Positions 1-61,536 of a DNA stretch of 61,536 bases are shown here, piece by piece. The first letter of the stretch is position 1, and each line of letters opens with the position of its first letter. The position numbers and the translations under genes were made by a program. The stretch is taken from NCBI GenBank assembly GCA_946041635.1, contig CAMGDG010000001.1, forward strand, positions 1-61,536, in the 5' to 3' direction. Source of the stretch: an uncultured Clostridia bacterium. Lineage in GTDB: Bacteria; Bacillota; Clostridia; Oscillospirales; Acutalibacteraceae. The notes under the pieces are model-generated. The model worked only from the letters and a program-made list of their open reading frames with translations, did no database searches and was not told the DNA's origin.

Positions 1-82
1 TAAAACTCCTATGATCCCTGAATGGAAACTCAAAATGATGGCAAAGGGTGATTTGAACAACAAATCATCCCTTAAATAATGC

Positions 83-270
83 TGTTTAATTCCTACATTT
101 ATGCGTTGCAGTTCAGGCAGCTATTAAGGATATGAAATAAGATAATTTCAATCTATTATTGAACAAACTGAAACTCCCTCTGCCGAGAAATCAGCAGAGG
201 GAGTTTTGCGTGCCGTGTACGGTGTAGAATAAAGAATATAGACATGGTATATAATCAGCTTAACAAAATT
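83..270 (+). repeat. Direct repeat, copy A. It contains the tail of a short reading frame (...AVQAAIKDMK-stop), a hairpin terminator and ~60 nt of 3' flank. Partner copy at 18867..19036.
   Basis: Hand alignment of 106-270 with 18874-19036 gives 8 substitutions plus one 2-nt indel over ~165 nt. Similarity may extend to 83/18867 across a 16-nt indel. Confidence 0.85.
173..208 (+). terminator. Hairpin terminator inside repeat copy A; could also serve the convergent apbE transcript
   Basis: Perfect 11-bp stem ACTCCCTCTGC/GCAGAGGGAGT with a 10-nt loop, followed by a short T-run (TTTG). Confidence 0.5.
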
Positions 271-427
271 GGGGTTTGTAGCCCGTATTTTGTCTTCTTT
301 TTCGATAAGTTTTCTCTTATGCCATATTCAACAAGAGATTTTTTGCTTCATATATATTCATTAAAACATTCCCTAAAACTTCTAATAATATTGTAGAGAA
401 ATTTTTCCGTTTTTCAATAGTAAATGT

Positions 428-1501
428 CTATTTTTGCGGTGTATATTCAAAAGTATATGCCTCAAATCCGTCGGAATAGAGTTGCTCACCGTCATTCATA
501 ACCCACATTGCTTCAACATTTTCTGTTGACTCAACAAGTTTTTTGCCGTCTTCATAACTCATAAGGAATAATGCTGTTGACAAAGCATCGCCAAGCCCTG
601 AATCATTTGTAAGAACTGACACTGAACGGTATTTTGTACCGGGCATTAAGGTGTTGGGGTCAATAATATGGTGATAACTCTTGCCATCCACATAATAAAA
701 TCTTTGGTATGAGCCGCTTGTAACAATTGACTCACCCGCTACTTTAAGAAACTCGATATACGGTTTTTCTTTATTTTCGGTATCGGGATTTTCAATGCCC
801 ACTTGCCATTTATCGCCATTTGCCATACCGATTGTGCGAACATTTCCGCCAACATTGAGAATGTAGCCTGTTACACCTTTTTCTTCAAGGTGTTTGGCAA
901 TTTGTTCAACGGCATATCCTTTTGCGATTGCACCCACATCGAGGGTCATATCCGGGTCTTGAATAAATACTGTGTTATTCTCTGTATCAATAATCAAATC
1001 GTCAATATCGGTGTGTTTTGATGCTTCTATCAGTTTTTCCATTGGGGGCAATTCTGCATTAACAGGGTCATCAAGGCCCTCATTTCGATAAATATGCCAT
1101 ATTTTAAGCACACTTCCCATTGCCACATTCACATTTCCATAGGTTTTTGAGTACATTTCTTTTGCGAAAACTAACATATCAATGATTTTTTTATCAACTG
1201 TGACAATATCATGCTTGCCGTTGTTCACATCGTTAATTGTAACAAGGTTATTAAGCCCTTCATAGCGGTTATAAATAGTGAAAAGTCGGTGATATTCATT
1301 GAGCAGAGTTGTGATTTCTTCACAATTTGCATCAAAGTCTTCTTTTGTTTTTTCATAGCCTACAATTGTTGTCGCTGTATCAAAATAGTCAAAATAATAG
1401 TTACTAAACTTTTGAAGTTCTTCATTTTTCTCACAGCCCGAAAGTGCCGTAACTGTAAATAACATTGACGCAATCAAGACTATTGAAATAACTCTTTTCA
1501 T
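428..1501 (-). CDS. apbE: ApbE-family FAD:protein FMN transferase, lipoprotein
   Basis: ORF 428..1546. Preferred start is ATG 1501, giving MKRVISIVLIASMLFTVTALSGC (signal peptide plus lipobox). ApbE-like blocks present: LDVGAIAKGYA, VTSGSYQRF, HHIIDPNT, GDALSTALF. Confidence 0.9.
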   Translation of the reverse strand: MKRVISIVLIASMLFTVTALSGCEKNEELQKFSNYYFDYFDTATTIVGYEKTKEDFDANCEEITTLLNEYHRLFTIYNRYEGLNNLVTINDVNNGKHDIVTVDKKIIDMLVFAKEMYSKTYGNVNVAMGSVLKIWHIYRNEGLDDPVNAELPPMEKLIEASKHTDIDDLIIDTENNTVFIQDPDMTLDVGAIAKGYAVEQIAKHLEEKGVTGYILNVGGNVRTIGMANGDKWQVGIENPDTENKEKPYIEFLKVAGESIVTSGSYQRFYYVDGKSYHHIIDPNTLMPGTKYRSVSVLTNDSGLGDALSTALFLMSYEDGKKLVESTENVEAMWVMNDGEQLYSDGFEAYTFEYTPQK

Positions 1502-1623
1502 TTTTTCACCGCCTAAAAAATAGTCAAAAGAAAATCTAATTATCAATTAAACTTTATTTTGATTACTCTAAAAAAATGAGGATGTTGCGTTAACAACATC
1601 CCCGAATTTTTAATATGCTGAAA

Positions 1624-2673
1624 TTATGCTTTTACAGCAGCTTCGGCAGCTTTTACCATATCGCCGACAGACATTGTGCAACCTGCTGTTGCAAGGTCGC
1701 CTGTTGCATAACCGTCAGTACCTGCGAGAGCTGCGAAATCAGCAGCTGTCTTGCCAACAAGAGCCTTGTCGAACTCTGCAGCCTGAGCATACCATTCGAG
1801 AGGCTTGCCTTCGCTACCGTCATGCTTTTTGCCGAATTTAGCCATATTGTATTCGTCACCTTGTTCAAGCTTTGACTTAACTTCAGCTTTTGCATCGTAT
1901 GTAGCTTCGCCCTTAGCGTTGAATGTAATCTTACCCTGTGTGCAGTCTGTCTTAGCAACTACAACTTTGCCTTCTGCATCTGTAACAGCAGCAACGATTG
2001 TTGTGTCAACCTGGTTGAGACCGTCGTTTTCTTCGTCAGCATCTTTGTTTGAATATGATGCAGATGTTACAAGAGCAATGCTAAGCTTGTTTTCTGCTGT
2101 TGCAGCAGAATCTGCAGCATTAGCAACTGCCTTTTCAAGAGCTGCTACGAAATCTGTAACATGGATTGTGCAACCTGCAGCTGCAAGGTCACCCTGTGCA
2201 TAACCGTCGTCAGCCATAAGAGCTTTAACTTCTGCAAGTGTCTTTCCCTTTGCTGCTGCCATAAATGCATCAGCCTGAGCATTCCATTCAAGCGGTTTGC
2301 CCTCACTGCCGTCATGCTTCTTACCGAAAGCAGCCATGTTGTAGTCTGTGCCTTTGTCATACTTTGTTCTGAAGTCTTCAACATCAACTTTCTTGCCGTC
2401 TTCTGTCCATGACGGTTTAATTTGAGCTGTGTCAAGGTCGATTGAAACAATCTTTGAATCAGCGTCAAGAAGAACTGCAACTGCTGTTGTGTTGAATTCA
2501 CCTGTTGTCTCTTTTGCTTCGCCGTAGTTGGCAACTACGCCAAGGCCGAATTTAAGAGTAGCGGGTGCTTCGCCGTTAGGTTCGCCGTTAGGTTTGTCTT
2601 TTGTGCAACCTGCAAGAGCAACAACTGCCAAGAGCATTACTACTGCAAGTGCTACACTAAGAATCTTTTTCAT
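1624..2673 (-). CDS. Lipoprotein made of two tandem FMN_bind-like domains (internal duplication)
   Basis: ORF 1624..2715. Preferred start is ATG 2673, behind RBS AAGGAG, giving MKKILSVALAVVMLLAVVALAGC (lipobox). Two ~150-aa repeats each contain NMA(A/K)FGKKHDGSEGKPLEW and end in GDLA(A/T)AGCT(I/M), which aligns with RnfG DIATVSGATMTT. Confidence 0.75.
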   Translation of the reverse strand: MKKILSVALAVVMLLAVVALAGCTKDKPNGEPNGEAPATLKFGLGVVANYGEAKETTGEFNTTAVAVLLDADSKIVSIDLDTAQIKPSWTEDGKKVDVEDFRTKYDKGTDYNMAAFGKKHDGSEGKPLEWNAQADAFMAAAKGKTLAEVKALMADDGYAQGDLAAAGCTIHVTDFVAALEKAVANAADSAATAENKLSIALVTSASYSNKDADEENDGLNQVDTTIVAAVTDAEGKVVVAKTDCTQGKITFNAKGEATYDAKAEVKSKLEQGDEYNMAKFGKKHDGSEGKPLEWYAQAAEFDKALVGKTAADFAALAGTDGYATGDLATAGCTMSVGDMVKAAEAAVKA

Positions 2674-2808
2674 AGTGTTTTTCTCCTTTGAAAATTTAAT
2701 TATTTCTGTGGACACACTTCCACAATTTCACAAGATGATTATCCCACAAAAAAATAGTTCTGTCAATATTTTAACAATGAAAAATTTACAGAAACTATTA
2801 CAATTTTG

Positions 2809-3312
2809 TTATAATTTGATTTTTTCAAAACGCTTTATGATAATGGACGCAACAATGCCTACAAAAACGCCTGCAACAGTTCCGGTAACGGCAAGCACTA
2901 ACATATAATAGCCTATTTGACTCGTTTCAAAAATAGCCATTGCCACAAGGATTTGACCTAAATTGTGAGCAACGCCGCCGACAATGCTGACACCCACCGT
3001 TGAGAACAAATTCAACTTTTTGCAAAGCGTCATTAAACTCAAACTGAGTATTGCACCTGCGGCACTGTAAGCTAAGGTCATAACATTGCCGAATAAAAGA
3101 GCTACCAAAAAAAGTCTGATTGCAGAAACCGTTACGGCATCTTTAAGCCCTGTTTTATAGAGTATAAAAATTATTATTATATTGGGAAGTCCTATTTTTA
3201 TGCCGGGTACTGCCGACCAAATCGGCGGCAATATGGCTTCAACATAGGATAGGACAAGTGCCACTGTTGTCAGTAAACCCAATACCGAGTATCTTCTTAT
3301 ATTCTGTTTCAT
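2809..3312 (-). CDS. Gx transporter family protein (Hpre_diP_synt_I / ECF-S-like small polytopic membrane protein)
   Basis: 167 aa, about 5 hydrophobic helices. N-terminus RRYSVLGLLTTVALVLSYVE...PGIKIGLPNI is typical of this family (recognised from memory). RBS AGGAG. Confidence 0.7.
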   Translation of the reverse strand: MKQNIRRYSVLGLLTTVALVLSYVEAILPPIWSAVPGIKIGLPNIIIIFILYKTGLKDAVTVSAIRLFLVALLFGNVMTLAYSAAGAILSLSLMTLCKKLNLFSTVGVSIVGGVAHNLGQILVAMAIFETSQIGYYMLVLAVTGTVAGVFVGIVASIIIKRFEKIKL

Positions 3313-3321
3313 AAATTGCTC

Positions 3322-3723
3322 CTAAACGGCCACATCGAGTCCACCGTCGGCGTTGTCGTTTGTAATTTCAATAACAAGCTTGTGCGGAAGACAAACAACA
3401 GTTTCACCGACAAATGACACCGGTCTTGTTTCAACACAAATCTTATCGGGACAGTCGGCTTCACTGATTGACGCTTTTCCGTCTTTTATTGTGAGTATGT
3501 TGATATGCTCGTCATTCTCACCGGTTATTATGGGTACTTCTATGTTTTCTGAAAGCGGATATGACGCTGTTTGTTTGCCGTCAATTTTCACCGAAACAGT
3601 TGAGCCTGCTTCTCTATTCAAGACGAAAAGCAAAAGCCCCGCTGCCGCTATAAAAATTATAGCGACAGCAAGGATTATGTCATTTCTTAATTTTCGATTT
3701 TTTTGAGAATTGTTATTCTTCAT
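3322..3723 (-). CDS. NusG domain II-containing protein (DUF1312-like), membrane-anchored
   Basis: 133 aa with one N-terminal TM helix. C-terminal CPDKICV...GETVVCLPHKLVIEI matches the pattern of NusG_II/DUF1312 proteins. Confidence 0.7.
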   Translation of the reverse strand: MKNNNSQKNRKLRNDIILAVAIIFIAAAGLLLFVLNREAGSTVSVKIDGKQTASYPLSENIEVPIITGENDEHINILTIKDGKASISEADCPDKICVETRPVSFVGETVVCLPHKLVIEITNDNADGGLDVAV

Positions 3724-3727
3724 AAAA

Positions 3728-4543
3728 TCAACCGATTACTCCGTTTTTCATATCAACGACTTTCAAACGACCTGTTGGGCAAACCTTTGCACATTCGCCG
3801 CAGTCTTCACACTTAGCATAGTCGATAACCGCAAGATTATCAATAACCTTGATTGCGTCGTGCTGACAAGTCTTTTCACATTTTTTACAGCCGATACAAG
3901 CGTTCATACAGTTTTTACGGGCAATTGCACCCTTTTCTTTATTGCTGCAAGCAACTGCAACAACAACATCTTCGCCAACCAAAGAGATAACTCCCTTAGG
4001 ACATGTTTTTACGCATTTGCCGCAAGCTATACAAACTCTCGGGTCAATATGTGCAAGGGTATCTTTAACGGAAATTGCACCAACGGGGCATTCTGCCACA
4101 CAGTCGCCCAAACCGATACAACCGAATTTGCAGGAGAACGGTCCGCCGTAAACCATTGCGGCCGCTTTACAGCTTTGAAGTCCTTCATAAACTGTTTTTT
4201 GAGCAACCGCCGAGCAGTCACCGCTGCAATTTACATAAGCAACCTTTGGTTCACCGACACTTACTTCAACGCCCAAAATGTTTGAGAGCTGACCTGCTAC
4301 ATCGGATCCGCCCGGAATACACAAATTTGCTTCTGCCTTGCCGTCTGCTACTGCTTCGGCATAAGCGTCACAGCCTGCAAATCCGCAAGCACCGCAGTTT
4401 GCACCCGGAAGACATTCACGAACTGCTTTAACTGTTTCATTTTCTTCAACCTTGAAGAAATGTGATGCTAAGGCCAACAAAACACCTGCGAGCACGCCGA
4501 TTGCCGACAACACAAGAAGTGGTATTAAAATACTTTGTATCAT
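3728..4543 (-). CDS. rnfB: Rnf complex subunit B (polyferredoxin)
   Basis: N-terminal TM helix, CPGANCGACGFAGCDAYA Fe-S domain, and several CxxCxxCxxxCP motifs (CIACGKCVKTCP, CEDCGECAKVCP). RBS GGAGGGG. Confidence 0.95.
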   Translation of the reverse strand: MIQSILIPLLVLSAIGVLAGVLLALASHFFKVEENETVKAVRECLPGANCGACGFAGCDAYAEAVADGKAEANLCIPGGSDVAGQLSNILGVEVSVGEPKVAYVNCSGDCSAVAQKTVYEGLQSCKAAAMVYGGPFSCKFGCIGLGDCVAECPVGAISVKDTLAHIDPRVCIACGKCVKTCPKGVISLVGEDVVVAVACSNKEKGAIARKNCMNACIGCKKCEKTCQHDAIKVIDNLAVIDYAKCEDCGECAKVCPTGRLKVVDMKNGVIG

Positions 4544-4555
4544 ATTTTCCCCTCC

Positions 4556-5152
4556 TTATGCAAGAATATTTTCAACAATTCCGGCAAAGCCGAAGAATGC
4601 CATTGAAATAAATGATGCTGCTACAAGTGTTACGGGAAGTCCCTTAAAGCTTTCAGGCACTTCACTCTCTTCGATGCGAGAACGCATTCCTGAGAAGAGT
4701 ACCATTGCAAGCAAGAAACCAAGTCCCACACCCAATGAGCTTATCATTGATTCTAAGAAATTGTATCCGTCCGTAATATTGTTGATTGTTACACCTAAAA
4801 CCGCACAGTTCGTTGTAATAAGCGGAAGATAAACACCGAGACTCTTATGAAGAGCAGGAATAACCTTCTTCAAGAAAATTTCAATGAACTGAACAAGTGT
4901 AGCAATAATGAGAATGAATGCAATTGTCTGCATATATCCCATATTAAGCGGATTAAGGATAAAGGTCTGAATCGGCCATGTTACAGCTGTTGCAACAAGC
5001 ATAACGAAAATAACTGCCGCACCCATACCAACCGACTGATTAACCTTTTTTGATACGCCAAGGAACGGGCAAATACCAAGGAAACGGTTAAGAACATAGT
5101 TGTCAACAAGAACTGATGACATCAAAATAATAATCAATGCTTTAACTTCCAT
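4556..5152 (-). CDS. rnfA: Rnf complex subunit A
   Basis: 198-aa polytopic protein of the RnfA/NqrE type, positioned between rnfE and rnfB. Confidence 0.93.
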   Translation of the reverse strand: MEVKALIIILMSSVLVDNYVLNRFLGICPFLGVSKKVNQSVGMGAAVIFVMLVATAVTWPIQTFILNPLNMGYMQTIAFILIIATLVQFIEIFLKKVIPALHKSLGVYLPLITTNCAVLGVTINNITDGYNFLESMISSLGVGLGFLLAMVLFSGMRSRIEESEVPESFKGLPVTLVAASFISMAFFGFAGIVENILA

Positions 5153-5153
5153 A

Positions 5154-5855
5154 TTATTCGCCCTCCTTCACTGCTTCTGCGCAACCGCCGTTGCATGCTT
5201 CTGCTGACGGGCAGCCGGCACAGGAGAATTCTTTCTTCTTGATGAGTTTACCCTTTGTAATCTTATTTACAACTGCAATGAGAAGACCGTAAACTAAAAG
5301 TCCGCCCGGAGCCTTTGCAAGGAAACCGATTGTCAAACCGTTTTCAACAAGGAATGAAATTTCGTTGCCCGCAAATGAGCCTGTACCGATAACTTCACGG
5401 ATAATTGCCATTGAAAGAAGTGCAATTGTGAAGCCGATACCCATTCCGATACCGTCAAGTGCCGATTTGCCCACCGAGTTTTTACCTGCGAACATTTCTG
5501 CACGGCCTAAAATAATGCAGTTAACTGTAATAAGCGCTAAGTAAACACCCAATGTTTTGTATAAATCGGGAATGAATGCCTGAATAAGCATTTGAACGAT
5601 TGTAACGAATCCCGCGATAACAACGATATAGCAAGGAATTCTGACTGTGTCTGGAATGAATTTACGCAACAATGAAATAACAATGTTTGAGCATATCAAT
5701 ACCGCCATTGTTGCAAGTCCCATACCCAATGCACCGTCTACTGTGGAGGTTGTTGCAAGGGTTGGACAAGTGCCGAGAATAAGAACGAAAACAGGGTTTT
5801 CACGGAGAAGACCTTTTAAGAGAATTGACATATTGTTTTGTTTACTCAACTTCAA
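5154..5855 (-). CDS. rnfE: Rnf complex subunit E with a Cys-rich C-terminal tail
   Basis: NPVFVLILGTCPTLATT motif of the RnfE/NqrD type. TTG start at 5855 lies behind GGAAGGAG and overlaps the rnfG stop; the alternative ATG at 5831 lacks an RBS. The tail reads FSCAGCPSAEACNGGCAEAV. Confidence 0.9.
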   Translation of the reverse strand: MKLSKQNNMSILLKGLLRENPVFVLILGTCPTLATTSTVDGALGMGLATMAVLICSNIVISLLRKFIPDTVRIPCYIVVIAGFVTIVQMLIQAFIPDLYKTLGVYLALITVNCIILGRAEMFAGKNSVGKSALDGIGMGIGFTIALLSMAIIREVIGTGSFAGNEISFLVENGLTIGFLAKAPGGLLVYGLLIAVVNKITKGKLIKKKEFSCAGCPSAEACNGGCAEAVKEGE

Positions 5856-7033
5856 GCCACTCCTTCCATAATCTTAACAGCTTTAATTGCTTGGCCGATA
5901 CCCTTTTGATAACCCTTTGTTGTGAGAGTTACGCCTGCTACGATATCGACATCTGTATATGTTGTTTCATCTTTGCCAACATATTGTGAGCTGAATTCTT
6001 TATCTTTACAAATTGAGCCTACGCCATCTGTTTCTGCCTGTTTAGTTGTCTGACAGCTGATGATTTCGCCTTTGTTTGTCAATGCTATCTTAATGTAGAT
6101 ATATTCGCCTGACGGGTTATAGTAATTATCGCCGTTCTTGCCGAAGCCTGAAGCATGGATTTCAAGAACATAGTTGCCACTGTTTGTCTTATATGCCTTT
6201 TCTACATTTGAAGGCATATCGGCATATTTGCTGATGTCAATTTCTTTAAGGCTTGTTGAGAGCATAATCTTTGCCGCTGCTTCAATGTTTGCCTTAACAT
6301 CGTCAGTTGCTTCTGAAACAACCGTGCCGTTAGCGTCAACACCGACAAAGAGTTCTTCGTCGTTAACTGTTGTTACATAAACAAAGCCTGCACCGTTTTC
6401 TGCTTCATAGATTCCTGATACATTTTCAAGTTTTTCACATATAAATACTTCTGTGAAGTTTTCACCTGCCGGAAGTGCCGCTTTAAGATTATCTTGAAGA
6501 ATTTCTTCGTCTGAACGAAGGTCTGCACTGCCGCCGCCGAGAATGATTGCAGTGTTAAGTGCATCCTTAACTGCATTTCTGTATGCGCTCGTTGTCATTG
6601 TTGCGCCGGAAACGGTTGCAATATCTTCAACGGTATCAATTGTAGCACCCTTTAATGTGTCTCCGTAAGTCTTTTCAGCACCGAGAGTTTCGTTGCTTGA
6701 AAGACAAACAGCACCTGTTACATTACCGTCAGCGTCAACGCCGCACATAATAATCAAATCCGGACCGTAACCTGTTGCCGAAAGTTTTACTACACAGCCG
6801 CCGTTTGAAGCGGTGTAAGCTTCAATAACTGATTCGGGAAGTGTGTATTGTGTCATATCAACCTGGGTGAAGTCGCCGCCGTCAGGCATTACAACGAGCA
6901 ATGCTTCGTTAGCCGCCGCACCTGCATTTTTTTCGATAATCGGAGCAGTTACAAAATTTGTTACCGATAAAGCAACTGTAACCAATGCGATGATTACTGT
7001 CAAAGAGATAATACTTTTTATGTAATTTTTCAT
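5852..7033 (-). CDS. rnfG: Rnf complex subunit G, double-length, with two FMN_bind domains
   Basis: 393 aa with an N-terminal TM anchor. First domain ends DIATVSGATMTT (canonical SGAT). Second C-terminal domain ends DVDIVAGVTLTT. The start overlaps the rnfD stop (TAATG). Confidence 0.9.
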   Translation of the reverse strand: MKNYIKSIISLTVIIALVTVALSVTNFVTAPIIEKNAGAAANEALLVVMPDGGDFTQVDMTQYTLPESVIEAYTASNGGCVVKLSATGYGPDLIIMCGVDADGNVTGAVCLSSNETLGAEKTYGDTLKGATIDTVEDIATVSGATMTTSAYRNAVKDALNTAIILGGGSADLRSDEEILQDNLKAALPAGENFTEVFICEKLENVSGIYEAENGAGFVYVTTVNDEELFVGVDANGTVVSEATDDVKANIEAAAKIMLSTSLKEIDISKYADMPSNVEKAYKTNSGNYVLEIHASGFGKNGDNYYNPSGEYIYIKIALTNKGEIISCQTTKQAETDGVGSICKDKEFSSQYVGKDETTYTDVDIVAGVTLTTKGYQKGIGQAIKAVKIMEGVA

Positions 7034-7959
7034 TATTTCTTACCTCCAAACAGTTTTCTTGGTGTTAATGAATCAATATAGGGATTCACGATGTTCATAA
7101 GAAGAATTGCAAATGAAACACCTTCAGGATAACCGCCGAAGAAACGAATAAGCACTGTGATTACACCTGCGCCGATACCGAAGATAAGTTTGCCCTTTAC
7201 AGTAGAGGGAGATGTTACATAATCAGTTGCCATAAAGAAAGCGCCAATCATAAGACCGCCCGAAAGTACCCAAGCAAGTGTTGTTTCAAAATTGCCGCCT
7301 TCAAGTGCCAATGTGAAAAGGAATGTTGTGCCGATAAACGCAACAGGAATATGCCATGTGATTACTTTGCGAACGATGAGATAAACACCGCCGATAAGAA
7401 GTGCCAATGCGCAAGTTTCACCGAGAGCACCGCCGCATTTACCAAGGAACAAATCCATAAGGTTGAGTGTCTTGTCTTGTGCAAGTTCCGCCAGCGGTGT
7501 TGCACCGGATGTTGCATCTAAACCTTTTGGGAAAACCGCCGCAGTCATTGAGCCGAATGCAATAAGCATAAACACACGAGCCGCAATTGCCGGGTTTACA
7601 ATGTTTTTACCGAGACCGCCGAAAATTCCTTTTACAATGATAATTGCAAAAAGAGAACCTACTGCCGCTTGCCATAACGGAATATTTGCAGGAAGATTAA
7701 GTGCTAAAATCAAGCCTGTAACAACTGCGCTCAAATCTCCTATTGTCTGCTCTTTCTTGATTGCCAAGTTGAAAAGTGCTTCGCCCGCTACCGCAGAAAC
7801 TACGCATACTGCAATTACAAGCAATGCGGGAATACCGAAAAGGATAACCGCCGCAACAGATGCGGGTACAAGAGCAATAATGACATCGAGCATTGTTCTC
7901 ATTGTTGAGTTATTGCTATGTATATGCGGAGACAATGAAACATGAAGTTTGTTTTCCAT
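7033..7959 (-). CDS. rnfD: Rnf complex subunit D
   Basis: 308-aa polytopic protein with the DATSGATPL flavinylation motif. The start overlaps the rnfC stop. Confidence 0.95.
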   Translation of the reverse strand: MENKLHVSLSPHIHSNNSTMRTMLDVIIALVPASVAAVILFGIPALLVIAVCVVSAVAGEALFNLAIKKEQTIGDLSAVVTGLILALNLPANIPLWQAAVGSLFAIIIVKGIFGGLGKNIVNPAIAARVFMLIAFGSMTAAVFPKGLDATSGATPLAELAQDKTLNLMDLFLGKCGGALGETCALALLIGGVYLIVRKVITWHIPVAFIGTTFLFTLALEGGNFETTLAWVLSGGLMIGAFFMATDYVTSPSTVKGKLIFGIGAGVITVLIRFFGGYPEGVSFAILLMNIVNPYIDSLTPRKLFGGKK

Positions 7960-9272
7960 TATGCATTACCCTCCTTTTTCTTTGCACGCTCTGCCGCAAG
8001 CATATTCTTTGCCAAACTGTTCGTTTCAACCAAAGGACGCTTTGCGGGACAAACATAAGCACAACAACCGCAGAGCATACAGATATCTGCACCCAACTTT
8101 TCGAGTGCTTCGGCATCTTTATTCTTATATGCCTTTGCAATAGCTGCCGGATTGATACCGAACGGGCAACTGTTTGTGCACTTGCCGCATTTGATACAAG
8201 CGGTTGTTTTTGCTGTTTTTGTTTCTTTCTTATTGAATGCTATGAGAGCATTGGTCTGTTTGAGCACCGGCACTGTAAGGTCGGGTACTGCAACGCCCAT
8301 CATAGGTCCGCCATAGATAACTTTTTCGGGGTCGGAGTTAAATCCGCCGCAAAAATCGAACACTTCACCTATGGGTGTACCGATTGCAACGATTACATTC
8401 TTCGGCTCTTTAACTGCGCCGCCGTCAACTGTAACCACCTTTTCTACAAGTGGCATACCTGTTTTTAAGTATTTACCGATATTTGCCATTGTTGATGAGT
8501 TACACACGATGCAACCTACATCTGCCGGAAGCTCGCCGACTTTAACAGTTCTGCCGACAGTATGATAAATGAGAACTTTCTCGCCGCCTTGCGGATAAAC
8601 CGATGAAAGAACTTTAACTTGAATTTTATTATTCTTTGCCGAGAGTTCTTTCATTTTTGCAATAGCGGACGGTTTGTTCTTTTCAATACCGATAACTATT
8701 TTTTCAAAGTTAAAGTATTTATCGGCAGTTTCAATTGCCAATAAAATGTCGTCGGCATTTTCTACCATTGTGATTGAATCGCTTGTAATATAAGGCTCAC
8801 ATTCTGCACCGTTGATCACAAGAGTATCTATTTTCTTGTCTGTTGCGAATTTTACATAAGTTGGAAATCCTGCGCCGCCAAGGCCCACAATACCGCTCTT
8901 TTTAACAGCTTCGATAAAATCCTCTTTACTGTTAATTTGCGGTGCCGCCACTGACTCATCGGGAGTCATTGCACCGTCCGACTCAATTGTGATTGCGGGA
9001 GCAGTTTTACCGTTTGAAATCACTGTATCTGCGATAGCTTTAACAGTACCCGATACACTTGAATAAACGGGAGAAGAAATAAATCCGTCTTGCTCGGCAA
9101 TCAATGTTCCCACTGATACTGTGTCGCCGACATTTACCACCGGTTTTGCAGGCTTTCCTATATGCATTGTAGTAAGCAACGTCACTGTTTTCGGAGCAGG
9201 CATTCTGGCTGCTTGCATATCGGCAGTATTCTTTCTGTGAGGCACATGAATACCTTTAAGAGAAAAAGCCAT
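7959..9272 (-). CDS. rnfC: Rnf complex subunit C
   Basis: ORF 7959..9338. Preferred start is ATG 9272 (MAFSLKGIHVP) behind AAAGGTAGGA. Contains GLGGAGFPT and two 4Fe-4S motifs, CIKCGKCTNSCP and CMLCGCCAYVCP. Confidence 0.93.
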   Translation of the reverse strand: MAFSLKGIHVPHRKNTADMQAARMPAPKTVTLLTTMHIGKPAKPVVNVGDTVSVGTLIAEQDGFISSPVYSSVSGTVKAIADTVISNGKTAPAITIESDGAMTPDESVAAPQINSKEDFIEAVKKSGIVGLGGAGFPTYVKFATDKKIDTLVINGAECEPYITSDSITMVENADDILLAIETADKYFNFEKIVIGIEKNKPSAIAKMKELSAKNNKIQVKVLSSVYPQGGEKVLIYHTVGRTVKVGELPADVGCIVCNSSTMANIGKYLKTGMPLVEKVVTVDGGAVKEPKNVIVAIGTPIGEVFDFCGGFNSDPEKVIYGGPMMGVAVPDLTVPVLKQTNALIAFNKKETKTAKTTACIKCGKCTNSCPFGINPAAIAKAYKNKDAEALEKLGADICMLCGCCAYVCPAKRPLVETNSLAKNMLAAERAKKKEGNA

Positions 9273-9375
9273 TTTTAATCCTACCTTTCTTTCTGTCGTA
9301 TCAAAGCAGAAGTATTTTTTTGGTAAATAGAACACCAAAAAGCATAATTCCGCACAATACTTCTATATCCTTCAT

Positions 9376-9404
9376 ATTATATATTTTTTGTTGATTTCTG
9401 TCAA
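9376..9404 (-). promoter_or_regulatory. Consensus sigma-70-type promoter for the rnf operon
   Basis: The minus strand reads TTGACA (9404-9399), a 17-nt spacer, then TATAAT (9381-9376). It lies ~100 nt upstream of the rnfC ATG. Confidence 0.65.
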
Positions 9405-9407
9405 CAA
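9388..9407. promoter_or_regulatory. Palindromic operator candidate overlapping the -35 and spacer of the rnf promoter
   Basis: TTGTTGA-N6-TCAACAA, perfect 7-bp arms. The half-sites are Rex-like but the spacing is 2 nt longer than TTGTGAA-N4-TTCACAA. Confidence 0.4.
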
Positions 9408-9481
9408 AATTATTGTTATATCTTTGCTAAATTCGGTAGCACTTTTTGACATTTTTTTTGCAAAAAGCATTTTAAAAATGA

Positions 9482-9510
9482 TTGACTTTATTCGCAGAAA
9501 AGAGTATCTT
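9482..9510 (+). promoter_or_regulatory. Candidate promoter for the mrp cluster
   Basis: TTGACT, 17 nt, TATCTT, ~55 nt upstream of the mrpE ATG. The -10 element is weak. Confidence 0.3.
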
Positions 9511-9563
9511 TATTAGTGATTTTTATACCTATTTATATAGCATCTTAAAGGAGACTTAAAATT

Positions 9564-10037
9564 ATGATAATTCTCTTATTTTTATTATGGATTATGCTGA
9601 ACGGTCGATTTACGGCAGATGCGGGAATGATTGAAGTCTGCATTGTGGGAATATTTGTCTGTGCTTTCGCCTACTTTTTCGCTCACAAAGCATTGGGCTA
9701 CACATTAAAATCAGAACTGCGTTTATTCAAAAAAGCCCCTGTTCTTTTAGCATACTTTTTCATTCTGATAAAAGAAATCATTATTGCTAATTTTCAGATG
9801 ATGAAAATCGTTGTCAGCAAAAAAGCAGAAATTCACCCTGTTATGATTAAGGTGAAGATACCCCTAAAAACAAATTTTGCGAGAGTGCTTTTGGCAAACT
9901 CCATCACTCTCACCCCCGGTACTATCACCGCTGAATTAGAAGATGATTATTTCACAATACACTGTATTGACTCTGCTTTTGCAGAAGGAATTGAAAGCAG
10001 TTCATTTGTAAAGATTTTAGAAAGGTTGGAGAAATAA
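9564..10037 (+). CDS. mrpE: Mrp/Mnh cation:proton antiporter subunit E
   Basis: 157 aa with the hallmark NSITLTPGT motif. RBS AAAGGAG. Confidence 0.9.
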   Translation: MIILLFLLWIMLNGRFTADAGMIEVCIVGIFVCAFAYFFAHKALGYTLKSELRLFKKAPVLLAYFFILIKEIIIANFQMMKIVVSKKAEIHPVMIKVKIPLKTNFARVLLANSITLTPGTITAELEDDYFTIHCIDSAFAEGIESSSFVKILERLEK

Positions 10038-10038
10038 A

Positions 10039-10344
10039 ATGATTGAACAAGCTTATTCATATTTATATCTTGCCGTTTGCATTTGTCTCGGATTTGCAAT
10101 TATTGCAACGCTTATCCGTTCAATTACCGCAAAGACCGTTATCGGCAGATTTGTGGGAGTCAATATGCTCACAACAATAGTTTTGATTGTCATTTGTATT
10201 CTGTCGTTATTCTTAAAAGAGGGATATTTAACCGATGTTGCTCTTATCTATGCACTTCTCAGCTGCATTTCGGTTATTCTTCTAAGTAAAACTTATATCA
10301 ACCTTTTCAAAAAAGACAACAAGGACAATGGAGGTGAAAAATAA
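10039..10344 (+). CDS. mrpF: Mrp/Mnh antiporter subunit F
   Basis: 101 aa, 3 TM helices, immediately follows mrpE; MnhF-like. Confidence 0.85.
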   Translation: MIEQAYSYLYLAVCICLGFAIIATLIRSITAKTVIGRFVGVNMLTTIVLIVICILSLFLKEGYLTDVALIYALLSCISVILLSKTYINLFKKDNKDNGGEK

Positions 10345-10712
10345 TGCTTGAATGGATTCGTTTCTCATTTGCGGCATTGTTTTTTGCCGCCGGAATCATT
10401 GCACTTTTCATATCAATATTCGGCACATTCCGTTTTAACTATTCTCTTAACCGTATGCACTCTGCCGCTATGTGTGACACGCTTATACTGATGTTCTTCA
10501 TTACAGGGCTTATTATTGCATCGGGTATTGACCTTATGTCACTGAAATTCTTATTTATTGTTATTATTCAGTGGTGTACAAGCCCATTAGTTTCACACAT
10601 TTTTGTTAAAGCAAAACTTCTTACGGATAAGAATATCTGTGAGCATTGTGAAATTCGTATAGATGACGAAGCTCTTCACGAAGAAGAAATAAAAAAGGAG
10701 GAAAATGAATAA
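10344..10712 (+). CDS. mrpG: Mrp/Mnh antiporter subunit G
   Basis: 122 aa with the GTFRFNYSLNRMHSAAMCDT block typical of MnhG. Start overlaps the upstream stop. Confidence 0.85.
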   Translation: MLEWIRFSFAALFFAAGIIALFISIFGTFRFNYSLNRMHSAAMCDTLILMFFITGLIIASGIDLMSLKFLFIVIIQWCTSPLVSHIFVKAKLLTDKNICEHCEIRIDDEALHEEEIKKEENE

Positions 10713-11020
10713 TGGAGGATATTATTACTGTATTCCGACTTTTGCTTCTCATTTCACTCGTTGTTTGTGCAATTGCGACTGCACTTTCAAAAAGAGTTAT
10801 GACCGCACTTATTATTTTCACATCATACAGTGTTATTATGTCAGTTGTATGGTTACTTTTACGCTCGCCCGACTTGGCTATTACAGAAGCCGCTGTGGGT
10901 GCGGGTGTAAACGGTGTTTTGTTCTTTATCACTCTTCGCAAGCTCCATCTTATTGACAAAGATTTTGCAGATGACGAAGACGGAAAAATTGATGAAGGGG
11001 TGAATGTTAATGAAGAATAA
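10712..11020 (+). CDS. MrpA-C-terminal/MbhD-like small membrane subunit (DUF4040-type)
   Basis: 102 aa, 3 TM helices, acidic tail. Its position between G and B matches the Mbh/Mbx-type gene order. Confidence 0.65.
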   Translation: MEDIITVFRLLLLISLVVCAIATALSKRVMTALIIFTSYSVIMSVVWLLLRSPDLAITEAAVGAGVNGVLFFITLRKLHLIDKDFADDEDGKIDEGVNVNEE

Positions 11021-11912
11021 AAAGGTTTCATCTCTTTTAAAAGAATGGTATGAAGGTAATTTAAGCTTTGACGAAAGAATGGATAATGACAGTCATAAAA
11101 AAGAAACAGCGGAAGTTGAAGAAAAAGAAATTCGTCTTGTTAAAGATGTTGAAAAAGCCGAAAAGGAACTCACATCAAAAGGATATAAGTTTTTCTCAGT
11201 AATTTTCTGCGTTATTCTTGCGTTAATTCTCATACTGACCGTGAATTTTATGCCGCTTTTCGCAGACAATAACACGCCTACAACCAATGAAGTTTATGAG
11301 CACTATGTAGGCGAGGGTAGGGACCAAACGGGTGCTGTTAACACCGTTGCGGGTATGATTTTAGACTACCGTGCATTTGATACCTTGGGCGAATCCTTTG
11401 TTCTTTTCACCGCTACTTGTGCTGTTCTTCTTTTACTTGAACAAAGCAAGAAACAAAATGTTAAAGAAAAAGAATCATTCACATTTTCAAATGACCCGAT
11501 TGTTTGTACAATCGTTAAAATTATTACTCCTATTATCATCGTTTTCGGTGTATATGTTCTTTTCAACGGTCACATTTCTCCCGGCGGCGGATTTTCGGGC
11601 GGTTCTGTGCTCGGCGCCGGATTTATTCTCTTCGCCATGGCTTACGGTGAAGATAAGGCGGCAAAAATTATTACGCCAAAAATCATTCGTGTTATCACAA
11701 TTTGCTCTTTGAGTTTTTATTGTCTTGCAAAAAGTTATTCATTCTTCACAGGTAATGAATTCAACGGTATTCACTCAATAATTACTCCCGGTACACCCGG
11801 TGATATTGTTTCGGGCGGTTTGATTTTACCGCTTAACATTGCAGTTGGATTGGTTGTTTGCTGTACTATGTACAGTTTCTATATGGTTTTCAAAAGGGGG
11901 CGTCTTGATTGA
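11004..11912 (+). CDS. mrpB: MnhB/MrpB-domain subunit with a hydrophilic N-terminal extension
   Basis: 302 aa. The charged first ~65 aa are followed by a TM region containing TNEVYEHYV...GAVNTVAGMILDYRAFDTLGE, which is MnhB-like. The start is uncertain (17-nt overlap with the upstream ORF). Confidence 0.75.
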   Translation: MLMKNKKVSSLLKEWYEGNLSFDERMDNDSHKKETAEVEEKEIRLVKDVEKAEKELTSKGYKFFSVIFCVILALILILTVNFMPLFADNNTPTTNEVYEHYVGEGRDQTGAVNTVAGMILDYRAFDTLGESFVLFTATCAVLLLLEQSKKQNVKEKESFTFSNDPIVCTIVKIITPIIIVFGVYVLFNGHISPGGGFSGGSVLGAGFILFAMAYGEDKAAKIITPKIIRVITICSLSFYCLAKSYSFFTGNEFNGIHSIITPGTPGDIVSGGLILPLNIAVGLVVCCTMYSFYMVFKRGRLD

Positions 11913-12286
11913 ATCTTCTCATAAACTATGAAGCAGTTACTTCAATGGTTTTGTTTGCCATTGGTTTTACTATGCTTGTTTTCTCCCGCAACATTATGAA
12001 AAAAATTCTCGGTCTTAACATTGTTGACACAGGCGTCTATCTTTTTCTTGCGTCAATGGGATATATTGAAGGAAAACTCACTCCCATTGTGCCTGCAACG
12101 GGTGAAGTAAATGCTCTTGACTACATAAACCCTATTCCCCAAGGACTTGTTCTTACGGGAATTGTTGTGTCGGTCAGTTTTTCGGCACTTATGTTAGCCC
12201 TTACAGTTCGCCTTTATAAAAAATATCGCACATTAAATCTTGATAAGATTTATGAAATGTGCCGCAAGGAGGATGAACAAGAATAA
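11909..12286 (+). CDS. mrpC: Mrp antiporter subunit C (NuoK-like)
   Basis: 125 aa, 3 TM helices, NuoK/MnhC-like; translationally coupled to its neighbours. Confidence 0.85.
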   Translation: MNLLINYEAVTSMVLFAIGFTMLVFSRNIMKKILGLNIVDTGVYLFLASMGYIEGKLTPIVPATGEVNALDYINPIPQGLVLTGIVVSVSFSALMLALTVRLYKKYRTLNLDKIYEMCRKEDEQE

Positions 12287-13794
12287 TGGACTTTATTATG
12301 AATCTTCCTTTTGTGACTATTGTATTGTCGCTTTTCAGTGCGGTTATTTGCTTTGCATTCAAAGATAAAAAGGCGCGTTTTGTTTCATATTTTCTCTTGA
12401 TTGCGTCAGGAATTATGTCTGCCTCGGTTATATTTTATAACCTATCCTCCGAAAGCGGTTATTTTGTTTACAGAATGGGACATTATGACGCTCCCATCGG
12501 CAACGAGATTTCAGCAGGACTTTTAGAACCGTCTTTCTTGCTTCTTTTTGAAGTGGTTATGCTTCTTTCTCTTATGGGTGGCTCGCACCATATTATGCGT
12601 GATGTTGAAGAAGCAAAGCAAAAGTATTTTGCCATTATGGTGAACTTAACTCACGCTTCCCTTGCGGCACTTTGTTATACAAACGATATTTTCACGGGAT
12701 ATGTATTCATCGAAGTCTGCACAATTGCTTCTTGCTCACTTTTAATGCTTTCAAAAAGAATAAGAGCATTAGTCGCCGCAACCCGATATATGATTTTCAG
12801 TCTTATCGGTTCAAGTTTGGTACTTGTAGGAATTATTTTGCTCTATTCAATTACGGGACACCTTCTTTTTCCACAGCTTTATGAAGCCATCGGAACACTC
12901 TGGTCAACGGGTGAATACACATTCCCGCTGACAATCGCATTAGGTCTTATTGTTTCGGGTCTTGCAATCAAAAGCGGTATGTTTCCATTCCATTTTTGGA
13001 TGCCCGACACCTATGGCACAGCCACTCCGTCAGCCTCGGGTATTTTATCGGGTGTAGTTTCAAAAGGATATATCTTTCTGTTACTGAAAATTATTTTCCG
13101 TGTTATCGGATATGAAGTTTTCCTTGACTCAAATATTCATTATCTTCTTTTCTTGTTCGGTATCTGCGGTATGATTGTCGGCTCTGTTTCTGCAATCAAG
13201 ACAAATAATATCAATTTTATGATTGCATATTCTTCCGCCGCTCAAATCGGTTATATTTATATGGGATTAGGGCTTGGCACAAAGGCTGCAATTGTTGCGG
13301 CATTATTCCAAATTGTTGCCCACTCTCTCACAAAGCCGATGCTTTTCCTTTCGGTGTCGGGGCTTTCTGACACGGTTGACGGCAGACAAGATTTTGCCGC
13401 ATTGAATTCATCGGCCCACAACAACAAAATTGCGGCTGTTTCTTATTCGGCAGGTGCACTTTCAATGGTCGGTATTCCGATTTTTGCAGGGTTTATTCCC
13501 AAACTTCTTTTCTCAGCGTCTGCTTTCGGTCACGGAGTCAGAACATACCTTATGTTAATCGCTCTTGCCATCAGTACAATTCTCAATGTTCTTTACTTTT
13601 TAAGAACACTGATAAATATATACAGTCCTGAAAAAGTGCAAATTACCCGTAAAACAATTCGGTTTAAAGATGTGCCCGTGTTTTCTGTTATTGTTCTTTT
13701 AATGTCAGCAGTAAACATTTTAGCAGGTCTTCGTTCACAGCCCATTATTTCACTCTTTGAAAAAGGCCTTGAACTGTTCATAAATATTCGATAA
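12286..13794 (+). CDS. mrpD: Antiporter-like subunit, MrpD/NuoN family (paralog 1)
   Basis: 502 aa, polytopic, with the proton-conducting-membrane-transporter block FHFWMPDTYGTATPSASGILSG. Confidence 0.85.
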   Translation: MDFIMNLPFVTIVLSLFSAVICFAFKDKKARFVSYFLLIASGIMSASVIFYNLSSESGYFVYRMGHYDAPIGNEISAGLLEPSFLLLFEVVMLLSLMGGSHHIMRDVEEAKQKYFAIMVNLTHASLAALCYTNDIFTGYVFIEVCTIASCSLLMLSKRIRALVAATRYMIFSLIGSSLVLVGIILLYSITGHLLFPQLYEAIGTLWSTGEYTFPLTIALGLIVSGLAIKSGMFPFHFWMPDTYGTATPSASGILSGVVSKGYIFLLLKIIFRVIGYEVFLDSNIHYLLFLFGICGMIVGSVSAIKTNNINFMIAYSSAAQIGYIYMGLGLGTKAAIVAALFQIVAHSLTKPMLFLSVSGLSDTVDGRQDFAALNSSAHNNKIAAVSYSAGALSMVGIPIFAGFIPKLLFSASAFGHGVRTYLMLIALAISTILNVLYFLRTLINIYSPEKVQITRKTIRFKDVPVFSVIVLLMSAVNILAGLRSQPIISLFEKGLELFINIR

Positions 13795-13806
13795 GGGGGA
13801 CACAAA

Positions 13807-15240
13807 GTGCTTTTAATAATTTCAGTTTTATTCCCCGTAATCGGTGGTTTGATTTTACCTTTATTTAATAAAATACAAAACAGAAAAATCAAGTTAAGTT
13901 TTGTAGTTTTAATTCAAGCAATTTCCACATTTCTCGGTTTGATGATTATTTTCGGCGGTAATGTTTCAACGGGCACATTCACATTTGCCCCGGAACTTTC
14001 AATCGGCTTTACCGCTGATTCTCTCGCAAAATTCTTTATTGCACTCACCGTTATCGGTTGGGCACTTGTAACACTCTATGCTTGTGTTTATATGAAGCAC
14101 GAAGAAAACGAAATGAGATTTTTCCTTTTTATGTTCTTGTCAGAAGGTGCTATGATTGGGGCTTCCCTTTCACAAAATCTTATTTCTATGTATGTTTTCT
14201 ATGAAATGGTGACGCTTTTCTCAATGCCATTAGTGTTACATTCCCTTTCAAAAGAGTCAATAAATGCGGCTAAGAAATATCTTTATTATTCTATTGCCGG
14301 CGCATTTTTAGCACTTTTCGGAATATTTGTTCTTGCAACAAATACGGACACTTTATCTTTTGTTTCAGGCAATGGTGTTAATGTTAATCCACTTGTGCTT
14401 ACAGGCGTGTTCACAATGCTTTTGGGCTTTGGCGCTAAGGCAGGTCTTTTCCCCATGCACGGATGGTTGCCGACTGCTCACCCGGTGGCTCCCGCTCCCG
14501 CAAGTGCGCTGCTTTCGGGTCTTATTGCAAAAGCAGGTGTTTTGGCAATTATCAGAACTGTTTTCTATGTTGTGGGTGCCGACACATTAGTTGGCACTTG
14601 GGTACAAAATGTTGCTCTCATATTCGCATTATTAACTGTGCTGATGGGTTCAATGATGGCTTATCTTGAAAAAGGCTTTAAAAAGCGTCTTGCATTTTCA
14701 ACTGTCAGCCAGATTTCTTATGCTCTCGTAGGACTTTTCCTTTTCAGTGTTGACGGATTTAAAGGCGCTTTATGGCAAATACTTTTCCACGCTGTTGTTA
14801 AGGTCGGACTTTTCCTTTGCGCGGGTGCGGTTATCTTTTTGTATGGCAAAACAGAGATTAAAGACCTTGACGGGTTAGGTAAAAAAATGCCCGTTACTTT
14901 CACTTGCTTTACAATTCTTTCACTTTCACTTATCGGCATTCCGCCAATGGGTGGTTTTTACAGTAAATGGTATCTTGCAACCGCTTCGCTTGAAGCCACC
15001 GAAATCGGCGCTCTTTCTTGGATTGCACCTATAATATTGCTTATTTCGGCCATACTCACCGCCGCGTATCTTTTAGGAATTTCTATCAGGGCTTTCTTCG
15101 GTAAAGAAGAAAAGGAAGTTGATAAGAAAAAAGAGCCGTTGCTCATGGTTATTCCGATTATCGTTTTGACTGTTATTTCTGTCGTTGGCGGTTTTTTCCC
15201 AGTTATAACAAATCATTTTCTTGTATCAGTTTTATTATAG
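13807..15240 (+). CDS. mrpD: Antiporter-like subunit, MrpD/NuoM family (paralog 2)
   Basis: 477 aa with block MHGWLPTAHPVAPAPASALLSG. Confidence 0.85.
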   Translation: MLLIISVLFPVIGGLILPLFNKIQNRKIKLSFVVLIQAISTFLGLMIIFGGNVSTGTFTFAPELSIGFTADSLAKFFIALTVIGWALVTLYACVYMKHEENEMRFFLFMFLSEGAMIGASLSQNLISMYVFYEMVTLFSMPLVLHSLSKESINAAKKYLYYSIAGAFLALFGIFVLATNTDTLSFVSGNGVNVNPLVLTGVFTMLLGFGAKAGLFPMHGWLPTAHPVAPAPASALLSGLIAKAGVLAIIRTVFYVVGADTLVGTWVQNVALIFALLTVLMGSMMAYLEKGFKKRLAFSTVSQISYALVGLFLFSVDGFKGALWQILFHAVVKVGLFLCAGAVIFLYGKTEIKDLDGLGKKMPVTFTCFTILSLSLIGIPPMGGFYSKWYLATASLEATEIGALSWIAPIILLISAILTAAYLLGISIRAFFGKEEKEVDKKKEPLLMVIPIIVLTVISVVGGFFPVITNHFLVSVLL

Positions 15241-15252
15241 GGGGTTATTGAG

Positions 15253-16707
15253 ATGAATAGTTTATTTTTGGTTGTCCCGATTTTTCTTCCTATAATATTG
15301 GGCGCTGTATCCTTTGTAATTCCCGAAAACAAAAAACTCATAAGAAACATCTTTGTAACGGTAACGCTTGTTTGCTCATCAATTTCTGTATGGGTATTAG
15401 CCCTTAACACTCCGCAAGAGTCACTGGTACTGTTAAAGTTTACAGATAATCTGAACTTTGTGTTACGCCTTGACGGAGCCGGCAAGATTTTCTCTTGTCT
15501 TTCGGCAACTCTTTGGCCGTTGACAGCACTTTACGCATTTGAATATATGTCACACGAAAAGCGCTTAAAGATGTTTTATTCATTCTTCACAATGTCTTTT
15601 GGTGCAGTAATGGGTATTGCATATTCAAGCAATATGCTTACAATGTATCTTTTCTATGAGCTGCTCACTCTTTTCACAATTCCACTTGTTATGCACGGAA
15701 TGACCGAGAAGCATAATAGGGCGGCAAGAAAATATATGGCATATTCAATCGGCGGTGCAGCCTTTGCTTTCGCCGGTGTCGCGTTTCTTATTGTAAACGA
15801 TGCCAACGACTTTATCTTTGGCGGCCATATTGTAAATCCGCAAGACCCAAATATTGCACTCATTCTATTTGTGTTTGCATTTATGGGATTCGGTGTTAAA
15901 GCAGCTATTTTTCCGCTTCACAGTTGGTTGGTGACCGCATCGGTAGCCCCCACACCCGTTACAGCGCTTCTTCACTCTGTGGCAGTTGTTAAAGCAGGTG
16001 CTTTCGCAATTATCCGTCTGATTTACTATTCATACGGAACAGCTTTTATAAAAGACACTTGGGCACAGAATTTAGTAATGTTTATTGCTATGTTCACCAT
16101 TCTTTACGGTTCGATGACTGCGTTAAGACAAAGGCATTTCAAACGCAGACTTGCATATTCTACCGTGTCAAACCTTTCATATATCGTTTTTGCGGCAACT
16201 GTTATGACAGAAGCAGGACTTGTTGCGGCATTCTGTCATCTTATTTTTCACTCTGTTATTAAAATCGGCGCTTTCTTTGCGGCAGGCGCCGTGCTTCACA
16301 AAACAGAGCGTGAATATATTGAAGAATTAGAAGGTATCGGCAGAAAAATGCCCCTTACATTCATTTTCTTCGGCATATCAGCACTTTCTCTTACAGGTAT
16401 TCCGCCATTCTGCGGATTTATCAGTAAATGGTATATTGCCTTAGCTGCAATAGAAGCAGAAAATCCGCTTGCTATTGCGGGTGTTGTGATACTTCTCATA
16501 TCTGCATTTTTAACTGCAATGTATATGCTCTCACCCGTTATCAAGGCATTTTTCAGCCGCAAGGATTCCGCAAACAATATTGATAATGTTAAAGAAGCAA
16601 ATGCTCTTATGCAAATTCCGATGGGTATTTGTGCGGTGCTTTGCATTGTAATGGGCATTATGGCTACTCCCGTTATTGAAACCGTAAAGGGGGTTTTGGG
16701 AATATGA
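15253..16707 (+). CDS. mrpD: Antiporter-like subunit, MrpD/NuoM family (paralog 3)
   Basis: 484 aa with block LHSWLVTASVAPTPVTALLHS. Confidence 0.85.
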   Translation: MNSLFLVVPIFLPIILGAVSFVIPENKKLIRNIFVTVTLVCSSISVWVLALNTPQESLVLLKFTDNLNFVLRLDGAGKIFSCLSATLWPLTALYAFEYMSHEKRLKMFYSFFTMSFGAVMGIAYSSNMLTMYLFYELLTLFTIPLVMHGMTEKHNRAARKYMAYSIGGAAFAFAGVAFLIVNDANDFIFGGHIVNPQDPNIALILFVFAFMGFGVKAAIFPLHSWLVTASVAPTPVTALLHSVAVVKAGAFAIIRLIYYSYGTAFIKDTWAQNLVMFIAMFTILYGSMTALRQRHFKRRLAYSTVSNLSYIVFAATVMTEAGLVAAFCHLIFHSVIKIGAFFAAGAVLHKTEREYIEELEGIGRKMPLTFIFFGISALSLTGIPPFCGFISKWYIALAAIEAENPLAIAGVVILLISAFLTAMYMLSPVIKAFFSRKDSANNIDNVKEANALMQIPMGICAVLCIVMGIMATPVIETVKGVLGI

Positions 16708-18665
16708 CTTATTTAACCTTGGGTTGTGTATTTCTTCCCTTTATTATGGCAATAGCGTCTGCTTTGATTAAAAACGAGAAACTGAGAAACTTCATTGTTA
16801 TTCTTGCAACCTTCACAAGTCTCGGATGTGCAATTGCTCTTTCTCAAATGCCCGACAGAATTGTCAGCATCTCATCATTGTATTTTCACATCGGCGGCTT
16901 TAACACTACTTATGCGGTTATTGCGGCATTTATGTGGTTTGCGGCAGCTTTGCTTTCACCGCAGTATTTTAAAGGACATCACAAGCTTTCAAGATATTAT
17001 TTCTTCTTCCTGTTAACTATGGGAGCAACCTTGGGAGTTTTTCTTTCGGCTGATTTATTGACAACCTTTATATTCTTTGAAATTATGTCATTCGCATCAT
17101 ATATGTGGGTTGTTCAAGAAGAAACCAAAGAAGCAATGGAGGCCGGCAAAACATATCTTGCCATCGCCGTGCTTGGCGGTATGGTCGCTTTAATGGGGCT
17201 TTTCTTGCTTTACAACATCACAGGTACATTGATGATTTCTGACCTTTATTCTGCTGTTTCAGTGGCAGGCAAATCCAAAATGCTCTATATTTCGGCATTC
17301 TGCTTATTGTTCGGTTTTGGCGCAAAGGCAGGTATGTTCCCATTACATATTTGGCTCCCGAAGGCTCACCCGGTGGCTCCCGCACCGGCAAGCGCACTTC
17401 TTTCGGGTGTGCTCACAAAAACAGGTGTATTCGGTATTTTGGTAGTTACGGGGCAAGTTCTTCCCGGTGACAAAATTTGGGGCTACACAGTACTTACTCT
17501 TGCAACTGTTACGATGGTACTCGGTGCGGTAATTGCGGTATTTTCAAACAATATAAAGCGTACACTTGCTTGCTCTTCACTTTCACAAATAGGATTTATT
17601 CTTGTGGGTGTATCAATGATTACACTTTTAAGTGAAGAAAATTCTTTGGCGGCAAACGGAACATTCCTTTATATGATTAACCATTCCATAGTAAAGCTTG
17701 TGCTCTTTCTTGCGGCAGGGGCTATTGATCTGGGTGCACACACCCTTGACCTTAACAAGTTAAAGGGTTACGGTCGAAATAAGCCGATTATTATGATTCC
17801 TTTCTTAATCGGTGCTTGTTCACTTGCGGGTATTCCGGGCTTCTGCGGTTATCTTTCAAAAACACTTGTACACGAAGCAATTGTTGAATATGCTCAGCAT
17901 TCACATTTGTTTATCATCAATGTTGTTGAATGGTTATTCCTTTTCTCAGGCGGTTTAACGGCGGCATATATGCTAAAACTCTTTGTTGCAATATTCATCG
18001 AAAAACCGACAGAAGAAACTCCAAAGGGTAAAAAGCTTTCTCCTCTTTCTGCGATTGCTCTCATAATTTCTGCAATTGCGCTTCCCGTTATCGGTGTATG
18101 CACATCATTGGTTGAAAAGATTACATACCCCATGCTATCCCTTGTTAACGGACAGCATTTTCACCACGAGATACACTATTTTTCATTTACAAACTTAAAA
18201 GGTGTGCTGATTTCACTTTCAATCGGTATTCTTGTTTATGTTTTATTCATTCGCAAGGTGCTTGTTAAAAACGGTACTTATGTGAATCCTGTTGAAAATA
18301 AGGTTTCACTTGAAGAGCAGGTATATATTCCAATTATCAAAGGACTTACAATAGTTGTGGGTGTAATTTGCAGAATTTTTGCCGACTCAACTGATTTCTT
18401 GGTGTTCATTTCCCGAAAGACAGTATTTAAAAATGAAAAAGAGCACCCTGAACACAGGCGGAAATTCTCTTATGCTCTCGGCGACATATTAGACCATTTC
18501 AAACACGACAAAGAACACACCAACTCAAATCTCTTTGTTCGTGTTTCAGAGACTGTTTCAAGAACAACGCAAAGCATTTCTGCAAACTTCTCGTTCGCCT
18601 TGTTTATGACTTGTCTCGGCGTTTGTGTCATTCTTGTTTTTCTTATAGTTTCTTTTATATCTTGA
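16704..18665 (+). CDS. mrpA: MrpA/NuoL-like large antiporter subunit (no fused MrpB-like domain)
   Basis: 653 aa with block LHIWLPKAHPVAPAPASALLSG. A long charged amphipathic segment near the C-terminus followed by a final TM helix recalls the NuoL lateral helix. Confidence 0.8.
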   Translation: MTYLTLGCVFLPFIMAIASALIKNEKLRNFIVILATFTSLGCAIALSQMPDRIVSISSLYFHIGGFNTTYAVIAAFMWFAAALLSPQYFKGHHKLSRYYFFFLLTMGATLGVFLSADLLTTFIFFEIMSFASYMWVVQEETKEAMEAGKTYLAIAVLGGMVALMGLFLLYNITGTLMISDLYSAVSVAGKSKMLYISAFCLLFGFGAKAGMFPLHIWLPKAHPVAPAPASALLSGVLTKTGVFGILVVTGQVLPGDKIWGYTVLTLATVTMVLGAVIAVFSNNIKRTLACSSLSQIGFILVGVSMITLLSEENSLAANGTFLYMINHSIVKLVLFLAAGAIDLGAHTLDLNKLKGYGRNKPIIMIPFLIGACSLAGIPGFCGYLSKTLVHEAIVEYAQHSHLFIINVVEWLFLFSGGLTAAYMLKLFVAIFIEKPTEETPKGKKLSPLSAIALIISAIALPVIGVCTSLVEKITYPMLSLVNGQHFHHEIHYFSFTNLKGVLISLSIGILVYVLFIRKVLVKNGTYVNPVENKVSLEEQVYIPIIKGLTIVVGVICRIFADSTDFLVFISRKTVFKNEKEHPEHRRKFSYALGDILDHFKHDKEHTNSNLFVRVSETVSRTTQSISANFSFALFMTCLGVCVILVFLIVSFIS

Positions 18666-18716
18666 CAAAACAATGTCTTTTCATAAAAATTGATTTTAGT
18701 ATTTAAAAAGGCGTGA

Positions 18717-18873
18717 TTTCAAACGAACAAAATTCATATTCCTGACGGATATAGCCCAAAACTGAACCGATAGGACACCCAAAGGGCGATTGACATTACC
18801 AAGCAACTCTTTCGGCAGAATTTCTGCAAAGCTCTTTCGCTTAAAAGAGTTTCCGCTCCCACCCTTTTGTTAA
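18717..18873 (+). pseudogene. asnA: 5' remnant of an aspartate-ammonia ligase (asnA-type) gene
   Basis: Translation is KIHIPDGYSPKLNR-stop-DTQRAIDITKQLFRQNFCKALSLKRVSAPTLL. It resembles AsnA N-termini (...ETxxAIxxxKxxFxxxLxxxLNLxRVSAP...). There is no start codon, there is an in-frame TAG, and the homology ends where the repeat begins. Confidence 0.5.
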
Positions 18874-19036
18874 TTGCAGCTCAGGCAGCTATCAAGGATA
18901 TGAAATAAGATAATTTCAATCTGTAATTGAACAAACTGAAACTCCCTCTGCCGAGAAATCAGCAGAGGGAGTTTTGCGTGCCGTGTGCGGCTTAGAATAA
19001 AGAATATAGACATGGTATAATCAGCTTAACAAATTT
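18867..19036 (+). repeat. Direct repeat, copy B (...AAQAAIKDMK-stop, hairpin terminator, 3' flank)
   Basis: See copy A. The att-to-atc change within the short frame is synonymous. Confidence 0.85.
18941..18975 (+). terminator. Hairpin terminator in repeat copy B, the first terminator-like structure downstream of the mrp cluster
   Basis: Same 11-bp stem and 10-nt loop as at 173..208. Confidence 0.5.
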
Positions 19037-19045
19037 GTATTTGCA

Positions 19046-19072
19046 CGGTAGGGCGGGGGCTTGCCCCCGCCG
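19046..19072. repeat. GC-rich REP-like palindrome
   Basis: CGGTAGGGCGGGGGCTTGCCCCCGCCG (GGCGGGGG/CCCCCGCC stem). Same family as the elements at 46801..46870. Confidence 0.6.
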
Positions 19073-19190
19073 TTAATTTACATTTCACATAGCTGAACCC
19101 TTAATGAATAGAAAGGCTCATATCTTTGAGGTGTATTTTCGCACAAAAACAACGACAACTTTTTTCGGCAACTAAATTTTCAGTAAAGCC

Positions 19191-19219
19191 TTGACAAGAG
19201 AGACGAATAATGCTATCAT
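19191..19219 (+). promoter_or_regulatory. Promoter of the Fur-family regulator / PTPS-like operon
   Basis: TTGACA, 17 nt, TATCAT. Confidence 0.55.
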
Positions 19220-19231
19220 TATTTTAGAAAA

Positions 19232-19256
19232 AGAATAATTCTAATTCTAATAATAA
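19232..19256. promoter_or_regulatory. AT-rich palindromic operator candidate (possible Fur-family autoregulatory box)
   Basis: AGAAT-A-ATTCT palindrome followed by AATTCTAATAAT, between the -10 element and the ATG. Confidence 0.35.
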
Positions 19257-19266
19257 AGGTATATAT

Positions 19267-19650
19267 ATGACGCAAAACGGAAAACTAATTTTAGATATTG
19301 TCATGAATTCCAACGCTCATCTCACTGCTGAGCAGATATTTTTACAATTAAAGCAAACAGCGCCGAAGATTGTATTATCTACAGTTTATAACAATCTCAA
19401 TACGCTGTGTGAACAGGGAATGCTTCGTAAGGTTTCCATTGAGGGCAGTCCCGACCGTTACGACAAAAATACAAAACACGATCACCTTGTATGTAAACAG
19501 TGTGGTGCATTGTCCGATAAGACTTTTGCTGATCTTACAGAGAGTCTTTCTGCTCAGCTTGGCGAGCCTATCCTTTCTTATGACTTGAAAGTGAATTACA
19601 TTTGCCCTTCGTGTAGAAAAAAATACAGTGCAACATATTTGTCGATATAA
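19267..19650 (+). CDS. Fur-family metalloregulator (Zur/PerR/Fur not distinguishable)
   Basis: 127 aa with a winged-helix N-terminus (LTAEQIFLQLK...STVYNNLNTL) and paired CxxC motifs (CKQCG ... CPSC). Confidence 0.85.
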   Translation: MTQNGKLILDIVMNSNAHLTAEQIFLQLKQTAPKIVLSTVYNNLNTLCEQGMLRKVSIEGSPDRYDKNTKHDHLVCKQCGALSDKTFADLTESLSAQLGEPILSYDLKVNYICPSCRKKYSATYLSI

Positions 19651-19706
19651 AATGCATAGTAGGGTTTTCTGCCCACTATATATAATTGTTCAAGGAGGAT
19701 ATAACT

Positions 19707-20273
19707 ATGAGAAGCATTACAACACTTGATCTGCAATATGCACACCGTTTTTATGGGTTTAAAGGAGAAGCCCAGTATTTGCACGGTCACACAGGTGTCT
19801 TGACCATTGAGGTTGAAGATACGGTAAACGAAGGAGTCAATATGGTGTTCCCATGCAATGAGATCCAGAAAACAGCATGGGATGTTCTTAAGAATTTTGA
19901 CCATGCGTTAGTTTTGCGTGAGGACGATCCGTTACTCCCGGCAATTCTCGATGTATACGAGAAACAGGGCATTAAAGACGGACACCCTAACAATCAGATG
20001 AAAGGCGAGGCATTTAAAACCGAACTTGCAGTTGCATATCCCGACTGCCGCCTTGTTGTTACCAAAGAAACCATGACGGTTGAGGGTATGATCAAAATCG
20101 TATACGATTTACTTAAAGACAAGTTGAACATTGCGAAGATCACTTTTACAAGCGGTGTTAATGCTGCAACCGCGGAATTTGAAACAAAAAATAAAATTGA
20201 CCGCTGCCCGTTATGTGGCATTGCTTTAAATGAAAACGGCATATGTCCGAAGTGCGGTTATAAGAAACAATAA
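19707..20273 (+). CDS. 6-pyruvoyl-tetrahydropterin synthase / QueD-family protein fused to a C-terminal zinc ribbon
   Basis: ORF from 19686 (TTG). ATG 19707 is preferred (RBS AAGGAGG). PTPS blocks YAHRF, YLHGH and FDHALVL are present. The tail reads CPLCGIALNENGICPKCG. Confidence 0.7.
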   Translation: MRSITTLDLQYAHRFYGFKGEAQYLHGHTGVLTIEVEDTVNEGVNMVFPCNEIQKTAWDVLKNFDHALVLREDDPLLPAILDVYEKQGIKDGHPNNQMKGEAFKTELAVAYPDCRLVVTKETMTVEGMIKIVYDLLKDKLNIAKITFTSGVNAATAEFETKNKIDRCPLCGIALNENGICPKCGYKKQ

Positions 20274-20290
20274 GGTTCAATAGGCAGAGA

Positions 20291-20328
20291 AAAACCGCCG
20301 CTATGGTGTTATCCAAGTGGCGGTTTTT
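20291..20328 (+). terminator. Rho-independent terminator after the PTPS-like gene
   Basis: AAAACCGCC ... GGCGGTTTTT. Confidence 0.75.
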
Positions 20329-20499
20329 CAATGCCTATCGGCTATCTCTGTCAATGGATTTTTTTCGCTGTCTTTGCGGTGGTTTCTGCTTGTAAAGCTT
20401 TATCCGGAGGGTAATGCGGAGGCTCGCCTTAATCTGCGGGGCGGCGGTTATCTTTATATTTACTGCAACAAGCACGGACTTATGAAAAAGAAAATATAA

Positions 20500-20546
20500 A
20501 AAACAGAGAGCGCAAACTGCGAATTTGCGTTCTCTGTTTTATTTTA
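20500..20546. terminator. Bidirectional terminator (serves the ACT-domain gene on the minus strand)
   Basis: 15-bp stem AACAGAGAGCGCAAA/TTTGCGTTCTCTGTT (one G:U pair) flanked by A-run and T-run. Confidence 0.8.
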
Positions 20547-20553
20547 GGAGTAT

Positions 20554-20985
20554 TTATTTTATATTCAGCTCATTGGGGCAAACAGGCTTCATATTGTGCT
20601 CGCCGAGAAGCTTTACAAATTTATCCTCATCGGAGATACGGAATACCATATATGCAGTACCGTTTTGCTGTGTAAGCAGAGAATACATATACTCAATAGC
20701 AATATCGCCCTCTGCAAGAATTTCAAGCAACTCGTTAAGTCCTGCCGGCTTGTCGGGAACGGCAACCGCCATAACGGGATTTACGGAAAGTATGTTTCCG
20801 TTTGCCAAAAGAGCCGCAGAAGCACGCTCTGAATCGTCCGTAATCAAACGGAGAACGCCGTAATCTGCCGTTTCTGCTATTGAGAGAGCACGCAGATTGA
20901 TATTGTTAGCCGCAAGCAAACGGGTAACCTCTGCAAGACCGCCTGTGCGGTTTTCCAAAAAAACTGAAATTTGGTTTATATGCAT
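20554..20985 (-). CDS. ACT domain-containing protein
   Basis: 143 aa starting MHINQISVFLENRTGGLAEVTRLLA, with two ACT-like halves. This is the usual partner downstream of paaK in iorAB clusters. Confidence 0.8.
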   Translation of the reverse strand: MHINQISVFLENRTGGLAEVTRLLAANNINLRALSIAETADYGVLRLITDDSERASAALLANGNILSVNPVMAVAVPDKPAGLNELLEILAEGDIAIEYMYSLLTQQNGTAYMVFRISDEDKFVKLLGEHNMKPVCPNELNIK

Positions 20986-20998
20986 AACTCAATCCTCC

Positions 20999-22297
20999 TT
21001 AAATTTTACGGTTATCAATAACGCGGACTGCCTTGCCCTCGCTTCGTGCTATTGTCTTGGGAGCAACAAGCTTAACCTTTGCATAAATACCAAGCATTGC
21101 TTTAAGTGCGGCAACAAGGCTCTTTTCCATCTCGGTAATCTTGCTCAGTGAGTCGGAGAAGTTTTCGGGGGTCATTTCAACCTGAACTTCAAGCGTATCG
21201 GAATTGTTTACACGGTCAACAATTATCTGATAGTTTGCAGGATAGCCCTGTTCAAGAAGAACGGTTTCAATCTGTGAGGGGAACACATTAACGCCCTTGA
21301 TGATAAGCATATCATCACTGCGTCCCATAGGCTTACTCATTTTTACAAGAGTACGGCCGCAGGAGCAGGGCTTGCGTGAAAGCACGCAGATATCACGGGT
21401 GCGGTAACGAAGCAGGGGGAAGGCCTCTTTTGTAATTGAGGTGAAAACAAGCTCGCCCTTTGAACCCTCGGGAAGAACCTCGCCTGTTTCGGGGTCAATA
21501 ATTTCCGCAATAAAGTGGTCTTCATTGATGTGCATACCTGTTTGTTCCTGACATTCAAAGCTTACGCCGGGACCTGAAATTTCCGTAAGTCCATAAATAT
21601 CATAAGCCTTGATACCGAGTTTTTCCTCAATATCGTGACGCATATTTTCACTCCACGCTTCTGCGCCGAAAATACCTGCTTTAAGCTTGATTTTGTCACG
21701 GAGCCCTCTTTCGTGAATGGACTCTGCAAGATATGCGGCATAGGAGGGAGTACAGCAAATAATTGTTGCGCCCAAATCCGTCATAAACTGGAGCTGACGG
21801 TCTGTGTTGCCCGAGGACATGGGGAGAGTAAGACAGCCTGCTCTGTGTGAACCGCCGTTAAGTCCGGGGCCGCCTGTGAAAAGACCGTAGCCGTAGCTTA
21901 CCTGGCAAACATCTTCGTTTGTGCCGCCAACGGCAACAATGGCTCTTGCACAGCAGTCCTCCCACAAATCAATATCGTGCTGAGTGTAGAAGGCAACAAC
22001 ACGCTTGCCGGTTGTACCCGATGTTGACTGAATACGGACGCAATCCTTTAAAGGTGCGCCCACAAGTCCGTAAGGATACGCTTCACGCAGGTCGTCCTTT
22101 GTTAAAAACGGAAGTTTGTGAAGGTCGTCAACACTCTTAATGTCGTCGGGTGTTACGCCCTTTTCTTCCATTTTCTTGCGGTAATAAGGAACATTGTCCC
22201 ACACATGTTTAACCTGCTTTACCAAGCGCTCGCTTTGCCAAGCTCGAATCTGCTCCTGTGAAGCAGTTTCGATTTCAGGCTGATAATATCTGTTCAT
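20999..22297 (-). CDS. paaK: Phenylacetate-CoA ligase family enzyme
   Basis: ORF to 22306 (TTG). ATG 22297 is preferred (RBS AAGGAG). Contains YYQPEIE...WQSERL and STSGTTGK. Confidence 0.9.
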   Translation of the reverse strand: MNRYYQPEIETASQEQIRAWQSERLVKQVKHVWDNVPYYRKKMEEKGVTPDDIKSVDDLHKLPFLTKDDLREAYPYGLVGAPLKDCVRIQSTSGTTGKRVVAFYTQHDIDLWEDCCARAIVAVGGTNEDVCQVSYGYGLFTGGPGLNGGSHRAGCLTLPMSSGNTDRQLQFMTDLGATIICCTPSYAAYLAESIHERGLRDKIKLKAGIFGAEAWSENMRHDIEEKLGIKAYDIYGLTEISGPGVSFECQEQTGMHINEDHFIAEIIDPETGEVLPEGSKGELVFTSITKEAFPLLRYRTRDICVLSRKPCSCGRTLVKMSKPMGRSDDMLIIKGVNVFPSQIETVLLEQGYPANYQIIVDRVNNSDTLEVQVEMTPENFSDSLSKITEMEKSLVAALKAMLGIYAKVKLVAPKTIARSEGKAVRVIDNRKI

Positions 22298-22326
22298 CTT
22301 AACCAACTCCTTGTTTATTTTGAGAT

Positions 22327-22899
22327 TCAGGCGTTTTTGCCCAAATCAAATGCTTTTTTGTTCATTTCAAGGAACTTTTGAGGAACGCTGTCCTCAATGG
22401 CTTTCATCCATTCTTCCTCTGTGAAATCAAAGTATTTTGAAAGCCTGCCCATGAGCACAATGTTGACAGCTTTTGAAGAACCTGCCTTTTCTGCAAGGCT
22501 CAATGCGTCAAAAGCGTCAATTTCAATGCCCGCTGAACGGATTTTTTCCGCAAGGTCGGCAGGATACTCTGCCGCGCCTGTAATAACGGGCATAGGATTG
22601 ATTTCCTGTGTGTTTGTAATGATTTTGCCGTCGGGTTTAAGGTATTCCGTCCAGCGTGCGGCTTCAAGCAGCTCGAAGGATACGATGAAATCTGCCTCGC
22701 CCTTATCAATAATGGGGGAGTAAACCTTATCGCCGAAGCGTACATATGTAACAACGCTGCCGCCTCGCTGACTCATACCGTGAACCTCGGATACCTTTAT
22801 ATCATATCCCTTTGTAAGCAAAAGCTTGCCAATAAGCTTTGATGCAAGAAGGCTTCCCTGACCGCCTACGCCGACTATCATAATATTCTTTGTTTCCAT
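22327..22899 (-). CDS. iorB: Indolepyruvate:ferredoxin oxidoreductase subunit beta
   Basis: 190 aa with the IMIVGVGGQG gamma-domain type fold. Confidence 0.9.
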   Translation of the reverse strand: METKNIMIVGVGGQGSLLASKLIGKLLLTKGYDIKVSEVHGMSQRGGSVVTYVRFGDKVYSPIIDKGEADFIVSFELLEAARWTEYLKPDGKIITNTQEINPMPVITGAAEYPADLAEKIRSAGIEIDAFDALSLAEKAGSSKAVNIVLMGRLSKYFDFTEEEWMKAIEDSVPQKFLEMNKKAFDLGKNA

Positions 22900-22901
22900 A
22901 A

Positions 22902-24650
22902 TCAGTCCTCCTTCGGTGCTTTGAGCGCATCAAATTTACAAAGCTGTTCGCAAACTCCGCAGCCTGTGCAAAGGGTGTTGTCAACTTTTGCCTTACCGTT
23001 TTCCATGCTGATAGCGGGGCAACCTATTTTCATACACATTTTACAGCTTCTGCACTTGTCTGCGTCAACAATAAGAGGCTTATTGTGCTTAACATACTTT
23101 AACAGTGCACAGGGACGGCGTGAAATAATTACGGAGGGCTCGTCAACGCTTAATTCCTCTTTAATCGCCGTGTCGCACTCATTGAGGTTATAGGGGTCAA
23201 CAACGCGCACACGGTTAATTCCGACTGCCTTGCAAAGCTCTTCAAGATTTATCTTTGCGGCGGGGTCGCCCTTGATATTGTATCCCGTTGTGGGGTTCTG
23301 CTGATGACCTGTCATACCCGTAATGGAGTTATCAAGGATAATAACCGTTGAATTTGAGGCGTTGTAGGAAATATTTACAAGTCCCGTAATACCCGAGTGC
23401 ATAAAGGTTGAATCGCCGATAACACAAACGGTTTTCTTCTCGCTTTGGGCTCCGCCTGCTTTATTGAAACCGTGAATACCCGAAACGGAAGCACCCATAC
23501 AAAGCGTGGAATCCAGCGCAAACAACGGTGCCGCACTGCCGAGAGTATAGCAACCGATGTCGCCTAATGCGGTGATTTTGTTCTTTGCAAGTATGTAGAA
23601 AAGTCCACGGTGAGGACAGCCTGCACACATGACAGGGGGGCGTATCGGGATAACAGCGTCGGTGGCTTTGCCTTCGGGCATATCCATACCGAATGCTTTG
23701 CGGATTGTATTCTGATTAAACTCGCCTAAAAGTGAGAACATCTCTTTTCCTACGCAGGGAATACCCAGCGTGTTAAGGTGAGTTTCGATAATCGGGTCGA
23801 GCTCTTCAATAACATAGAGCTTGTCAACATATTCCGCAAAATCCTTGATAATTTCAACGGGAAGCGGATTTACAAGACCGAGCTTTAATACGGAAACCGA
23901 GTCGCCGAATACCTCTTTAACATATTGGTAACAAGTACCTGAGCAGATAATGCCCATTTCCTTAGATGTTTTTTCAACTTTGTTAAGGGTTGTAATTTCG
24001 CCGAGAGCCTGAAGCTTCTTTGTTCTCTCCTCAACAAAGGGATGGCGGCGAATTGCGTTTGCAGGAGCCATTATGTACTTCTGCGGATTTTTTTCGTAAT
24101 CGGGAAGACTTATCTCTTCTCTGTCACAAAGCTCAACAGAACTTTGTGAGTGCGCAATTCTTGTGCACATACGGATAATTACGGGAGTATCGTATTCCTC
24201 GGAGATTTTGTAAGCCTCTTTCACAAACTCCTTTGCTTCGGCTGAATCGGAAGGCTCAAGCATAGGAACTTTCGCCGCAATGGCATAGTGACGGGAGTCC
24301 TGTTCGTTCTGGGAGGAGTGCATGGCAGGGTCGTCTGCCACGAAAAGCACCATACCGCCGTTAACACCCGTATAAGAGAGTGTAAAGAGGGGGTCGGCGG
24401 CTACATTAAGACCTACATGCTTCATAGCACAGGCACTGCGAGCGCCTCGGAGCGACGCACCGAAAGCTACCTCGGTTGCAACCTTTTCGTTAGGCGCCCA
24501 TTCGCAGTAAATTTCATCATATTTTGCCGCAAACTCTGTTATTTCGGTGGAGGGTGTACCGGGATAACTTGATACAACCCTAACGCCTGCTTCATAAAGT
24601 CCGCGTGCAATGGCTTCGTTGCCAAGCATTAACTTTTTCAATTTTTTCAC
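22902..24650 (-). CDS. iorA: Indolepyruvate:ferredoxin oxidoreductase subunit alpha
   Basis: 582 aa with TPP block GDSTFMHSG and C-terminal 2x[4Fe-4S] motifs CRSCKMCMKIGCP and CTGCGVCEQLC. Confidence 0.92.
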   Translation of the reverse strand: MKKLKKLMLGNEAIARGLYEAGVRVVSSYPGTPSTEITEFAAKYDEIYCEWAPNEKVATEVAFGASLRGARSACAMKHVGLNVAADPLFTLSYTGVNGGMVLFVADDPAMHSSQNEQDSRHYAIAAKVPMLEPSDSAEAKEFVKEAYKISEEYDTPVIIRMCTRIAHSQSSVELCDREEISLPDYEKNPQKYIMAPANAIRRHPFVEERTKKLQALGEITTLNKVEKTSKEMGIICSGTCYQYVKEVFGDSVSVLKLGLVNPLPVEIIKDFAEYVDKLYVIEELDPIIETHLNTLGIPCVGKEMFSLLGEFNQNTIRKAFGMDMPEGKATDAVIPIRPPVMCAGCPHRGLFYILAKNKITALGDIGCYTLGSAAPLFALDSTLCMGASVSGIHGFNKAGGAQSEKKTVCVIGDSTFMHSGITGLVNISYNASNSTVIILDNSITGMTGHQQNPTTGYNIKGDPAAKINLEELCKAVGINRVRVVDPYNLNECDTAIKEELSVDEPSVIISRRPCALLKYVKHNKPLIVDADKCRSCKMCMKIGCPAISMENGKAKVDNTLCTGCGVCEQLCKFDALKAPKED

Positions 24651-24668
24651 CTTTTAATATAAATTTTA

Positions 24669-26279
24669 TTATTCACCGAGACTGTCGGTGATGCCTACTG
24701 TTTTGGTTGTGTTGTAGCATTCAAACATTTCGTCTGCACCCTGAGGCTTTGTCTTTTGTGTAAGAAGGCTTACAATGGGAACGATTATGAGTCCGCCTAC
24801 CATTGCAAATGAGCCTGAGTGAAGCGATGTTTTGAACACAACATCGGCAAGGAATGAACCCTGCGGGAATGAGAATACGCCGAAAGCAAGAAGAAGCTGG
24901 ATAATTTCAAGACCTACACCGTAGATAAATGATACTACAACAGCCGCTTTCGTTGTCTTTTTCCAATAAAGACCGTAAAGGAACGGCGCTAAGAATGCAC
25001 CTGCAAGTGCGCCCCATGAAACGCCCATCATCTGTGCAATATATTTTGTTATTTCCGATTTGCTGCTAACCTGGAATATGGCAATAGTAGCGGATATAAC
25101 GATAAACACAACGATAAGCAATCTCATTATAAGCATTTTGCTCTTTTCACTCATATCCTTTTTTCTGAGAGGGGCGATAAGGTCAAGTGTAACCGTTGAA
25201 CCGCTTGTGAGAACAAGAGAAGAAAGTGTGGACATTGATGCCGAAAGAACAAGCACTATAACTACCGCAATAAGTACGGGAGAAAGTGTTGAAAGCATTG
25301 TGGGAATTATTGAATCGAAACCGCCTGCGGGTTTACCTGTTTTGGCGTCAATTTCAATAACATTTGAGAAGAGTCTGCCGAATCCGCCCAAGAAATAGCA
25401 TCCGCCAGCAACAACGATTGCAAAGAAGGTGGAAATTATTGTGCCTTTTTTAATAGAATCCTCGTTTTTGATAGCGTAGAACTTACCGACCATCTGCGGA
25501 AGTCCCCATGTACCCAGGGAAGTGAGAATAACGACAAACAGGAGGAATAACGGGTCAGGCCCCAGGAAAGCGGTAAATGCACCGGCTCCTTCCCAGCCTT
25601 TGGCGCCTTCAACCATGGCAAGTGAATGTGTGGCTTCCAAAAGTCCGCCGTTTGCTTTAAGCACGGCAAGAATAACTGCCGTAATACCGGCAAGCATAAT
25701 GATACCCTGAATAAAATCGTTTATAGCGGTAGCCATATAGCCGCCTATGAGAACATAAATACCCGTAAGTACAGACATTACGATAACACATACAGAATAG
25801 TCGATTCCGTTGTAAGCCATTGAGAAAAGTCTTGAAAGACCGTTGAAAAGCGATGCGGTATAAGGAATCAAGAATACGAATGTAATAACGGACGCCGCAA
25901 CTTTGAGCCCCTTTGATTGGTATCTTGCGCCGAAGAAATCGGGCATTGTTTTAGAGCCGATTGCCTGAGTCATAATTCTTGTTCTTCTGCCCAGCACCAA
26001 CCAGGCAAGAAGTGAGCCGATAAATGCGTTACCGAGACCTATCCATGTAGAGGCAAGGCCGAAGTTCCAACCGAACTGACCGGCGTAGCCAACAAAGATA
26101 ACTGCGGAAAAGTATGATGTACCGAATGCAAAGGCGCTGAGCCACGGACCTACCGAGCGAGAGCCCAATACGAATCCGTTAACATCTGTTGCGTGCTTGC
26201 GTGAGCGCACGCCAATGCCGATCATGAGCGCAAAGAAGCACACAATAAGTGCTGTTGTAATAATCATTGTCGTGTTCAT
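24669..26279 (-). CDS. Sodium:solute symporter (SSS) family transporter
   Basis: 536 aa, about 13-14 TM helices, SSS-like sequence. Substrate unknown. Confidence 0.8.
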   Translation of the reverse strand: MNTTMIITTALIVCFFALMIGIGVRSRKHATDVNGFVLGSRSVGPWLSAFAFGTSYFSAVIFVGYAGQFGWNFGLASTWIGLGNAFIGSLLAWLVLGRRTRIMTQAIGSKTMPDFFGARYQSKGLKVAASVITFVFLIPYTASLFNGLSRLFSMAYNGIDYSVCVIVMSVLTGIYVLIGGYMATAINDFIQGIIMLAGITAVILAVLKANGGLLEATHSLAMVEGAKGWEGAGAFTAFLGPDPLFLLFVVILTSLGTWGLPQMVGKFYAIKNEDSIKKGTIISTFFAIVVAGGCYFLGGFGRLFSNVIEIDAKTGKPAGGFDSIIPTMLSTLSPVLIAVVIVLVLSASMSTLSSLVLTSGSTVTLDLIAPLRKKDMSEKSKMLIMRLLIVVFIVISATIAIFQVSSKSEITKYIAQMMGVSWGALAGAFLAPFLYGLYWKKTTKAAVVVSFIYGVGLEIIQLLLAFGVFSFPQGSFLADVVFKTSLHSGSFAMVGGLIIVPIVSLLTQKTKPQGADEMFECYNTTKTVGITDSLGE

Positions 26280-26306
26280 TTTTATTCTCCTTTACAGTGA
26301 ATGGGA

Positions 26307-27941
26307 TTATCTCTCATTCTGATCTGCTATTAAGTGTTCCGCACCGTAAATCTTACGAAGCAGAGGTTTTTCGATTTTGCCCGTGGGATTTCTCGGTACA
26401 TCGGCAAAAATTATCTTGCGCGGGCGTTTGTAACGGGGCATCGCAAGGCAGAATTCGTTGATTTCTTCCTCGGTTGATTCCATACCGTCCTTGATTTTTA
26501 TGATTGCGGCGGCAATTTCACCCAGTCTTTCGTCGGGGAGACCGATAACCGCAACATCGGAAACTTTATTGTTTGTGCGGATAAAATCTTCAATTTGAAC
26601 AGGATAAAGGTTTTCGCCGCCTGTAATAATAACATCTTTTTTGCGGTCAACAAGGAAAATAAAACCGTCCTCGTCTCTCATAGCCATATCGCCTGTGTAA
26701 AGCCAGCCGTCTTTTAAAACCTCTGCGGTGGCTTCGGGGTTTTTGTAGTAACACTCCATTACACCGTCTCCGCGCAGAATAAGCTCGCCCACATTCTGAC
26801 CTTCAACTTCTTTTCCGTTTTCGTCAACGATTTTTACTTCCCAACCGTATCCCGGAATACCGATAGCTCCTACTTTATGTACATTCTCTACACCGAGATG
26901 AACGGCGCCGGGGCCTATTGATTCGGAAAGACCGTAGTTTGTATCGTATTGATGATTGGGGAAATATTCCAGCCAATGCTTGATAAGACTTTGGGGAACG
27001 GGCTGTGCGCCGATGTGCATAAGTCTCCAACGGGACAAATCGTAATCGGAGAGCTTTAATTCGCCCGAATCAAGAGCGTTGAGAATATCCTGAGCCCACG
27101 GCACAAGAAGCCATACTATTGAACATTTTTCTTCCGAGGCGGTGCGAAGAATCCACTCGGGTTTTACTCCGCGGAGCAAAACTGCACGGCTTCCCGAGAT
27201 AAGCGAGCCGAACCAATGCATTTTTGCCCCTGTATGATAAAGGGGAGGGATGCAAAGGAAAACATCGTCCCGTCCTTGTGAATGGTGCTTCTGCTCAACC
27301 TTACAGGAGTGAACCAGCGAACGGTGTTTATGTAGAATAGCCTTCGGAAAGCCTGTTGTGCCCGATGAAAAATAGATAGCCGCATCGTCATCTTCACTGA
27401 GAGCCACAGGCGGTGCACTTGACGAACAAAAATTTAAAAGAGCGAGGCAGTTTTCGGTATAATCGGGACCGCCCTCTCCCACATAAAACATTTTAACGCC
27501 TGAAAGACTGTCGGCAATAACATTCATACGGCTGATAAATTCTTCACCGAAAATCAGAATTTCCACATCGGCAAGCTCAGCGCAGTATTTTATCTCATCG
27601 CTTGCGTACCGGAAATTCATAGGAACGGCAATACAGCCGGATTTAAGCACGCCGAAATAAATGGGCAGCCATTCAAGGCAATTCATAAGGAGTATGCCGA
27701 CCTTTGTACCCCTTTTTACACCTCGGCTTAAAAGCAGATTTGCAAATCGGTTTGCTCTGCGGTCAAAATCACGCCAGGTCATTTCACGGCGATAGGGAAC
27801 ATTTTGCGAATTGCTCTCTATTAAATTGAACTCACGCCATGTTACCGCACGGTCGCGCTCCTCTGACGGATTGATTTCCACCAAACTTACTTCCGAACCG
27901 TAAAGTCTGGCGTTTCTTTCCAAAAAATCAGTAATAACCAT
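26307..27941 (-). CDS. AMP-forming acyl-CoA synthetase (class I adenylate-forming)
   Basis: 544 aa with YFSSGTTGFPKA, YTGD and GKIEK motifs. Confidence 0.88.
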   Translation of the reverse strand: MVITDFLERNARLYGSEVSLVEINPSEERDRAVTWREFNLIESNSQNVPYRREMTWRDFDRRANRFANLLLSRGVKRGTKVGILLMNCLEWLPIYFGVLKSGCIAVPMNFRYASDEIKYCAELADVEILIFGEEFISRMNVIADSLSGVKMFYVGEGGPDYTENCLALLNFCSSSAPPVALSEDDDAAIYFSSGTTGFPKAILHKHRSLVHSCKVEQKHHSQGRDDVFLCIPPLYHTGAKMHWFGSLISGSRAVLLRGVKPEWILRTASEEKCSIVWLLVPWAQDILNALDSGELKLSDYDLSRWRLMHIGAQPVPQSLIKHWLEYFPNHQYDTNYGLSESIGPGAVHLGVENVHKVGAIGIPGYGWEVKIVDENGKEVEGQNVGELILRGDGVMECYYKNPEATAEVLKDGWLYTGDMAMRDEDGFIFLVDRKKDVIITGGENLYPVQIEDFIRTNNKVSDVAVIGLPDERLGEIAAAIIKIKDGMESTEEEINEFCLAMPRYKRPRKIIFADVPRNPTGKIEKPLLRKIYGAEHLIADQNER

Positions 27942-27983
27942 TTTCCTTCTCCTATAATTACATTGTACATAATGCGCTTTTAC

Positions 27984-28012
27984 ATTTTAACACTTTTCAC
28001 CGTTAAAGTCAA
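27984..28012 (-). promoter_or_regulatory. Promoter of the acyl-CoA ligase/SSS/iorAB/paaK/ACT operon
   Basis: The minus strand reads TTGACT (28012-28007), 17 nt, TAAAAT (27989-27984). Confidence 0.6.
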
Positions 28013-28067
28013 CAGAAGCAAGAAAAAACATATATAAAGAAAGGCACATATATTTATTAAAAATGAC

Positions 28068-28114
28068 AAAAAACAGCCTCGTTTATGCCGAGCGCTTAAA
28101 CGAAGCTGTTTTTT
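28068..28114. terminator. Terminator after the ltaS-like gene (minus strand)
   Basis: ACAGCCTCGTTTA ... TAAACGAAGCTGT stem (one mismatch) flanked by A and T runs. Confidence 0.75.
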
Positions 28115-28118
28115 ACAA

Positions 28119-29966
28119 TTATTTCTTGCCTTTTATAAGTCTTTTCTTATCAACCAAAATATTTTCGTTATAGAAATTACTGCGGTTGGTAAGCTCTTTG
28201 TTAACCTTTTGAATGCCGTCTCTTTCAACAAGAGTGGGAGTATCGGAAAACAGGTTCGTACCGATAGCCAGGCGGTCGCCGCTTATTTCTACACCCATAC
28301 TTGCAAGAATTGTGGGGTACATATCAAACATTGCCCATTGGCGGTTATATGTGCGGCTCTTATCAATATTTTTAACATTGTCGGCAGGATTTAAAATCAG
28401 GTTAAAGCAGGTACGCTGATAGCTTTTATCCATATTCTCAAAGAAAGCGGAAGCCATACTTAAATGGTCGCCGATCATTACAATGGTAGTGTTTTCATAG
28501 AAAGGCTGTTCCTGAATCCAGCGGACAAACTTTACAGCTTCTTTCTGACTGTAATAAATTGCGTTTGCATACTGACTGTCGAACCTCTTTTCGGCTTTGG
28601 AGCTTAAATACCCGTCGGGAGCGTGGGTGTCGGCAGTTTCCATTACGAAATTGAAAGGCTTACCTGTTTCTGCAAGGCGCGTAAGCTCTTTTTGTGCAAA
28701 TTCATAGAGCTTGTCGTCCTCATATCCCCACCATACCTTGTAATCCTCGGGAATCCAACCTTTTTCCTTAACGCCGTTATAGTCGAGTATATTGAATTTG
28801 CCGTGGGATTCAAAATAGAAATTGAGTCCGCCGAAAGTAGCGTCTGCACCAAACATAAGAGTTTGTTCGTAACCGTTTTCGTAAAGAATATCGCCGAGAG
28901 CCGTAGCGCCGGGCAGGAAATTGTCCTTTTGACCGTAGCTGTTGCCGTCAACGGGAACTTTCATGGGAAGGCCCGTAGTCATATTTACCATACCTGCAAC
29001 CGACCAACCCGAGCCTGTTGAGGGGTAAGGACCGCCAAAGGTATCGGCAGTGTGGGAAAAGCTTATACCCTCTTTTGCAAGCTCCGCCAAATCGGGCATA
29101 AGGTTTTCATTCATATTTCCGCCTAAATCCTTTGAAAAATATGTATTTTCCATAGATTCAAGGTATATGTGAATAAGATTTCTCTTCTTTTCGGGGAAGG
29201 TGATTTTCACTTCTGCGGGATCGGCATAGTTATCTTCAATGTATGATGTGCCCGATACATATGCGGCGTATAAATCCATAAGATGGAATCTTGTAATTCC
29301 GAAGGCCAGACCGCCTGCGAGGATTGCGGCGGCAAGCACCAGACTAATAATTCTGATTGCAAGACCGGGCAAAAATGCGTATTGTTTTTCATTTTTACTG
29401 TATACAATTTTATATGAAGGAAAAATCAAAAGGCAGAAAACAGCCGTTAATACCGCCGTTATAAGCACAGGACCTTCAAGTACGGAAATATATACTCCCA
29501 CATCCGTTCCCTCAATGGGCGAGTTAAGATTTATGATAATCTGGTCGGGAGAAAGGTCGCCGAAGGCCTGCTTGCCCCAAACTGTGCCTGTAATTGCCGC
29601 TAAGCCCAAAGCGAACATTACTGCGGCAAAAATCCGCATAACCCAAGCTCCCGCCTTTCTCTTCGGCTTTGAGGGCTCAACGGTTATGAATTTCTTTAAA
29701 AAGCCCATTAAAGCCAAGAATATCAAGCCGATAACTAATGCGAGGGCAAGGTATTTTAATGCGTATTTAGGCCCGTGCATGGACGGGACAAAAACATTTG
29801 ATACATTTAGCAAGTATTTCATAACGGAAAATGTCAGCAGATTTGTAACAATCACATCACGGAATACTGCGTTAATACAAGTGGCAGGACTGCGTTTTTC
29901 GGTGAAAAGCCAAATATCAGCCGCACCGATTAAAAGTCCTGTAAACAAAGCACAACCCCAAAGCAT
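28119..29966 (-). CDS. LTA synthase family protein (membrane-anchored sulfatase-fold phosphoglycerol transferase)
   Basis: 615 aa with N-terminal TM helices and an extracellular sulfatase domain (ETADTHAP, MIGDHLSM). Confidence 0.85.
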   Translation of the reverse strand: MLWGCALFTGLLIGAADIWLFTEKRSPATCINAVFRDVIVTNLLTFSVMKYLLNVSNVFVPSMHGPKYALKYLALALVIGLIFLALMGFLKKFITVEPSKPKRKAGAWVMRIFAAVMFALGLAAITGTVWGKQAFGDLSPDQIIINLNSPIEGTDVGVYISVLEGPVLITAVLTAVFCLLIFPSYKIVYSKNEKQYAFLPGLAIRIISLVLAAAILAGGLAFGITRFHLMDLYAAYVSGTSYIEDNYADPAEVKITFPEKKRNLIHIYLESMENTYFSKDLGGNMNENLMPDLAELAKEGISFSHTADTFGGPYPSTGSGWSVAGMVNMTTGLPMKVPVDGNSYGQKDNFLPGATALGDILYENGYEQTLMFGADATFGGLNFYFESHGKFNILDYNGVKEKGWIPEDYKVWWGYEDDKLYEFAQKELTRLAETGKPFNFVMETADTHAPDGYLSSKAEKRFDSQYANAIYYSQKEAVKFVRWIQEQPFYENTTIVMIGDHLSMASAFFENMDKSYQRTCFNLILNPADNVKNIDKSRTYNRQWAMFDMYPTILASMGVEISGDRLAIGTNLFSDTPTLVERDGIQKVNKELTNRSNFYNENILVDKKRLIKGKK

Positions 29967-30067
29967 ATTAAAATCTCCTTTTGCTTAATTTAATATATTC
30001 TACCATATAAAGTCAGTATTTACAATACCGTCAAAAGAATTAACTTCTGTGTGTACTGTTGTTACGC

Positions 30068-33000
30068 TCATTTTTTATCCGCTTCTTTATTGTTGCGTAC
30101 CGCTTCAACGGCGCCAAAAATCTCTTTCAAGGTGTCAAGAGGGTTCTGACCGGGAAGTTTTTTAACGTTTATACTTTTTTTGCCCGTGGAGGTTACGCTG
30201 ACTCTGCCTCTTAAAACAGAGGAGATGTCAAGCACGAGAGAGGCGTTGATATCGTCGCAGTAAAGCGCTATTATATCGCCTCGCTGACCTATTTCAAAAA
30301 TTCCCATGGAAGATGCGGTGTTTCTGCAAAGAGAAACCTCGATAAGACCGTCAACAGAGGGCGGAACATCACCGAAACGGTCACGAAGCTCGTCGCGTAC
30401 ATCTTCTGCGTCCTCAAATGTGCGCACATCGGCAATTCTGCGGTAAACGGCGAGCCTTTGGGGGAGAGCGGAAATGTATTTATCGGGTATATGGGCGTTT
30501 ATCTGCAAGTCGATAAGACATTCTCTTGTCTTTTTGGGCGTTTCGCCCTTTTCTTGGCTTATAGCCTCCGATAAAAGCTTCATATACATATCGTATCCCA
30601 CAGCCGCAAGGTGACCGTGCTGCTGTGCGCCCAAAAGATTGCCTGCACCCCTGATTTCAAGGTCACGCATGGCAATTTTAAAGCCTGAACCGAATTCCGT
30701 ATATTCCCTGATTGCCTGCAACCTTTTGTATGCCACTTCCGATAAATTCTTATCACGCTTGTATGTGAGATATGCGCTTGCTCTGCGTGCGCTTCTGCCC
30801 ACACGGCCTCTTAACTGGTGAAGCTGGGCAAGCCCCAATTTGTCTGCGTCCTCAATAATCAGCGTGTTGGCGTTGGGAACATCAACACCCGTTTCAATTA
30901 TGGTGGTGCAAACAAGTATATCAATTTCGCCGTTCATAAGGTCACGCCATATATCACTTAACTGCTCCTCGTTCATTTTCCCGTGTGCAACGGCTATGCG
31001 TGCTTCGGGCAGGTATTCCTTTATCGAGGCGGCAACACCGTCGATGGTTTCCGTTCTGTTGTGCAGAAAATATACCTGACCGCCTCTGCGCAGTTCCTTT
31101 TCCATGGCCTCGCAGAGAAGGGGCATACTGTGCTCCACAACATAGGTCTGAACAGGGAAACGGTCAGAGGGAGCTTCCTCGATAACCGACATATCGCGTA
31201 TCCCCGACATTGCCATATTCAGCGTTCTGGGAATAGGCGTAGCCGAAAGGGTAAGCACATCAACATTTGGGAATTTTTCTTTCAGCTTTTCTTTTTGACG
31301 GACGCCGAAGCGTTGCTCCTCATCAACAATCAAAAGCCCTAAATCCTTGAATTTAATATCCTTTGAAATAAGCCTGTGAGTGCCCACAATTATATCAATA
31401 AACCCTGAATTAACGCCCTTTATTATTTTTGATTGCTGTGTGGGCGTGCGGAAGCGTGAGAGCATCTCCGACTCAACGGGAAAGCCCTCAAATCTTTTCA
31501 ATATGGTTTGATAATGCTGTAACGCAAGAATGGTGGTGGGTACAAGTATGGCGCATTGCTTTCCGTCTGCAACGCATTTGAATACGGCACGAAGAGCCAC
31601 TTCCGTTTTGCCGAAGCCCACATCTCCGCAAAGAAGTCTGTCCATAGGATGAGGCTTTTCCATATCGTTCTTTATTTCGTCAATACAGCGAAGCTGGTCG
31701 CCTGTTTCCTCGTATTCAAAACGGCGTTCAAAATCCGCCTGCATATCAATATCGGGAGAAAAAGCGTAGCCGTCGGAGTTCATACGCTGTGAATAAAGCT
31801 TTATAAGCTCATCCGCCATATCCTTGACGGCGGTACGAACACGGCTTCTTGTCTTTTCCCAGTCGTTGCCGCCGAGACGGTTTAATTTCAGCGCCTTGCC
31901 GTCGTCCTCATGTGGACCGATATATTTTGAAACAAGGTCAAGCTGTGTAACGGGAACATATAAAACATCGCTTTTTGCGTATTTTATCTTAATGTAATCC
32001 TTAACGATTTTACCCGATTCAAGCTGTGTTACACCGTCAAAAATACCGATACCGTGAACGGAATGAACAATATAATCGCCTTTTTTTAACTCGTCAAGCG
32101 AATGAATTGTATCTCTTGCCTTAAAGCCCGTGTTCCTGCGTTTGGCTTTTGTTGTGTAAACCTTTGAATAGGTGAATATAAACAGCTTTTCCCTCTGATA
32201 TGAAAATCCCGATGAAAGGGAGCCGGGAAGCACGGATACGGCTCCTTTCGGAAATTCGGCAGGAATAACGGGAAAATAAACCGAGGGTATTTTTTCGTCA
32301 TTGAGAGTTTCTGCTAAATTCTTTGCGCTTTTGTCCGTTCCCGAAAAGACCGCAACGGTGCTTTCTTTGGAAAGCAAGGGCTTAATATCCTCCGTCAGCA
32401 CATCAAGCCTACCGTTCCAAACGGGAAGAGTGCCGCCGTCAAAGGTTGTGAGACTTTTAACGGGAGTATCAAAACTGCCTCTCGCAAAATTATCCATATA
32501 TGTGGCTTTAAGTGCTTCGTATTTCTGCACCAACTCGGCAAAGGTGAGGGAAAACTTATCAAGCCCCTTGCAAAGAGTTCCGTCTTCAAGACCTGCTTTA
32601 ATATCTTCAAGTAAAAGCTTTTGAGCACCGGACAGCCTTTCTTTAATGCCCCCTGTTTCAAGAGCGAAAAGCATATAATCTTCGGCATAGTCAAAAACAG
32701 TTGCCGCCTCGTAAATCAGCGGCATATATTTGTCAATACATGAGGGCTTTAATCCGGATTTAAGCCTGTCAATATCCTCAAAAAGTTTTTCTTTAACTGC
32801 GTCTGTTTTCTTTCCTCTGAGAGAAGATACAAGCTTCTGTATTTTTCCCGCCAGAGTATTGTTGTCGTCAATTATTATCTCCTTTGACGGAGCAATAAGT
32901 ATTTCGTCAATATTCATTGTGCGCCGCTGCGACTGCACATCAAAACGGCACATAGTGTCAACCGTGTCGCCCCACAGTTCAATTCTTACAGGCTCCTCGT

Positions 33001-33556
33001 CATCGGGAGAGAAAAAGTCGATAATTCCCCCTCGGCAGGAAAACTGCCCAACGCCCTCAACGGCGTCAACACGCACATAGCCTGCGCAGTTTAACGCAAA
33101 AAGAATGGAGTCAAGAGAGGATTCCTCGCCCTTTTTGAGCAGAACGGATTTTTCCCTCAAAACATCGGGTGGGATTGTAAATGAAGCCGCCGCCTCGGCA
33201 CAGGCAACAACAATATCGCATTTACCGTCCAGCATACGGCGCAGAGCCTTTATTCGCTTTTGCTCATATTCATAAGACTGACCGTCTGTGGCATAGAGAG
33301 AAAGACTGCGTGAAGGAAAATGCAGTACACAGCGACCGAAAGCGGATAAATCATCACAAAGCTTTATTGCGGTGCTCTCATCGGGAACGACAACAAGAGC
33401 CTTTCTTTGAAGGCTCTCGGTAAGTGATGAAATAATATGGGCTTTCTGCACGGGAATAAGACCTAAAACGCCTTGCGGCAAAAAGCCTTTTTTTATACTG
33501 CCCTCAACCGCCGAATATTCGGCAGAGTTAAGAATTGCTTTTGTGAATGCGGACAT
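30068..33556 (-). CDS. mfd: Transcription-repair coupling factor
   Basis: 1162 aa with GDVGFGKTEV, DEEQRFG and a CarD-like domain; pth-mfd synteny. Confidence 0.97.
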   Translation of the reverse strand: MSAFTKAILNSAEYSAVEGSIKKGFLPQGVLGLIPVQKAHIISSLTESLQRKALVVVPDESTAIKLCDDLSAFGRCVLHFPSRSLSLYATDGQSYEYEQKRIKALRRMLDGKCDIVVACAEAAASFTIPPDVLREKSVLLKKGEESSLDSILFALNCAGYVRVDAVEGVGQFSCRGGIIDFFSPDDEEPVRIELWGDTVDTMCRFDVQSQRRTMNIDEILIAPSKEIIIDDNNTLAGKIQKLVSSLRGKKTDAVKEKLFEDIDRLKSGLKPSCIDKYMPLIYEAATVFDYAEDYMLFALETGGIKERLSGAQKLLLEDIKAGLEDGTLCKGLDKFSLTFAELVQKYEALKATYMDNFARGSFDTPVKSLTTFDGGTLPVWNGRLDVLTEDIKPLLSKESTVAVFSGTDKSAKNLAETLNDEKIPSVYFPVIPAEFPKGAVSVLPGSLSSGFSYQREKLFIFTYSKVYTTKAKRRNTGFKARDTIHSLDELKKGDYIVHSVHGIGIFDGVTQLESGKIVKDYIKIKYAKSDVLYVPVTQLDLVSKYIGPHEDDGKALKLNRLGGNDWEKTRSRVRTAVKDMADELIKLYSQRMNSDGYAFSPDIDMQADFERRFEYEETGDQLRCIDEIKNDMEKPHPMDRLLCGDVGFGKTEVALRAVFKCVADGKQCAILVPTTILALQHYQTILKRFEGFPVESEMLSRFRTPTQQSKIIKGVNSGFIDIIVGTHRLISKDIKFKDLGLLIVDEEQRFGVRQKEKLKEKFPNVDVLTLSATPIPRTLNMAMSGIRDMSVIEEAPSDRFPVQTYVVEHSMPLLCEAMEKELRRGGQVYFLHNRTETIDGVAASIKEYLPEARIAVAHGKMNEEQLSDIWRDLMNGEIDILVCTTIIETGVDVPNANTLIIEDADKLGLAQLHQLRGRVGRSARRASAYLTYKRDKNLSEVAYKRLQAIREYTEFGSGFKIAMRDLEIRGAGNLLGAQQHGHLAAVGYDMYMKLLSEAISQEKGETPKKTRECLIDLQINAHIPDKYISALPQRLAVYRRIADVRTFEDAEDVRDELRDRFGDVPPSVDGLIEVSLCRNTASSMGIFEIGQRGDIIALYCDDINASLVLDISSVLRGRVSVTSTGKKSINVKKLPGQNPLDTLKEIFGAVEAVRNNKEADKK

Positions 33557-33564
33557 ATGCTACC

Positions 33565-34176
33565 TCAACTGTTAAATTGATTCATTGCCTTGTCTGTTTC
33601 GCCGTTAACAATAAGTTCAATGGCGTCGCAGGCATTTTTTAAAACGGGTTCTAATGCTTCAAGCTCTTTTTTTGTAAATTCCGAAAGCACCCAATCTGCC
33701 AAATCGTAGTCAGGGTGGGGCTTTTTACCTATGCCAATCTTAATTCGGGGGAATCGGTCGTTGTTCAGGTGATATATAATGTTTTTTACGCCGTTTTGAC
33801 CGCCGTCGCTTCCCTTGCGCCTTATACGCATTTTGCCCACATCAAGATTTATATCGTCGCATATCACGATTATGTTTTCAGGGGGGATTTTATAAAATTC
33901 GGCACAGTCTCTAACAGCCTCGCCGCTGAGATTCATATATGTTTGCGGCTTCATAACAATACAGCGGTGACCGCCTATAACGGCATCGCCGATAAGGGAC
34001 TTGAATTTTAAACGGTTAACCTGAAAGCCTAATTTATCTGCCAGCATATCAACGCACAAAAACCCCGAATTGTGTCGTGTATAGGTGTATTTCCTATCGG
34101 GATTTCCAAGCCCCGCCACGATAAATTCAGGTGTGCCGACAGATACAGGAGCAGTTTTTCTGAATCTGTTGAACAT
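33565..34176 (-). CDS. pth: Peptidyl-tRNA hydrolase
   Basis: Contains GLGNP...YTRHNSGF. The ~20-aa N-terminal extension makes the start uncertain. Confidence 0.9.
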   Translation of the reverse strand: MFNRFRKTAPVSVGTPEFIVAGLGNPDRKYTYTRHNSGFLCVDMLADKLGFQVNRLKFKSLIGDAVIGGHRCIVMKPQTYMNLSGEAVRDCAEFYKIPPENIIVICDDINLDVGKMRIRRKGSDGGQNGVKNIIYHLNNDRFPRIKIGIGKKPHPDYDLADWVLSEFTKKELEALEPVLKNACDAIELIVNGETDKAMNQFNS

Positions 34177-34194
34177 ATTTTGTTTTACCTCTTT

Positions 34195-35580
34195 TTATTT
34201 CTTCTGTTTCCAGCCGATTTTGTTTACCTGCCTTGCTCTTGCAATGCCGAGAGCGTCTTCGGGAACATCCTCGGTGATTGTTGAGCCTGCCGCAGTATAA
34301 GCGCCGTTGCCCACTTTTACGGGAGCAACAAGGTTTGTGTTACAACCGATAAATACATCGTCGCCGATAACGGTTCGGTATTTTGCCTTACCTGTGTAGT
34401 TTACCGTAACCGTGCCGCAGCCGAAGTTAACACGCTTGCCCACATCGGAGTCGCCCACATAAGTCAAATGGGAAACCTTTGTGCCCGTGTCAATATTTGA
34501 ATTTTTCACCTCAACGAAATTGCCTAAATGCACGCCGTTGCCGATAACCGAATTGGGACGGATATGAACAAAAGGACCTATATCCGCACCGCTTTTAACA
34601 ACGGATTGATAGCATTGAACATTGTTGAGCTTTGCATTGTCTTCAATAACGCTGTCGCTGATAATTGAATTGGGACCTATAACGCAGTTTTTGCCGATTT
34701 TAGTCTTGCCCTTAATGATGGTGCCCGGCAAAATAAGAGTGTCAATTCCGATTTCAGCGCCGGGCTCAATAATAACGCCGTCGCTGAAAGGAATGTCAAC
34801 GCCTGCCGAAAGGTGAAATTCAATTTCCTGCCTTTTGGCGTATTCATTAAGCTCCATAAGCTGAATTCTGTTGTTTGCGCCGAGAATAATGTCGGAACGG
34901 GAGGCAAAAAATGTGTCTGCCCGAGCGCCTAATTCAATGAGAATGGAAATAGCGTCAACAAGATTGTAATGCCCGTTTGCTCTCGGCGGCAGAGTTGTAA
35001 TTATCTCGCAAAGTTTTTTCGCCTTAAACCAATATGTTCCCGAGGAAATCTCCGTAATTCTTTTAACATCGCTGTCCGCGTCCTGCTCCTCGATTATGCC
35101 TATGAATTTTCTTTCCGTATCTCTTATAATTCTGCCGTAGCCGAAGGGCTTTGCAATATTTGCGGTGATAACGGTAATATCATTGCCCGAATTTATATGG
35201 CTCGCATATGCGGCGCATACGGTGTTGGCGTCCATAAACGGGGTGTCGCCGTTGAGAATAAGCACATTTCCGTCGCTTTCGGCGCAATCCTTTAAATATT
35301 CATACGCCTGCAAAACCGCATTTGCAGTGCCGAGGGGCGAGTTTTGCTCAACCGTGAAAACAGGCTTGCCGGGAAACTCGGCCTTCAAGCTTTCCGTAAT
35401 AACGGTATCCTTTGCAGGTACAACCGTTACAACCTTGCCTACGCCTGAATTTACCGCCGCACCCGTAACATGCAAAATCATAGGCTTTCCCATAATTTTC
35501 GCCATAACAGGCGGGAGCCCCGATTTTAAATACATATTTGTTCCGCCCGCCATTATAACGGCAATATCGTTTTTATTCAT
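34195..35580 (-). CDS. glmU: GlmU-like bifunctional protein (nucleotidyltransferase domain plus left-handed beta-helix acetyltransferase)
   Basis: ORF to 35622. ATG 35580 is preferred (RBS GGAGG). The C-terminal hexapeptide region VNYTGKAKYRTVIGDDVFIGCNTNLVAPV is GlmU-like. The N-terminal signature is degenerate (see findings). Confidence 0.8.
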   Translation of the reverse strand: MNKNDIAVIMAGGTNMYLKSGLPPVMAKIMGKPMILHVTGAAVNSGVGKVVTVVPAKDTVITESLKAEFPGKPVFTVEQNSPLGTANAVLQAYEYLKDCAESDGNVLILNGDTPFMDANTVCAAYASHINSGNDITVITANIAKPFGYGRIIRDTERKFIGIIEEQDADSDVKRITEISSGTYWFKAKKLCEIITTLPPRANGHYNLVDAISILIELGARADTFFASRSDIILGANNRIQLMELNEYAKRQEIEFHLSAGVDIPFSDGVIIEPGAEIGIDTLILPGTIIKGKTKIGKNCVIGPNSIISDSVIEDNAKLNNVQCYQSVVKSGADIGPFVHIRPNSVIGNGVHLGNFVEVKNSNIDTGTKVSHLTYVGDSDVGKRVNFGCGTVTVNYTGKAKYRTVIGDDVFIGCNTNLVAPVKVGNGAYTAAGSTITEDVPEDALGIARARQVNKIGWKQKK

Positions 35581-35767
35581 ACCGTTTCCTCCCCTCAAAT
35601 TTAGAGAACCGTATAACCACAATCATTTTACCATATATGCAATAAATTTTCAATATTTCTTTTTCAAAATCCTTGGCTCTGCAAAGCCGTTTTTTCCTCT
35701 TAAAGCCTTGAAATAACCCATAGAAAATGATATAATTACTTTTATTATTACCGAAAGGGGGATAAGT

Positions 35768-37807
35768 ATGAGCCGTAAAAGATGGATAACCGCACCTATC
35801 GACAAAGACTTGGCGGCGCAGGTTGCCGAAAATCACAGCCTTGACCCCTTTACGGCGCTGATATTAGTGTCCCGCGGTATTACGGAATACGAAGATGTTG
35901 AGGACTTTTTTGATACGGATTTCAGTTTTTGTGACCCCTATCTCATTGCCGATATGGATAAAGCGGCTTTGCGGATAAAAAGGGCAATAGATAATTTTGA
36001 AAAAATCTGTGTTTACGGCGACTATGATGCGGACGGAGTTACCTCAACCGCGCTTATGTATTCATACCTTTCCTCCCACGGCGCCGATGTTATGTATTAT
36101 ATCCCCGACAGAATAACAGAGGGGTACGGTATGTCCTGCTCTGCCGTTGATAAACTTCACGCCCAAGGGGTAAAGCTTATTGTAACCGTTGATAACGGCG
36201 TGTCCGCAATAGAGGAGATAGCCTATGCACAAAGTCTTGGGATTGAAACGGTTGTGACAGACCACCATATGCCCGGCGAACAGCTCCCCGACGCCGTTGC
36301 GGTTGTTGACCCTCACCGTGAGGACTGCAATCTGCACTTTAAGGATTGGGCAGGGGTAGGCGTTGCCTTTAAAACCGTTTGCGCCCTTGAACACGGGGAT
36401 TATTCGGAGATACTCAACGAATATGCCGATATTCTCGCCGTAGGTACCGTTGCCGATGTGGTGGATTTAAAGGACGAAAACCGTGCAATCGTAAAGTACG
36501 GCGTTGCAAAAATAAATGCAAATCCCTGTAACGGAATAAATGCTCTCCGTCAGATTGCAGGCGTGAGCGACAGAGCCTTAAACGGAGTGGGAATAACCTT
36601 CTCTCTGGCTCCCCGTATAAATGCGGCAGGCAGAATGGAGTCTGCCGAAACCGCTTTGAAATTGCTTTTGTGCGAGGATTTGTCCGCCGCTCTCGGCATT
36701 GCCGAGCAGGTGGATAACTGCAATAAACAGCGCCATATTTCCGAAAATGAAATAATGGAGGAGGCTGTAGCTTGTATTGAGGCGGATAAGCGGCTGAAAT
36801 ACGCAAAGGTTATAGTGGTGTGCGGTGAAAACTGGCATCACGGAGTTATAGGCATTGTGGCGGCAAGAATTACCGAAAAATACGGCAGACCGTCAATAGT
36901 AATAACCTTTGACGGCGATAAGGGTACAGGCTCTGCAAGAAGTATTGAAGGCTTTTCCGTGTATGACGCAATAAAAGCCTGCGGTGATTTTCTTACTCAT
37001 TTCGGCGGCCATACCATGGCGGCAGGGCTTGGAATTGACCGTGAAAATGTTGAAAGCTTTTTCAGGGCGATTAACGCATATGCGTTGTCCTGTGAAGAAA
37101 CCGTGCCCACACTTATGCTTGACTGCAAGCTGAACCCTGCATATATAAATGCACAGCTTGCCGAGTCTCTTGAAGCATTGGAGCCTTTCGGCGCAGGCAA
37201 TCCTCAGCCTGTTTTCGGAATTTTCGGGGTGCGTATTACGGGAATAAAGCCTGTGGGCGACGGTAAACACCTGCGTATTAGCTTTACAAAGGGCAATACT
37301 CAGTTCTGCGCAATGAAATTTTCCACAACACTTAAAGAGCTTCCTTACCGTGAGGGCGATACGGTGGATTTGGCTGTAAAAATCGACAAAAATGAATTCA
37401 GGGGCGAAATCAGAGCCTCTGTTCAGATAAAGGATATGCGTTTTTCGGGAATTGACGAGGATAAGCTTTTCAAATCCCGTGCTCTCTATGAAAAATATAT
37501 GCGTGGCGAAACGCTTACCTGCCACGAGGCGAGATTTTTAACTCCGTCAAGAGAATTTTTGCTGGGCGTATTTAATTTTTTGAAAAATTACGGCGGCTGG
37601 CAGTTCGGTATTGAAAGTATGCTTGTCCGCACAAACTGTCCTGCGGAAAATCTGTGCAAAATGCAGATTTCCGTTGATGTTCTTTGCGAATTGGGACTCA
37701 TACGGCAAGAGAGAGGCATAATATTATTTGACGGCGGCGGTAAAAAAGCGGATTTGTCCGCCTCTGCCGTATTAAGGGATTTAGCAATGCAGGGGAGTGA
37801 GCATTGA
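35768..37807 (+). CDS. recJ: Single-stranded-DNA-specific exonuclease RecJ
   Basis: DHH motifs DYDADGV, VTVDNG, VVTDHH and GGHTMAAG. Confidence 0.93.
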   Translation: MSRKRWITAPIDKDLAAQVAENHSLDPFTALILVSRGITEYEDVEDFFDTDFSFCDPYLIADMDKAALRIKRAIDNFEKICVYGDYDADGVTSTALMYSYLSSHGADVMYYIPDRITEGYGMSCSAVDKLHAQGVKLIVTVDNGVSAIEEIAYAQSLGIETVVTDHHMPGEQLPDAVAVVDPHREDCNLHFKDWAGVGVAFKTVCALEHGDYSEILNEYADILAVGTVADVVDLKDENRAIVKYGVAKINANPCNGINALRQIAGVSDRALNGVGITFSLAPRINAAGRMESAETALKLLLCEDLSAALGIAEQVDNCNKQRHISENEIMEEAVACIEADKRLKYAKVIVVCGENWHHGVIGIVAARITEKYGRPSIVITFDGDKGTGSARSIEGFSVYDAIKACGDFLTHFGGHTMAAGLGIDRENVESFFRAINAYALSCEETVPTLMLDCKLNPAYINAQLAESLEALEPFGAGNPQPVFGIFGVRITGIKPVGDGKHLRISFTKGNTQFCAMKFSTTLKELPYREGDTVDLAVKIDKNEFRGEIRASVQIKDMRFSGIDEDKLFKSRALYEKYMRGETLTCHEARFLTPSREFLLGVFNFLKNYGGWQFGIESMLVRTNCPAENLCKMQISVDVLCELGLIRQERGIILFDGGGKKADLSASAVLRDLAMQGSEH

Positions 37808-39999
37808 TGGCGGAAAATGTAAATGTAAAAAGGCTTTACAGCGACTTGCGCGGGAAAATTGCGGCGGTTCATAATGAAGACGAGCTGAAAATCATTGATA
37901 AGGCGTTCGGCGTTGCCGAGGAATATCACGGCGGTCAGCTTCGCCGTTCGGGCGAGCCGTATATTATCCACCCGATAGCGGTTGCCGATATTCTTGTGGA
38001 TTTGGGTATGGATTGGCAGTCGCTTGTGGCGGCGCTTCTTCACGATGTGGTTGAGGATACGCCCTATACTCTTGAACAGCTTCGTGCCGATTTCGGCGAT
38101 GAGGTGGCAACTCTTGTCGACGGTGTTACAAAGCTCGGTAAGGTGCAGATAACCTCCCGTGAAACAAAAGAGGAACAGCAGGCGGAAAATGTCCGCAAAA
38201 TGCTCCTTGCAATGTCAAAGGATATCCGTGTTATCATCGTAAAGCTTGCCGACAGGCTTCACAATATGCGTACCCTTGAATTTGTTGACCCGCAAAAGCA
38301 AAGGGATAAGGCACTTGAAACCCTTGAAATTTTTGCTCCCATTTCTCACCGTCTCGGTATCCGTTCCGTCAAAGAGGAGCTGGAAGACAGAGCAATCCGT
38401 TTTCTCGACCCCGTGGCGTATGCCTCAATCGAGGAAAATGTTAAAAATTCAAGCCGTTCAGGAAACGATTTTCTTGAAAATACAAAAGAAAAAATACTTG
38501 AAAGAGTTCGTCTTACCGTTCCGAACGCCCAAATCAGCGGAAGAATAAAAAGCGTTCACGGCATATACAGAAAAATGTATATGCAGGGCAAGCAGTTCGA
38601 TGAAATTTACGATATATACGCAGTCCGTATAATAGTTGATACGGTTGTGGATTGCTATAACTGTCTGGGTATTATCCACGATATGTATAAGCCTTTACCG
38701 GGGCGTTTTAAGGATTATATCTCAACGCCCAAGCCCAATATGTATCAGTCTTTGCATACAACGGTAATCGGCAAGGAGGGCACTCCCTTTGAGGTGCAGA
38801 TAAGAACATGGGAAATGCACCGTACAGCCGAATACGGTATTGCGGCGCATTGGAAATATAAGCTGGGTATCAACGGCGGAAAGAAAAGCTTTGACGAGGG
38901 GCTTCAATGGATTCGTGAAATGCTTGAAGCACAGCAGGAAACAGGGGACGCCCGTGAAATCGTTTCCTCAATCAAAACCGACCTTATACCCGATGAGGTA
39001 TTTGTTTATACCCCCAAGGGTGATGTTATAAATATTCCTCAGGGCTCAACTGTTATCGACTTTGCTTATGCCATTCATACAGAAGTAGGCAATAAAATGA
39101 CCGGCGCCAAGGTGGACGGCAGAATGGTCCCCCTTGATTATGTGGTAAAAACGGGAGAAATCGTTGAAATTCTCACAACCTCTCAGCCGGGCAAAGGCCC
39201 CAGCAGGGATTGGCTCAATATTGCAAAATCGAGTCAGGCAAAGAGCAAAATCCGTTCATGGTTCAAGCGTGAAAAGCGTGATGAAAATATTGCGGAGGGC
39301 AAGGCAGAGGTTGAGCGTGAGTTTAAGCGTAACTATATCCGTCTTGACGAAGAAGATTATCAAACCTTTTTGAAAAAGCTTTGTGAGCGTCAGCATATGG
39401 AGTCTCTCGATGATTTCTATGCCGCAATCGGCTTCGGCGGGCTTTCAATAAACCGCCTTATGCCGTATATCAAAGAGGAATATCATAAAAACTACGATAA
39501 AAGCCGTGAAGAAATTAAAATCACACCTGTTGAAACCGTTTCAAGAAAGAAAAAGGACGGCGTTACGGTTGAGGGCATTGATAACTGCCTTATTAAATTT
39601 TCACGGTGCTGTAATCCGCTTCCCGGCGACCCCATAATCGGTTTTATCACGAGAGGACACGGTGTTTCTGTTCATAAGGCGGACTGTACCAATGTCCCCA
39701 AGGATATAAAGAACTGCGCCGAGCCTGCCCGCTGGGTAAAGGCGCATTGGAATAAGGATGTAAAAGAAGAATATAAGGCTACCATTACCATGACCTGCCT
39801 TTCAAGAATAGGACTTATGGCAGATGTAAGTATGCAGGTGGCAAATATGAAAGTTAACATAACGGATATCAATACCCGTGATACCAAGGACGGCAGATGT
39901 ATTTTAAGCATAACCGTAAAGGTTGGGGGTATTGAGCACCTTAAAAACCTTATTGCAAAAATAGAAAAGGTTGACGGAGTATTGAGCGTAGAGAGGTAA
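37807..39999 (+). CDS. rel: Bifunctional (p)ppGpp synthetase/hydrolase (RelA/SpoT family)
   Basis: HD block LLHDVVEDT, synthetase domain, TGS domain and C-terminal ACT domain. The ATG overlaps the recJ TGA. Confidence 0.95.
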   Translation: MAENVNVKRLYSDLRGKIAAVHNEDELKIIDKAFGVAEEYHGGQLRRSGEPYIIHPIAVADILVDLGMDWQSLVAALLHDVVEDTPYTLEQLRADFGDEVATLVDGVTKLGKVQITSRETKEEQQAENVRKMLLAMSKDIRVIIVKLADRLHNMRTLEFVDPQKQRDKALETLEIFAPISHRLGIRSVKEELEDRAIRFLDPVAYASIEENVKNSSRSGNDFLENTKEKILERVRLTVPNAQISGRIKSVHGIYRKMYMQGKQFDEIYDIYAVRIIVDTVVDCYNCLGIIHDMYKPLPGRFKDYISTPKPNMYQSLHTTVIGKEGTPFEVQIRTWEMHRTAEYGIAAHWKYKLGINGGKKSFDEGLQWIREMLEAQQETGDAREIVSSIKTDLIPDEVFVYTPKGDVINIPQGSTVIDFAYAIHTEVGNKMTGAKVDGRMVPLDYVVKTGEIVEILTTSQPGKGPSRDWLNIAKSSQAKSKIRSWFKREKRDENIAEGKAEVEREFKRNYIRLDEEDYQTFLKKLCERQHMESLDDFYAAIGFGGLSINRLMPYIKEEYHKNYDKSREEIKITPVETVSRKKKDGVTVEGIDNCLIKFSRCCNPLPGDPIIGFITRGHGVSVHKADCTNVPKDIKNCAEPARWVKAHWNKDVKEEYKATITMTCLSRIGLMADVSMQVANMKVNITDINTRDTKDGRCILSITVKVGGIEHLKNLIAKIEKVDGVLSVER

Positions 40000-40002
40000 A
40001 AA

Positions 40003-40461
40003 ATGAAAGCAGTTATACAAAGAGTAACAAAAGCCTCCGTAACGGTAAACGGTGAGCTTATTTCGAAAATCGGCAAGGGCTATCTTGTCCTTTTGGGCGT
40101 AATGGACGACGATACAGAGGCGGACGCCGAAATAACGGCGAAAAAAACTGCCTCGCTGCGTATTTTTGAGGACGAGGATGAAAAAATGAATTTGGACATT
40201 CTCAATGTGGGCGGCGAGGTGCTTGCCGTATCTCAATTCACCCTTTGCGCAGATGTAAAAAAAGGCAACAGACCGTCCTTTATCCGTTCAGCGGCGCCCG
40301 ACCGTGCAAACGAGCTGTATGAGCTCTATTGCAGTAAGCTTTTAGAGAACGGCGTTAAAAATGTTCAAAAAGGCATTTTCGGTGCCGATATGAAGGTTGA
40401 GCTTTTAAACGACGGCCCCGTTACCATTCTTTACGATTCGGAAATTTGGAGAAAGAAGTAA
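40003..40461 (+). CDS. dtd: D-aminoacyl-tRNA deacylase
   Basis: MKAVIQRV ... SQFTLCADVKKGNRPSF. Confidence 0.95.
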   Translation: MKAVIQRVTKASVTVNGELISKIGKGYLVLLGVMDDDTEADAEITAKKTASLRIFEDEDEKMNLDILNVGGEVLAVSQFTLCADVKKGNRPSFIRSAAPDRANELYELYCSKLLENGVKNVQKGIFGADMKVELLNDGPVTILYDSEIWRKK

Positions 40462-40466
40462 TTTAA

Positions 40467-41105
40467 TTGAGTATCAGTATAAAAAGATTTGTTCTCGGTG
40501 ATATTTCAACAAATACCTATGTTGTGACGGACGACATCAGCGGCGACTGCGCCGTTGTGGACCCTGCAACGGAGGATAGGGAACTTTCGGAATATTTAAA
40601 GGACAAAAATGTAAAATATATCCTTTTAACTCACGGCCATTTCGACCATATTTCAGGTGTTAAGGCGTTAAAGGATAGAACTTCGGCGCAGACAGTCATT
40701 CACAGCGAGGATGCCGATTGCCTTTATGACCGTGACAAAAGCCTTTTTTCCTGGCAGTATCCTGATGGCGAACAGCCTGTGTGCCGTGGGGATAAAACAG
40801 TAAATGACGGCGACACCCTGCCCTTCGGTGACGGTGAAATCCGTGTTATGCACACTCCGGGGCATACAAAGGGCGGCGTTTGCTATATTTTCACAAATGA
40901 CCGTGTAATTTTTTCGGGCGATACCCTGTTCCGCCTTTCAGCGGGCAGAACGGATTTTCCCGGAGGTAGTCCCCGTGAGGAGCTTATGTCCCTTTCCAAG
41001 CTTGCGGCGATAGAGGGCGATTATAAGGTTTACCCGGGTCACGGTGAGGAAACAACACTTGAATACGAACGGCGGAATAACCGTTATGTTAAGGTAAGAA
41101 AATGA
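40467..41105 (+). CDS. MBL-fold metallo-hydrolase
   Basis: LTHGHFDHISG (HxHxDH). TTG start. Confidence 0.85.
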   Translation: MSISIKRFVLGDISTNTYVVTDDISGDCAVVDPATEDRELSEYLKDKNVKYILLTHGHFDHISGVKALKDRTSAQTVIHSEDADCLYDRDKSLFSWQYPDGEQPVCRGDKTVNDGDTLPFGDGEIRVMHTPGHTKGGVCYIFTNDRVIFSGDTLFRLSAGRTDFPGGSPREELMSLSKLAAIEGDYKVYPGHGEETTLEYERRNNRYVKVRK

Positions 41106-42538
41106 AACTTTTGGTAATCAATCACAATTTCCATTATGAGATGGAAAAGCTTGTGCGTATATTTTTCCCCAATGAAAAAATAGAGGTTGTCCGTGACGAA
41201 AATACAGAGGATTTTCAGCTTTTAACATCGGTGGGGGAGAATATAACCGTTGCGGCTCGGTTTAACGGCTTTTCAAAAACCCTCACAGCCCCTCTTTGCG
41301 GTGACAATGAAATGCAAATGGGCAGAATGGTGTATTCTCTTATGGGGGAATACACAGGCTTTTATCCTAAATGGGGAGTTTTAACAGGTGTAAGGCCGTC
41401 CAAGCTTTTGATTAACACGGAAAAAGAGATGGGCAGAGAAAATACCGAAAGATATTTTAAAAACGAATTGCTTGTTTCCCACGAAAAATACGCCCTTGCA
41501 CGAAGTGTTGCAGATTGTGAGGAGCATATAATTTCTCTTTCAAAACCCGATTCTTTCAGCCTTTATGTGTCGATTCCATTTTGTCCCACACGGTGCAGTT
41601 ATTGCTCCTTTGTTTCACATTCCGTAGAAACGGAAAAGGCGAAAAATCTTGTTCCCCGATATGTGGAATTGCTTTTAAAAGAACTTGAAATAACAGGCAA
41701 AATTGCAAAAAATCTTGGCTTGCGCCTTGAAAGCGTATATGTGGGCGGCGGAACTCCCACAACTCTCAATGGGGAACAGTTAAAGGCTTTAACGGGCACA
41801 ATTAACCGTTGCTTTGACCTTTCCTCCTGCCGTGAATTTACCGTTGAGGCAGGCAGACCCGATACCGTAACAGAGGAAAAACTGTTGGTGTTAAAAAACA
41901 ACGCCGTTAACAGAATAAGCATAAATCCGCAAACCTTTTCCGACAGCGTTTTGAAAGAAATCGGCAGGCATCACAGCGCCGAGGATACAATAAACGCCTT
42001 TAAACTTGCAAGGAATTCAGGCTTTGACAATATAAATATGGATTTGATTGCAGGTCTGCCCACCGATACCGCAGAAAGCTTTTGCCGCTCTGCCGATATT
42101 GCTTTAAGCCTTGACCCCGAGAATATCACGGTTCATACCCTTGCTGTAAAAAGAGCGTCAAGCATAGGTTTAGCTTCACCGTCGATTGCGGCTGAAAATG
42201 CAAAAATTGCGTCACAAATGCTTGACTATACATATGAAAAGTTTAAAAATAACTATCATCCGTACTATATGTACCGTCAGTCAAAATCCGCAGGCAGTCT
42301 TGAAAATGTGGGCTGGAGCCGAGAGGGCTTTGAGTGCGTTTACAACATTTTTATGATGGAGGAATGTCACACAATTCTCTCCTGCGGAGGCGGTGCGGTG
42401 ACAAAGCTTAAAGCACCCTCGGGCGATGAAATAGAACGGATTTTCAATTTTAAATATCCTTTTGAGTATATTTCGGGCTTTGAGGAGCTTATTGACCGCA
42501 AGAAAAGAATAACACAGTTTTATAATACATATTCTTAA
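41102..42538 (+). CDS. hemZ: Radical SAM HemN-family protein (HemZ-type annotation)
   Basis: 478 aa with CPTRCSYCSF (CxxxCxxC). Confidence 0.8.
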   Translation: MKLLVINHNFHYEMEKLVRIFFPNEKIEVVRDENTEDFQLLTSVGENITVAARFNGFSKTLTAPLCGDNEMQMGRMVYSLMGEYTGFYPKWGVLTGVRPSKLLINTEKEMGRENTERYFKNELLVSHEKYALARSVADCEEHIISLSKPDSFSLYVSIPFCPTRCSYCSFVSHSVETEKAKNLVPRYVELLLKELEITGKIAKNLGLRLESVYVGGGTPTTLNGEQLKALTGTINRCFDLSSCREFTVEAGRPDTVTEEKLLVLKNNAVNRISINPQTFSDSVLKEIGRHHSAEDTINAFKLARNSGFDNINMDLIAGLPTDTAESFCRSADIALSLDPENITVHTLAVKRASSIGLASPSIAAENAKIASQMLDYTYEKFKNNYHPYYMYRQSKSAGSLENVGWSREGFECVYNIFMMEECHTILSCGGGAVTKLKAPSGDEIERIFNFKYPFEYISGFEELIDRKKRITQFYNTYS

Positions 42539-42565
42539 AGGTGGACAGAGAAAGGCAGGTACAAA

Positions 42566-43513
42566 ATGTCAAATATCAATAACGAGCTTGAATATATAAA
42601 CGAAACAGCGTCGGCAGCACCCTGTTATTTGGTAGAAAAATGCGAGGCGCGTTACAAAAATATTATAGACGAAATCGCTTGCCGCGTGTGCGAGGACAAG
42701 GGCAGAGAAATAGTGATGCTGGCAGGTCCTTCCTCTTCGGGCAAAACAACAACGGCGAATAAGCTGGCGCAGGCCTTTCGTGAACACGGAGTTCAAACTT
42801 ATGTTTTGAGCCTTGACGATTTTTACATTAACCGTGAGGATATACCCATGCTTCCCGACGGCACACGGGATTATGAAACCGTTTATGCCCTCGACCTTGA
42901 TTGCTTTGAAAAAACCGTCAACGCTTTGCTGAAAGGCGAAACGGTGAAATCGCCCATATTTGATTTCACAACAGGTAAGAGGAGCGATACAAGGTTTAAC
43001 GAAATAACGCTCGGGGAAACCGACGCCGTTATAATTGAGGGGCTTCATGCGCTGAACCCTGTTATTACCGATAAAATTGACGGTAAGCTTATGAAAATAT
43101 ATATCAGCGTTTCGTCCAGAATTTACGACCGCAAGGGCAAAATAATTCTTAACAAACGCAATATCCGTTTCGTGCGCAGATTGGTGCGTGATTATAAATT
43201 CAGGGACAGCACGGTTGACAATACTTACAAATTGTGGAAAAATGTAACAGAGGGAGAGGATAAATACCTGTTCCCTTACCGCAGTAACGCAGATATACGC
43301 ATAAACACAATTCATCTTTATGAGCCCTGCGTTTTAAAACAGCAGGCTTTGCCGCTTCTTGAAAACAGTGAAATTTCCGATGAGTACAAGAGTGAAGCCG
43401 CAAAGCTTCGCAAATCACTTGAACTGTTTGAAGATATTGATATTTCCCTCGTTCCGCAAGATTCTTTGTTAAGAGAATTTCTCGGGACTGAAACGAAAAC
43501 GAAAAAGGTGTGA
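42566..43513 (+). CDS. Uridine-kinase-family P-loop nucleoside kinase
   Basis: Walker A GPSSSGKTT, Udk-like core. Confidence 0.7.
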   Translation: MSNINNELEYINETASAAPCYLVEKCEARYKNIIDEIACRVCEDKGREIVMLAGPSSSGKTTTANKLAQAFREHGVQTYVLSLDDFYINREDIPMLPDGTRDYETVYALDLDCFEKTVNALLKGETVKSPIFDFTTGKRSDTRFNEITLGETDAVIIEGLHALNPVITDKIDGKLMKIYISVSSRIYDRKGKIILNKRNIRFVRRLVRDYKFRDSTVDNTYKLWKNVTEGEDKYLFPYRSNADIRINTIHLYEPCVLKQQALPLLENSEISDEYKSEAAKLRKSLELFEDIDISLVPQDSLLREFLGTETKTKKV

Positions 43514-45297
43514 ATCCCATGGCAGGAAGCAAAAGAAAAAGCCAATCGCTTTTAAACGGAGCGTTGGTGTTAAGCCTTGCAACGCTGATAGTAAAAATAA
43601 TAGGCGTAATTTATAAAATCCCTCTTTCAAATATGATAGGTACGGTGGGCAGAGGATATTTTGACTCGGCATACAACCTTTATGTGCCTATTTATACCGT
43701 TTCAATGGCAGGGCTTCCCGTAGCCATTGCCAAAATGGTGTCGCAGCAGATGGCGCTGGGGCATTTTAGAGATGTACGCCTTATTCACAGAGTAGCAAAG
43801 CGGCTTTTCCTGATAATGGGTATTCTGGGAACGCTTACAATGCTTGTTTTGGCATACCCTTACGCATTCTCTGCAAAGAATATGAATGTTCTCCCTGCGA
43901 TTTTCGTTATAACGCCCTCAATATTCTTCTGCTGTATAATGTCAAGCTACCGCGGCTATTATAACGGACTTCGCAATATGACTCCCACGGCTTTTTCACA
44001 GGTTTTTGAAGCCGGCGGAAAGTTGGTTTTCGGTCTTTTATGCGCGAAATGGGTGATAAGCTACGGTTATTCCCGTTTCGAGGCGGGGCTTACCGTTTTC
44101 GGTCAGACCGTATCAAATGAAACCGAGGCTTTAAGCGCAATTTATCCTTATGCGGCGGCGGCCGCTGCGTCAGGCGTAACCTTGGGCACGGTAATCGGTA
44201 TGATTTACCTGCTTATCCTCTATAAAATCAAGGGCGACGGCATTACAAAAACGGAACTTGCCTCTTCTCCCAGGCCGGAGCGGTCGGGCGCAGTTGCCAA
44301 AAAGATTATTGTTTTTGCAATTCCCGTTGTGGCGAGCTCTCTTGTTTTCAGCATTACAAACCTTATCGACGCCGTTACAATCCAAAACCGCCTTGAACAT
44401 ATGATAGCAAATAATATGGACTATATCAGAAGCGTTTATGCAACGGAACTTGCAGGGGTGCTTGATGCCGATGTAAAGAATTTCCTTTACGGTGCGTATT
44501 CACTTTCTCTCGATTTTAAAAACTTAATTCCCTCCCTTACCATGCCTTTGGGAATAAGCGCCATTCCTGCGCTTTCAGCCGCATGGGCGATAAAAAGCAA
44601 AAAGCAGATAAAAACCTCAATCGAAGCGGTACTTCGTATTACAATGATGATAGCAATGCCCTGCGGAATAGGCTTAGCTGTTCTTTCACAGCCTGTTTTG
44701 GCGGTGTTTTACGGCAGCGGAAACTCGGCGGCAGGTATTTCAATAGCGGCTCCCGTAATGTCGGTTTACGGAGTTACGGTTTTCCTAACTGCTTTGGCAC
44801 AGCCCATGACCAATATGCTTCAAGCCCTTGATAAGGCAAAAATACCCCTTGTATCCCTTTCAATCGGCGCAGTTGCAAAGGTGGTGGCAAACTATATTCT
44901 CGTGGGAATACCGAAAATAAATGTTAACGGAGCGGTTATAGGTACTGTTGTTTGCTATGCGTTAATCGTAATAATAAATCTTTGTGCTTTGATTTTCACA
45001 GCAAAAATAAGAATAAACTTTATGTCGGTTTTCGTAAAACCGATTTTCTGCGGTATTCTCTGCGGCTTGGCGGCATATACATCTTTCGGCATTTGCAACA
45101 GATTTATCCCTCCGTTTTCCGTTGCGGGGCATTCTCTTAAAGACCTGCTCTCTTTGGGATTTGCTATCTGTTTCGGCGGAATTGTGTATGTGATTTCCAT
45201 GCTTTTGATAAAAGGTATAGCAAAAGATGATATAATTATGCTCCCAAAGGGAGAAAAAATCGCAAAAATACTTGCAAAATATGGATTTATAGAGTAA
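43510..45297 (+). CDS. MOP-superfamily flippase (YabM/SpoVB/MurJ-like polysaccharide biosynthesis protein)
   Basis: 595 aa, about 14 TM helices, upstream of mazG as for B. subtilis yabM. Start is GTG 43510 or ATG 43519. Confidence 0.8.
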   Translation: MNPMAGSKRKSQSLLNGALVLSLATLIVKIIGVIYKIPLSNMIGTVGRGYFDSAYNLYVPIYTVSMAGLPVAIAKMVSQQMALGHFRDVRLIHRVAKRLFLIMGILGTLTMLVLAYPYAFSAKNMNVLPAIFVITPSIFFCCIMSSYRGYYNGLRNMTPTAFSQVFEAGGKLVFGLLCAKWVISYGYSRFEAGLTVFGQTVSNETEALSAIYPYAAAAAASGVTLGTVIGMIYLLILYKIKGDGITKTELASSPRPERSGAVAKKIIVFAIPVVASSLVFSITNLIDAVTIQNRLEHMIANNMDYIRSVYATELAGVLDADVKNFLYGAYSLSLDFKNLIPSLTMPLGISAIPALSAAWAIKSKKQIKTSIEAVLRITMMIAMPCGIGLAVLSQPVLAVFYGSGNSAAGISIAAPVMSVYGVTVFLTALAQPMTNMLQALDKAKIPLVSLSIGAVAKVVANYILVGIPKINVNGAVIGTVVCYALIVIINLCALIFTAKIRINFMSVFVKPIFCGILCGLAAYTSFGICNRFIPPFSVAGHSLKDLLSLGFAICFGGIVYVISMLLIKGIAKDDIIMLPKGEKIAKILAKYGFIE

Positions 45298-45318
45298 AAT
45301 AAAGAAGTAAAGTAAAGG

Positions 45319-46134
45319 GTGGCGGCAATGACGGAAGGTTTTAAGTTTAAAGATAGTTACGGTATTCAGGACCTTGCTGAAATTGTTCGTATTCTCCGTG
45401 CCCCCGGCGGATGCCCGTGGGACCGTGAGCAAACCCATAAAACCATTCGCCGTGATTTTCTTGAAGAAACCTATGAGGTAATCGAGGCAATCAACAAAAA
45501 CGATACGGAATTGTTGAAAGAAGAACTCGGTGATGTTCTTCTTCAAGTGGTTTTTCATTCGCAGATTGAAACGGAAAAAGGCTCCTTTGATTTAAACGAT
45601 GTTGCCGACGGTATCTGCAAAAAGATGATTGAGCGCCATCCCCATGTTTTCGGAACAGCAGTTGCGGAAAACAGCGAGCAGGTGCTTGAAAATTGGGACG
45701 CTATAAAAAAGCGTACCAAAAATCAAAAAAGCCAGACCGACTCAATGCTTTCCGTGCCCCGTGAATTCCCCGCGCTTATGCGTGCGGATAAGGTGCAGAA
45801 AAAAGCCTCGAAGGCAGGCTTTGATTGGGACAGCGCAGAGGGTGCTTTTGATAAGGTGGAGGAAGAGCTTGCCGAATTAAAGGCGGCTGTGAAAAAAGGC
45901 GACGGCACTAATACCTTGGAGGAATTGGGAGATTTGCTTTTCTCCGTTGTAAATGTTTCAAGGTTTATAGGCGTTGACAGCGAGGAAGCCCTCACAAAAG
46001 CCACCGATAAGTTTATTGACAGGTTTTCAAAAGTTGAAAAGCTTGCCGCAGAGAAAGGCATTGATATGAAAAGTGCCGAGCTTTGGGAGCTTGACGAACT
46101 TTGGGATATAGCAAAAGCGTCAAAAAAGGATTGA
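45319..46134 (+). CDS. mazG: MazG nucleoside triphosphate pyrophosphohydrolase
   Basis: Two MazG repeats: EETYEVIEAI/ELGDVLLQVV and EELGDLLFSVVN. Start is GTG 45319 or ATG 45328. Confidence 0.9.
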   Translation: MAAMTEGFKFKDSYGIQDLAEIVRILRAPGGCPWDREQTHKTIRRDFLEETYEVIEAINKNDTELLKEELGDVLLQVVFHSQIETEKGSFDLNDVADGICKKMIERHPHVFGTAVAENSEQVLENWDAIKKRTKNQKSQTDSMLSVPREFPALMRADKVQKKASKAGFDWDSAEGAFDKVEEELAELKAAVKKGDGTNTLEELGDLLFSVVNVSRFIGVDSEEALTKATDKFIDRFSKVEKLAAEKGIDMKSAELWELDELWDIAKASKKD

Positions 46135-46176
46135 TGTCCTTTGGAGATAAAGAGAAAAAATTTGGAGGAATTACAA

Positions 46177-46449
46177 ATGAATAAGACAGAACTCGTAGCA
46201 GCAGTTGCCGAGAAGGCAGGCATTTCAAAGAAAGATGCAGACGCAGCAGTAGCAGCAGTAGTTGCTTCCGTTACAGACGCACTTGCAAAGGGTGAGAAGG
46301 TTCAGCTCATCGGCTTCGGCACATTTGAGACTCGTGCACGCGCTGCAAAGCAGGCTCGCAACCCCAGAACAGGCGAGACAATGACAGTTCCCGCAACAAA
46401 GGTTCCCGCTTTCAAAGCAGGCGCAGCACTCAAAGAAGCTGTTAAATAA
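46177..46449 (+). CDS. hup: HU family DNA-binding protein
   Basis: ORF from 46141. ATG 46177 is preferred (RBS GGAGG). MNKTELV...GFGTFETRARAAKQARNPRTGE. Confidence 0.95.
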   Translation: MNKTELVAAVAEKAGISKKDADAAVAAVVASVTDALAKGEKVQLIGFGTFETRARAAKQARNPRTGETMTVPATKVPAFKAGAALKEAVK

Positions 46450-46467
46450 TTTTAGCTTTTAAAAAAT

Positions 46468-46499
46468 AGGGAGCCTTTTATAAGGCTCCCTCATTTTTA
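46468..46499 (+). terminator. Rho-independent terminator after hup
   Basis: AGGGAGCCTT-TTAT-AAGGCTCCCT followed by CATTTTT. Confidence 0.85.
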
Positions 46500-46518
46500 T
46501 CCAAAAAGGAAAATAAAT

Positions 46519-46761
46519 ATGCGATTAGATAAGTTTTTAAAGGTATCAAGAATAATAAAGCGCCGCACCGTTGCAAACGAGGTGTGCGACGCAGGTCATG
46601 TATCCGTAGGCGGCAGAGCGGTAAAAGCCTCTTATGATGTAAAAGAGGGGGATATTCTCGAAATCCGCTTCGGAGAAAAGGTTACAAAATATAAGGTGAT
46701 AAATGTCACCGAATACGCCACAAAGCAGTCCGCAGGCGATATGTATGAGGAAATAAAATAG
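46519..46761 (+). CDS. S4-domain RNA-binding protein (YabO-like)
   Basis: MRLDKFLKVSRIIKRRT, 80 aa. Confidence 0.85.
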   Translation: MRLDKFLKVSRIIKRRTVANEVCDAGHVSVGGRAVKASYDVKEGDILEIRFGEKVTKYKVINVTEYATKQSAGDMYEEIK

Positions 46762-46800
46762 TTTATTTTTCCGCAATACTGCGTTGCGTTTATCGTGCTT

Positions 46801-46870
46801 GTAGGGGCGATTCAATTGTCGCCCGTTTCGAGTCGGTGTATTTTTCGGCGGGGCAGACAGCGCCCTACCG
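46801..46870. repeat. Pair of inverted GC-rich REP-like palindromes
   Basis: GTAGGGGCGATTCAATTGTCGCCCG at 46801-46825, and CGGCGGGGCAGACAGCGCCCTACCG at 46846-46870. The reverse complement of the latter resembles 19046..19072. Confidence 0.6.
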
Positions 46871-46885
46871 TGTTATAATTAGTTT

Positions 46886-46916
46886 CGGTAAAAAGGGGAC
46901 AGTCCCTTTTTTACCG
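46886..46916. terminator. Bidirectional terminator between the S4 gene and dut
   Basis: CGGTAAAAAGGGGAC-A-GTCCCTTTTTTACCG. Confidence 0.8.
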
Positions 46917-46926
46917 ATTTCAATTT

Positions 46927-47367
46927 TCATTTCGTGCCTGTTGAGCCGAAGCCGCCTGCGCCTCGGTCTGTATCGTCAAGGCTTTCCACCTCAATAATTT
47001 CGGGCATTTCCACTTTTTTAATCACCATTTGGGCAATGCGTTCAAAGGGCTCTATTGTGTAGGGCTCTTTTATTTGATTTATAACTCCCACGCAGATTTC
47101 GCCACGGTAGTCGCTGTCGATAACGCCGACAGAGTTTAAAAGTCCTATTCCGTGCTTAACGGCAAGCCCGCTGCGTGAGTGAATAAAAGCTCCGTAATGA
47201 ATATCGTCAAGACCTATGGCAATTCCCGTGGGGATAACCGCCGTATCGCCGCAGTTTAATGTTATGGGGGCGTCAATGCAGGCGTATAAATCAAGCCCTG
47301 CGCTGCCCTCTGTTCCCCTGGTGGGGATTTTAGCGTTTTCACGAACCTTTTTTATTTTTAATTCCAT
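46927..47367 (-). CDS. dut: dUTP diphosphatase
   Basis: AGLDL, RSGLAVKHG and GVIDSDYRGE motifs. Confidence 0.95.
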   Translation of the reverse strand: MELKIKKVRENAKIPTRGTEGSAGLDLYACIDAPITLNCGDTAVIPTGIAIGLDDIHYGAFIHSRSGLAVKHGIGLLNSVGVIDSDYRGEICVGVINQIKEPYTIEPFERIAQMVIKKVEMPEIIEVESLDDTDRGAGGFGSTGTK

Positions 47368-49406
47368 TACTCTACACCTCTGTATAAAAGTCCTCGGGTA
47401 AATTCAGCCCGGGGCTTTTCTCCGTTTTTATAGGCATTTATTATTTCTTCAACCTCTGTTTTGCCCTCAACGGTAAAATTGAAAAACAAAATATCGCAGG
47501 GTGGGATTTCCCTCATTCTGTCCGCTAAATAAACGGGGCGTGAATTGAGAATTTCCGAATACCCCATACGGCACCTTACAGGGAATTTTATCCCCATTCT
47601 GTCCGTAATATCGCTCTGCCGCTTACATTCCGAACAGCTTTTGCCGTTTTTAACGGGACAGTTCCTTGTGAGCATAAGGGGCAGTCTGCCGTAAACGGTA
47701 ATTCCTTTCGGTATGGGCGAGGAAATTTTGCCGAAATTATCCAAGGTACATTCGCTTGATATAATCGCCTCGCAAATTCCCGTTTCCTTTGCCTTGTCCA
47801 TTGAAAGGGAGTTAAGAATGTTCATTGAAGGGGAGGCAACCGGTTTTTTGCCGCACTTTTTTGCCAATGCAACCGCATCAAGAGTGTGGCAAAGCACAGT
47901 TTGGGCGGGGCATTGGGCTAAAAGCTTTTCAACCTTTTCACCGTTGCCGAACATACCGTGGGGCAGTTCAACGCCTAAATTTTCTTTGCTTTTGCAAAGC
48001 TTGTAGTCCTCAATGGGCACAAAGCAAACGCCGTCTTTTATATTTTCGGGCATTTGCTCACAACTGTCAAAGCGGAAGTATTTTTTTCGTAAATTTTCCG
48101 ATTCAACATCTGTCGGCAGGGGAGCGGGGAAAATTTTTCGCTCACGGGGAGCCGCCATATCCTTTTCAAGCATTTCCAAAGCCGACCGCCTCATAGCGTT
48201 GAGTGCGGAAATCGGGAGGGAATAGTCAATTTCACCCTCAATTTCAACACTTTCTGCCTCAAACTGGGTTCCGCCGCATTTCGATAAAGCGTCGGTCACC
48301 CTGTCAGGGGATAAAGGGCGGTTTATGGGCGCTTCGCAAAGCATATCACTGTTTACAGTCACGCTTTTTTCACCGCAAAGGGAAGTAAGACTTGCTTTTT
48401 CACCTATTTTGCCGTCGAATTTGAATTTCACGTTGTATCGCGGCTGTTCCTTTTCATAAACCGCTTCGTACTTTTTTAAAAGCTCCTTGGTGGCAGACTG
48501 CACATTTTCTTTTTCACGAAAACCGAACATATTTCTGCCAAGCATACTTTTATAATATCCGTCAGTAAACCCTGAACGGGAGAATAAATCCTCCAAATCC
48601 TTTTGAACAGCGGGGGAATATCCACCCCCTGCCGCCGCTTTGCAGGCAGTCACCGCCGCACTTACATATTCGGGGCGCTTCATTCTGCCCTCAATTTTAA
48701 AAGAACAAACGCCCATTTCGGCAAGCTTTGGGATATATTCAATAAGGGATAAATCTTTTAAACTCAAATCGTGTCCTGTACCGTTTTGCACCTTAAATGG
48801 CAGTCGGCAGGGCTGTGCGCAAAGGCCTCTGTTGCCGCTTCGTGAGCCTAAAACAGCGCTCATAAGGCATTGCCCCGAAACGCACATACAAAGAGCACCG
48901 TGAACAAAAACTTCAAGGTCGAGAGGAGATTTTTCGCAAAGCTCTTTAATTTCTTCAACACTTAATTCTCTCGGCAGAACGGCACGGGTAAAGCCCAGCT
49001 TTTTAAGCTCGTGAAGTCCGAAAAGCGTTCCCGTACTCAACTGTGTTGAGGCGTGCATTTCAATCTCGGGGCAAACTGTGTGTATAAGTTTTGCCACGCC
49101 CAAATCCTGCACAATTACCGCATCGGCACCGAATAAGCATATCTTTTTCACGGCTATTGCGGCGGTTTCAAGCTCCGAATCCTTAATAAGGGTGTTAAGC
49201 GTAATATGTACCTTAACACCCCTCCTGTGACAGTATTCTATTGCATTTTTAAACTGTTCCTCTGTAAAATTCTGCGCATTCCGCCGTGCGTTAAAGTCGG
49301 GAAGTCCCAAATAAACCGCGTCTGCACCGGAGAGTACAGCCGCTTTGAGCATTTCTTCATTGCCTACGGGCGCAAGAATTTCAATGTTATTTCTTTGAGT
49401 CGTCAT
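47367..49406 (-). CDS. U32-family peptidase-like protein (long form with a C-terminal DUF3656-type region)
   Basis: IEILAPVG...GADAVYLG and EVFVHGALCMCVSGQC. ORF to 49430 (TTG); ATG 49406 is preferred by N-terminal length. Confidence 0.85.
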   Translation of the reverse strand: MTTQRNNIEILAPVGNEEMLKAAVLSGADAVYLGLPDFNARRNAQNFTEEQFKNAIEYCHRRGVKVHITLNTLIKDSELETAAIAVKKICLFGADAVIVQDLGVAKLIHTVCPEIEMHASTQLSTGTLFGLHELKKLGFTRAVLPRELSVEEIKELCEKSPLDLEVFVHGALCMCVSGQCLMSAVLGSRSGNRGLCAQPCRLPFKVQNGTGHDLSLKDLSLIEYIPKLAEMGVCSFKIEGRMKRPEYVSAAVTACKAAAGGGYSPAVQKDLEDLFSRSGFTDGYYKSMLGRNMFGFREKENVQSATKELLKKYEAVYEKEQPRYNVKFKFDGKIGEKASLTSLCGEKSVTVNSDMLCEAPINRPLSPDRVTDALSKCGGTQFEAESVEIEGEIDYSLPISALNAMRRSALEMLEKDMAAPRERKIFPAPLPTDVESENLRKKYFRFDSCEQMPENIKDGVCFVPIEDYKLCKSKENLGVELPHGMFGNGEKVEKLLAQCPAQTVLCHTLDAVALAKKCGKKPVASPSMNILNSLSMDKAKETGICEAIISSECTLDNFGKISSPIPKGITVYGRLPLMLTRNCPVKNGKSCSECKRQSDITDRMGIKFPVRCRMGYSEILNSRPVYLADRMREIPPCDILFFNFTVEGKTEVEEIINAYKNGEKPRAEFTRGLLYRGVE

Positions 49407-49776
49407 TATTCTTGTTTTCCGATTTTGCAAACAGATTTATCTGGTCGTCCTTAAATTTTGCCTCGGTCTTAATGCGTTCAAGCTCACGCTTGTAGTAATC
49501 CCGTTCGGACTTTGCCTTTGCGGAATCTTCAAGATAATCCTTAATCTGGTTGCGGAAATTTTCAACATTCTTTTCGCTTTTTGAAAGCTCGTCGGCAAAC
49601 TCCAATGCCACAAGTACAGCCGCCTGTGTCATAGTAACAAGGGCGCCGCCTTTCATAATTTCAGCCATTCTTTCGTCAATTCTTTTGCCAAGCGCTTCGG
49701 TGTATTCAACACTTTCATCGGTGTTTATAAAATATTTTACGCCTCTTATATCAAGCTTAACTTTATTCATATCCAT
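49387..49776 (-). CDS. zapA: Cell division protein ZapA
   Basis: 129 aa with a ZapA-like N-terminal domain (VKLDIRGVKYFINTDE) plus a coiled-coil tail. Confidence 0.75.
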   Translation of the reverse strand: MDMNKVKLDIRGVKYFINTDESVEYTEALGKRIDERMAEIMKGGALVTMTQAAVLVALEFADELSKSEKNVENFRNQIKDYLEDSAKAKSERDYYKRELERIKTEAKFKDDQINLFAKSENKNNDDSKK

Positions 49777-49837
49777 AATTTTTTACACCCCGATACAATA
49801 TAGTTCAAGAGTATTGTATCATATTAAAGCGTATTTT

Positions 49838-50140
49838 TCAACTTCTGTGTCGGAAAATGGAATCGAAAATATTGGGATTGGTGCATCGTTTACATTCGGC
49901 AGGACATTCAAAGTCCACAAGTATGGTATCGTCGCCGATAACCTTAATATCCTTCCAGCAAATTTTTATGTCCTCATATCTGCCGAAAAGTCCGAAAAAC
50001 CTTGACCTGCCGAAAATGATAACGGAAACAAGACAGCCCGTGCAGGTGTCAATCTCCACATCGCAAACACAGCCCAAGCGACAGCCGTCCTTTAAATTTA
50101 TAACCTCTTTTTCACGCATATCGGTTATACAGCAATTCAT
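49838..50140 (-). CDS. YlmC/YmxH-family sporulation protein (PRC barrel)
   Basis: DMREKEVINLKDGCRLGCVCDVEID. Confidence 0.85.
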   Translation of the reverse strand: MNCCITDMREKEVINLKDGCRLGCVCDVEIDTCTGCLVSVIIFGRSRFFGLFGRYEDIKICWKDIKVIGDDTILVDFECPAECKRCTNPNIFDSIFRHRS

Positions 50141-50190
50141 AAAAACACCCCTGTTAATAATATTTAGCAGGGGTGCGGGTTATTACTTAT

Positions 50191-50958
50191 TTACGATTCT
50201 TTTATTTTTTTAATAGCGCCCTTTTCAAGGCGGCTGACCTGTGCCTGACTTATGCCAACCTCCTTTGCAACCTCCATCTGCGTTTTGCCCTGCATAAAGC
50301 GTAGATTAAGAATTTGCTTTTCACGGTCGCCAAGGTGTTTTATTGCTTCTTTTATGGAAATTTCGTTGAGCCAGTCCTCATCGCTTTCCGCACCGCCAAC
50401 TTGATCCATAACATAAATTGTGTCGCCGCCGTCGGAATATACAGGCTCGTAAAGTGATATAGGCTCAACTATCGCTTCAAGCGCCAGCACCACGTCAACA
50501 GGCTCTAATTCCATCTCTTTTGCGATTTCTTCAATTGTGGCGTCCCTGCCCAAATCGTTTTGAATACGCTCCTTTATCTGCATGGCATGGTAAGCGGTGT
50601 CCCTTAAAGAACGACTCACCCGAATTGTGTTGTAATCTCTTAAATACCGCCTTATTTCACCTATAATCATTGGAACGGCATATGTGGAAAAGCGCACATT
50701 CTGTGTAATATCAAAATTATCAATCGCTTTAATAAGACCGATACAGCCCACCTGAAAAAGGTCGTCGGGATTTTCGCCTCGGTTGGCAAATCGCTGAATA
50801 ACCGACAGCACAAGGCGCAGATTCCCCTCGATTAACCGGCTTCTCGCCGTTTCGTCACCTGCTTTTACCTTTTTTAAAAGCTCTGTCTTTTCCGCCTCTT
50901 TCAGCACCTTTAATTTTGATGTATTAACTCCGCATATTTCAACTCTGTTGTACTGCAC
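50191..50958 (-). CDS. sigG: Sporulation sigma factor SigG
   Basis: VEICGVNTSKLKVLK...GNLRLVLSVIQRF...DDLFQVGCIGLIKAIDNFD...FSTYAVPMIIGEIRRYLRD. Confidence 0.9.
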   Translation of the reverse strand: MQYNRVEICGVNTSKLKVLKEAEKTELLKKVKAGDETARSRLIEGNLRLVLSVIQRFANRGENPDDLFQVGCIGLIKAIDNFDITQNVRFSTYAVPMIIGEIRRYLRDYNTIRVSRSLRDTAYHAMQIKERIQNDLGRDATIEEIAKEMELEPVDVVLALEAIVEPISLYEPVYSDGGDTIYVMDQVGGAESDEDWLNEISIKEAIKHLGDREKQILNLRFMQGKTQMEVAKEVGISQAQVSRLEKGAIKKIKES

Positions 50959-50987
50959 ATAAATCTTCCTTTACTATTTTATGTACA

Positions 50988-51020
50988 GAAAAAAGCTCCT
51001 GCTTTATTATGAGCAGGAGC
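50988..51020 (-). terminator. Rho-independent terminator after glmS
   Basis: GCTCCTGCT ... AGCAGGAGC stem. The minus strand is followed by TTTTTT. Confidence 0.8.
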
Positions 51021-51060
51021 CTGATATTTTATAATGAGTTTTGTAAAAAATATTACCGCA

Positions 51061-52878
51061 TTATTCCACCGTTACAGATTTTGCAAGATTTCTCGGTTTG
51101 TCAACATCACAGCCTCTCAAAACCGTTGTGTGATACGCCAAGAGCTGTAACGGTACAACCGTCAGAGACGGTGTGAGGAATCTTGAAGCGTCAGGGATAT
51201 ATATAACCTCATCTGCCGCTTGTTCAATGCCCTTCGCTCCCTCCTTAACAACGGCGATAACATAAGCGCCTCTTGCGTGAACCTCTTTGATATTGGATAG
51301 CATTTTACCATACAGCGCGTCATCGGTGGCAACGGCGGCAACTATTGTGCCCTCCTCAACAAGGGATATTGTGCCGTGCTTTAATTCGCCTGCGCCGTAG
51401 CCCTCGCAGTGGATATATGAAATCTCTTTCAGCTTTAAAGAGCCTTCAAGACAAAGCGGATAGTCAATTCCTCTGCCGATAAAAAACATATGTTCTTTTT
51501 GACTTACCGATTTTGCAAGCTGTGCGGTTTTTTCATCTGTGTTCAGCGCACTTTGGATTTTTTCGGGGAGAGAAAGTATTTCATCGGTAAATTCTTTTAA
51601 TTCGCTCTCCGAAACACAGCCTTTTTCATATGATAAATACGACGCCAATACATAAGAAACGCCGAGCTGTGCCGAAAACGCCTTTGTTGTGGCAACTGCG
51701 ATTTCCGCACCTGCGTTTGTGTATATCACGCCGTCACTCTCTCTTGCAATTGTACTGAACATAACATTCACGATTGAGAGAGTAAATGCGCCTCTCTTTT
51801 TTGCCTCTCTGAGAGATGCAAGGGTGTCTGCCGTTTCACCCGACTGGCTTATGAATATGCAAAGGTCACCCTTTTCGATAATTGGATTTCTGTATCTGAA
51901 TTCGCTGGCAATATCAACCGTTACGGGTATTCTCGCCATATCCTCGATAATATATTTTGCCGTCATTCCCACATGGTAGGCACTGCCGCAGGCTACAATG
52001 TAAATTCTTTGAAGATTTTTCACAAAGCCTTCGGGGAACTTAAAGGGAAGCTGAATTTTACCGTTTTTGATAAGGGGAGAAACAGTATCCTTGACCGCTT
52101 TTGGCTGTTCGTAAATTTCTTTTTCCATAAAGCAGTCATATCCGCCCTTTTCGGCGTCGTCAACGCTTAAATTTACTTTTTTTATTTCAGCATTTTTCTT
52201 TTCTCTGCTTTTGTCATATACGGTTATACTGTCTTTTCCAATTTCAATAAATTCACCGTCGTTTACGATATAACACTCATTTGTATAGGGAAGAAGGGCA
52301 GGAATATCCGAGGCTAAATAGTTTTCGTTTTTACCTTTGCCTACAATCAGCGGACTGTCCTTTTTCATTGCAAAAACCTTGTCGCCCTCACCCTTTACAA
52401 GCATAGCGACTGCATATGAGCCTTCAAGGCGCTGTGAAACTTCAATCATCGTGTCTACTGCGTCACCGTCAAAAAAGAAATCAAAAAGCTGGGCGATAAC
52501 CTCTGTATCCGTTTCTGACTTAAATTCGTATCCTTTTTTTATAAGCTCGTCTTTAATTTCAAGATAGTTTTCGATAATACCGTTGTGAACAAGTGTTACA
52601 ATGCCGTTTTGCGATTTGTGGGGATGAGCATTTGACTTATCGGGTATGCCGTGGGTTGCCCATCTCGTGTGGCCTATTCCCACCGTGCCGCAAGGATTTT
52701 CCTCCTTTACCGACTTTTGCAGATTGTCAATTCTGCCCTTTTCCTTTATTACTGAAATTTCATCGCCTTTAACGGCAATTCCCGCCGAGTCGTAGCCTCT
52801 GTATTCGAGGCGGCGAAGCCCCTCAATAAGTATGGGAGCCGCCTGCTCCTCTCCGATGTAACCTACTATTCCGCACAT
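51061..52878 (-). CDS. glmS: Glutamine-fructose-6-phosphate aminotransferase
   Basis: MCGIVGYIG N-terminal nucleophile, two SIS domains, C-terminal KSVTVE. Confidence 0.97.
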   Translation of the reverse strand: MCGIVGYIGEEQAAPILIEGLRRLEYRGYDSAGIAVKGDEISVIKEKGRIDNLQKSVKEENPCGTVGIGHTRWATHGIPDKSNAHPHKSQNGIVTLVHNGIIENYLEIKDELIKKGYEFKSETDTEVIAQLFDFFFDGDAVDTMIEVSQRLEGSYAVAMLVKGEGDKVFAMKKDSPLIVGKGKNENYLASDIPALLPYTNECYIVNDGEFIEIGKDSITVYDKSREKKNAEIKKVNLSVDDAEKGGYDCFMEKEIYEQPKAVKDTVSPLIKNGKIQLPFKFPEGFVKNLQRIYIVACGSAYHVGMTAKYIIEDMARIPVTVDIASEFRYRNPIIEKGDLCIFISQSGETADTLASLREAKKRGAFTLSIVNVMFSTIARESDGVIYTNAGAEIAVATTKAFSAQLGVSYVLASYLSYEKGCVSESELKEFTDEILSLPEKIQSALNTDEKTAQLAKSVSQKEHMFFIGRGIDYPLCLEGSLKLKEISYIHCEGYGAGELKHGTISLVEEGTIVAAVATDDALYGKMLSNIKEVHARGAYVIAVVKEGAKGIEQAADEVIYIPDASRFLTPSLTVVPLQLLAYHTTVLRGCDVDKPRNLAKSVTVE

Positions 52879-52956
52879 AAATATGCCTCCTGTACGCTTT
52901 CGTGTTGTATTTTTTCTTTTTATATTGACAATAATAATTCAAAAGGGGGCAGTAAT

Positions 52957-53823
52957 ATGGAATTGACATACTTAAAGCTTGATGCGAAAAAAAATCTTGT
53001 TAATAATCAGGCAAAATTGTTTTTTGCATCAATTTTTCCTTATGTAGCTATTTTTTCACTTGCCGTATTGAATTATTATTTGTATTTTTTGTTAATGAAA
53101 AGCGATTTTTCTTTTATACCGTATGCTTCATCATATGCCGGCGTAATAAGACCGACACTTTTTACCGCAAGCATAGTGCTGTCTGTTTTGCTCTGGCGTG
53201 CTTCAAGACTGTGTGCGGACAAATATTTCTTTTTGAAAAGCAGAGGCGAAAAAATAACCTTTGCCGCCTCAATAAAAAGCATAGGCATTAAGCAGTGCTT
53301 AACATTTTTGATGACGGATATCCTGCGGTTTTTCCTTTCCCTTGCATGGTTCGCATTTTTCTTTGCTCCGTCCGTAATAACAGGGGGAATACTTTTTTAT
53401 GCTATAAAAACAGGCGGATACGGAAACAAAATTCTGCTGACTCTTTTTGTCTCAACCTTAATGCTTTTTGCGGCAGGCACGGTGTTTCTTTATATCATTC
53501 TTAAAAGATATTCTATGTGCGAGGGGATAATTTTCTCCGAAAAAGAAACAGACTCTCTGCGAGTAATAGAACAAAGCATTGAGCTTATGGAGGGTAACAC
53601 GCTTAAATATGCGGGATACTGTGCGTCCCTGTGGGGCTGGAAAATTCTTTGCCTGCTTTTAATTCCACTTATTTATGTGCTTCCCTATGCAAATATGGCA
53701 AAATACAGCTTTTATAATAATGTGTCCGGATTTGTATTTTACAAACACAAATGCGAAAAACCCATAATTTTTTATTTTCGGTCAAAAGACACAAAGATAA
53801 AAGAAAAAAGGCTTGAAATTTGA
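52957..53823 (+). CDS. Polytopic membrane protein of unknown function (possibly DUF975-like)
   Basis: 288 aa, about 6 TM helices. The N-terminus LKLDAKKNLVNNQAKLFFASIF resembles DUF975 proteins, but this is a weak call. Confidence 0.45.
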   Translation: MELTYLKLDAKKNLVNNQAKLFFASIFPYVAIFSLAVLNYYLYFLLMKSDFSFIPYASSYAGVIRPTLFTASIVLSVLLWRASRLCADKYFFLKSRGEKITFAASIKSIGIKQCLTFLMTDILRFFLSLAWFAFFFAPSVITGGILFYAIKTGGYGNKILLTLFVSTLMLFAAGTVFLYIILKRYSMCEGIIFSEKETDSLRVIEQSIELMEGNTLKYAGYCASLWGWKILCLLLIPLIYVLPYANMAKYSFYNNVSGFVFYKHKCEKPIIFYFRSKDTKIKEKRLEI

Positions 53824-53842
53824 AGCTTCAAATTTCAAGCCT
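53809..53842. terminator. Perfect 17+17 palindrome spanning the stop codon of the membrane-protein gene
   Basis: AGGCTTGAAATTTGAAG/CTTCAAATTTCAAGCCT. The T-tract is weak. Confidence 0.5.
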
Positions 53843-53903
53843 TATAATAATACAAAAATCAGTCCGTTACAAGGTAGGAAAAATCAAAGTGATTTTTCAA
53901 ACA

Positions 53904-54476
53904 TTAAAGGATAATACCCATTGTGCCGGGTTTTGCCGATGCGGCATTTGATTCGTCTGTATCGATGTGCATTGCAAGGGCAAAGTTAGGATTAACTCTT
54001 ACAACAACATCGCCGAAAACAAGCTCTCTGCCGTCCGAGGGAATTTTAACATTGACAATCTGCTTGTCGGCAACACCGTATTTTGCGGCGTCATCGGGAG
54101 TCATATGTATATGTCTTTTTGCAACTATAACGCCCTTTTCAATTTCGATTTCGCCCTTGGGACCAACAATCTTACAGCCTGCGCTGCCCTCAATATCGCC
54201 TGACTCTCTTACGGGAGCGGCAACACCGATGCTGCGTGCGTCGGAAGCGGAAATCTCAACCTGAGTAGCGTTTCTTACAGGACCGAGAATTGAAACTGCG
54301 GGGAACTGACCTTTGGGGCCGATAACCGCAACTCTCTCTTCACAGGCATACTGACCGGGCTGAGAAAGGTCCTTTTTCTTGGTGAGGCAATAGCCTGCGC
54401 CGAAAAGGATTTCAAGGTCTTCCTTTGACACATGCACATGTCTTGCAGAGGTTTCAACTAAAACTGTTTTTTCCAT
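53904..54476 (-). CDS. pduL: Phosphate propanoyl/acetyl-transferase PduL
   Basis: Two PduL repeats: SARHVHVSKEDLEILFG and AKRHIHMTPDDAAKYG. Confidence 0.9.
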   Translation of the reverse strand: MEKTVLVETSARHVHVSKEDLEILFGAGYCLTKKKDLSQPGQYACEERVAVIGPKGQFPAVSILGPVRNATQVEISASDARSIGVAAPVRESGDIEGSAGCKIVGPKGEIEIEKGVIVAKRHIHMTPDDAAKYGVADKQIVNVKIPSDGRELVFGDVVVRVNPNFALAMHIDTDESNAASAKPGTMGIIL

Positions 54477-54543
54477 ATATCATTCTTCTTTCATATTATT
54501 TGTTATATATAATATAACTTTTTACGCCGTTTGTAAAGTACCG

Positions 54544-55197
54544 TTATAGCAATTCCGAAAAAGAACTTATGTAATAATCGGCAAATTCCCGAATTTCTTT
54601 TTCGTCCTTTGCCGAGCTGTCGTCATAAACGCCGCAAACGGTAAATCCGCCTTTTTTAGCACTTTTTACGCCCTCAATAATATCCTCAAAAACAATACAT
54701 TCTTGCGGATTTAAGTTTAGCCTTTCTGCGGCAAGCAAATAAACATAAGGCTCGCTTTTGTCCTTATCCACCTCATAAACATATGCCTTTGAGTCAAAAT
54801 ATTCATAAACATTGTTGGCTTTTAAAACTGTGTCGCAAAGAATATCGGCACTGGCGGTGGCGTATGTGCATTTTAATCCGTTTGCTTTGCATTTTTCTAT
54901 AAATTTCTTTGCACCGTCTTTGAGCTTAACATTGTATTTGTATTCTTCAAGCGCAAGCGTATGCCATTCCTCAATAATTTCTTTTGCAGATTCTTTAATA
55001 TTGTATTTTCCCTTTGTATATTCTGCAATGGCGGTAAACGGCATTTTGCTGATAACCTTTTTGTACCCTTTGGGAACTTCCATGCCTCTGCGCTTGAAAA
55101 ACTCAATATCCACCTGATGCCATACATTCATTGAGTCAAGAAGCGTTCCGTCCAAATCGAAAATAACACCTTTAAAATTTTTAATATCCATAATCAT
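54544..55197 (-). CDS. HAD-IA family hydrolase
   Basis: VIFDLDGTLLDS and EDIIEGVKSAKKGG. Confidence 0.85.
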   Translation of the reverse strand: MIMDIKNFKGVIFDLDGTLLDSMNVWHQVDIEFFKRRGMEVPKGYKKVISKMPFTAIAEYTKGKYNIKESAKEIIEEWHTLALEEYKYNVKLKDGAKKFIEKCKANGLKCTYATASADILCDTVLKANNVYEYFDSKAYVYEVDKDKSEPYVYLLAAERLNLNPQECIVFEDIIEGVKSAKKGGFTVCGVYDDSSAKDEKEIREFADYYISSFSELL

Positions 55198-56027
55198 TTT
55201 TCCAATACATATTTTTCAATAGCTTGTGCAACTCCGCATCGGTAATTGGAGGCGGTAATGAATTTTGCGCTGTTTTTGGCGTAATCACTGCCGTTTTCCA
55301 TAGCAAATGAGTATTTAGCAAAGCTTAACATTTCACAGTCGTTTTCTCCGTCACCGAAGCACATTACATTATCGCTGTTTATTCCGAGAGCGTCTGCAAG
55401 AGAGCGCAGAGCAAAGCCCTTGTTGGCGTAGTAGTTGTTCATTTCAAGATTGTCCGAAATTGACGATGTAATATAAATTTCACCTGTTTTGCGAAGTTCA
55501 TTTTCAAGCATTTCACGCTCTTTTGCGGTTAAATTCATAGCGTTGATTTTCTCAATGCCCCTGTTCCCGATAAGCGCCGATAAATCGTCAACCGCAGTTG
55601 TAAATTCTTTTAACACATACAAAAATATAGGTTGGAGGTTTTTCTCCTCGTATTTTTTATACGATTCCTTGCTTGCGTAGCACTTGCCGTCAAAATATAT
55701 TTCAAAGGGTATGCCGTGACTGTCAAGGATTTGAAATATTTTCAAAGTCTGACTGTTTTCAATAAGCTTTGAGGATATAACGCAGTTGTTTTTAATGTCA
55801 TAAGTCATCGCACCGTTTGAGGTTACGAGATAATCAAGAAAGGGGAGTTGGTTTAAAATATCATCTGTGAGTATTTTTGTTCTGCCGCTGGCAACGGCGG
55901 TTTTAACTCCCATATCGTGCGCCGCCTTGAAAGCGTCAATGTTTCTTTGCGGAATAGTTATGTGGTCATTATCAAAAAATGTACCGTCAAGGTCGGTAGC
56001 GATTAACTTTATTTCCATGATTTTCAC
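55194..56027 (-). CDS. Cof-type HAD-IIB hydrolase
   Basis: IATDLDGTF and GDGENDCEM. Confidence 0.85.
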   Translation of the reverse strand: MKIMEIKLIATDLDGTFFDNDHITIPQRNIDAFKAAHDMGVKTAVASGRTKILTDDILNQLPFLDYLVTSNGAMTYDIKNNCVISSKLIENSQTLKIFQILDSHGIPFEIYFDGKCYASKESYKKYEEKNLQPIFLYVLKEFTTAVDDLSALIGNRGIEKINAMNLTAKEREMLENELRKTGEIYITSSISDNLEMNNYYANKGFALRSLADALGINSDNVMCFGDGENDCEMLSFAKYSFAMENGSDYAKNSAKFITASNYRCGVAQAIEKYVLEK

Positions 56028-56093
56028 CGTCCGTGTTTACTTTCCCGAAAAATGTGATAAAATATATGAAACACATTTTCAGGGGCTGTAATA

Positions 56094-56957
56094 ATGAAAG
56101 ATAAATTAAAATATTTATATGTTGTTGCCGCAGGCTCTCTTTGGGGAATAATAAGCCTGTTTTTAAAGCCTATGCTGAACTTGGGCTTTTCACAAATACA
56201 AACCGTAACTTTGCGCTGTCTCATTGCGGCGGCTGTGCTTGGCGTTTATATGCTTATTAAGGATAAAAGCCTTTTCCGCTTCAAGCTTCGTGACATCTGG
56301 TGCTTTATAGGTACGGGACTTGTCAGTCTTATGTTTTTCAGTATTTGCTATTTTTATTCAATGACATATAACGGAGTTTGCGTTGCGGTAATTCTCCTTT
56401 ATACCTCGCCCGTGTTTGTAATGCTTTTGTCCCTGCCGCTTTTCAAGGAAAAAATTACATATAAAAAGCTTATAGCCGTTGTTCTTACCGTGGCAGGCTG
56501 TGTTTTCGTCAGCGGGGCAGCAGGGGGACAGTCCATAGGCTTTGTGGGTATTGTGCTGGGCATTTGCTCGGGACTGGGATATGCTCTTTACAGCATTTTC
56601 AGCCGATATGCTCTGCAAAGAAATTATAACAGTATGACGATTTCATTTTATACCTTTCTTTTTTGCGGCTTGGGCTGTCTGCCCTTTGCGTCGCCCGTTT
56701 CAATGGCGTTGAGCCTTTCGCCGAAAGCAGTTTTATACTCTCTCGGATTGGGCGTAGTGTGCTGTGTAATGCCGTATATCCTTTACACAAAAGGGCTTGA
56801 ATATGTAGATAACACAAGAGCCTCGGTAATTGTTGCCGTTGAGCCGGTTGTCGCCTCTCTTATCGGCGTGTTTGTGTATAACGAAAGCGTGACCGCCGTA
56901 AAACTTTTAGGCGTGGCGCTGGTGCTTTCGGCAGTGGTCATATGCAGTAAAGATTAG
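56094..56957 (+). CDS. DMT (EamA-type) transporter
   Basis: 287 aa, 10 TM helices in two repeats. Confidence 0.8.
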   Translation: MKDKLKYLYVVAAGSLWGIISLFLKPMLNLGFSQIQTVTLRCLIAAAVLGVYMLIKDKSLFRFKLRDIWCFIGTGLVSLMFFSICYFYSMTYNGVCVAVILLYTSPVFVMLLSLPLFKEKITYKKLIAVVLTVAGCVFVSGAAGGQSIGFVGIVLGICSGLGYALYSIFSRYALQRNYNSMTISFYTFLFCGLGCLPFASPVSMALSLSPKAVLYSLGLGVVCCVMPYILYTKGLEYVDNTRASVIVAVEPVVASLIGVFVYNESVTAVKLLGVALVLSAVVICSKD

Positions 56958-57993
56958 TGTCCCAAAATGAAATATGAGGATGATGGCGCAAATAGATTTT
57001 GTATGAGCCGTTTATTTCATTTATCATGTTAACAAGGTCAAATATATCCTCACTGCGGTGATATGCCGCAATACACAATTTAGGTTTTACTCGGCTCAAA
57101 GCGGCTTTTGCTCCTTTGAGCATTTCTTTTTCCGCACCCTCTGCGTCACAGTTTATATATGTGAATTTACCGTATTTTTCATAAAGGCCGTCAATGGAAA
57201 CACAGGGGATTTTCTTTTCGCCGTTTCCCAAATTACCGCCTCTGCCTAAATTACCGTGGAAACTTAAAACCGTATCGTCACTCCAAACAGCGTTGTTTAG
57301 TAAAATACAGTTTTTCATACCTTCACAGTGGGCTTTCAACTTTTTAAATGTGCGGCAGTCAGGCTCCAAAGCCAAAATTTTTTCGTATTTTCCCGCATAT
57401 CGGAGAAATTCGTCAATTGTGTCGCCGCGGTATGCGCCAAGGTCGAGAAAGCTTTCCTTTTCACCTAAATTCAGCAGTGAAAACGCCTCGTCTTTACCGC
57501 TTTCACAGTCAAAGGTGTATTTTAATTCTCCCGTAATCTGAAAACGGATAATATTTTCAAAAACGGATTTTGATTTTTCATCGGCGAGAATACCGTATGC
57601 CTTTTCAATTTCGTCAAAGTGCTTTTCAAGAAAGTCTTTGTTGAATATATTATCTCCGTAAACGGGTACGGAGGGCATAATAACCTTGTGACGGGCTGAA
57701 AGGGATTTGATACTGTCAATAACCTGCGGCAGATGGCTTGCAAAGGCGAGAGCAACGGTGAAATCGCCAAGCTCGTTTTCAAGTGCGGAAACGCTCTTAA
57801 CCTCAAAGCCGTGAAAAGTCCTTTTCCGCACAAATCCGTCGCTGGCAATAACCGCGGAAACGGTTACGGAGAGCCTTTCAAATTCCTCAAATACACGGTC
57901 GGCACCGTTACCCGTGCCGTAAACCGCAACGGGCAGGGGAGAGGATTTTAAATATTCCCACGAGGATTTTTCATGGAGTATGTCTTTGAGCAT
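56938..57993 (-). CDS. FkbM-family methyltransferase with an N-terminal Rossmann-like domain
   Basis: ORF to 58023. ATG 57993 is preferred (GGCGGTGA RBS). Contains FLDLGAYRGDTIDEF. Confidence 0.75.
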   Translation of the reverse strand: MLKDILHEKSSWEYLKSSPLPVAVYGTGNGADRVFEEFERLSVTVSAVIASDGFVRKRTFHGFEVKSVSALENELGDFTVALAFASHLPQVIDSIKSLSARHKVIMPSVPVYGDNIFNKDFLEKHFDEIEKAYGILADEKSKSVFENIIRFQITGELKYTFDCESGKDEAFSLLNLGEKESFLDLGAYRGDTIDEFLRYAGKYEKILALEPDCRTFKKLKAHCEGMKNCILLNNAVWSDDTVLSFHGNLGRGGNLGNGEKKIPCVSIDGLYEKYGKFTYINCDAEGAEKEMLKGAKAALSRVKPKLCIAAYHRSEDIFDLVNMINEINGSYKIYLRHHPHISFWDTNLYCI

Positions 57994-58125
57994 TTCTTCA
58001 CCGCCTTTTGTAAATTTTAGCATAATTTTTTAAAATTCGCCATATAATAAATAATGAAATAGGAGCATAAATGCTGCCGCTTTTTGTTGAAATACGGAGA
58101 AATCCCGATTTGTGTAAAAAAGGTA

Positions 58126-58154
58126 TTGACAAATTGCGGATATAAGTGTATTAT
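58126..58154 (+). promoter_or_regulatory. Promoter of the tRNA gene
   Basis: TTGACA, 17 nt, TATTAT, ~35 nt upstream of the tRNA 5' end. Confidence 0.6.
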
Positions 58155-58187
58155 TATAGGGCACTCTGAGGAGAGCAAAGTAAATAT

Positions 58188-58263
<76 letters not shown>

Positions 58264-58269
58264 AACACG

Positions 58270-58302
58270 AAACCTTGAAACAGCAATGTTTTGAGGTTTT
58301 TT
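58270..58302 (+). terminator. Terminator after the tRNA
   Basis: 13-bp stem AAACCTTGAAACA/TGTTTTGAGGTTT (two G:U pairs), 4-nt loop, then a short T-run (TTT). Confidence 0.75.
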
Positions 58303-58524
58303 CATTTGCTTTGGAAATCATAAAAACAACACTTTTCTAACATTTTTTCTAACACATTTACACGAACATATTAACCATCGAATTTGAAATATTCTTTTTT
58401 CGTTCAATATCAATATGACCGTAAGCGGCTTCATTATTCGTTATGCATTTAGAAAAGTCGAAGTTGTTAATGAATATTGAAGAATGAAAAATGAAAAATG
58501 AAAAATACAAAAAGAAAAGCCACA

Positions 58525-60165
58525 CTATCGTGCGACTTTTCTTTTTGGTGACCCGTCCATTGATATTGTCGAACCGAAATCAATATTGACTTCATTAAAG
58601 CCCTCAAGCCCCTCGGTCTCAAATGGGTCAAAAACGATTCTAATTCTTGAACCGCCGTCATCATCGTCATCATACACATAAACGGAGTCAATGAATGTGT
58701 CGCAGAACTCTTTTTTAATTTTTGGTGTGAGTTTGCCTTGTTTACATATTTCTCTCATTCGGTCACGTACATTTTTAAGACTTTCTTCAATATCTTCAAT
58801 TTTCATTACTTTATATTCTCGTTCTAATTTGTCGAGCATTTTTTGTAATTCACTCTTTTTATTCTCTGCTTGAGAAATCCTTTCATATACTATTGTTGAT
58901 TTAATGCCCGACTCAACCATATCAAAAAGGTTGTTAATTTTATTAACTTCTTCTCTTATTTGGTCTTGAATTTTCTTCTTTTGCTCGTCACACTTTGCTT
59001 TTTCTTGTAAATTATAAACCGCTTTAGCAAGACGTGAAATATTTTCATCACACAAATATTGATTTGAAGTATATTCAACAACTAAATTTTCTAACGCATC
59101 TTTTTCAACTCTCTTTTTATCGCAGTTGTTTTTATGTCTTACTTGTTTTTTGCCACGGCAAACATAATAACGATATATAATGTATTCTGAATTTATATCT
59201 ATGCCGTCTTCATATTCGTTGATTGCAGACGTAATTGAATTAAGTGAAGCAATAGAAAATTCGGTTTTTATAGGGTTATAATATTTGTTCTTTTTCTTTA
59301 CAGAGTCGGCAACCATTGGCTGATTACACTTGCCACAAAATACCTTACCCACTAACGCATAAGGTTCTATTGCGTTGGCTCTTGCACCTGTGTTACTTTT
59401 TTCGTCCAATCTTTTTTGAGCCTTTTCAAATATTCTTTTATCGACTATTGGTTCAATACCGTCAGCAAACTCAATGCCATTCCAACATAATAAACCGATA
59501 TATTTTTTATTTCTTAACATTCTATAAAGAAATTCGTGTGTAAATTCTCTGCCTTGTGGTGTTCTGTAACCTTTTGAGTTTATATGCTCTAATATATCTT
59601 TATTGGTTCTTCCGTTGGCATACATATCAAAAACTTGTTTAACAACAATGGCTTCATTTTCGTTAATTTCATAATGTTCGTTAACGATATTATAACCGTA
59701 TGTTCTGTAACCGCCGTTGCATTTGCCTTTCATAGCATTTTCTTGCATTCCGCGTGTTACCTTTTCGGCTAACTCTAATGAATAATATTCAGCCATTCCC
59801 TCAAATAAAGACTCAATAATAACGCCTGTGTTATCGTCGGGAATATTCTGTGTAACAGAATAAACTTTTATGCCGTTCTTCTGCAACATACCCTTATAGA
59901 TTGCACTATCACCACGATTACGAGCAAAACGGTCAAAATTCCATACAAGAACAACATCAAACATTTTCTTCATACTGTCTTTAAGTAAACGTTGGAATTC
60001 AGGTCTGTCGGCAGTTCTGCCCGAAGTGGCTTTGTCACAATATTCGCCTATGACATTCATTCCGTGTTTTTCTGCATAGTCGTTACAACGTCTTAACTGA
60101 CCCTCTATTGACTCTTCACGTTGTTTTTGTGAACTGTATCTTGCATATATAACTGCATTAGGCAT
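58525..60165 (-). CDS. Large serine recombinase (integrase)
   Basis: 546 aa. Resolvase catalytic block AVIYARYSSQKQ...SIEGQ...DRFARN, then a recombinase domain, a zinc-ribbon-like CGKCNQPM...CRGK and a coiled coil. Confidence 0.9.
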   Translation of the reverse strand: MPNAVIYARYSSQKQREESIEGQLRRCNDYAEKHGMNVIGEYCDKATSGRTADRPEFQRLLKDSMKKMFDVVLVWNFDRFARNRGDSAIYKGMLQKNGIKVYSVTQNIPDDNTGVIIESLFEGMAEYYSLELAEKVTRGMQENAMKGKCNGGYRTYGYNIVNEHYEINENEAIVVKQVFDMYANGRTNKDILEHINSKGYRTPQGREFTHEFLYRMLRNKKYIGLLCWNGIEFADGIEPIVDKRIFEKAQKRLDEKSNTGARANAIEPYALVGKVFCGKCNQPMVADSVKKKNKYYNPIKTEFSIASLNSITSAINEYEDGIDINSEYIIYRYYVCRGKKQVRHKNNCDKKRVEKDALENLVVEYTSNQYLCDENISRLAKAVYNLQEKAKCDEQKKKIQDQIREEVNKINNLFDMVESGIKSTIVYERISQAENKKSELQKMLDKLEREYKVMKIEDIEESLKNVRDRMREICKQGKLTPKIKKEFCDTFIDSVYVYDDDDDGGSRIRIVFDPFETEGLEGFNEVNIDFGSTISMDGSPKRKVAR

Positions 60166-60233
60166 AATTTCGTCCCCTTTATTTTTGAGATAGTAAAATT
60201 ATACCATAACCGAACACCATACACAAGTAAAGC

Positions 60234-60273
60234 AAAAAATAAAGTCCTTTATTCCGTACAAAATAAAGGACTT
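60234..60273 (-). terminator. Terminator after the Thr-rich protein gene
   Basis: 12-bp stem AAGTCCTTTATT/AATAAAGGACTT. The minus strand is followed by TATTTTTT. Confidence 0.7.
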
Positions 60274-60422
60274 AGTAAAATATAAACGTCAAAATAATTA
60301 ACATTAAACGTTCTGTTATTAATCCTTTTAGGTTGGCAGCAGAGCATTTTTTATTTAGTATGCATAGCAAAAAATAAAAGCCCTCATAACGAGGACTTTT
60401 AAGAATATTAAACTTTTTCTTA

Positions 60423-61100
60423 TTAACCAAAATTGATATGACAATTACCATGACAATAGATTTCGGGTTCATCAATCCAACGGTCATCTGATGGCGACAC
60501 CAATGTTTTACCACAATGCTCACATTTAGCAGTACCATTAATTATTGCAGGGCACTTTTCTGACGAAATAACCGGCAAATCAGGATTTCCTAAAAGGTCA
60601 GTGCCATACTCGAGACTTGGACAATCATGTTTTCCGCATGTGTCACATTTATAATTTCTAACCTCTTTGAGATGGGCCTCGTATCCTTCTTTACCGCCAT
60701 AATATTTATAAAGTCCCTCTCTTGCTTCATCTTCTGGTACCTTATCAGGTTTTGAAGGTTTTGTAGTTGTAACTGGCTTCTTTGTTGTAGTTTCGGTTTT
60801 GTTTGGTTTTTTAGTTGTTGTTTCTTTGTCGTTTTTTCCAGTAGTTGTATCGGTTGTTGAATTTTTGTCTTCTTCCTGAGTTTTATCAGAGGTCTCAGAA
60901 CTCTCTTCTGTTACTTTTTCAGTTGTTGTTCCGTCACCTTGGGCGGTGTTTTCTGTTGTGCCTTGGGTTGTTGTGGTTGAATTGTCAACATCAATTTTAT
61001 TGTTGTTAAATGTAACTGCTACTACAACAATAGCCACCACAAGCACCAACGAAACAACGCTAATTATAATATTGCGTTTGTTGTTAAAAAATTCTTTCAT
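60423..61100 (-). CDS. Membrane-anchored exported protein with a Thr/Lys-rich linker and a C-terminal Cys/His-rich domain
   Basis: 225 aa with an N-terminal TM helix (IIISVVSLVLVVAIVVVAVTF), ETTTKKP-type repeats and a C-terminus CDTCGKHDCP...CPAII...CEHCGK...CHGNCH. RBS AAAGGGG. Confidence 0.6.
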   Translation of the reverse strand: MKEFFNNKRNIIISVVSLVLVVAIVVVAVTFNNNKIDVDNSTTTTQGTTENTAQGDGTTTEKVTEESSETSDKTQEEDKNSTTDTTTGKNDKETTTKKPNKTETTTKKPVTTTKPSKPDKVPEDEAREGLYKYYGGKEGYEAHLKEVRNYKCDTCGKHDCPSLEYGTDLLGNPDLPVISSEKCPAIINGTAKCEHCGKTLVSPSDDRWIDEPEIYCHGNCHINFG

Positions 61101-61178
61101 AATTCAAAACCCCTTTTAAAAATCTATAATAATTATATCACCATAAATCACCATTCGCAATAGTAAATTTATATTAAA

Positions 61179-61202
61179 ATGGGATAAAATCATATATCCC
61201 AT
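61179..61202. promoter_or_regulatory. Inverted-repeat operator candidate in the divergent control region
   Basis: ATGGGATA-N8-TATCCCAT, just upstream of a TATAAT at 61208-61213. Confidence 0.35.
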
Positions 61203-61229
61203 TTGAATATAATATTCTTGGTGATATAA

Positions 61230-61427
61230 ATGCGTCTCAAAGAATTACGCAAGGAAAAGGGCATAACTCAACAAAAATTAGCCCTTGACCTTAATACAAC
61301 ACAAAATTCAATATCACGTTATGAAAGCGGATTGCGACCACTTGATGCTAATATGTTAATGAAGATTGCAGATTATTTTAATGTGAGTGTTGATTATATT
61401 CTTGAACGTACTGATAAAAAGAACTAA
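61230..61427 (+). CDS. XRE-family helix-turn-helix regulator (Cro/CI-like)
   Basis: 65 aa with ITQQKLALDLNTTQNSISRYESG. Confidence 0.85.
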   Translation: MRLKELRKEKGITQQKLALDLNTTQNSISRYESGLRPLDANMLMKIADYFNVSVDYILERTDKKN

Positions 61428-61439
61428 TAATACAAAGTG

Positions 61440-61475
61440 AAACAACCAAGTATATAACTTGGTTGTTTTTATTTA
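61440..61475 (+). terminator. Terminator after the XRE gene
   Basis: AAACAACCAAGT-ATATA-ACTTGGTTGTTT followed by TTATTT. Confidence 0.75.
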
Positions 61476-61536
61476 TTGGTAATAGATTATAAGCAATAAG
61501 AAAAAAGAAATAAGATAAAAGTAATAAGTAATAAGT

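Follow-up and report, generated by a model that had tools for sequence, protein, structure and literature searches.

A gene on the reverse strand near the start of the window (the whole stretch of 61,536 nucleotides analysed here) encodes a predicted lipoprotein with two related domains, located among genes for flavin export, flavin transfer, and the Rnf complex (Table 1). The genomes closest to the source belong to Candidatus Fimenecus / Acutalibacteraceae. The N-terminus, MKKILSVALAVVMLLAVVALAGC, forms a signal peptide with the lipobox LAGC, and the mature protein is predicted to be lipid-anchored at the outer face of the cytoplasmic membrane of this gut Clostridia bacterium. Cys23 is retained in at least 90% of the aligned homologues. 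A lipobox is likewise present in 82 of the 85 family open reading frames (ORFs) in the collected loci, which gives the family the extracytoplasmic location expected of ApbE substrates. More than 1148 homologues, starting MKK..., were recovered, and all are annotated as hypothetical.

Table 1. Positions of the lipoprotein gene, its parts, and the neighbouring genes in the window
Feature	Position	Strand	Basis and remarks
Lipoprotein CDS, two FMN-bind2-type domains	1624..2673	(-)	ORF and translation; 349 aa; stop codon 1624-1626
Signal peptide and lipobox L-A-G-C	2605..2673	(-)	sequence; Cys23 is the predicted lipidation site
Domain 1, residues 38-185	2119..2562	(-)	repeat HMM (hmmsearch), E 4e-69
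Domain 2, residues 192-348	1630..2100	(-)	repeat HMM (hmmsearch), E 2e-75
Motif D-L-A-A-A-G-C-T, residues 162-169; Thr169 predicted FMN phosphoester site	2167..2190	(-)	sequence and column conservation
Motif D-L-A-T-A-G-C-T, residues 326-333; Thr333 predicted FMN phosphoester site	1675..1698	(-)	sequence and column conservation
Promoter-like site TTGACA-17-TG-GATAAT, 11/12 matches	2738..2766	(-)	65 nt 5' of start codon; pattern match only
Terminator-like hairpin, 11 bp stem, then T-run	1578..1603	(-)	20 nt past stop codon; pattern match only
ApbE-family FAD:protein FMN transferase, lipoprotein, lipobox LSGC	428..1501	(-)	PF02424 E 1.7e-67; ATG at 1501
EetB homologue, ECF-S-like substrate subunit of FAD exporter	2809..3312	(-)	PF07456 E 6e-37
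Small NusG_II-domain membrane protein	3322..3723	(-)	PF07009 E 1.5e-28; constant eetB companion here
rnfC-D-G-E-A-B block	3728..9338	(-)	ORFs; Pfam/NCBIfam for RnfG and RnfB; Pfam of orthologous genes
RnfC	7959-9338	(-)	ORF
RnfD	7033-7959	(-)	ORF
RnfG, 393 aa, two FMN_bind domains, motifs SGAT and AGVT	5852-7033	(-)	ORF; Pfam/NCBIfam
RnfE	5154-5855	(-)	ORF
RnfA	4556-5152	(-)	ORF
RnfB	3728-4543	(-)	ORF; Pfam/NCBIfam

A preliminary description of this DNA had reported the lipobox and two tandem repeats of about 150 residues. Both were found, and the two halves of the protein are 50% identical over 119 residues (BLASTP, E 5e-34). Its account of the repeat ends as DLA(A/T)AGCT, with Thr codons at 2167-2169 in domain 1 and 1675-1677 in domain 2, was exact. 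In AF2 models of the two domains together (pLDDT 87.8, pTM 0.85) and of domain 1 alone (pLDDT 92.6), the beta-strands are 10-15 residues long. Through such long sheets, the two FMN-bind2-type domains of about 155 residues are predicted to pack into one pseudo-symmetric unit.

The order rnfCDGEAB-NusG_II-eetB-lipoprotein-apbE recurs in nearly all of 80 species-level genomes, at protein identities down to 40%, and the pairing of the lipoprotein gene with apbE is kept even where clusters have been rearranged. Linkage to apbE and rnf, for which the preliminary description had called for a survey, is thus strongly conserved. Larger relatives extend the pattern. A six-domain member stands directly upstream of apbE-rnfCDGEA in a genome of the Sphaerochaetaceae (Spirochaetota), and Fastidiosipila carries NusG_II-eetB, a six-domain gene, and apbE. 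One locus (L086) combines NusG_II-eetB with a four-domain gene, apbE, rnfC, rnfD, and rnfG, lacking rnfEAB; another (L087) has the same arrangement minus NusG_II-eetB. In Feifania, the family gene also adjoins apbE, so that apbE linkage spans two phyla and several cluster rearrangements. One distant member, whose motif is AGAT, lacks apbE within 8 kb.

The neighbouring gene does encode a lipoprotein ApbE, as had been proposed. The further contrast drawn there, linkage to Rnf and not to an Ndh2/EetAB module, stands in part: rnfCDGEAB lies upstream as the adjacent membrane module, and the cluster contains no Ndh2 or Dmk genes, but an EetB homologue is encoded immediately upstream of the lipoprotein. 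EetB is an FAD exporter required for ApbE-type flavinylation, with a function established in Listeria, and eetB co-localises with Rnf in 572 Clostridia genomes (PMC9973259). The description of the gene as embedded in an Rnf operon also needs qualification. Gene order is conserved, but the gene is preceded by a promoter-like site and followed by a terminator-like hairpin of its own. Pattern matching finds promoter-like sites 5' of orthologues as well (11/12 in locus L008, 12/12 in locus L036) and a similar 3' hairpin after the L008 orthologue. The gene therefore appears to form a separate transcription unit and may be something other than an ordinary gene within the operon.

Standard domain models do not reveal what the two repeats are. 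Pfam FMN_bind (PF04205) matched neither the whole lipoprotein at E<=1 nor any of 32 single domains at E<=10, NCBIfam matched neither the lipoprotein nor its single domains, and searches of PDB sequences with the single lipoprotein or with a profile of close homologues (A1) returned nothing. DUF7349 and Ntox47 appeared only as weak matches below threshold and were rejected as identities. The preliminary description had proposed the Pfam search as a check of its FMN_bind idea, and judged by that search alone the idea fails. Its structural check fared no better: among the best 50 Foldseek matches of the two-domain and single-domain models there is no FMN_bind structure. MHC-I-like and SecB folds, matched weakly by the two-domain model with none below E 0.001, were set aside as generic sheet-plus-helix similarity.

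The relationship emerges through a more diverse family profile and profile-profile alignment. The single-domain profile A4 matched PDB 2KZX at E 7.3e-8. This uncharacterised protein of 131 residues, the closest solved structure by sequence, is a member of Pfam FMN_bind, and the matched segment reaches 26.1 bits with PF04205, exceeding the gathering score (22) of that model. Its DAISGAT falls on the AGCT column of the family, with T on the motif Thr, and the two share the hallmarks Y-x-M and EW-x-Q-A / E-W-x-E-Q-A, as well as a C-terminal motif followed by a helix. Unlike the lipoprotein, 2KZX is single-domain, shorter, and has the canonical D-A-I-S-G-A-T where the lipoprotein has xxAGCT; Foldseek did not retrieve it with either AF2 model. 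In hhalign comparisons, the family aligned with the FMN_bind domains of RnfG at scores of 22.8 and 28.3, a level that 300 column shuffles never attained; the P values of the two alignments are 3e-4 and 2.7e-3, in no stated order. The alignment pairs GKT, AGCT, and the following helix with GK, SGAT/AGVT, and the following helix of RnfG, and it bears out the earlier observation that the AGCT segment matches the RnfG flavinylation segment. In two family members, an FMN_bind domain that Pfam recognises is fused to two family domains. The order of elements in the AF2 models (three strands, helices, motif, final helix) is compatible with FMN_bind, but the best 50 Foldseek matches of either model include no such structure. 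By way of the 2KZX bridge and hhalign, the lipoprotein domains are homologous to FMN_bind at the level of sequence profiles.

The family is large, with 1454 representatives at 50% identity and an occurrence in at least 371 species genomes. Its domain HMM has 157 match positions for a domain of 155-157 residues. Among 270 proteins, 244 carry two domains, 11 carry four, and two carry six, the odd counts being mostly fragments; six domains were seen in Sphaerochaetaceae and Fastidiosipila. These properties recall the FMN-bind2 subtype of Huang, Meheust, Barquera and Light (mSystems 2024, PMC11334425). As described there, FMN-bind2 domains comprise about 155-160 residues, are longer than FMN-bind1, and lack a Pfam or InterPro signature. 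They occur in even numbers, are extracytoplasmic and associated with ApbE, and have long beta-strands, a domain pair being predicted as a rigid pseudo-symmetric unit with two predicted flavinylation sites. The exemplars given are a two-domain protein of an Erysipelotrichaceae bacterium (NTW96865.1) and a six-domain protein of Hujiaoplasma (WP_312031774.1). Neither accession is among the homologues retrieved here, which instead include Sphaerochaetaceae and Fastidiosipila proteins and short fragments. The lipoprotein family fits the subtype, matched to its exemplars by description (PMC11334425). AGCT, Rnf/EetB synteny, and biochemical tests of FMN-bind2 are all absent from the passages of that source on the subtype, from its section 5, and from its Table S1. 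The suggestion of an uncharacterised extracytoplasmic flavoprotein thus holds in part: the protein is an extracytoplasmic lipoprotein with tandem FMN_bind-related domains and a Thr at the position targeted by ApbE, but the domain type itself is already known, having first been described in 2024 (PMC11334425). The protein is probably a further member of this recently described kind, with flavinylation predicted.

ApbE canonically targets the motif D-x-x-[S/T]-G-A-[S/T]. Neither motif of the lipoprotein conforms to it: Cys stands in the place of Ala, and Ala in that of Ser/Thr. Agreement is limited to the Gly and the terminal Thr, and the Asp, at -7, lies one residue farther from the Thr than in the canonical form. 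Across 326 domain instances, the Thr column is the best conserved of the motif (T 91%, S 5%; together 96%), whereas the Cys column holds C in 76%, V in 15%, and A in 3%. Two copies of AGCT are present in 110 of the 120 closest homologues, and 78 of the 85 family ORFs of the collected loci have the pair AGCT/AGCT. The replacement of Ala by Cys, to which the preliminary description had drawn attention, is present in both repeats, but AGCT predominates in the family and is not an oddity of this protein. Sister members have canonical or near-canonical forms in the same column (DLISGAT, DLASGAT, DLLAGAT, DLxASVT), and whole sub-clades carry Val or Ala for the Cys, some of them in the same apbE/rnf context.

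This alternation of Cys with Val and Ala indicates that the motif Cys probably serves as a small, buried, hydrophobic side chain accepted by the cognate ApbE, rather than as a redox centre. The proposal of unusual thiol chemistry beside the attachment site was accordingly down-weighted, given that the column composition and the Val and Ala sub-clades in the same gene context argue against an essential role. Deviation at -1 is also seen in the second domain of RnfG in this window (AGVT). An ApbE test substrate with an Ala-to-Val change still reached about 50% flavinylation, and an Asp-to-Ala change had only a minor effect (review PMC12052999).

Taken together, the lipoprotein is probably an ApbE-flavinylated electron carrier of the FMN-bind2 type, with two FMN groups and coupled to Rnf. 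Its encoding between a flavin exporter and ApbE, beside Rnf, makes an extracellular electron carrier the most likely role. In such a scheme, FAD would be brought outside the cell by EetB, the ECF-type subunit of an FAD exporter whose gene lies just upstream, and the ApbE lipoprotein encoded just downstream would place FMN moieties on Thr169 and Thr333 to yield a two-flavin protein. The flavinylated lipoprotein could then exchange electrons with the extracytoplasmic flavins of Rnf, whose RnfG here has an extra second FMN_bind domain, and could serve as an extracytoplasmic carrier, either as an outlet toward acceptors or as an inlet from donors. Adjacency to apbE alone is no proof that the lipoprotein is a substrate, because ApbE is needed here in any case for RnfD and RnfG.

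With RnfG and NqrC, the ApbE-flavinylated Rnf/Nqr subunits of the FMN-bind1 type, the lipoprotein shares an extracytoplasmic position and a Thr in the same place before the last helix, and with RnfG also the gene cluster. It differs from them in being a lipoprotein instead of a subunit with an N-terminal transmembrane helix. Its domains are about 40-80 residues longer and contain insertions (the FMN-bind1 core has about 120 residues, the Pfam model 77 positions), and they are paired through sheets and missed by the Pfam model. Like PplA of the flavin-based extracellular electron transfer locus of Listeria monocytogenes, it is a lipoprotein with two FMN-binding domains. PplA is flavinylated by the ApbE-type FmnB with FAD exported via EetB, and here an EetB homologue and ApbE flank the lipoprotein. 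The neighbouring membrane electron source, however, is Rnf (or RnfCDG) and not Ndh2/DmkA, and the Listeria-type locus (Ndh2/DmkA/EetA/EetB/FmnA/FmnB) is not matched, as only EetB and ApbE/FmnB homologues are present. The earlier label PplA-like is apt as a functional analogy only. The domain subtype differs and is not recognised by Pfam.

Among the other explanations considered, the one that survives best, though it is improbable, assigns the lipoprotein a role in flavin delivery. It would carry FAD or FMN non-covalently, as a shuttle or chaperone from the EetB exporter to ApbE for RnfD and RnfG, and would not be an electron carrier. Its place between eetB and apbE, fixed across more than 80 genomes, would suit such a task, as would the survival of the eetB-apbE cassette around the family gene without rnf nearby, the departure of its motif from the canonical ApbE target, and its own strong promoter-like site, which suggests a high copy number. 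A mere binder would nevertheless have no need of the highly conserved FMN-receiving Thr/Ser, and some relatives retain a fully canonical DxxSGAT. Growth to four and six domains suits an electron wire better than a chaperone, and many Clostridia Rnf/ApbE/EetB clusters manage without such a protein, the 572 genomes having been defined without it (PMC9973259).

A second line of thought starts from an unexpected structural signal. The best eight PDB matches of the single-domain model in Foldseek are ISCU/IscU (Pfam NifU_N), with probabilities of 0.97-0.99, E values of 5e-3 to 3e-2, and about 150 aligned columns. Against IscU of E. coli and H. influenzae, hhalign gave a score of 27.0 (P 3.9e-4, 76 columns), reached by none of 300 shuffles; a search of the window and the collected loci for an IscU gene with which to improve the IscU profile found none. 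It pairs the motif Cys-Thr with Cys106-Ser107, Y-G-M with Y61-G-C63, Asp51 with Asp39, EW with E75-W76, and GKT with GKS. The family strongly conserves Asp51 and Met85 (profile numbering) as well as the Cys. One reading of this signal, a slim chance, is that the AGCT-type FMN-bind2 domain connects the IscU/NifU scaffold fold and FMN_bind in evolution, with its Cys engaged in cofactor chemistry rather than being a neutral stand-in for Ala. Beside the flavinylated Thr, the Cys might, for instance, serve as a metal or persulfide ligand, form a flavin-thiol adduct, or provide a second covalent link, and the locus would then hold a new type of extracytoplasmic redox site wired to Rnf.

The other reading, slightly less credible still, is that the domains are IscU/NifU-like modules in which the conserved Cys, joined by Asp51 and Met85 as ligands, holds a metal, an Fe-S cluster, or some sulfur species. 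The protein would then be no flavoprotein but a lipoprotein that works in redox reactions or as a scaffold by means of a metal or a thiol, and the likeness to a flavinylation motif would be inherited from the common fold. Yet each domain conserves only one Cys (at 76%), a counterpart for only one of the three cluster-ligand Cys of IscU, and entire sub-clades replace it with Val or Ala, some within the same apbE/rnf surroundings. The Foldseek TM-scores are low (0.35-0.45). The HMMER profile search of the PDB returned no IscU at E<=10, while it found the FMN_bind member 2KZX at 7e-8, and Pfam NifU_N matched none of 32 single domains at E<=10. The adjacent genes serve flavin export and flavin transfer, with no Fe-S assembly genes nearby. 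Furthermore, an Fe-S or thiol site exposed outside the membrane would be chemically fragile.

A role for the lipoprotein that has nothing to do with flavins, as a binding or structural surface protein that merely shares the rnf/apbE neighbourhood, is highly unlikely: direct database annotation is lacking, with every homologue called hypothetical, and transcription is apparently separate, but the family profile connects the domains significantly to FMN_bind, fusions with FMN_bind domains exist among the members, and linkage to apbE persists across two phyla and several cluster rearrangements.

Rnf is the central energy-conserving complex in many gut anaerobes. If flavinylated, the lipoprotein would be a strong candidate outlet for electrons from Rnf to extracellular acceptors, and in some relatives the electron source would be an NADH-fed module consisting of RnfCDG only. 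The ApbE recognition motif would also widen to Cys or Val at -1, which would be useful in motif-based prediction and in the engineering of flavin tags. Nearly always encoded beside ApbE, the family is nonetheless missed by Pfam, NCBIfam, and routine annotation, so that surveys of flavinylation substrates and of the extracellular electron transfer capacity of gut Clostridia undercount it.

The target gene encodes a 349-aa protein whose signal peptide ends in the lipobox LAGC. Its halves share 50% identity (BLASTP, E 5e-34), far beyond chance, and each ends, as the preliminary description had recognized, in DLA(A/T)AGCT, with a helix after it; the Thr codons that it gave for both motifs were exact. 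The next gene encodes, as described there, an ApbE lipoprotein (lipobox LSGC). Linkage to Rnf rather than to an Ndh2/EetAB module had also been proposed. The Rnf link stands, but an EetB homologue (PF07456) had been overlooked; its gene follows rnfB together with a NusG_II gene, which accompanies eetB in every cluster examined. EetB is an ECF-S-like FAD exporter subunit that is required for ApbE-type flavinylation in Listeria and co-localises with Rnf in 572 Clostridia genomes (PMC9973259). RnfD of the window carries a canonical DATSGAT motif. RnfG is unusual, with 393 aa and two Pfam FMN_bind domains (motifs TVSGAT and DIVAGVT). The second reads VDIVAGVT, with Val at -1; at this position, most of 76 relatives carry DAISGAT and only five AGVT.

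Coordinates of features in the window and in related loci from other genomes and metagenomes
Feature	Sequence	Position	Strand	Basis
rnfC	window	7959-9338	-	ORF
rnfD	window	7033-7959	-	ORF
rnfG	window	5852-7033	-	ORF
rnfE	window	5154-5855	-	ORF
rnfA	window	4556-5152	-	ORF
rnfB	window	3728-4543	-	ORF
NusG_II-domain gene (membrane protein)	window	3322-3723	-	ORF + domain scan
EetB homologue gene (PF07456)	window	2809-3312	-	ORF + domain scan
Promoter-like site, TTGACA-17-TG-GATAAT	window	2766-2738	-	pattern match
Target gene	window	1624-2673	-	ORF
Domain 1 of target, as modelled	window	2107-2568	-	
KHDGSEGK loops	window	about 2296-2319, 1804-1827	-	
Thr codons of target motifs	window	2167-2169, 1675-1677	-	read from sequence
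Hairpin + T-run	window	1603-1578	-	pattern match
ApbE gene	window	428-1501	-	ORF; ATG at 1501 read from sequence
Mrp/Mnh-type antiporter operon	window	9564 to about 14000	+	
Promoter-like site	L008	9912-9940		pattern match
Hairpin + T-run	L008	11077-11106		pattern match
Promoter-like site	L036	9939-9967		pattern match
Six-domain member	L083	8001-10952		
RnfCDG-only cluster	L086	7063-14260		
RnfCDG-only cluster	L087	8001-14302		

Pfam and NCBIfam scans of the whole target protein gave no match, nor did a Pfam scan of 32 individual family domains at E<=10. FMN_bind structures were absent from the top 50 PDB matches (Foldseek) of both the two-domain AF2 model (pLDDT 87.8, pTM 0.85) and the one-domain model (pLDDT 92.6). 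Taken literally, these results would refute the FMN_bind assignment of the preliminary description. However, the picture changes when diverse single domains of the target family are combined into a profile, which retrieved PDB 2KZX (E 7.3e-8). The hallmarks Y-x-M and E-W-x-Q-A are aligned, the canonical D-A-I-S-G-A-T of 2KZX falls on the AGCT column, and the matched 2KZX segment scores 26.1 bits against Pfam FMN_bind, above the gathering score of 22. The family profile also gave local hhalign alignments with both RnfG-clade FMN_bind domains (P 2.7e-3 and 3e-4), at scores reached by none of 300 column-shuffled controls. Both place AGCT on SGAT/AGVT, reproducing the motif alignment proposed earlier, and the helices after the motif are aligned as well. 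In two family members, a Pfam-recognised FMN_bind domain is naturally fused to two family domains. From these comparisons, we conclude that the target domain is a divergent relative of FMN_bind that current models miss.

An exhaustive profile search yielded 1454 family representatives (50%-identity clusters) at E<=1e-3, and more than 1148 family clusters occur in a 90%-identity database; members are all 'hypothetical', none with a Pfam domain. The family domain comprises 157 match positions and comes in pairs, with two copies in 244 of 270 proteins, four in 11 and six in two. In 326 domain instances taken from these representatives, the columns of the motif hold Ala (80%), Gly (68%) or Ser (19%), Cys (76%), Val (15%) or Ala (3%), and Thr (91%) or Ser (5%). 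Hence, it is the hydroxyl residue that is conserved, and Cys is typical of the family rather than a peculiarity of the target. Besides the majority AGCT, the variants ASVT, SSVT, ASCS, SGCT, SGAT and AGAT occur. Exchange among Cys, Val and Ala would be expected for a small buried hydrophobic side chain rather than for a thiol with a catalytic role. Mutagenesis in the literature agrees with this reading: Ala-to-Val in the flavinylation motif retains about 50% flavinylation, and Asp-to-Ala has minor effects only (summarised in PMC12052999). With AGCT as the family norm, the unusual thiol chemistry suggested earlier is improbable. Elsewhere in the domain, Asp51, Lys76, Tyr83, Met85, Glu101, Trp102, Gln105 and Gly115 (profile numbering) are at least 93% conserved, and Gly63 92%. 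Ahead of the conserved E-W lies the loop KHDGSEGK (residues 119-126 and 283-290), in place of which close homologues carry MDKNGDGK, an EF-hand-like DxNxDG pattern. Two domains gave weak Pfam EF-hand matches (E 0.2-0.6), and the loop may bind Ca2+.

Unexpectedly, the eight best PDB fold matches of the one-domain model (Foldseek) are all ISCU/IscU, with probabilities of 0.97-0.99 and TM-scores of only 0.35-0.45. Moreover, hhalign aligned the family profile with IscU of E. coli (sequence verified) and H. influenzae over 76 columns (score 27.0, P 3.9e-4), a score reached in none of 300 shuffles. The alignment pairs Asp51 with Asp39, Y-G-Met85 with Y-G-Cys63, E-W with E75-W76, GKT with GKS, and Cys-Thr with Cys106-Ser107. 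An IscU-like Fe-S or metal function is nevertheless very unlikely, since just one of the three IscU Cys ligands has a counterpart, HMMER sees no similarity, and Cys becomes Val or Ala in sub-clades with the same gene context. The resemblance may reflect a distant relationship between domains of the FMN_bind and NifU types.

For the divergent FMN_bind relative favored here, a counterpart exists in FMN-bind2, a subtype of about 160 aa without an InterPro identifier (Huang, Meheust, Barquera and Light, mSystems 2024, PMC11334425). According to the passages on FMN-bind2, the subtype was found by BLAST only, its copies are even in number (2, 4, one 6x example), and extended beta-sheet faces come together in pairs, forming a pseudo-symmetric unit that contains two flavinylation sites. 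All the features given in these passages agree with the target family, a match by description only; the passages, section 5 and Table S1 contain no motif detail, Rnf/EetB synteny or biochemical test. On this description, the target is a new member of this recently recognised class, with predicted flavinylation. The earlier idea of an uncharacterised Rnf-linked flavoprotein survives at its core, through the 2KZX link, hhalign and gene linkage, but its class was already published.

The gene order rnfCDGEAB-NusG_II-eetB-target-apbE is nearly invariant in 80 species-level GTDB genomes (40-84% identity to the target), which bears out the anticipated association with rnf and apbE; three rearranged clusters keep the target-apbE pair intact beside rnf. 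Relatives occur in at least 371 species, and distant members retain the apbE/rnf or apbE/eetB link. A six-domain member from Sphaerochaetaceae (Spirochaetota; L083) lies directly upstream of apbE-rnfCDGEA-NusG_II-eetB. The Feifania fusion protein lies upstream of apbE, with a divergent rnf operon adjoining, and NusG_II-eetB-6x domain-apbE is found on its own in Fastidiosipila. No apbE occurs within 8 kb of one AGAT-type member. Two metagenomic clusters (L086, L087) read (NusG_II-eetB-)4x domain-apbE-rnfC-rnfD-rnfG and are devoid of rnfE, rnfA and rnfB. This arrangement may represent a one-way NADH-to-outside pathway that uses half of the Rnf complex and of which the multi-flavin protein may be the terminal extracytoplasmic element. 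Both clusters include an extra ORF of 143/144 aa without a Pfam match. In the L083 protein, all six domains carry ASCS, with Ser as the putative acceptor; the RnfG of that locus has 649 aa.

By pattern match, a near-consensus sigma-70-like promoter-like site precedes the target gene, and a clean, terminator-like hairpin with a T-run directly follows its stop codon. Two orthologues, 70% and 48% identical, have an equivalent promoter-like site upstream, and one of them (L008) is followed by a hairpin. These patterns suggest that the target gene is transcribed separately, although it lies between eetB and apbE, and probably strongly, which would fit a stoichiometric carrier role.

Given the homology, motif conservation and gene linkage of the target, we infer a flavinylated two-flavin carrier coupled to Rnf via EetB and ApbE, a mechanism that we consider likely as a whole. 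EetB would export FAD, and the ApbE lipoprotein would move FMN onto Thr169 and Thr333. The resulting two-flavin lipoprotein would exchange electrons with the flavins that Rnf carries on its extracytoplasmic side; the obvious contact would be RnfG, through its additional, second FMN_bind domain. Electrons would then pass to, or from, external partners. Divergent from rnfC lies an operon for a multi-subunit Mrp/Mnh-type cation:proton antiporter (MnhE, F, G, MbhD, MnhB and others), an arrangement kept in two related loci (L001, L002) and consistent with Na+/H+ cycling coupled to Rnf.
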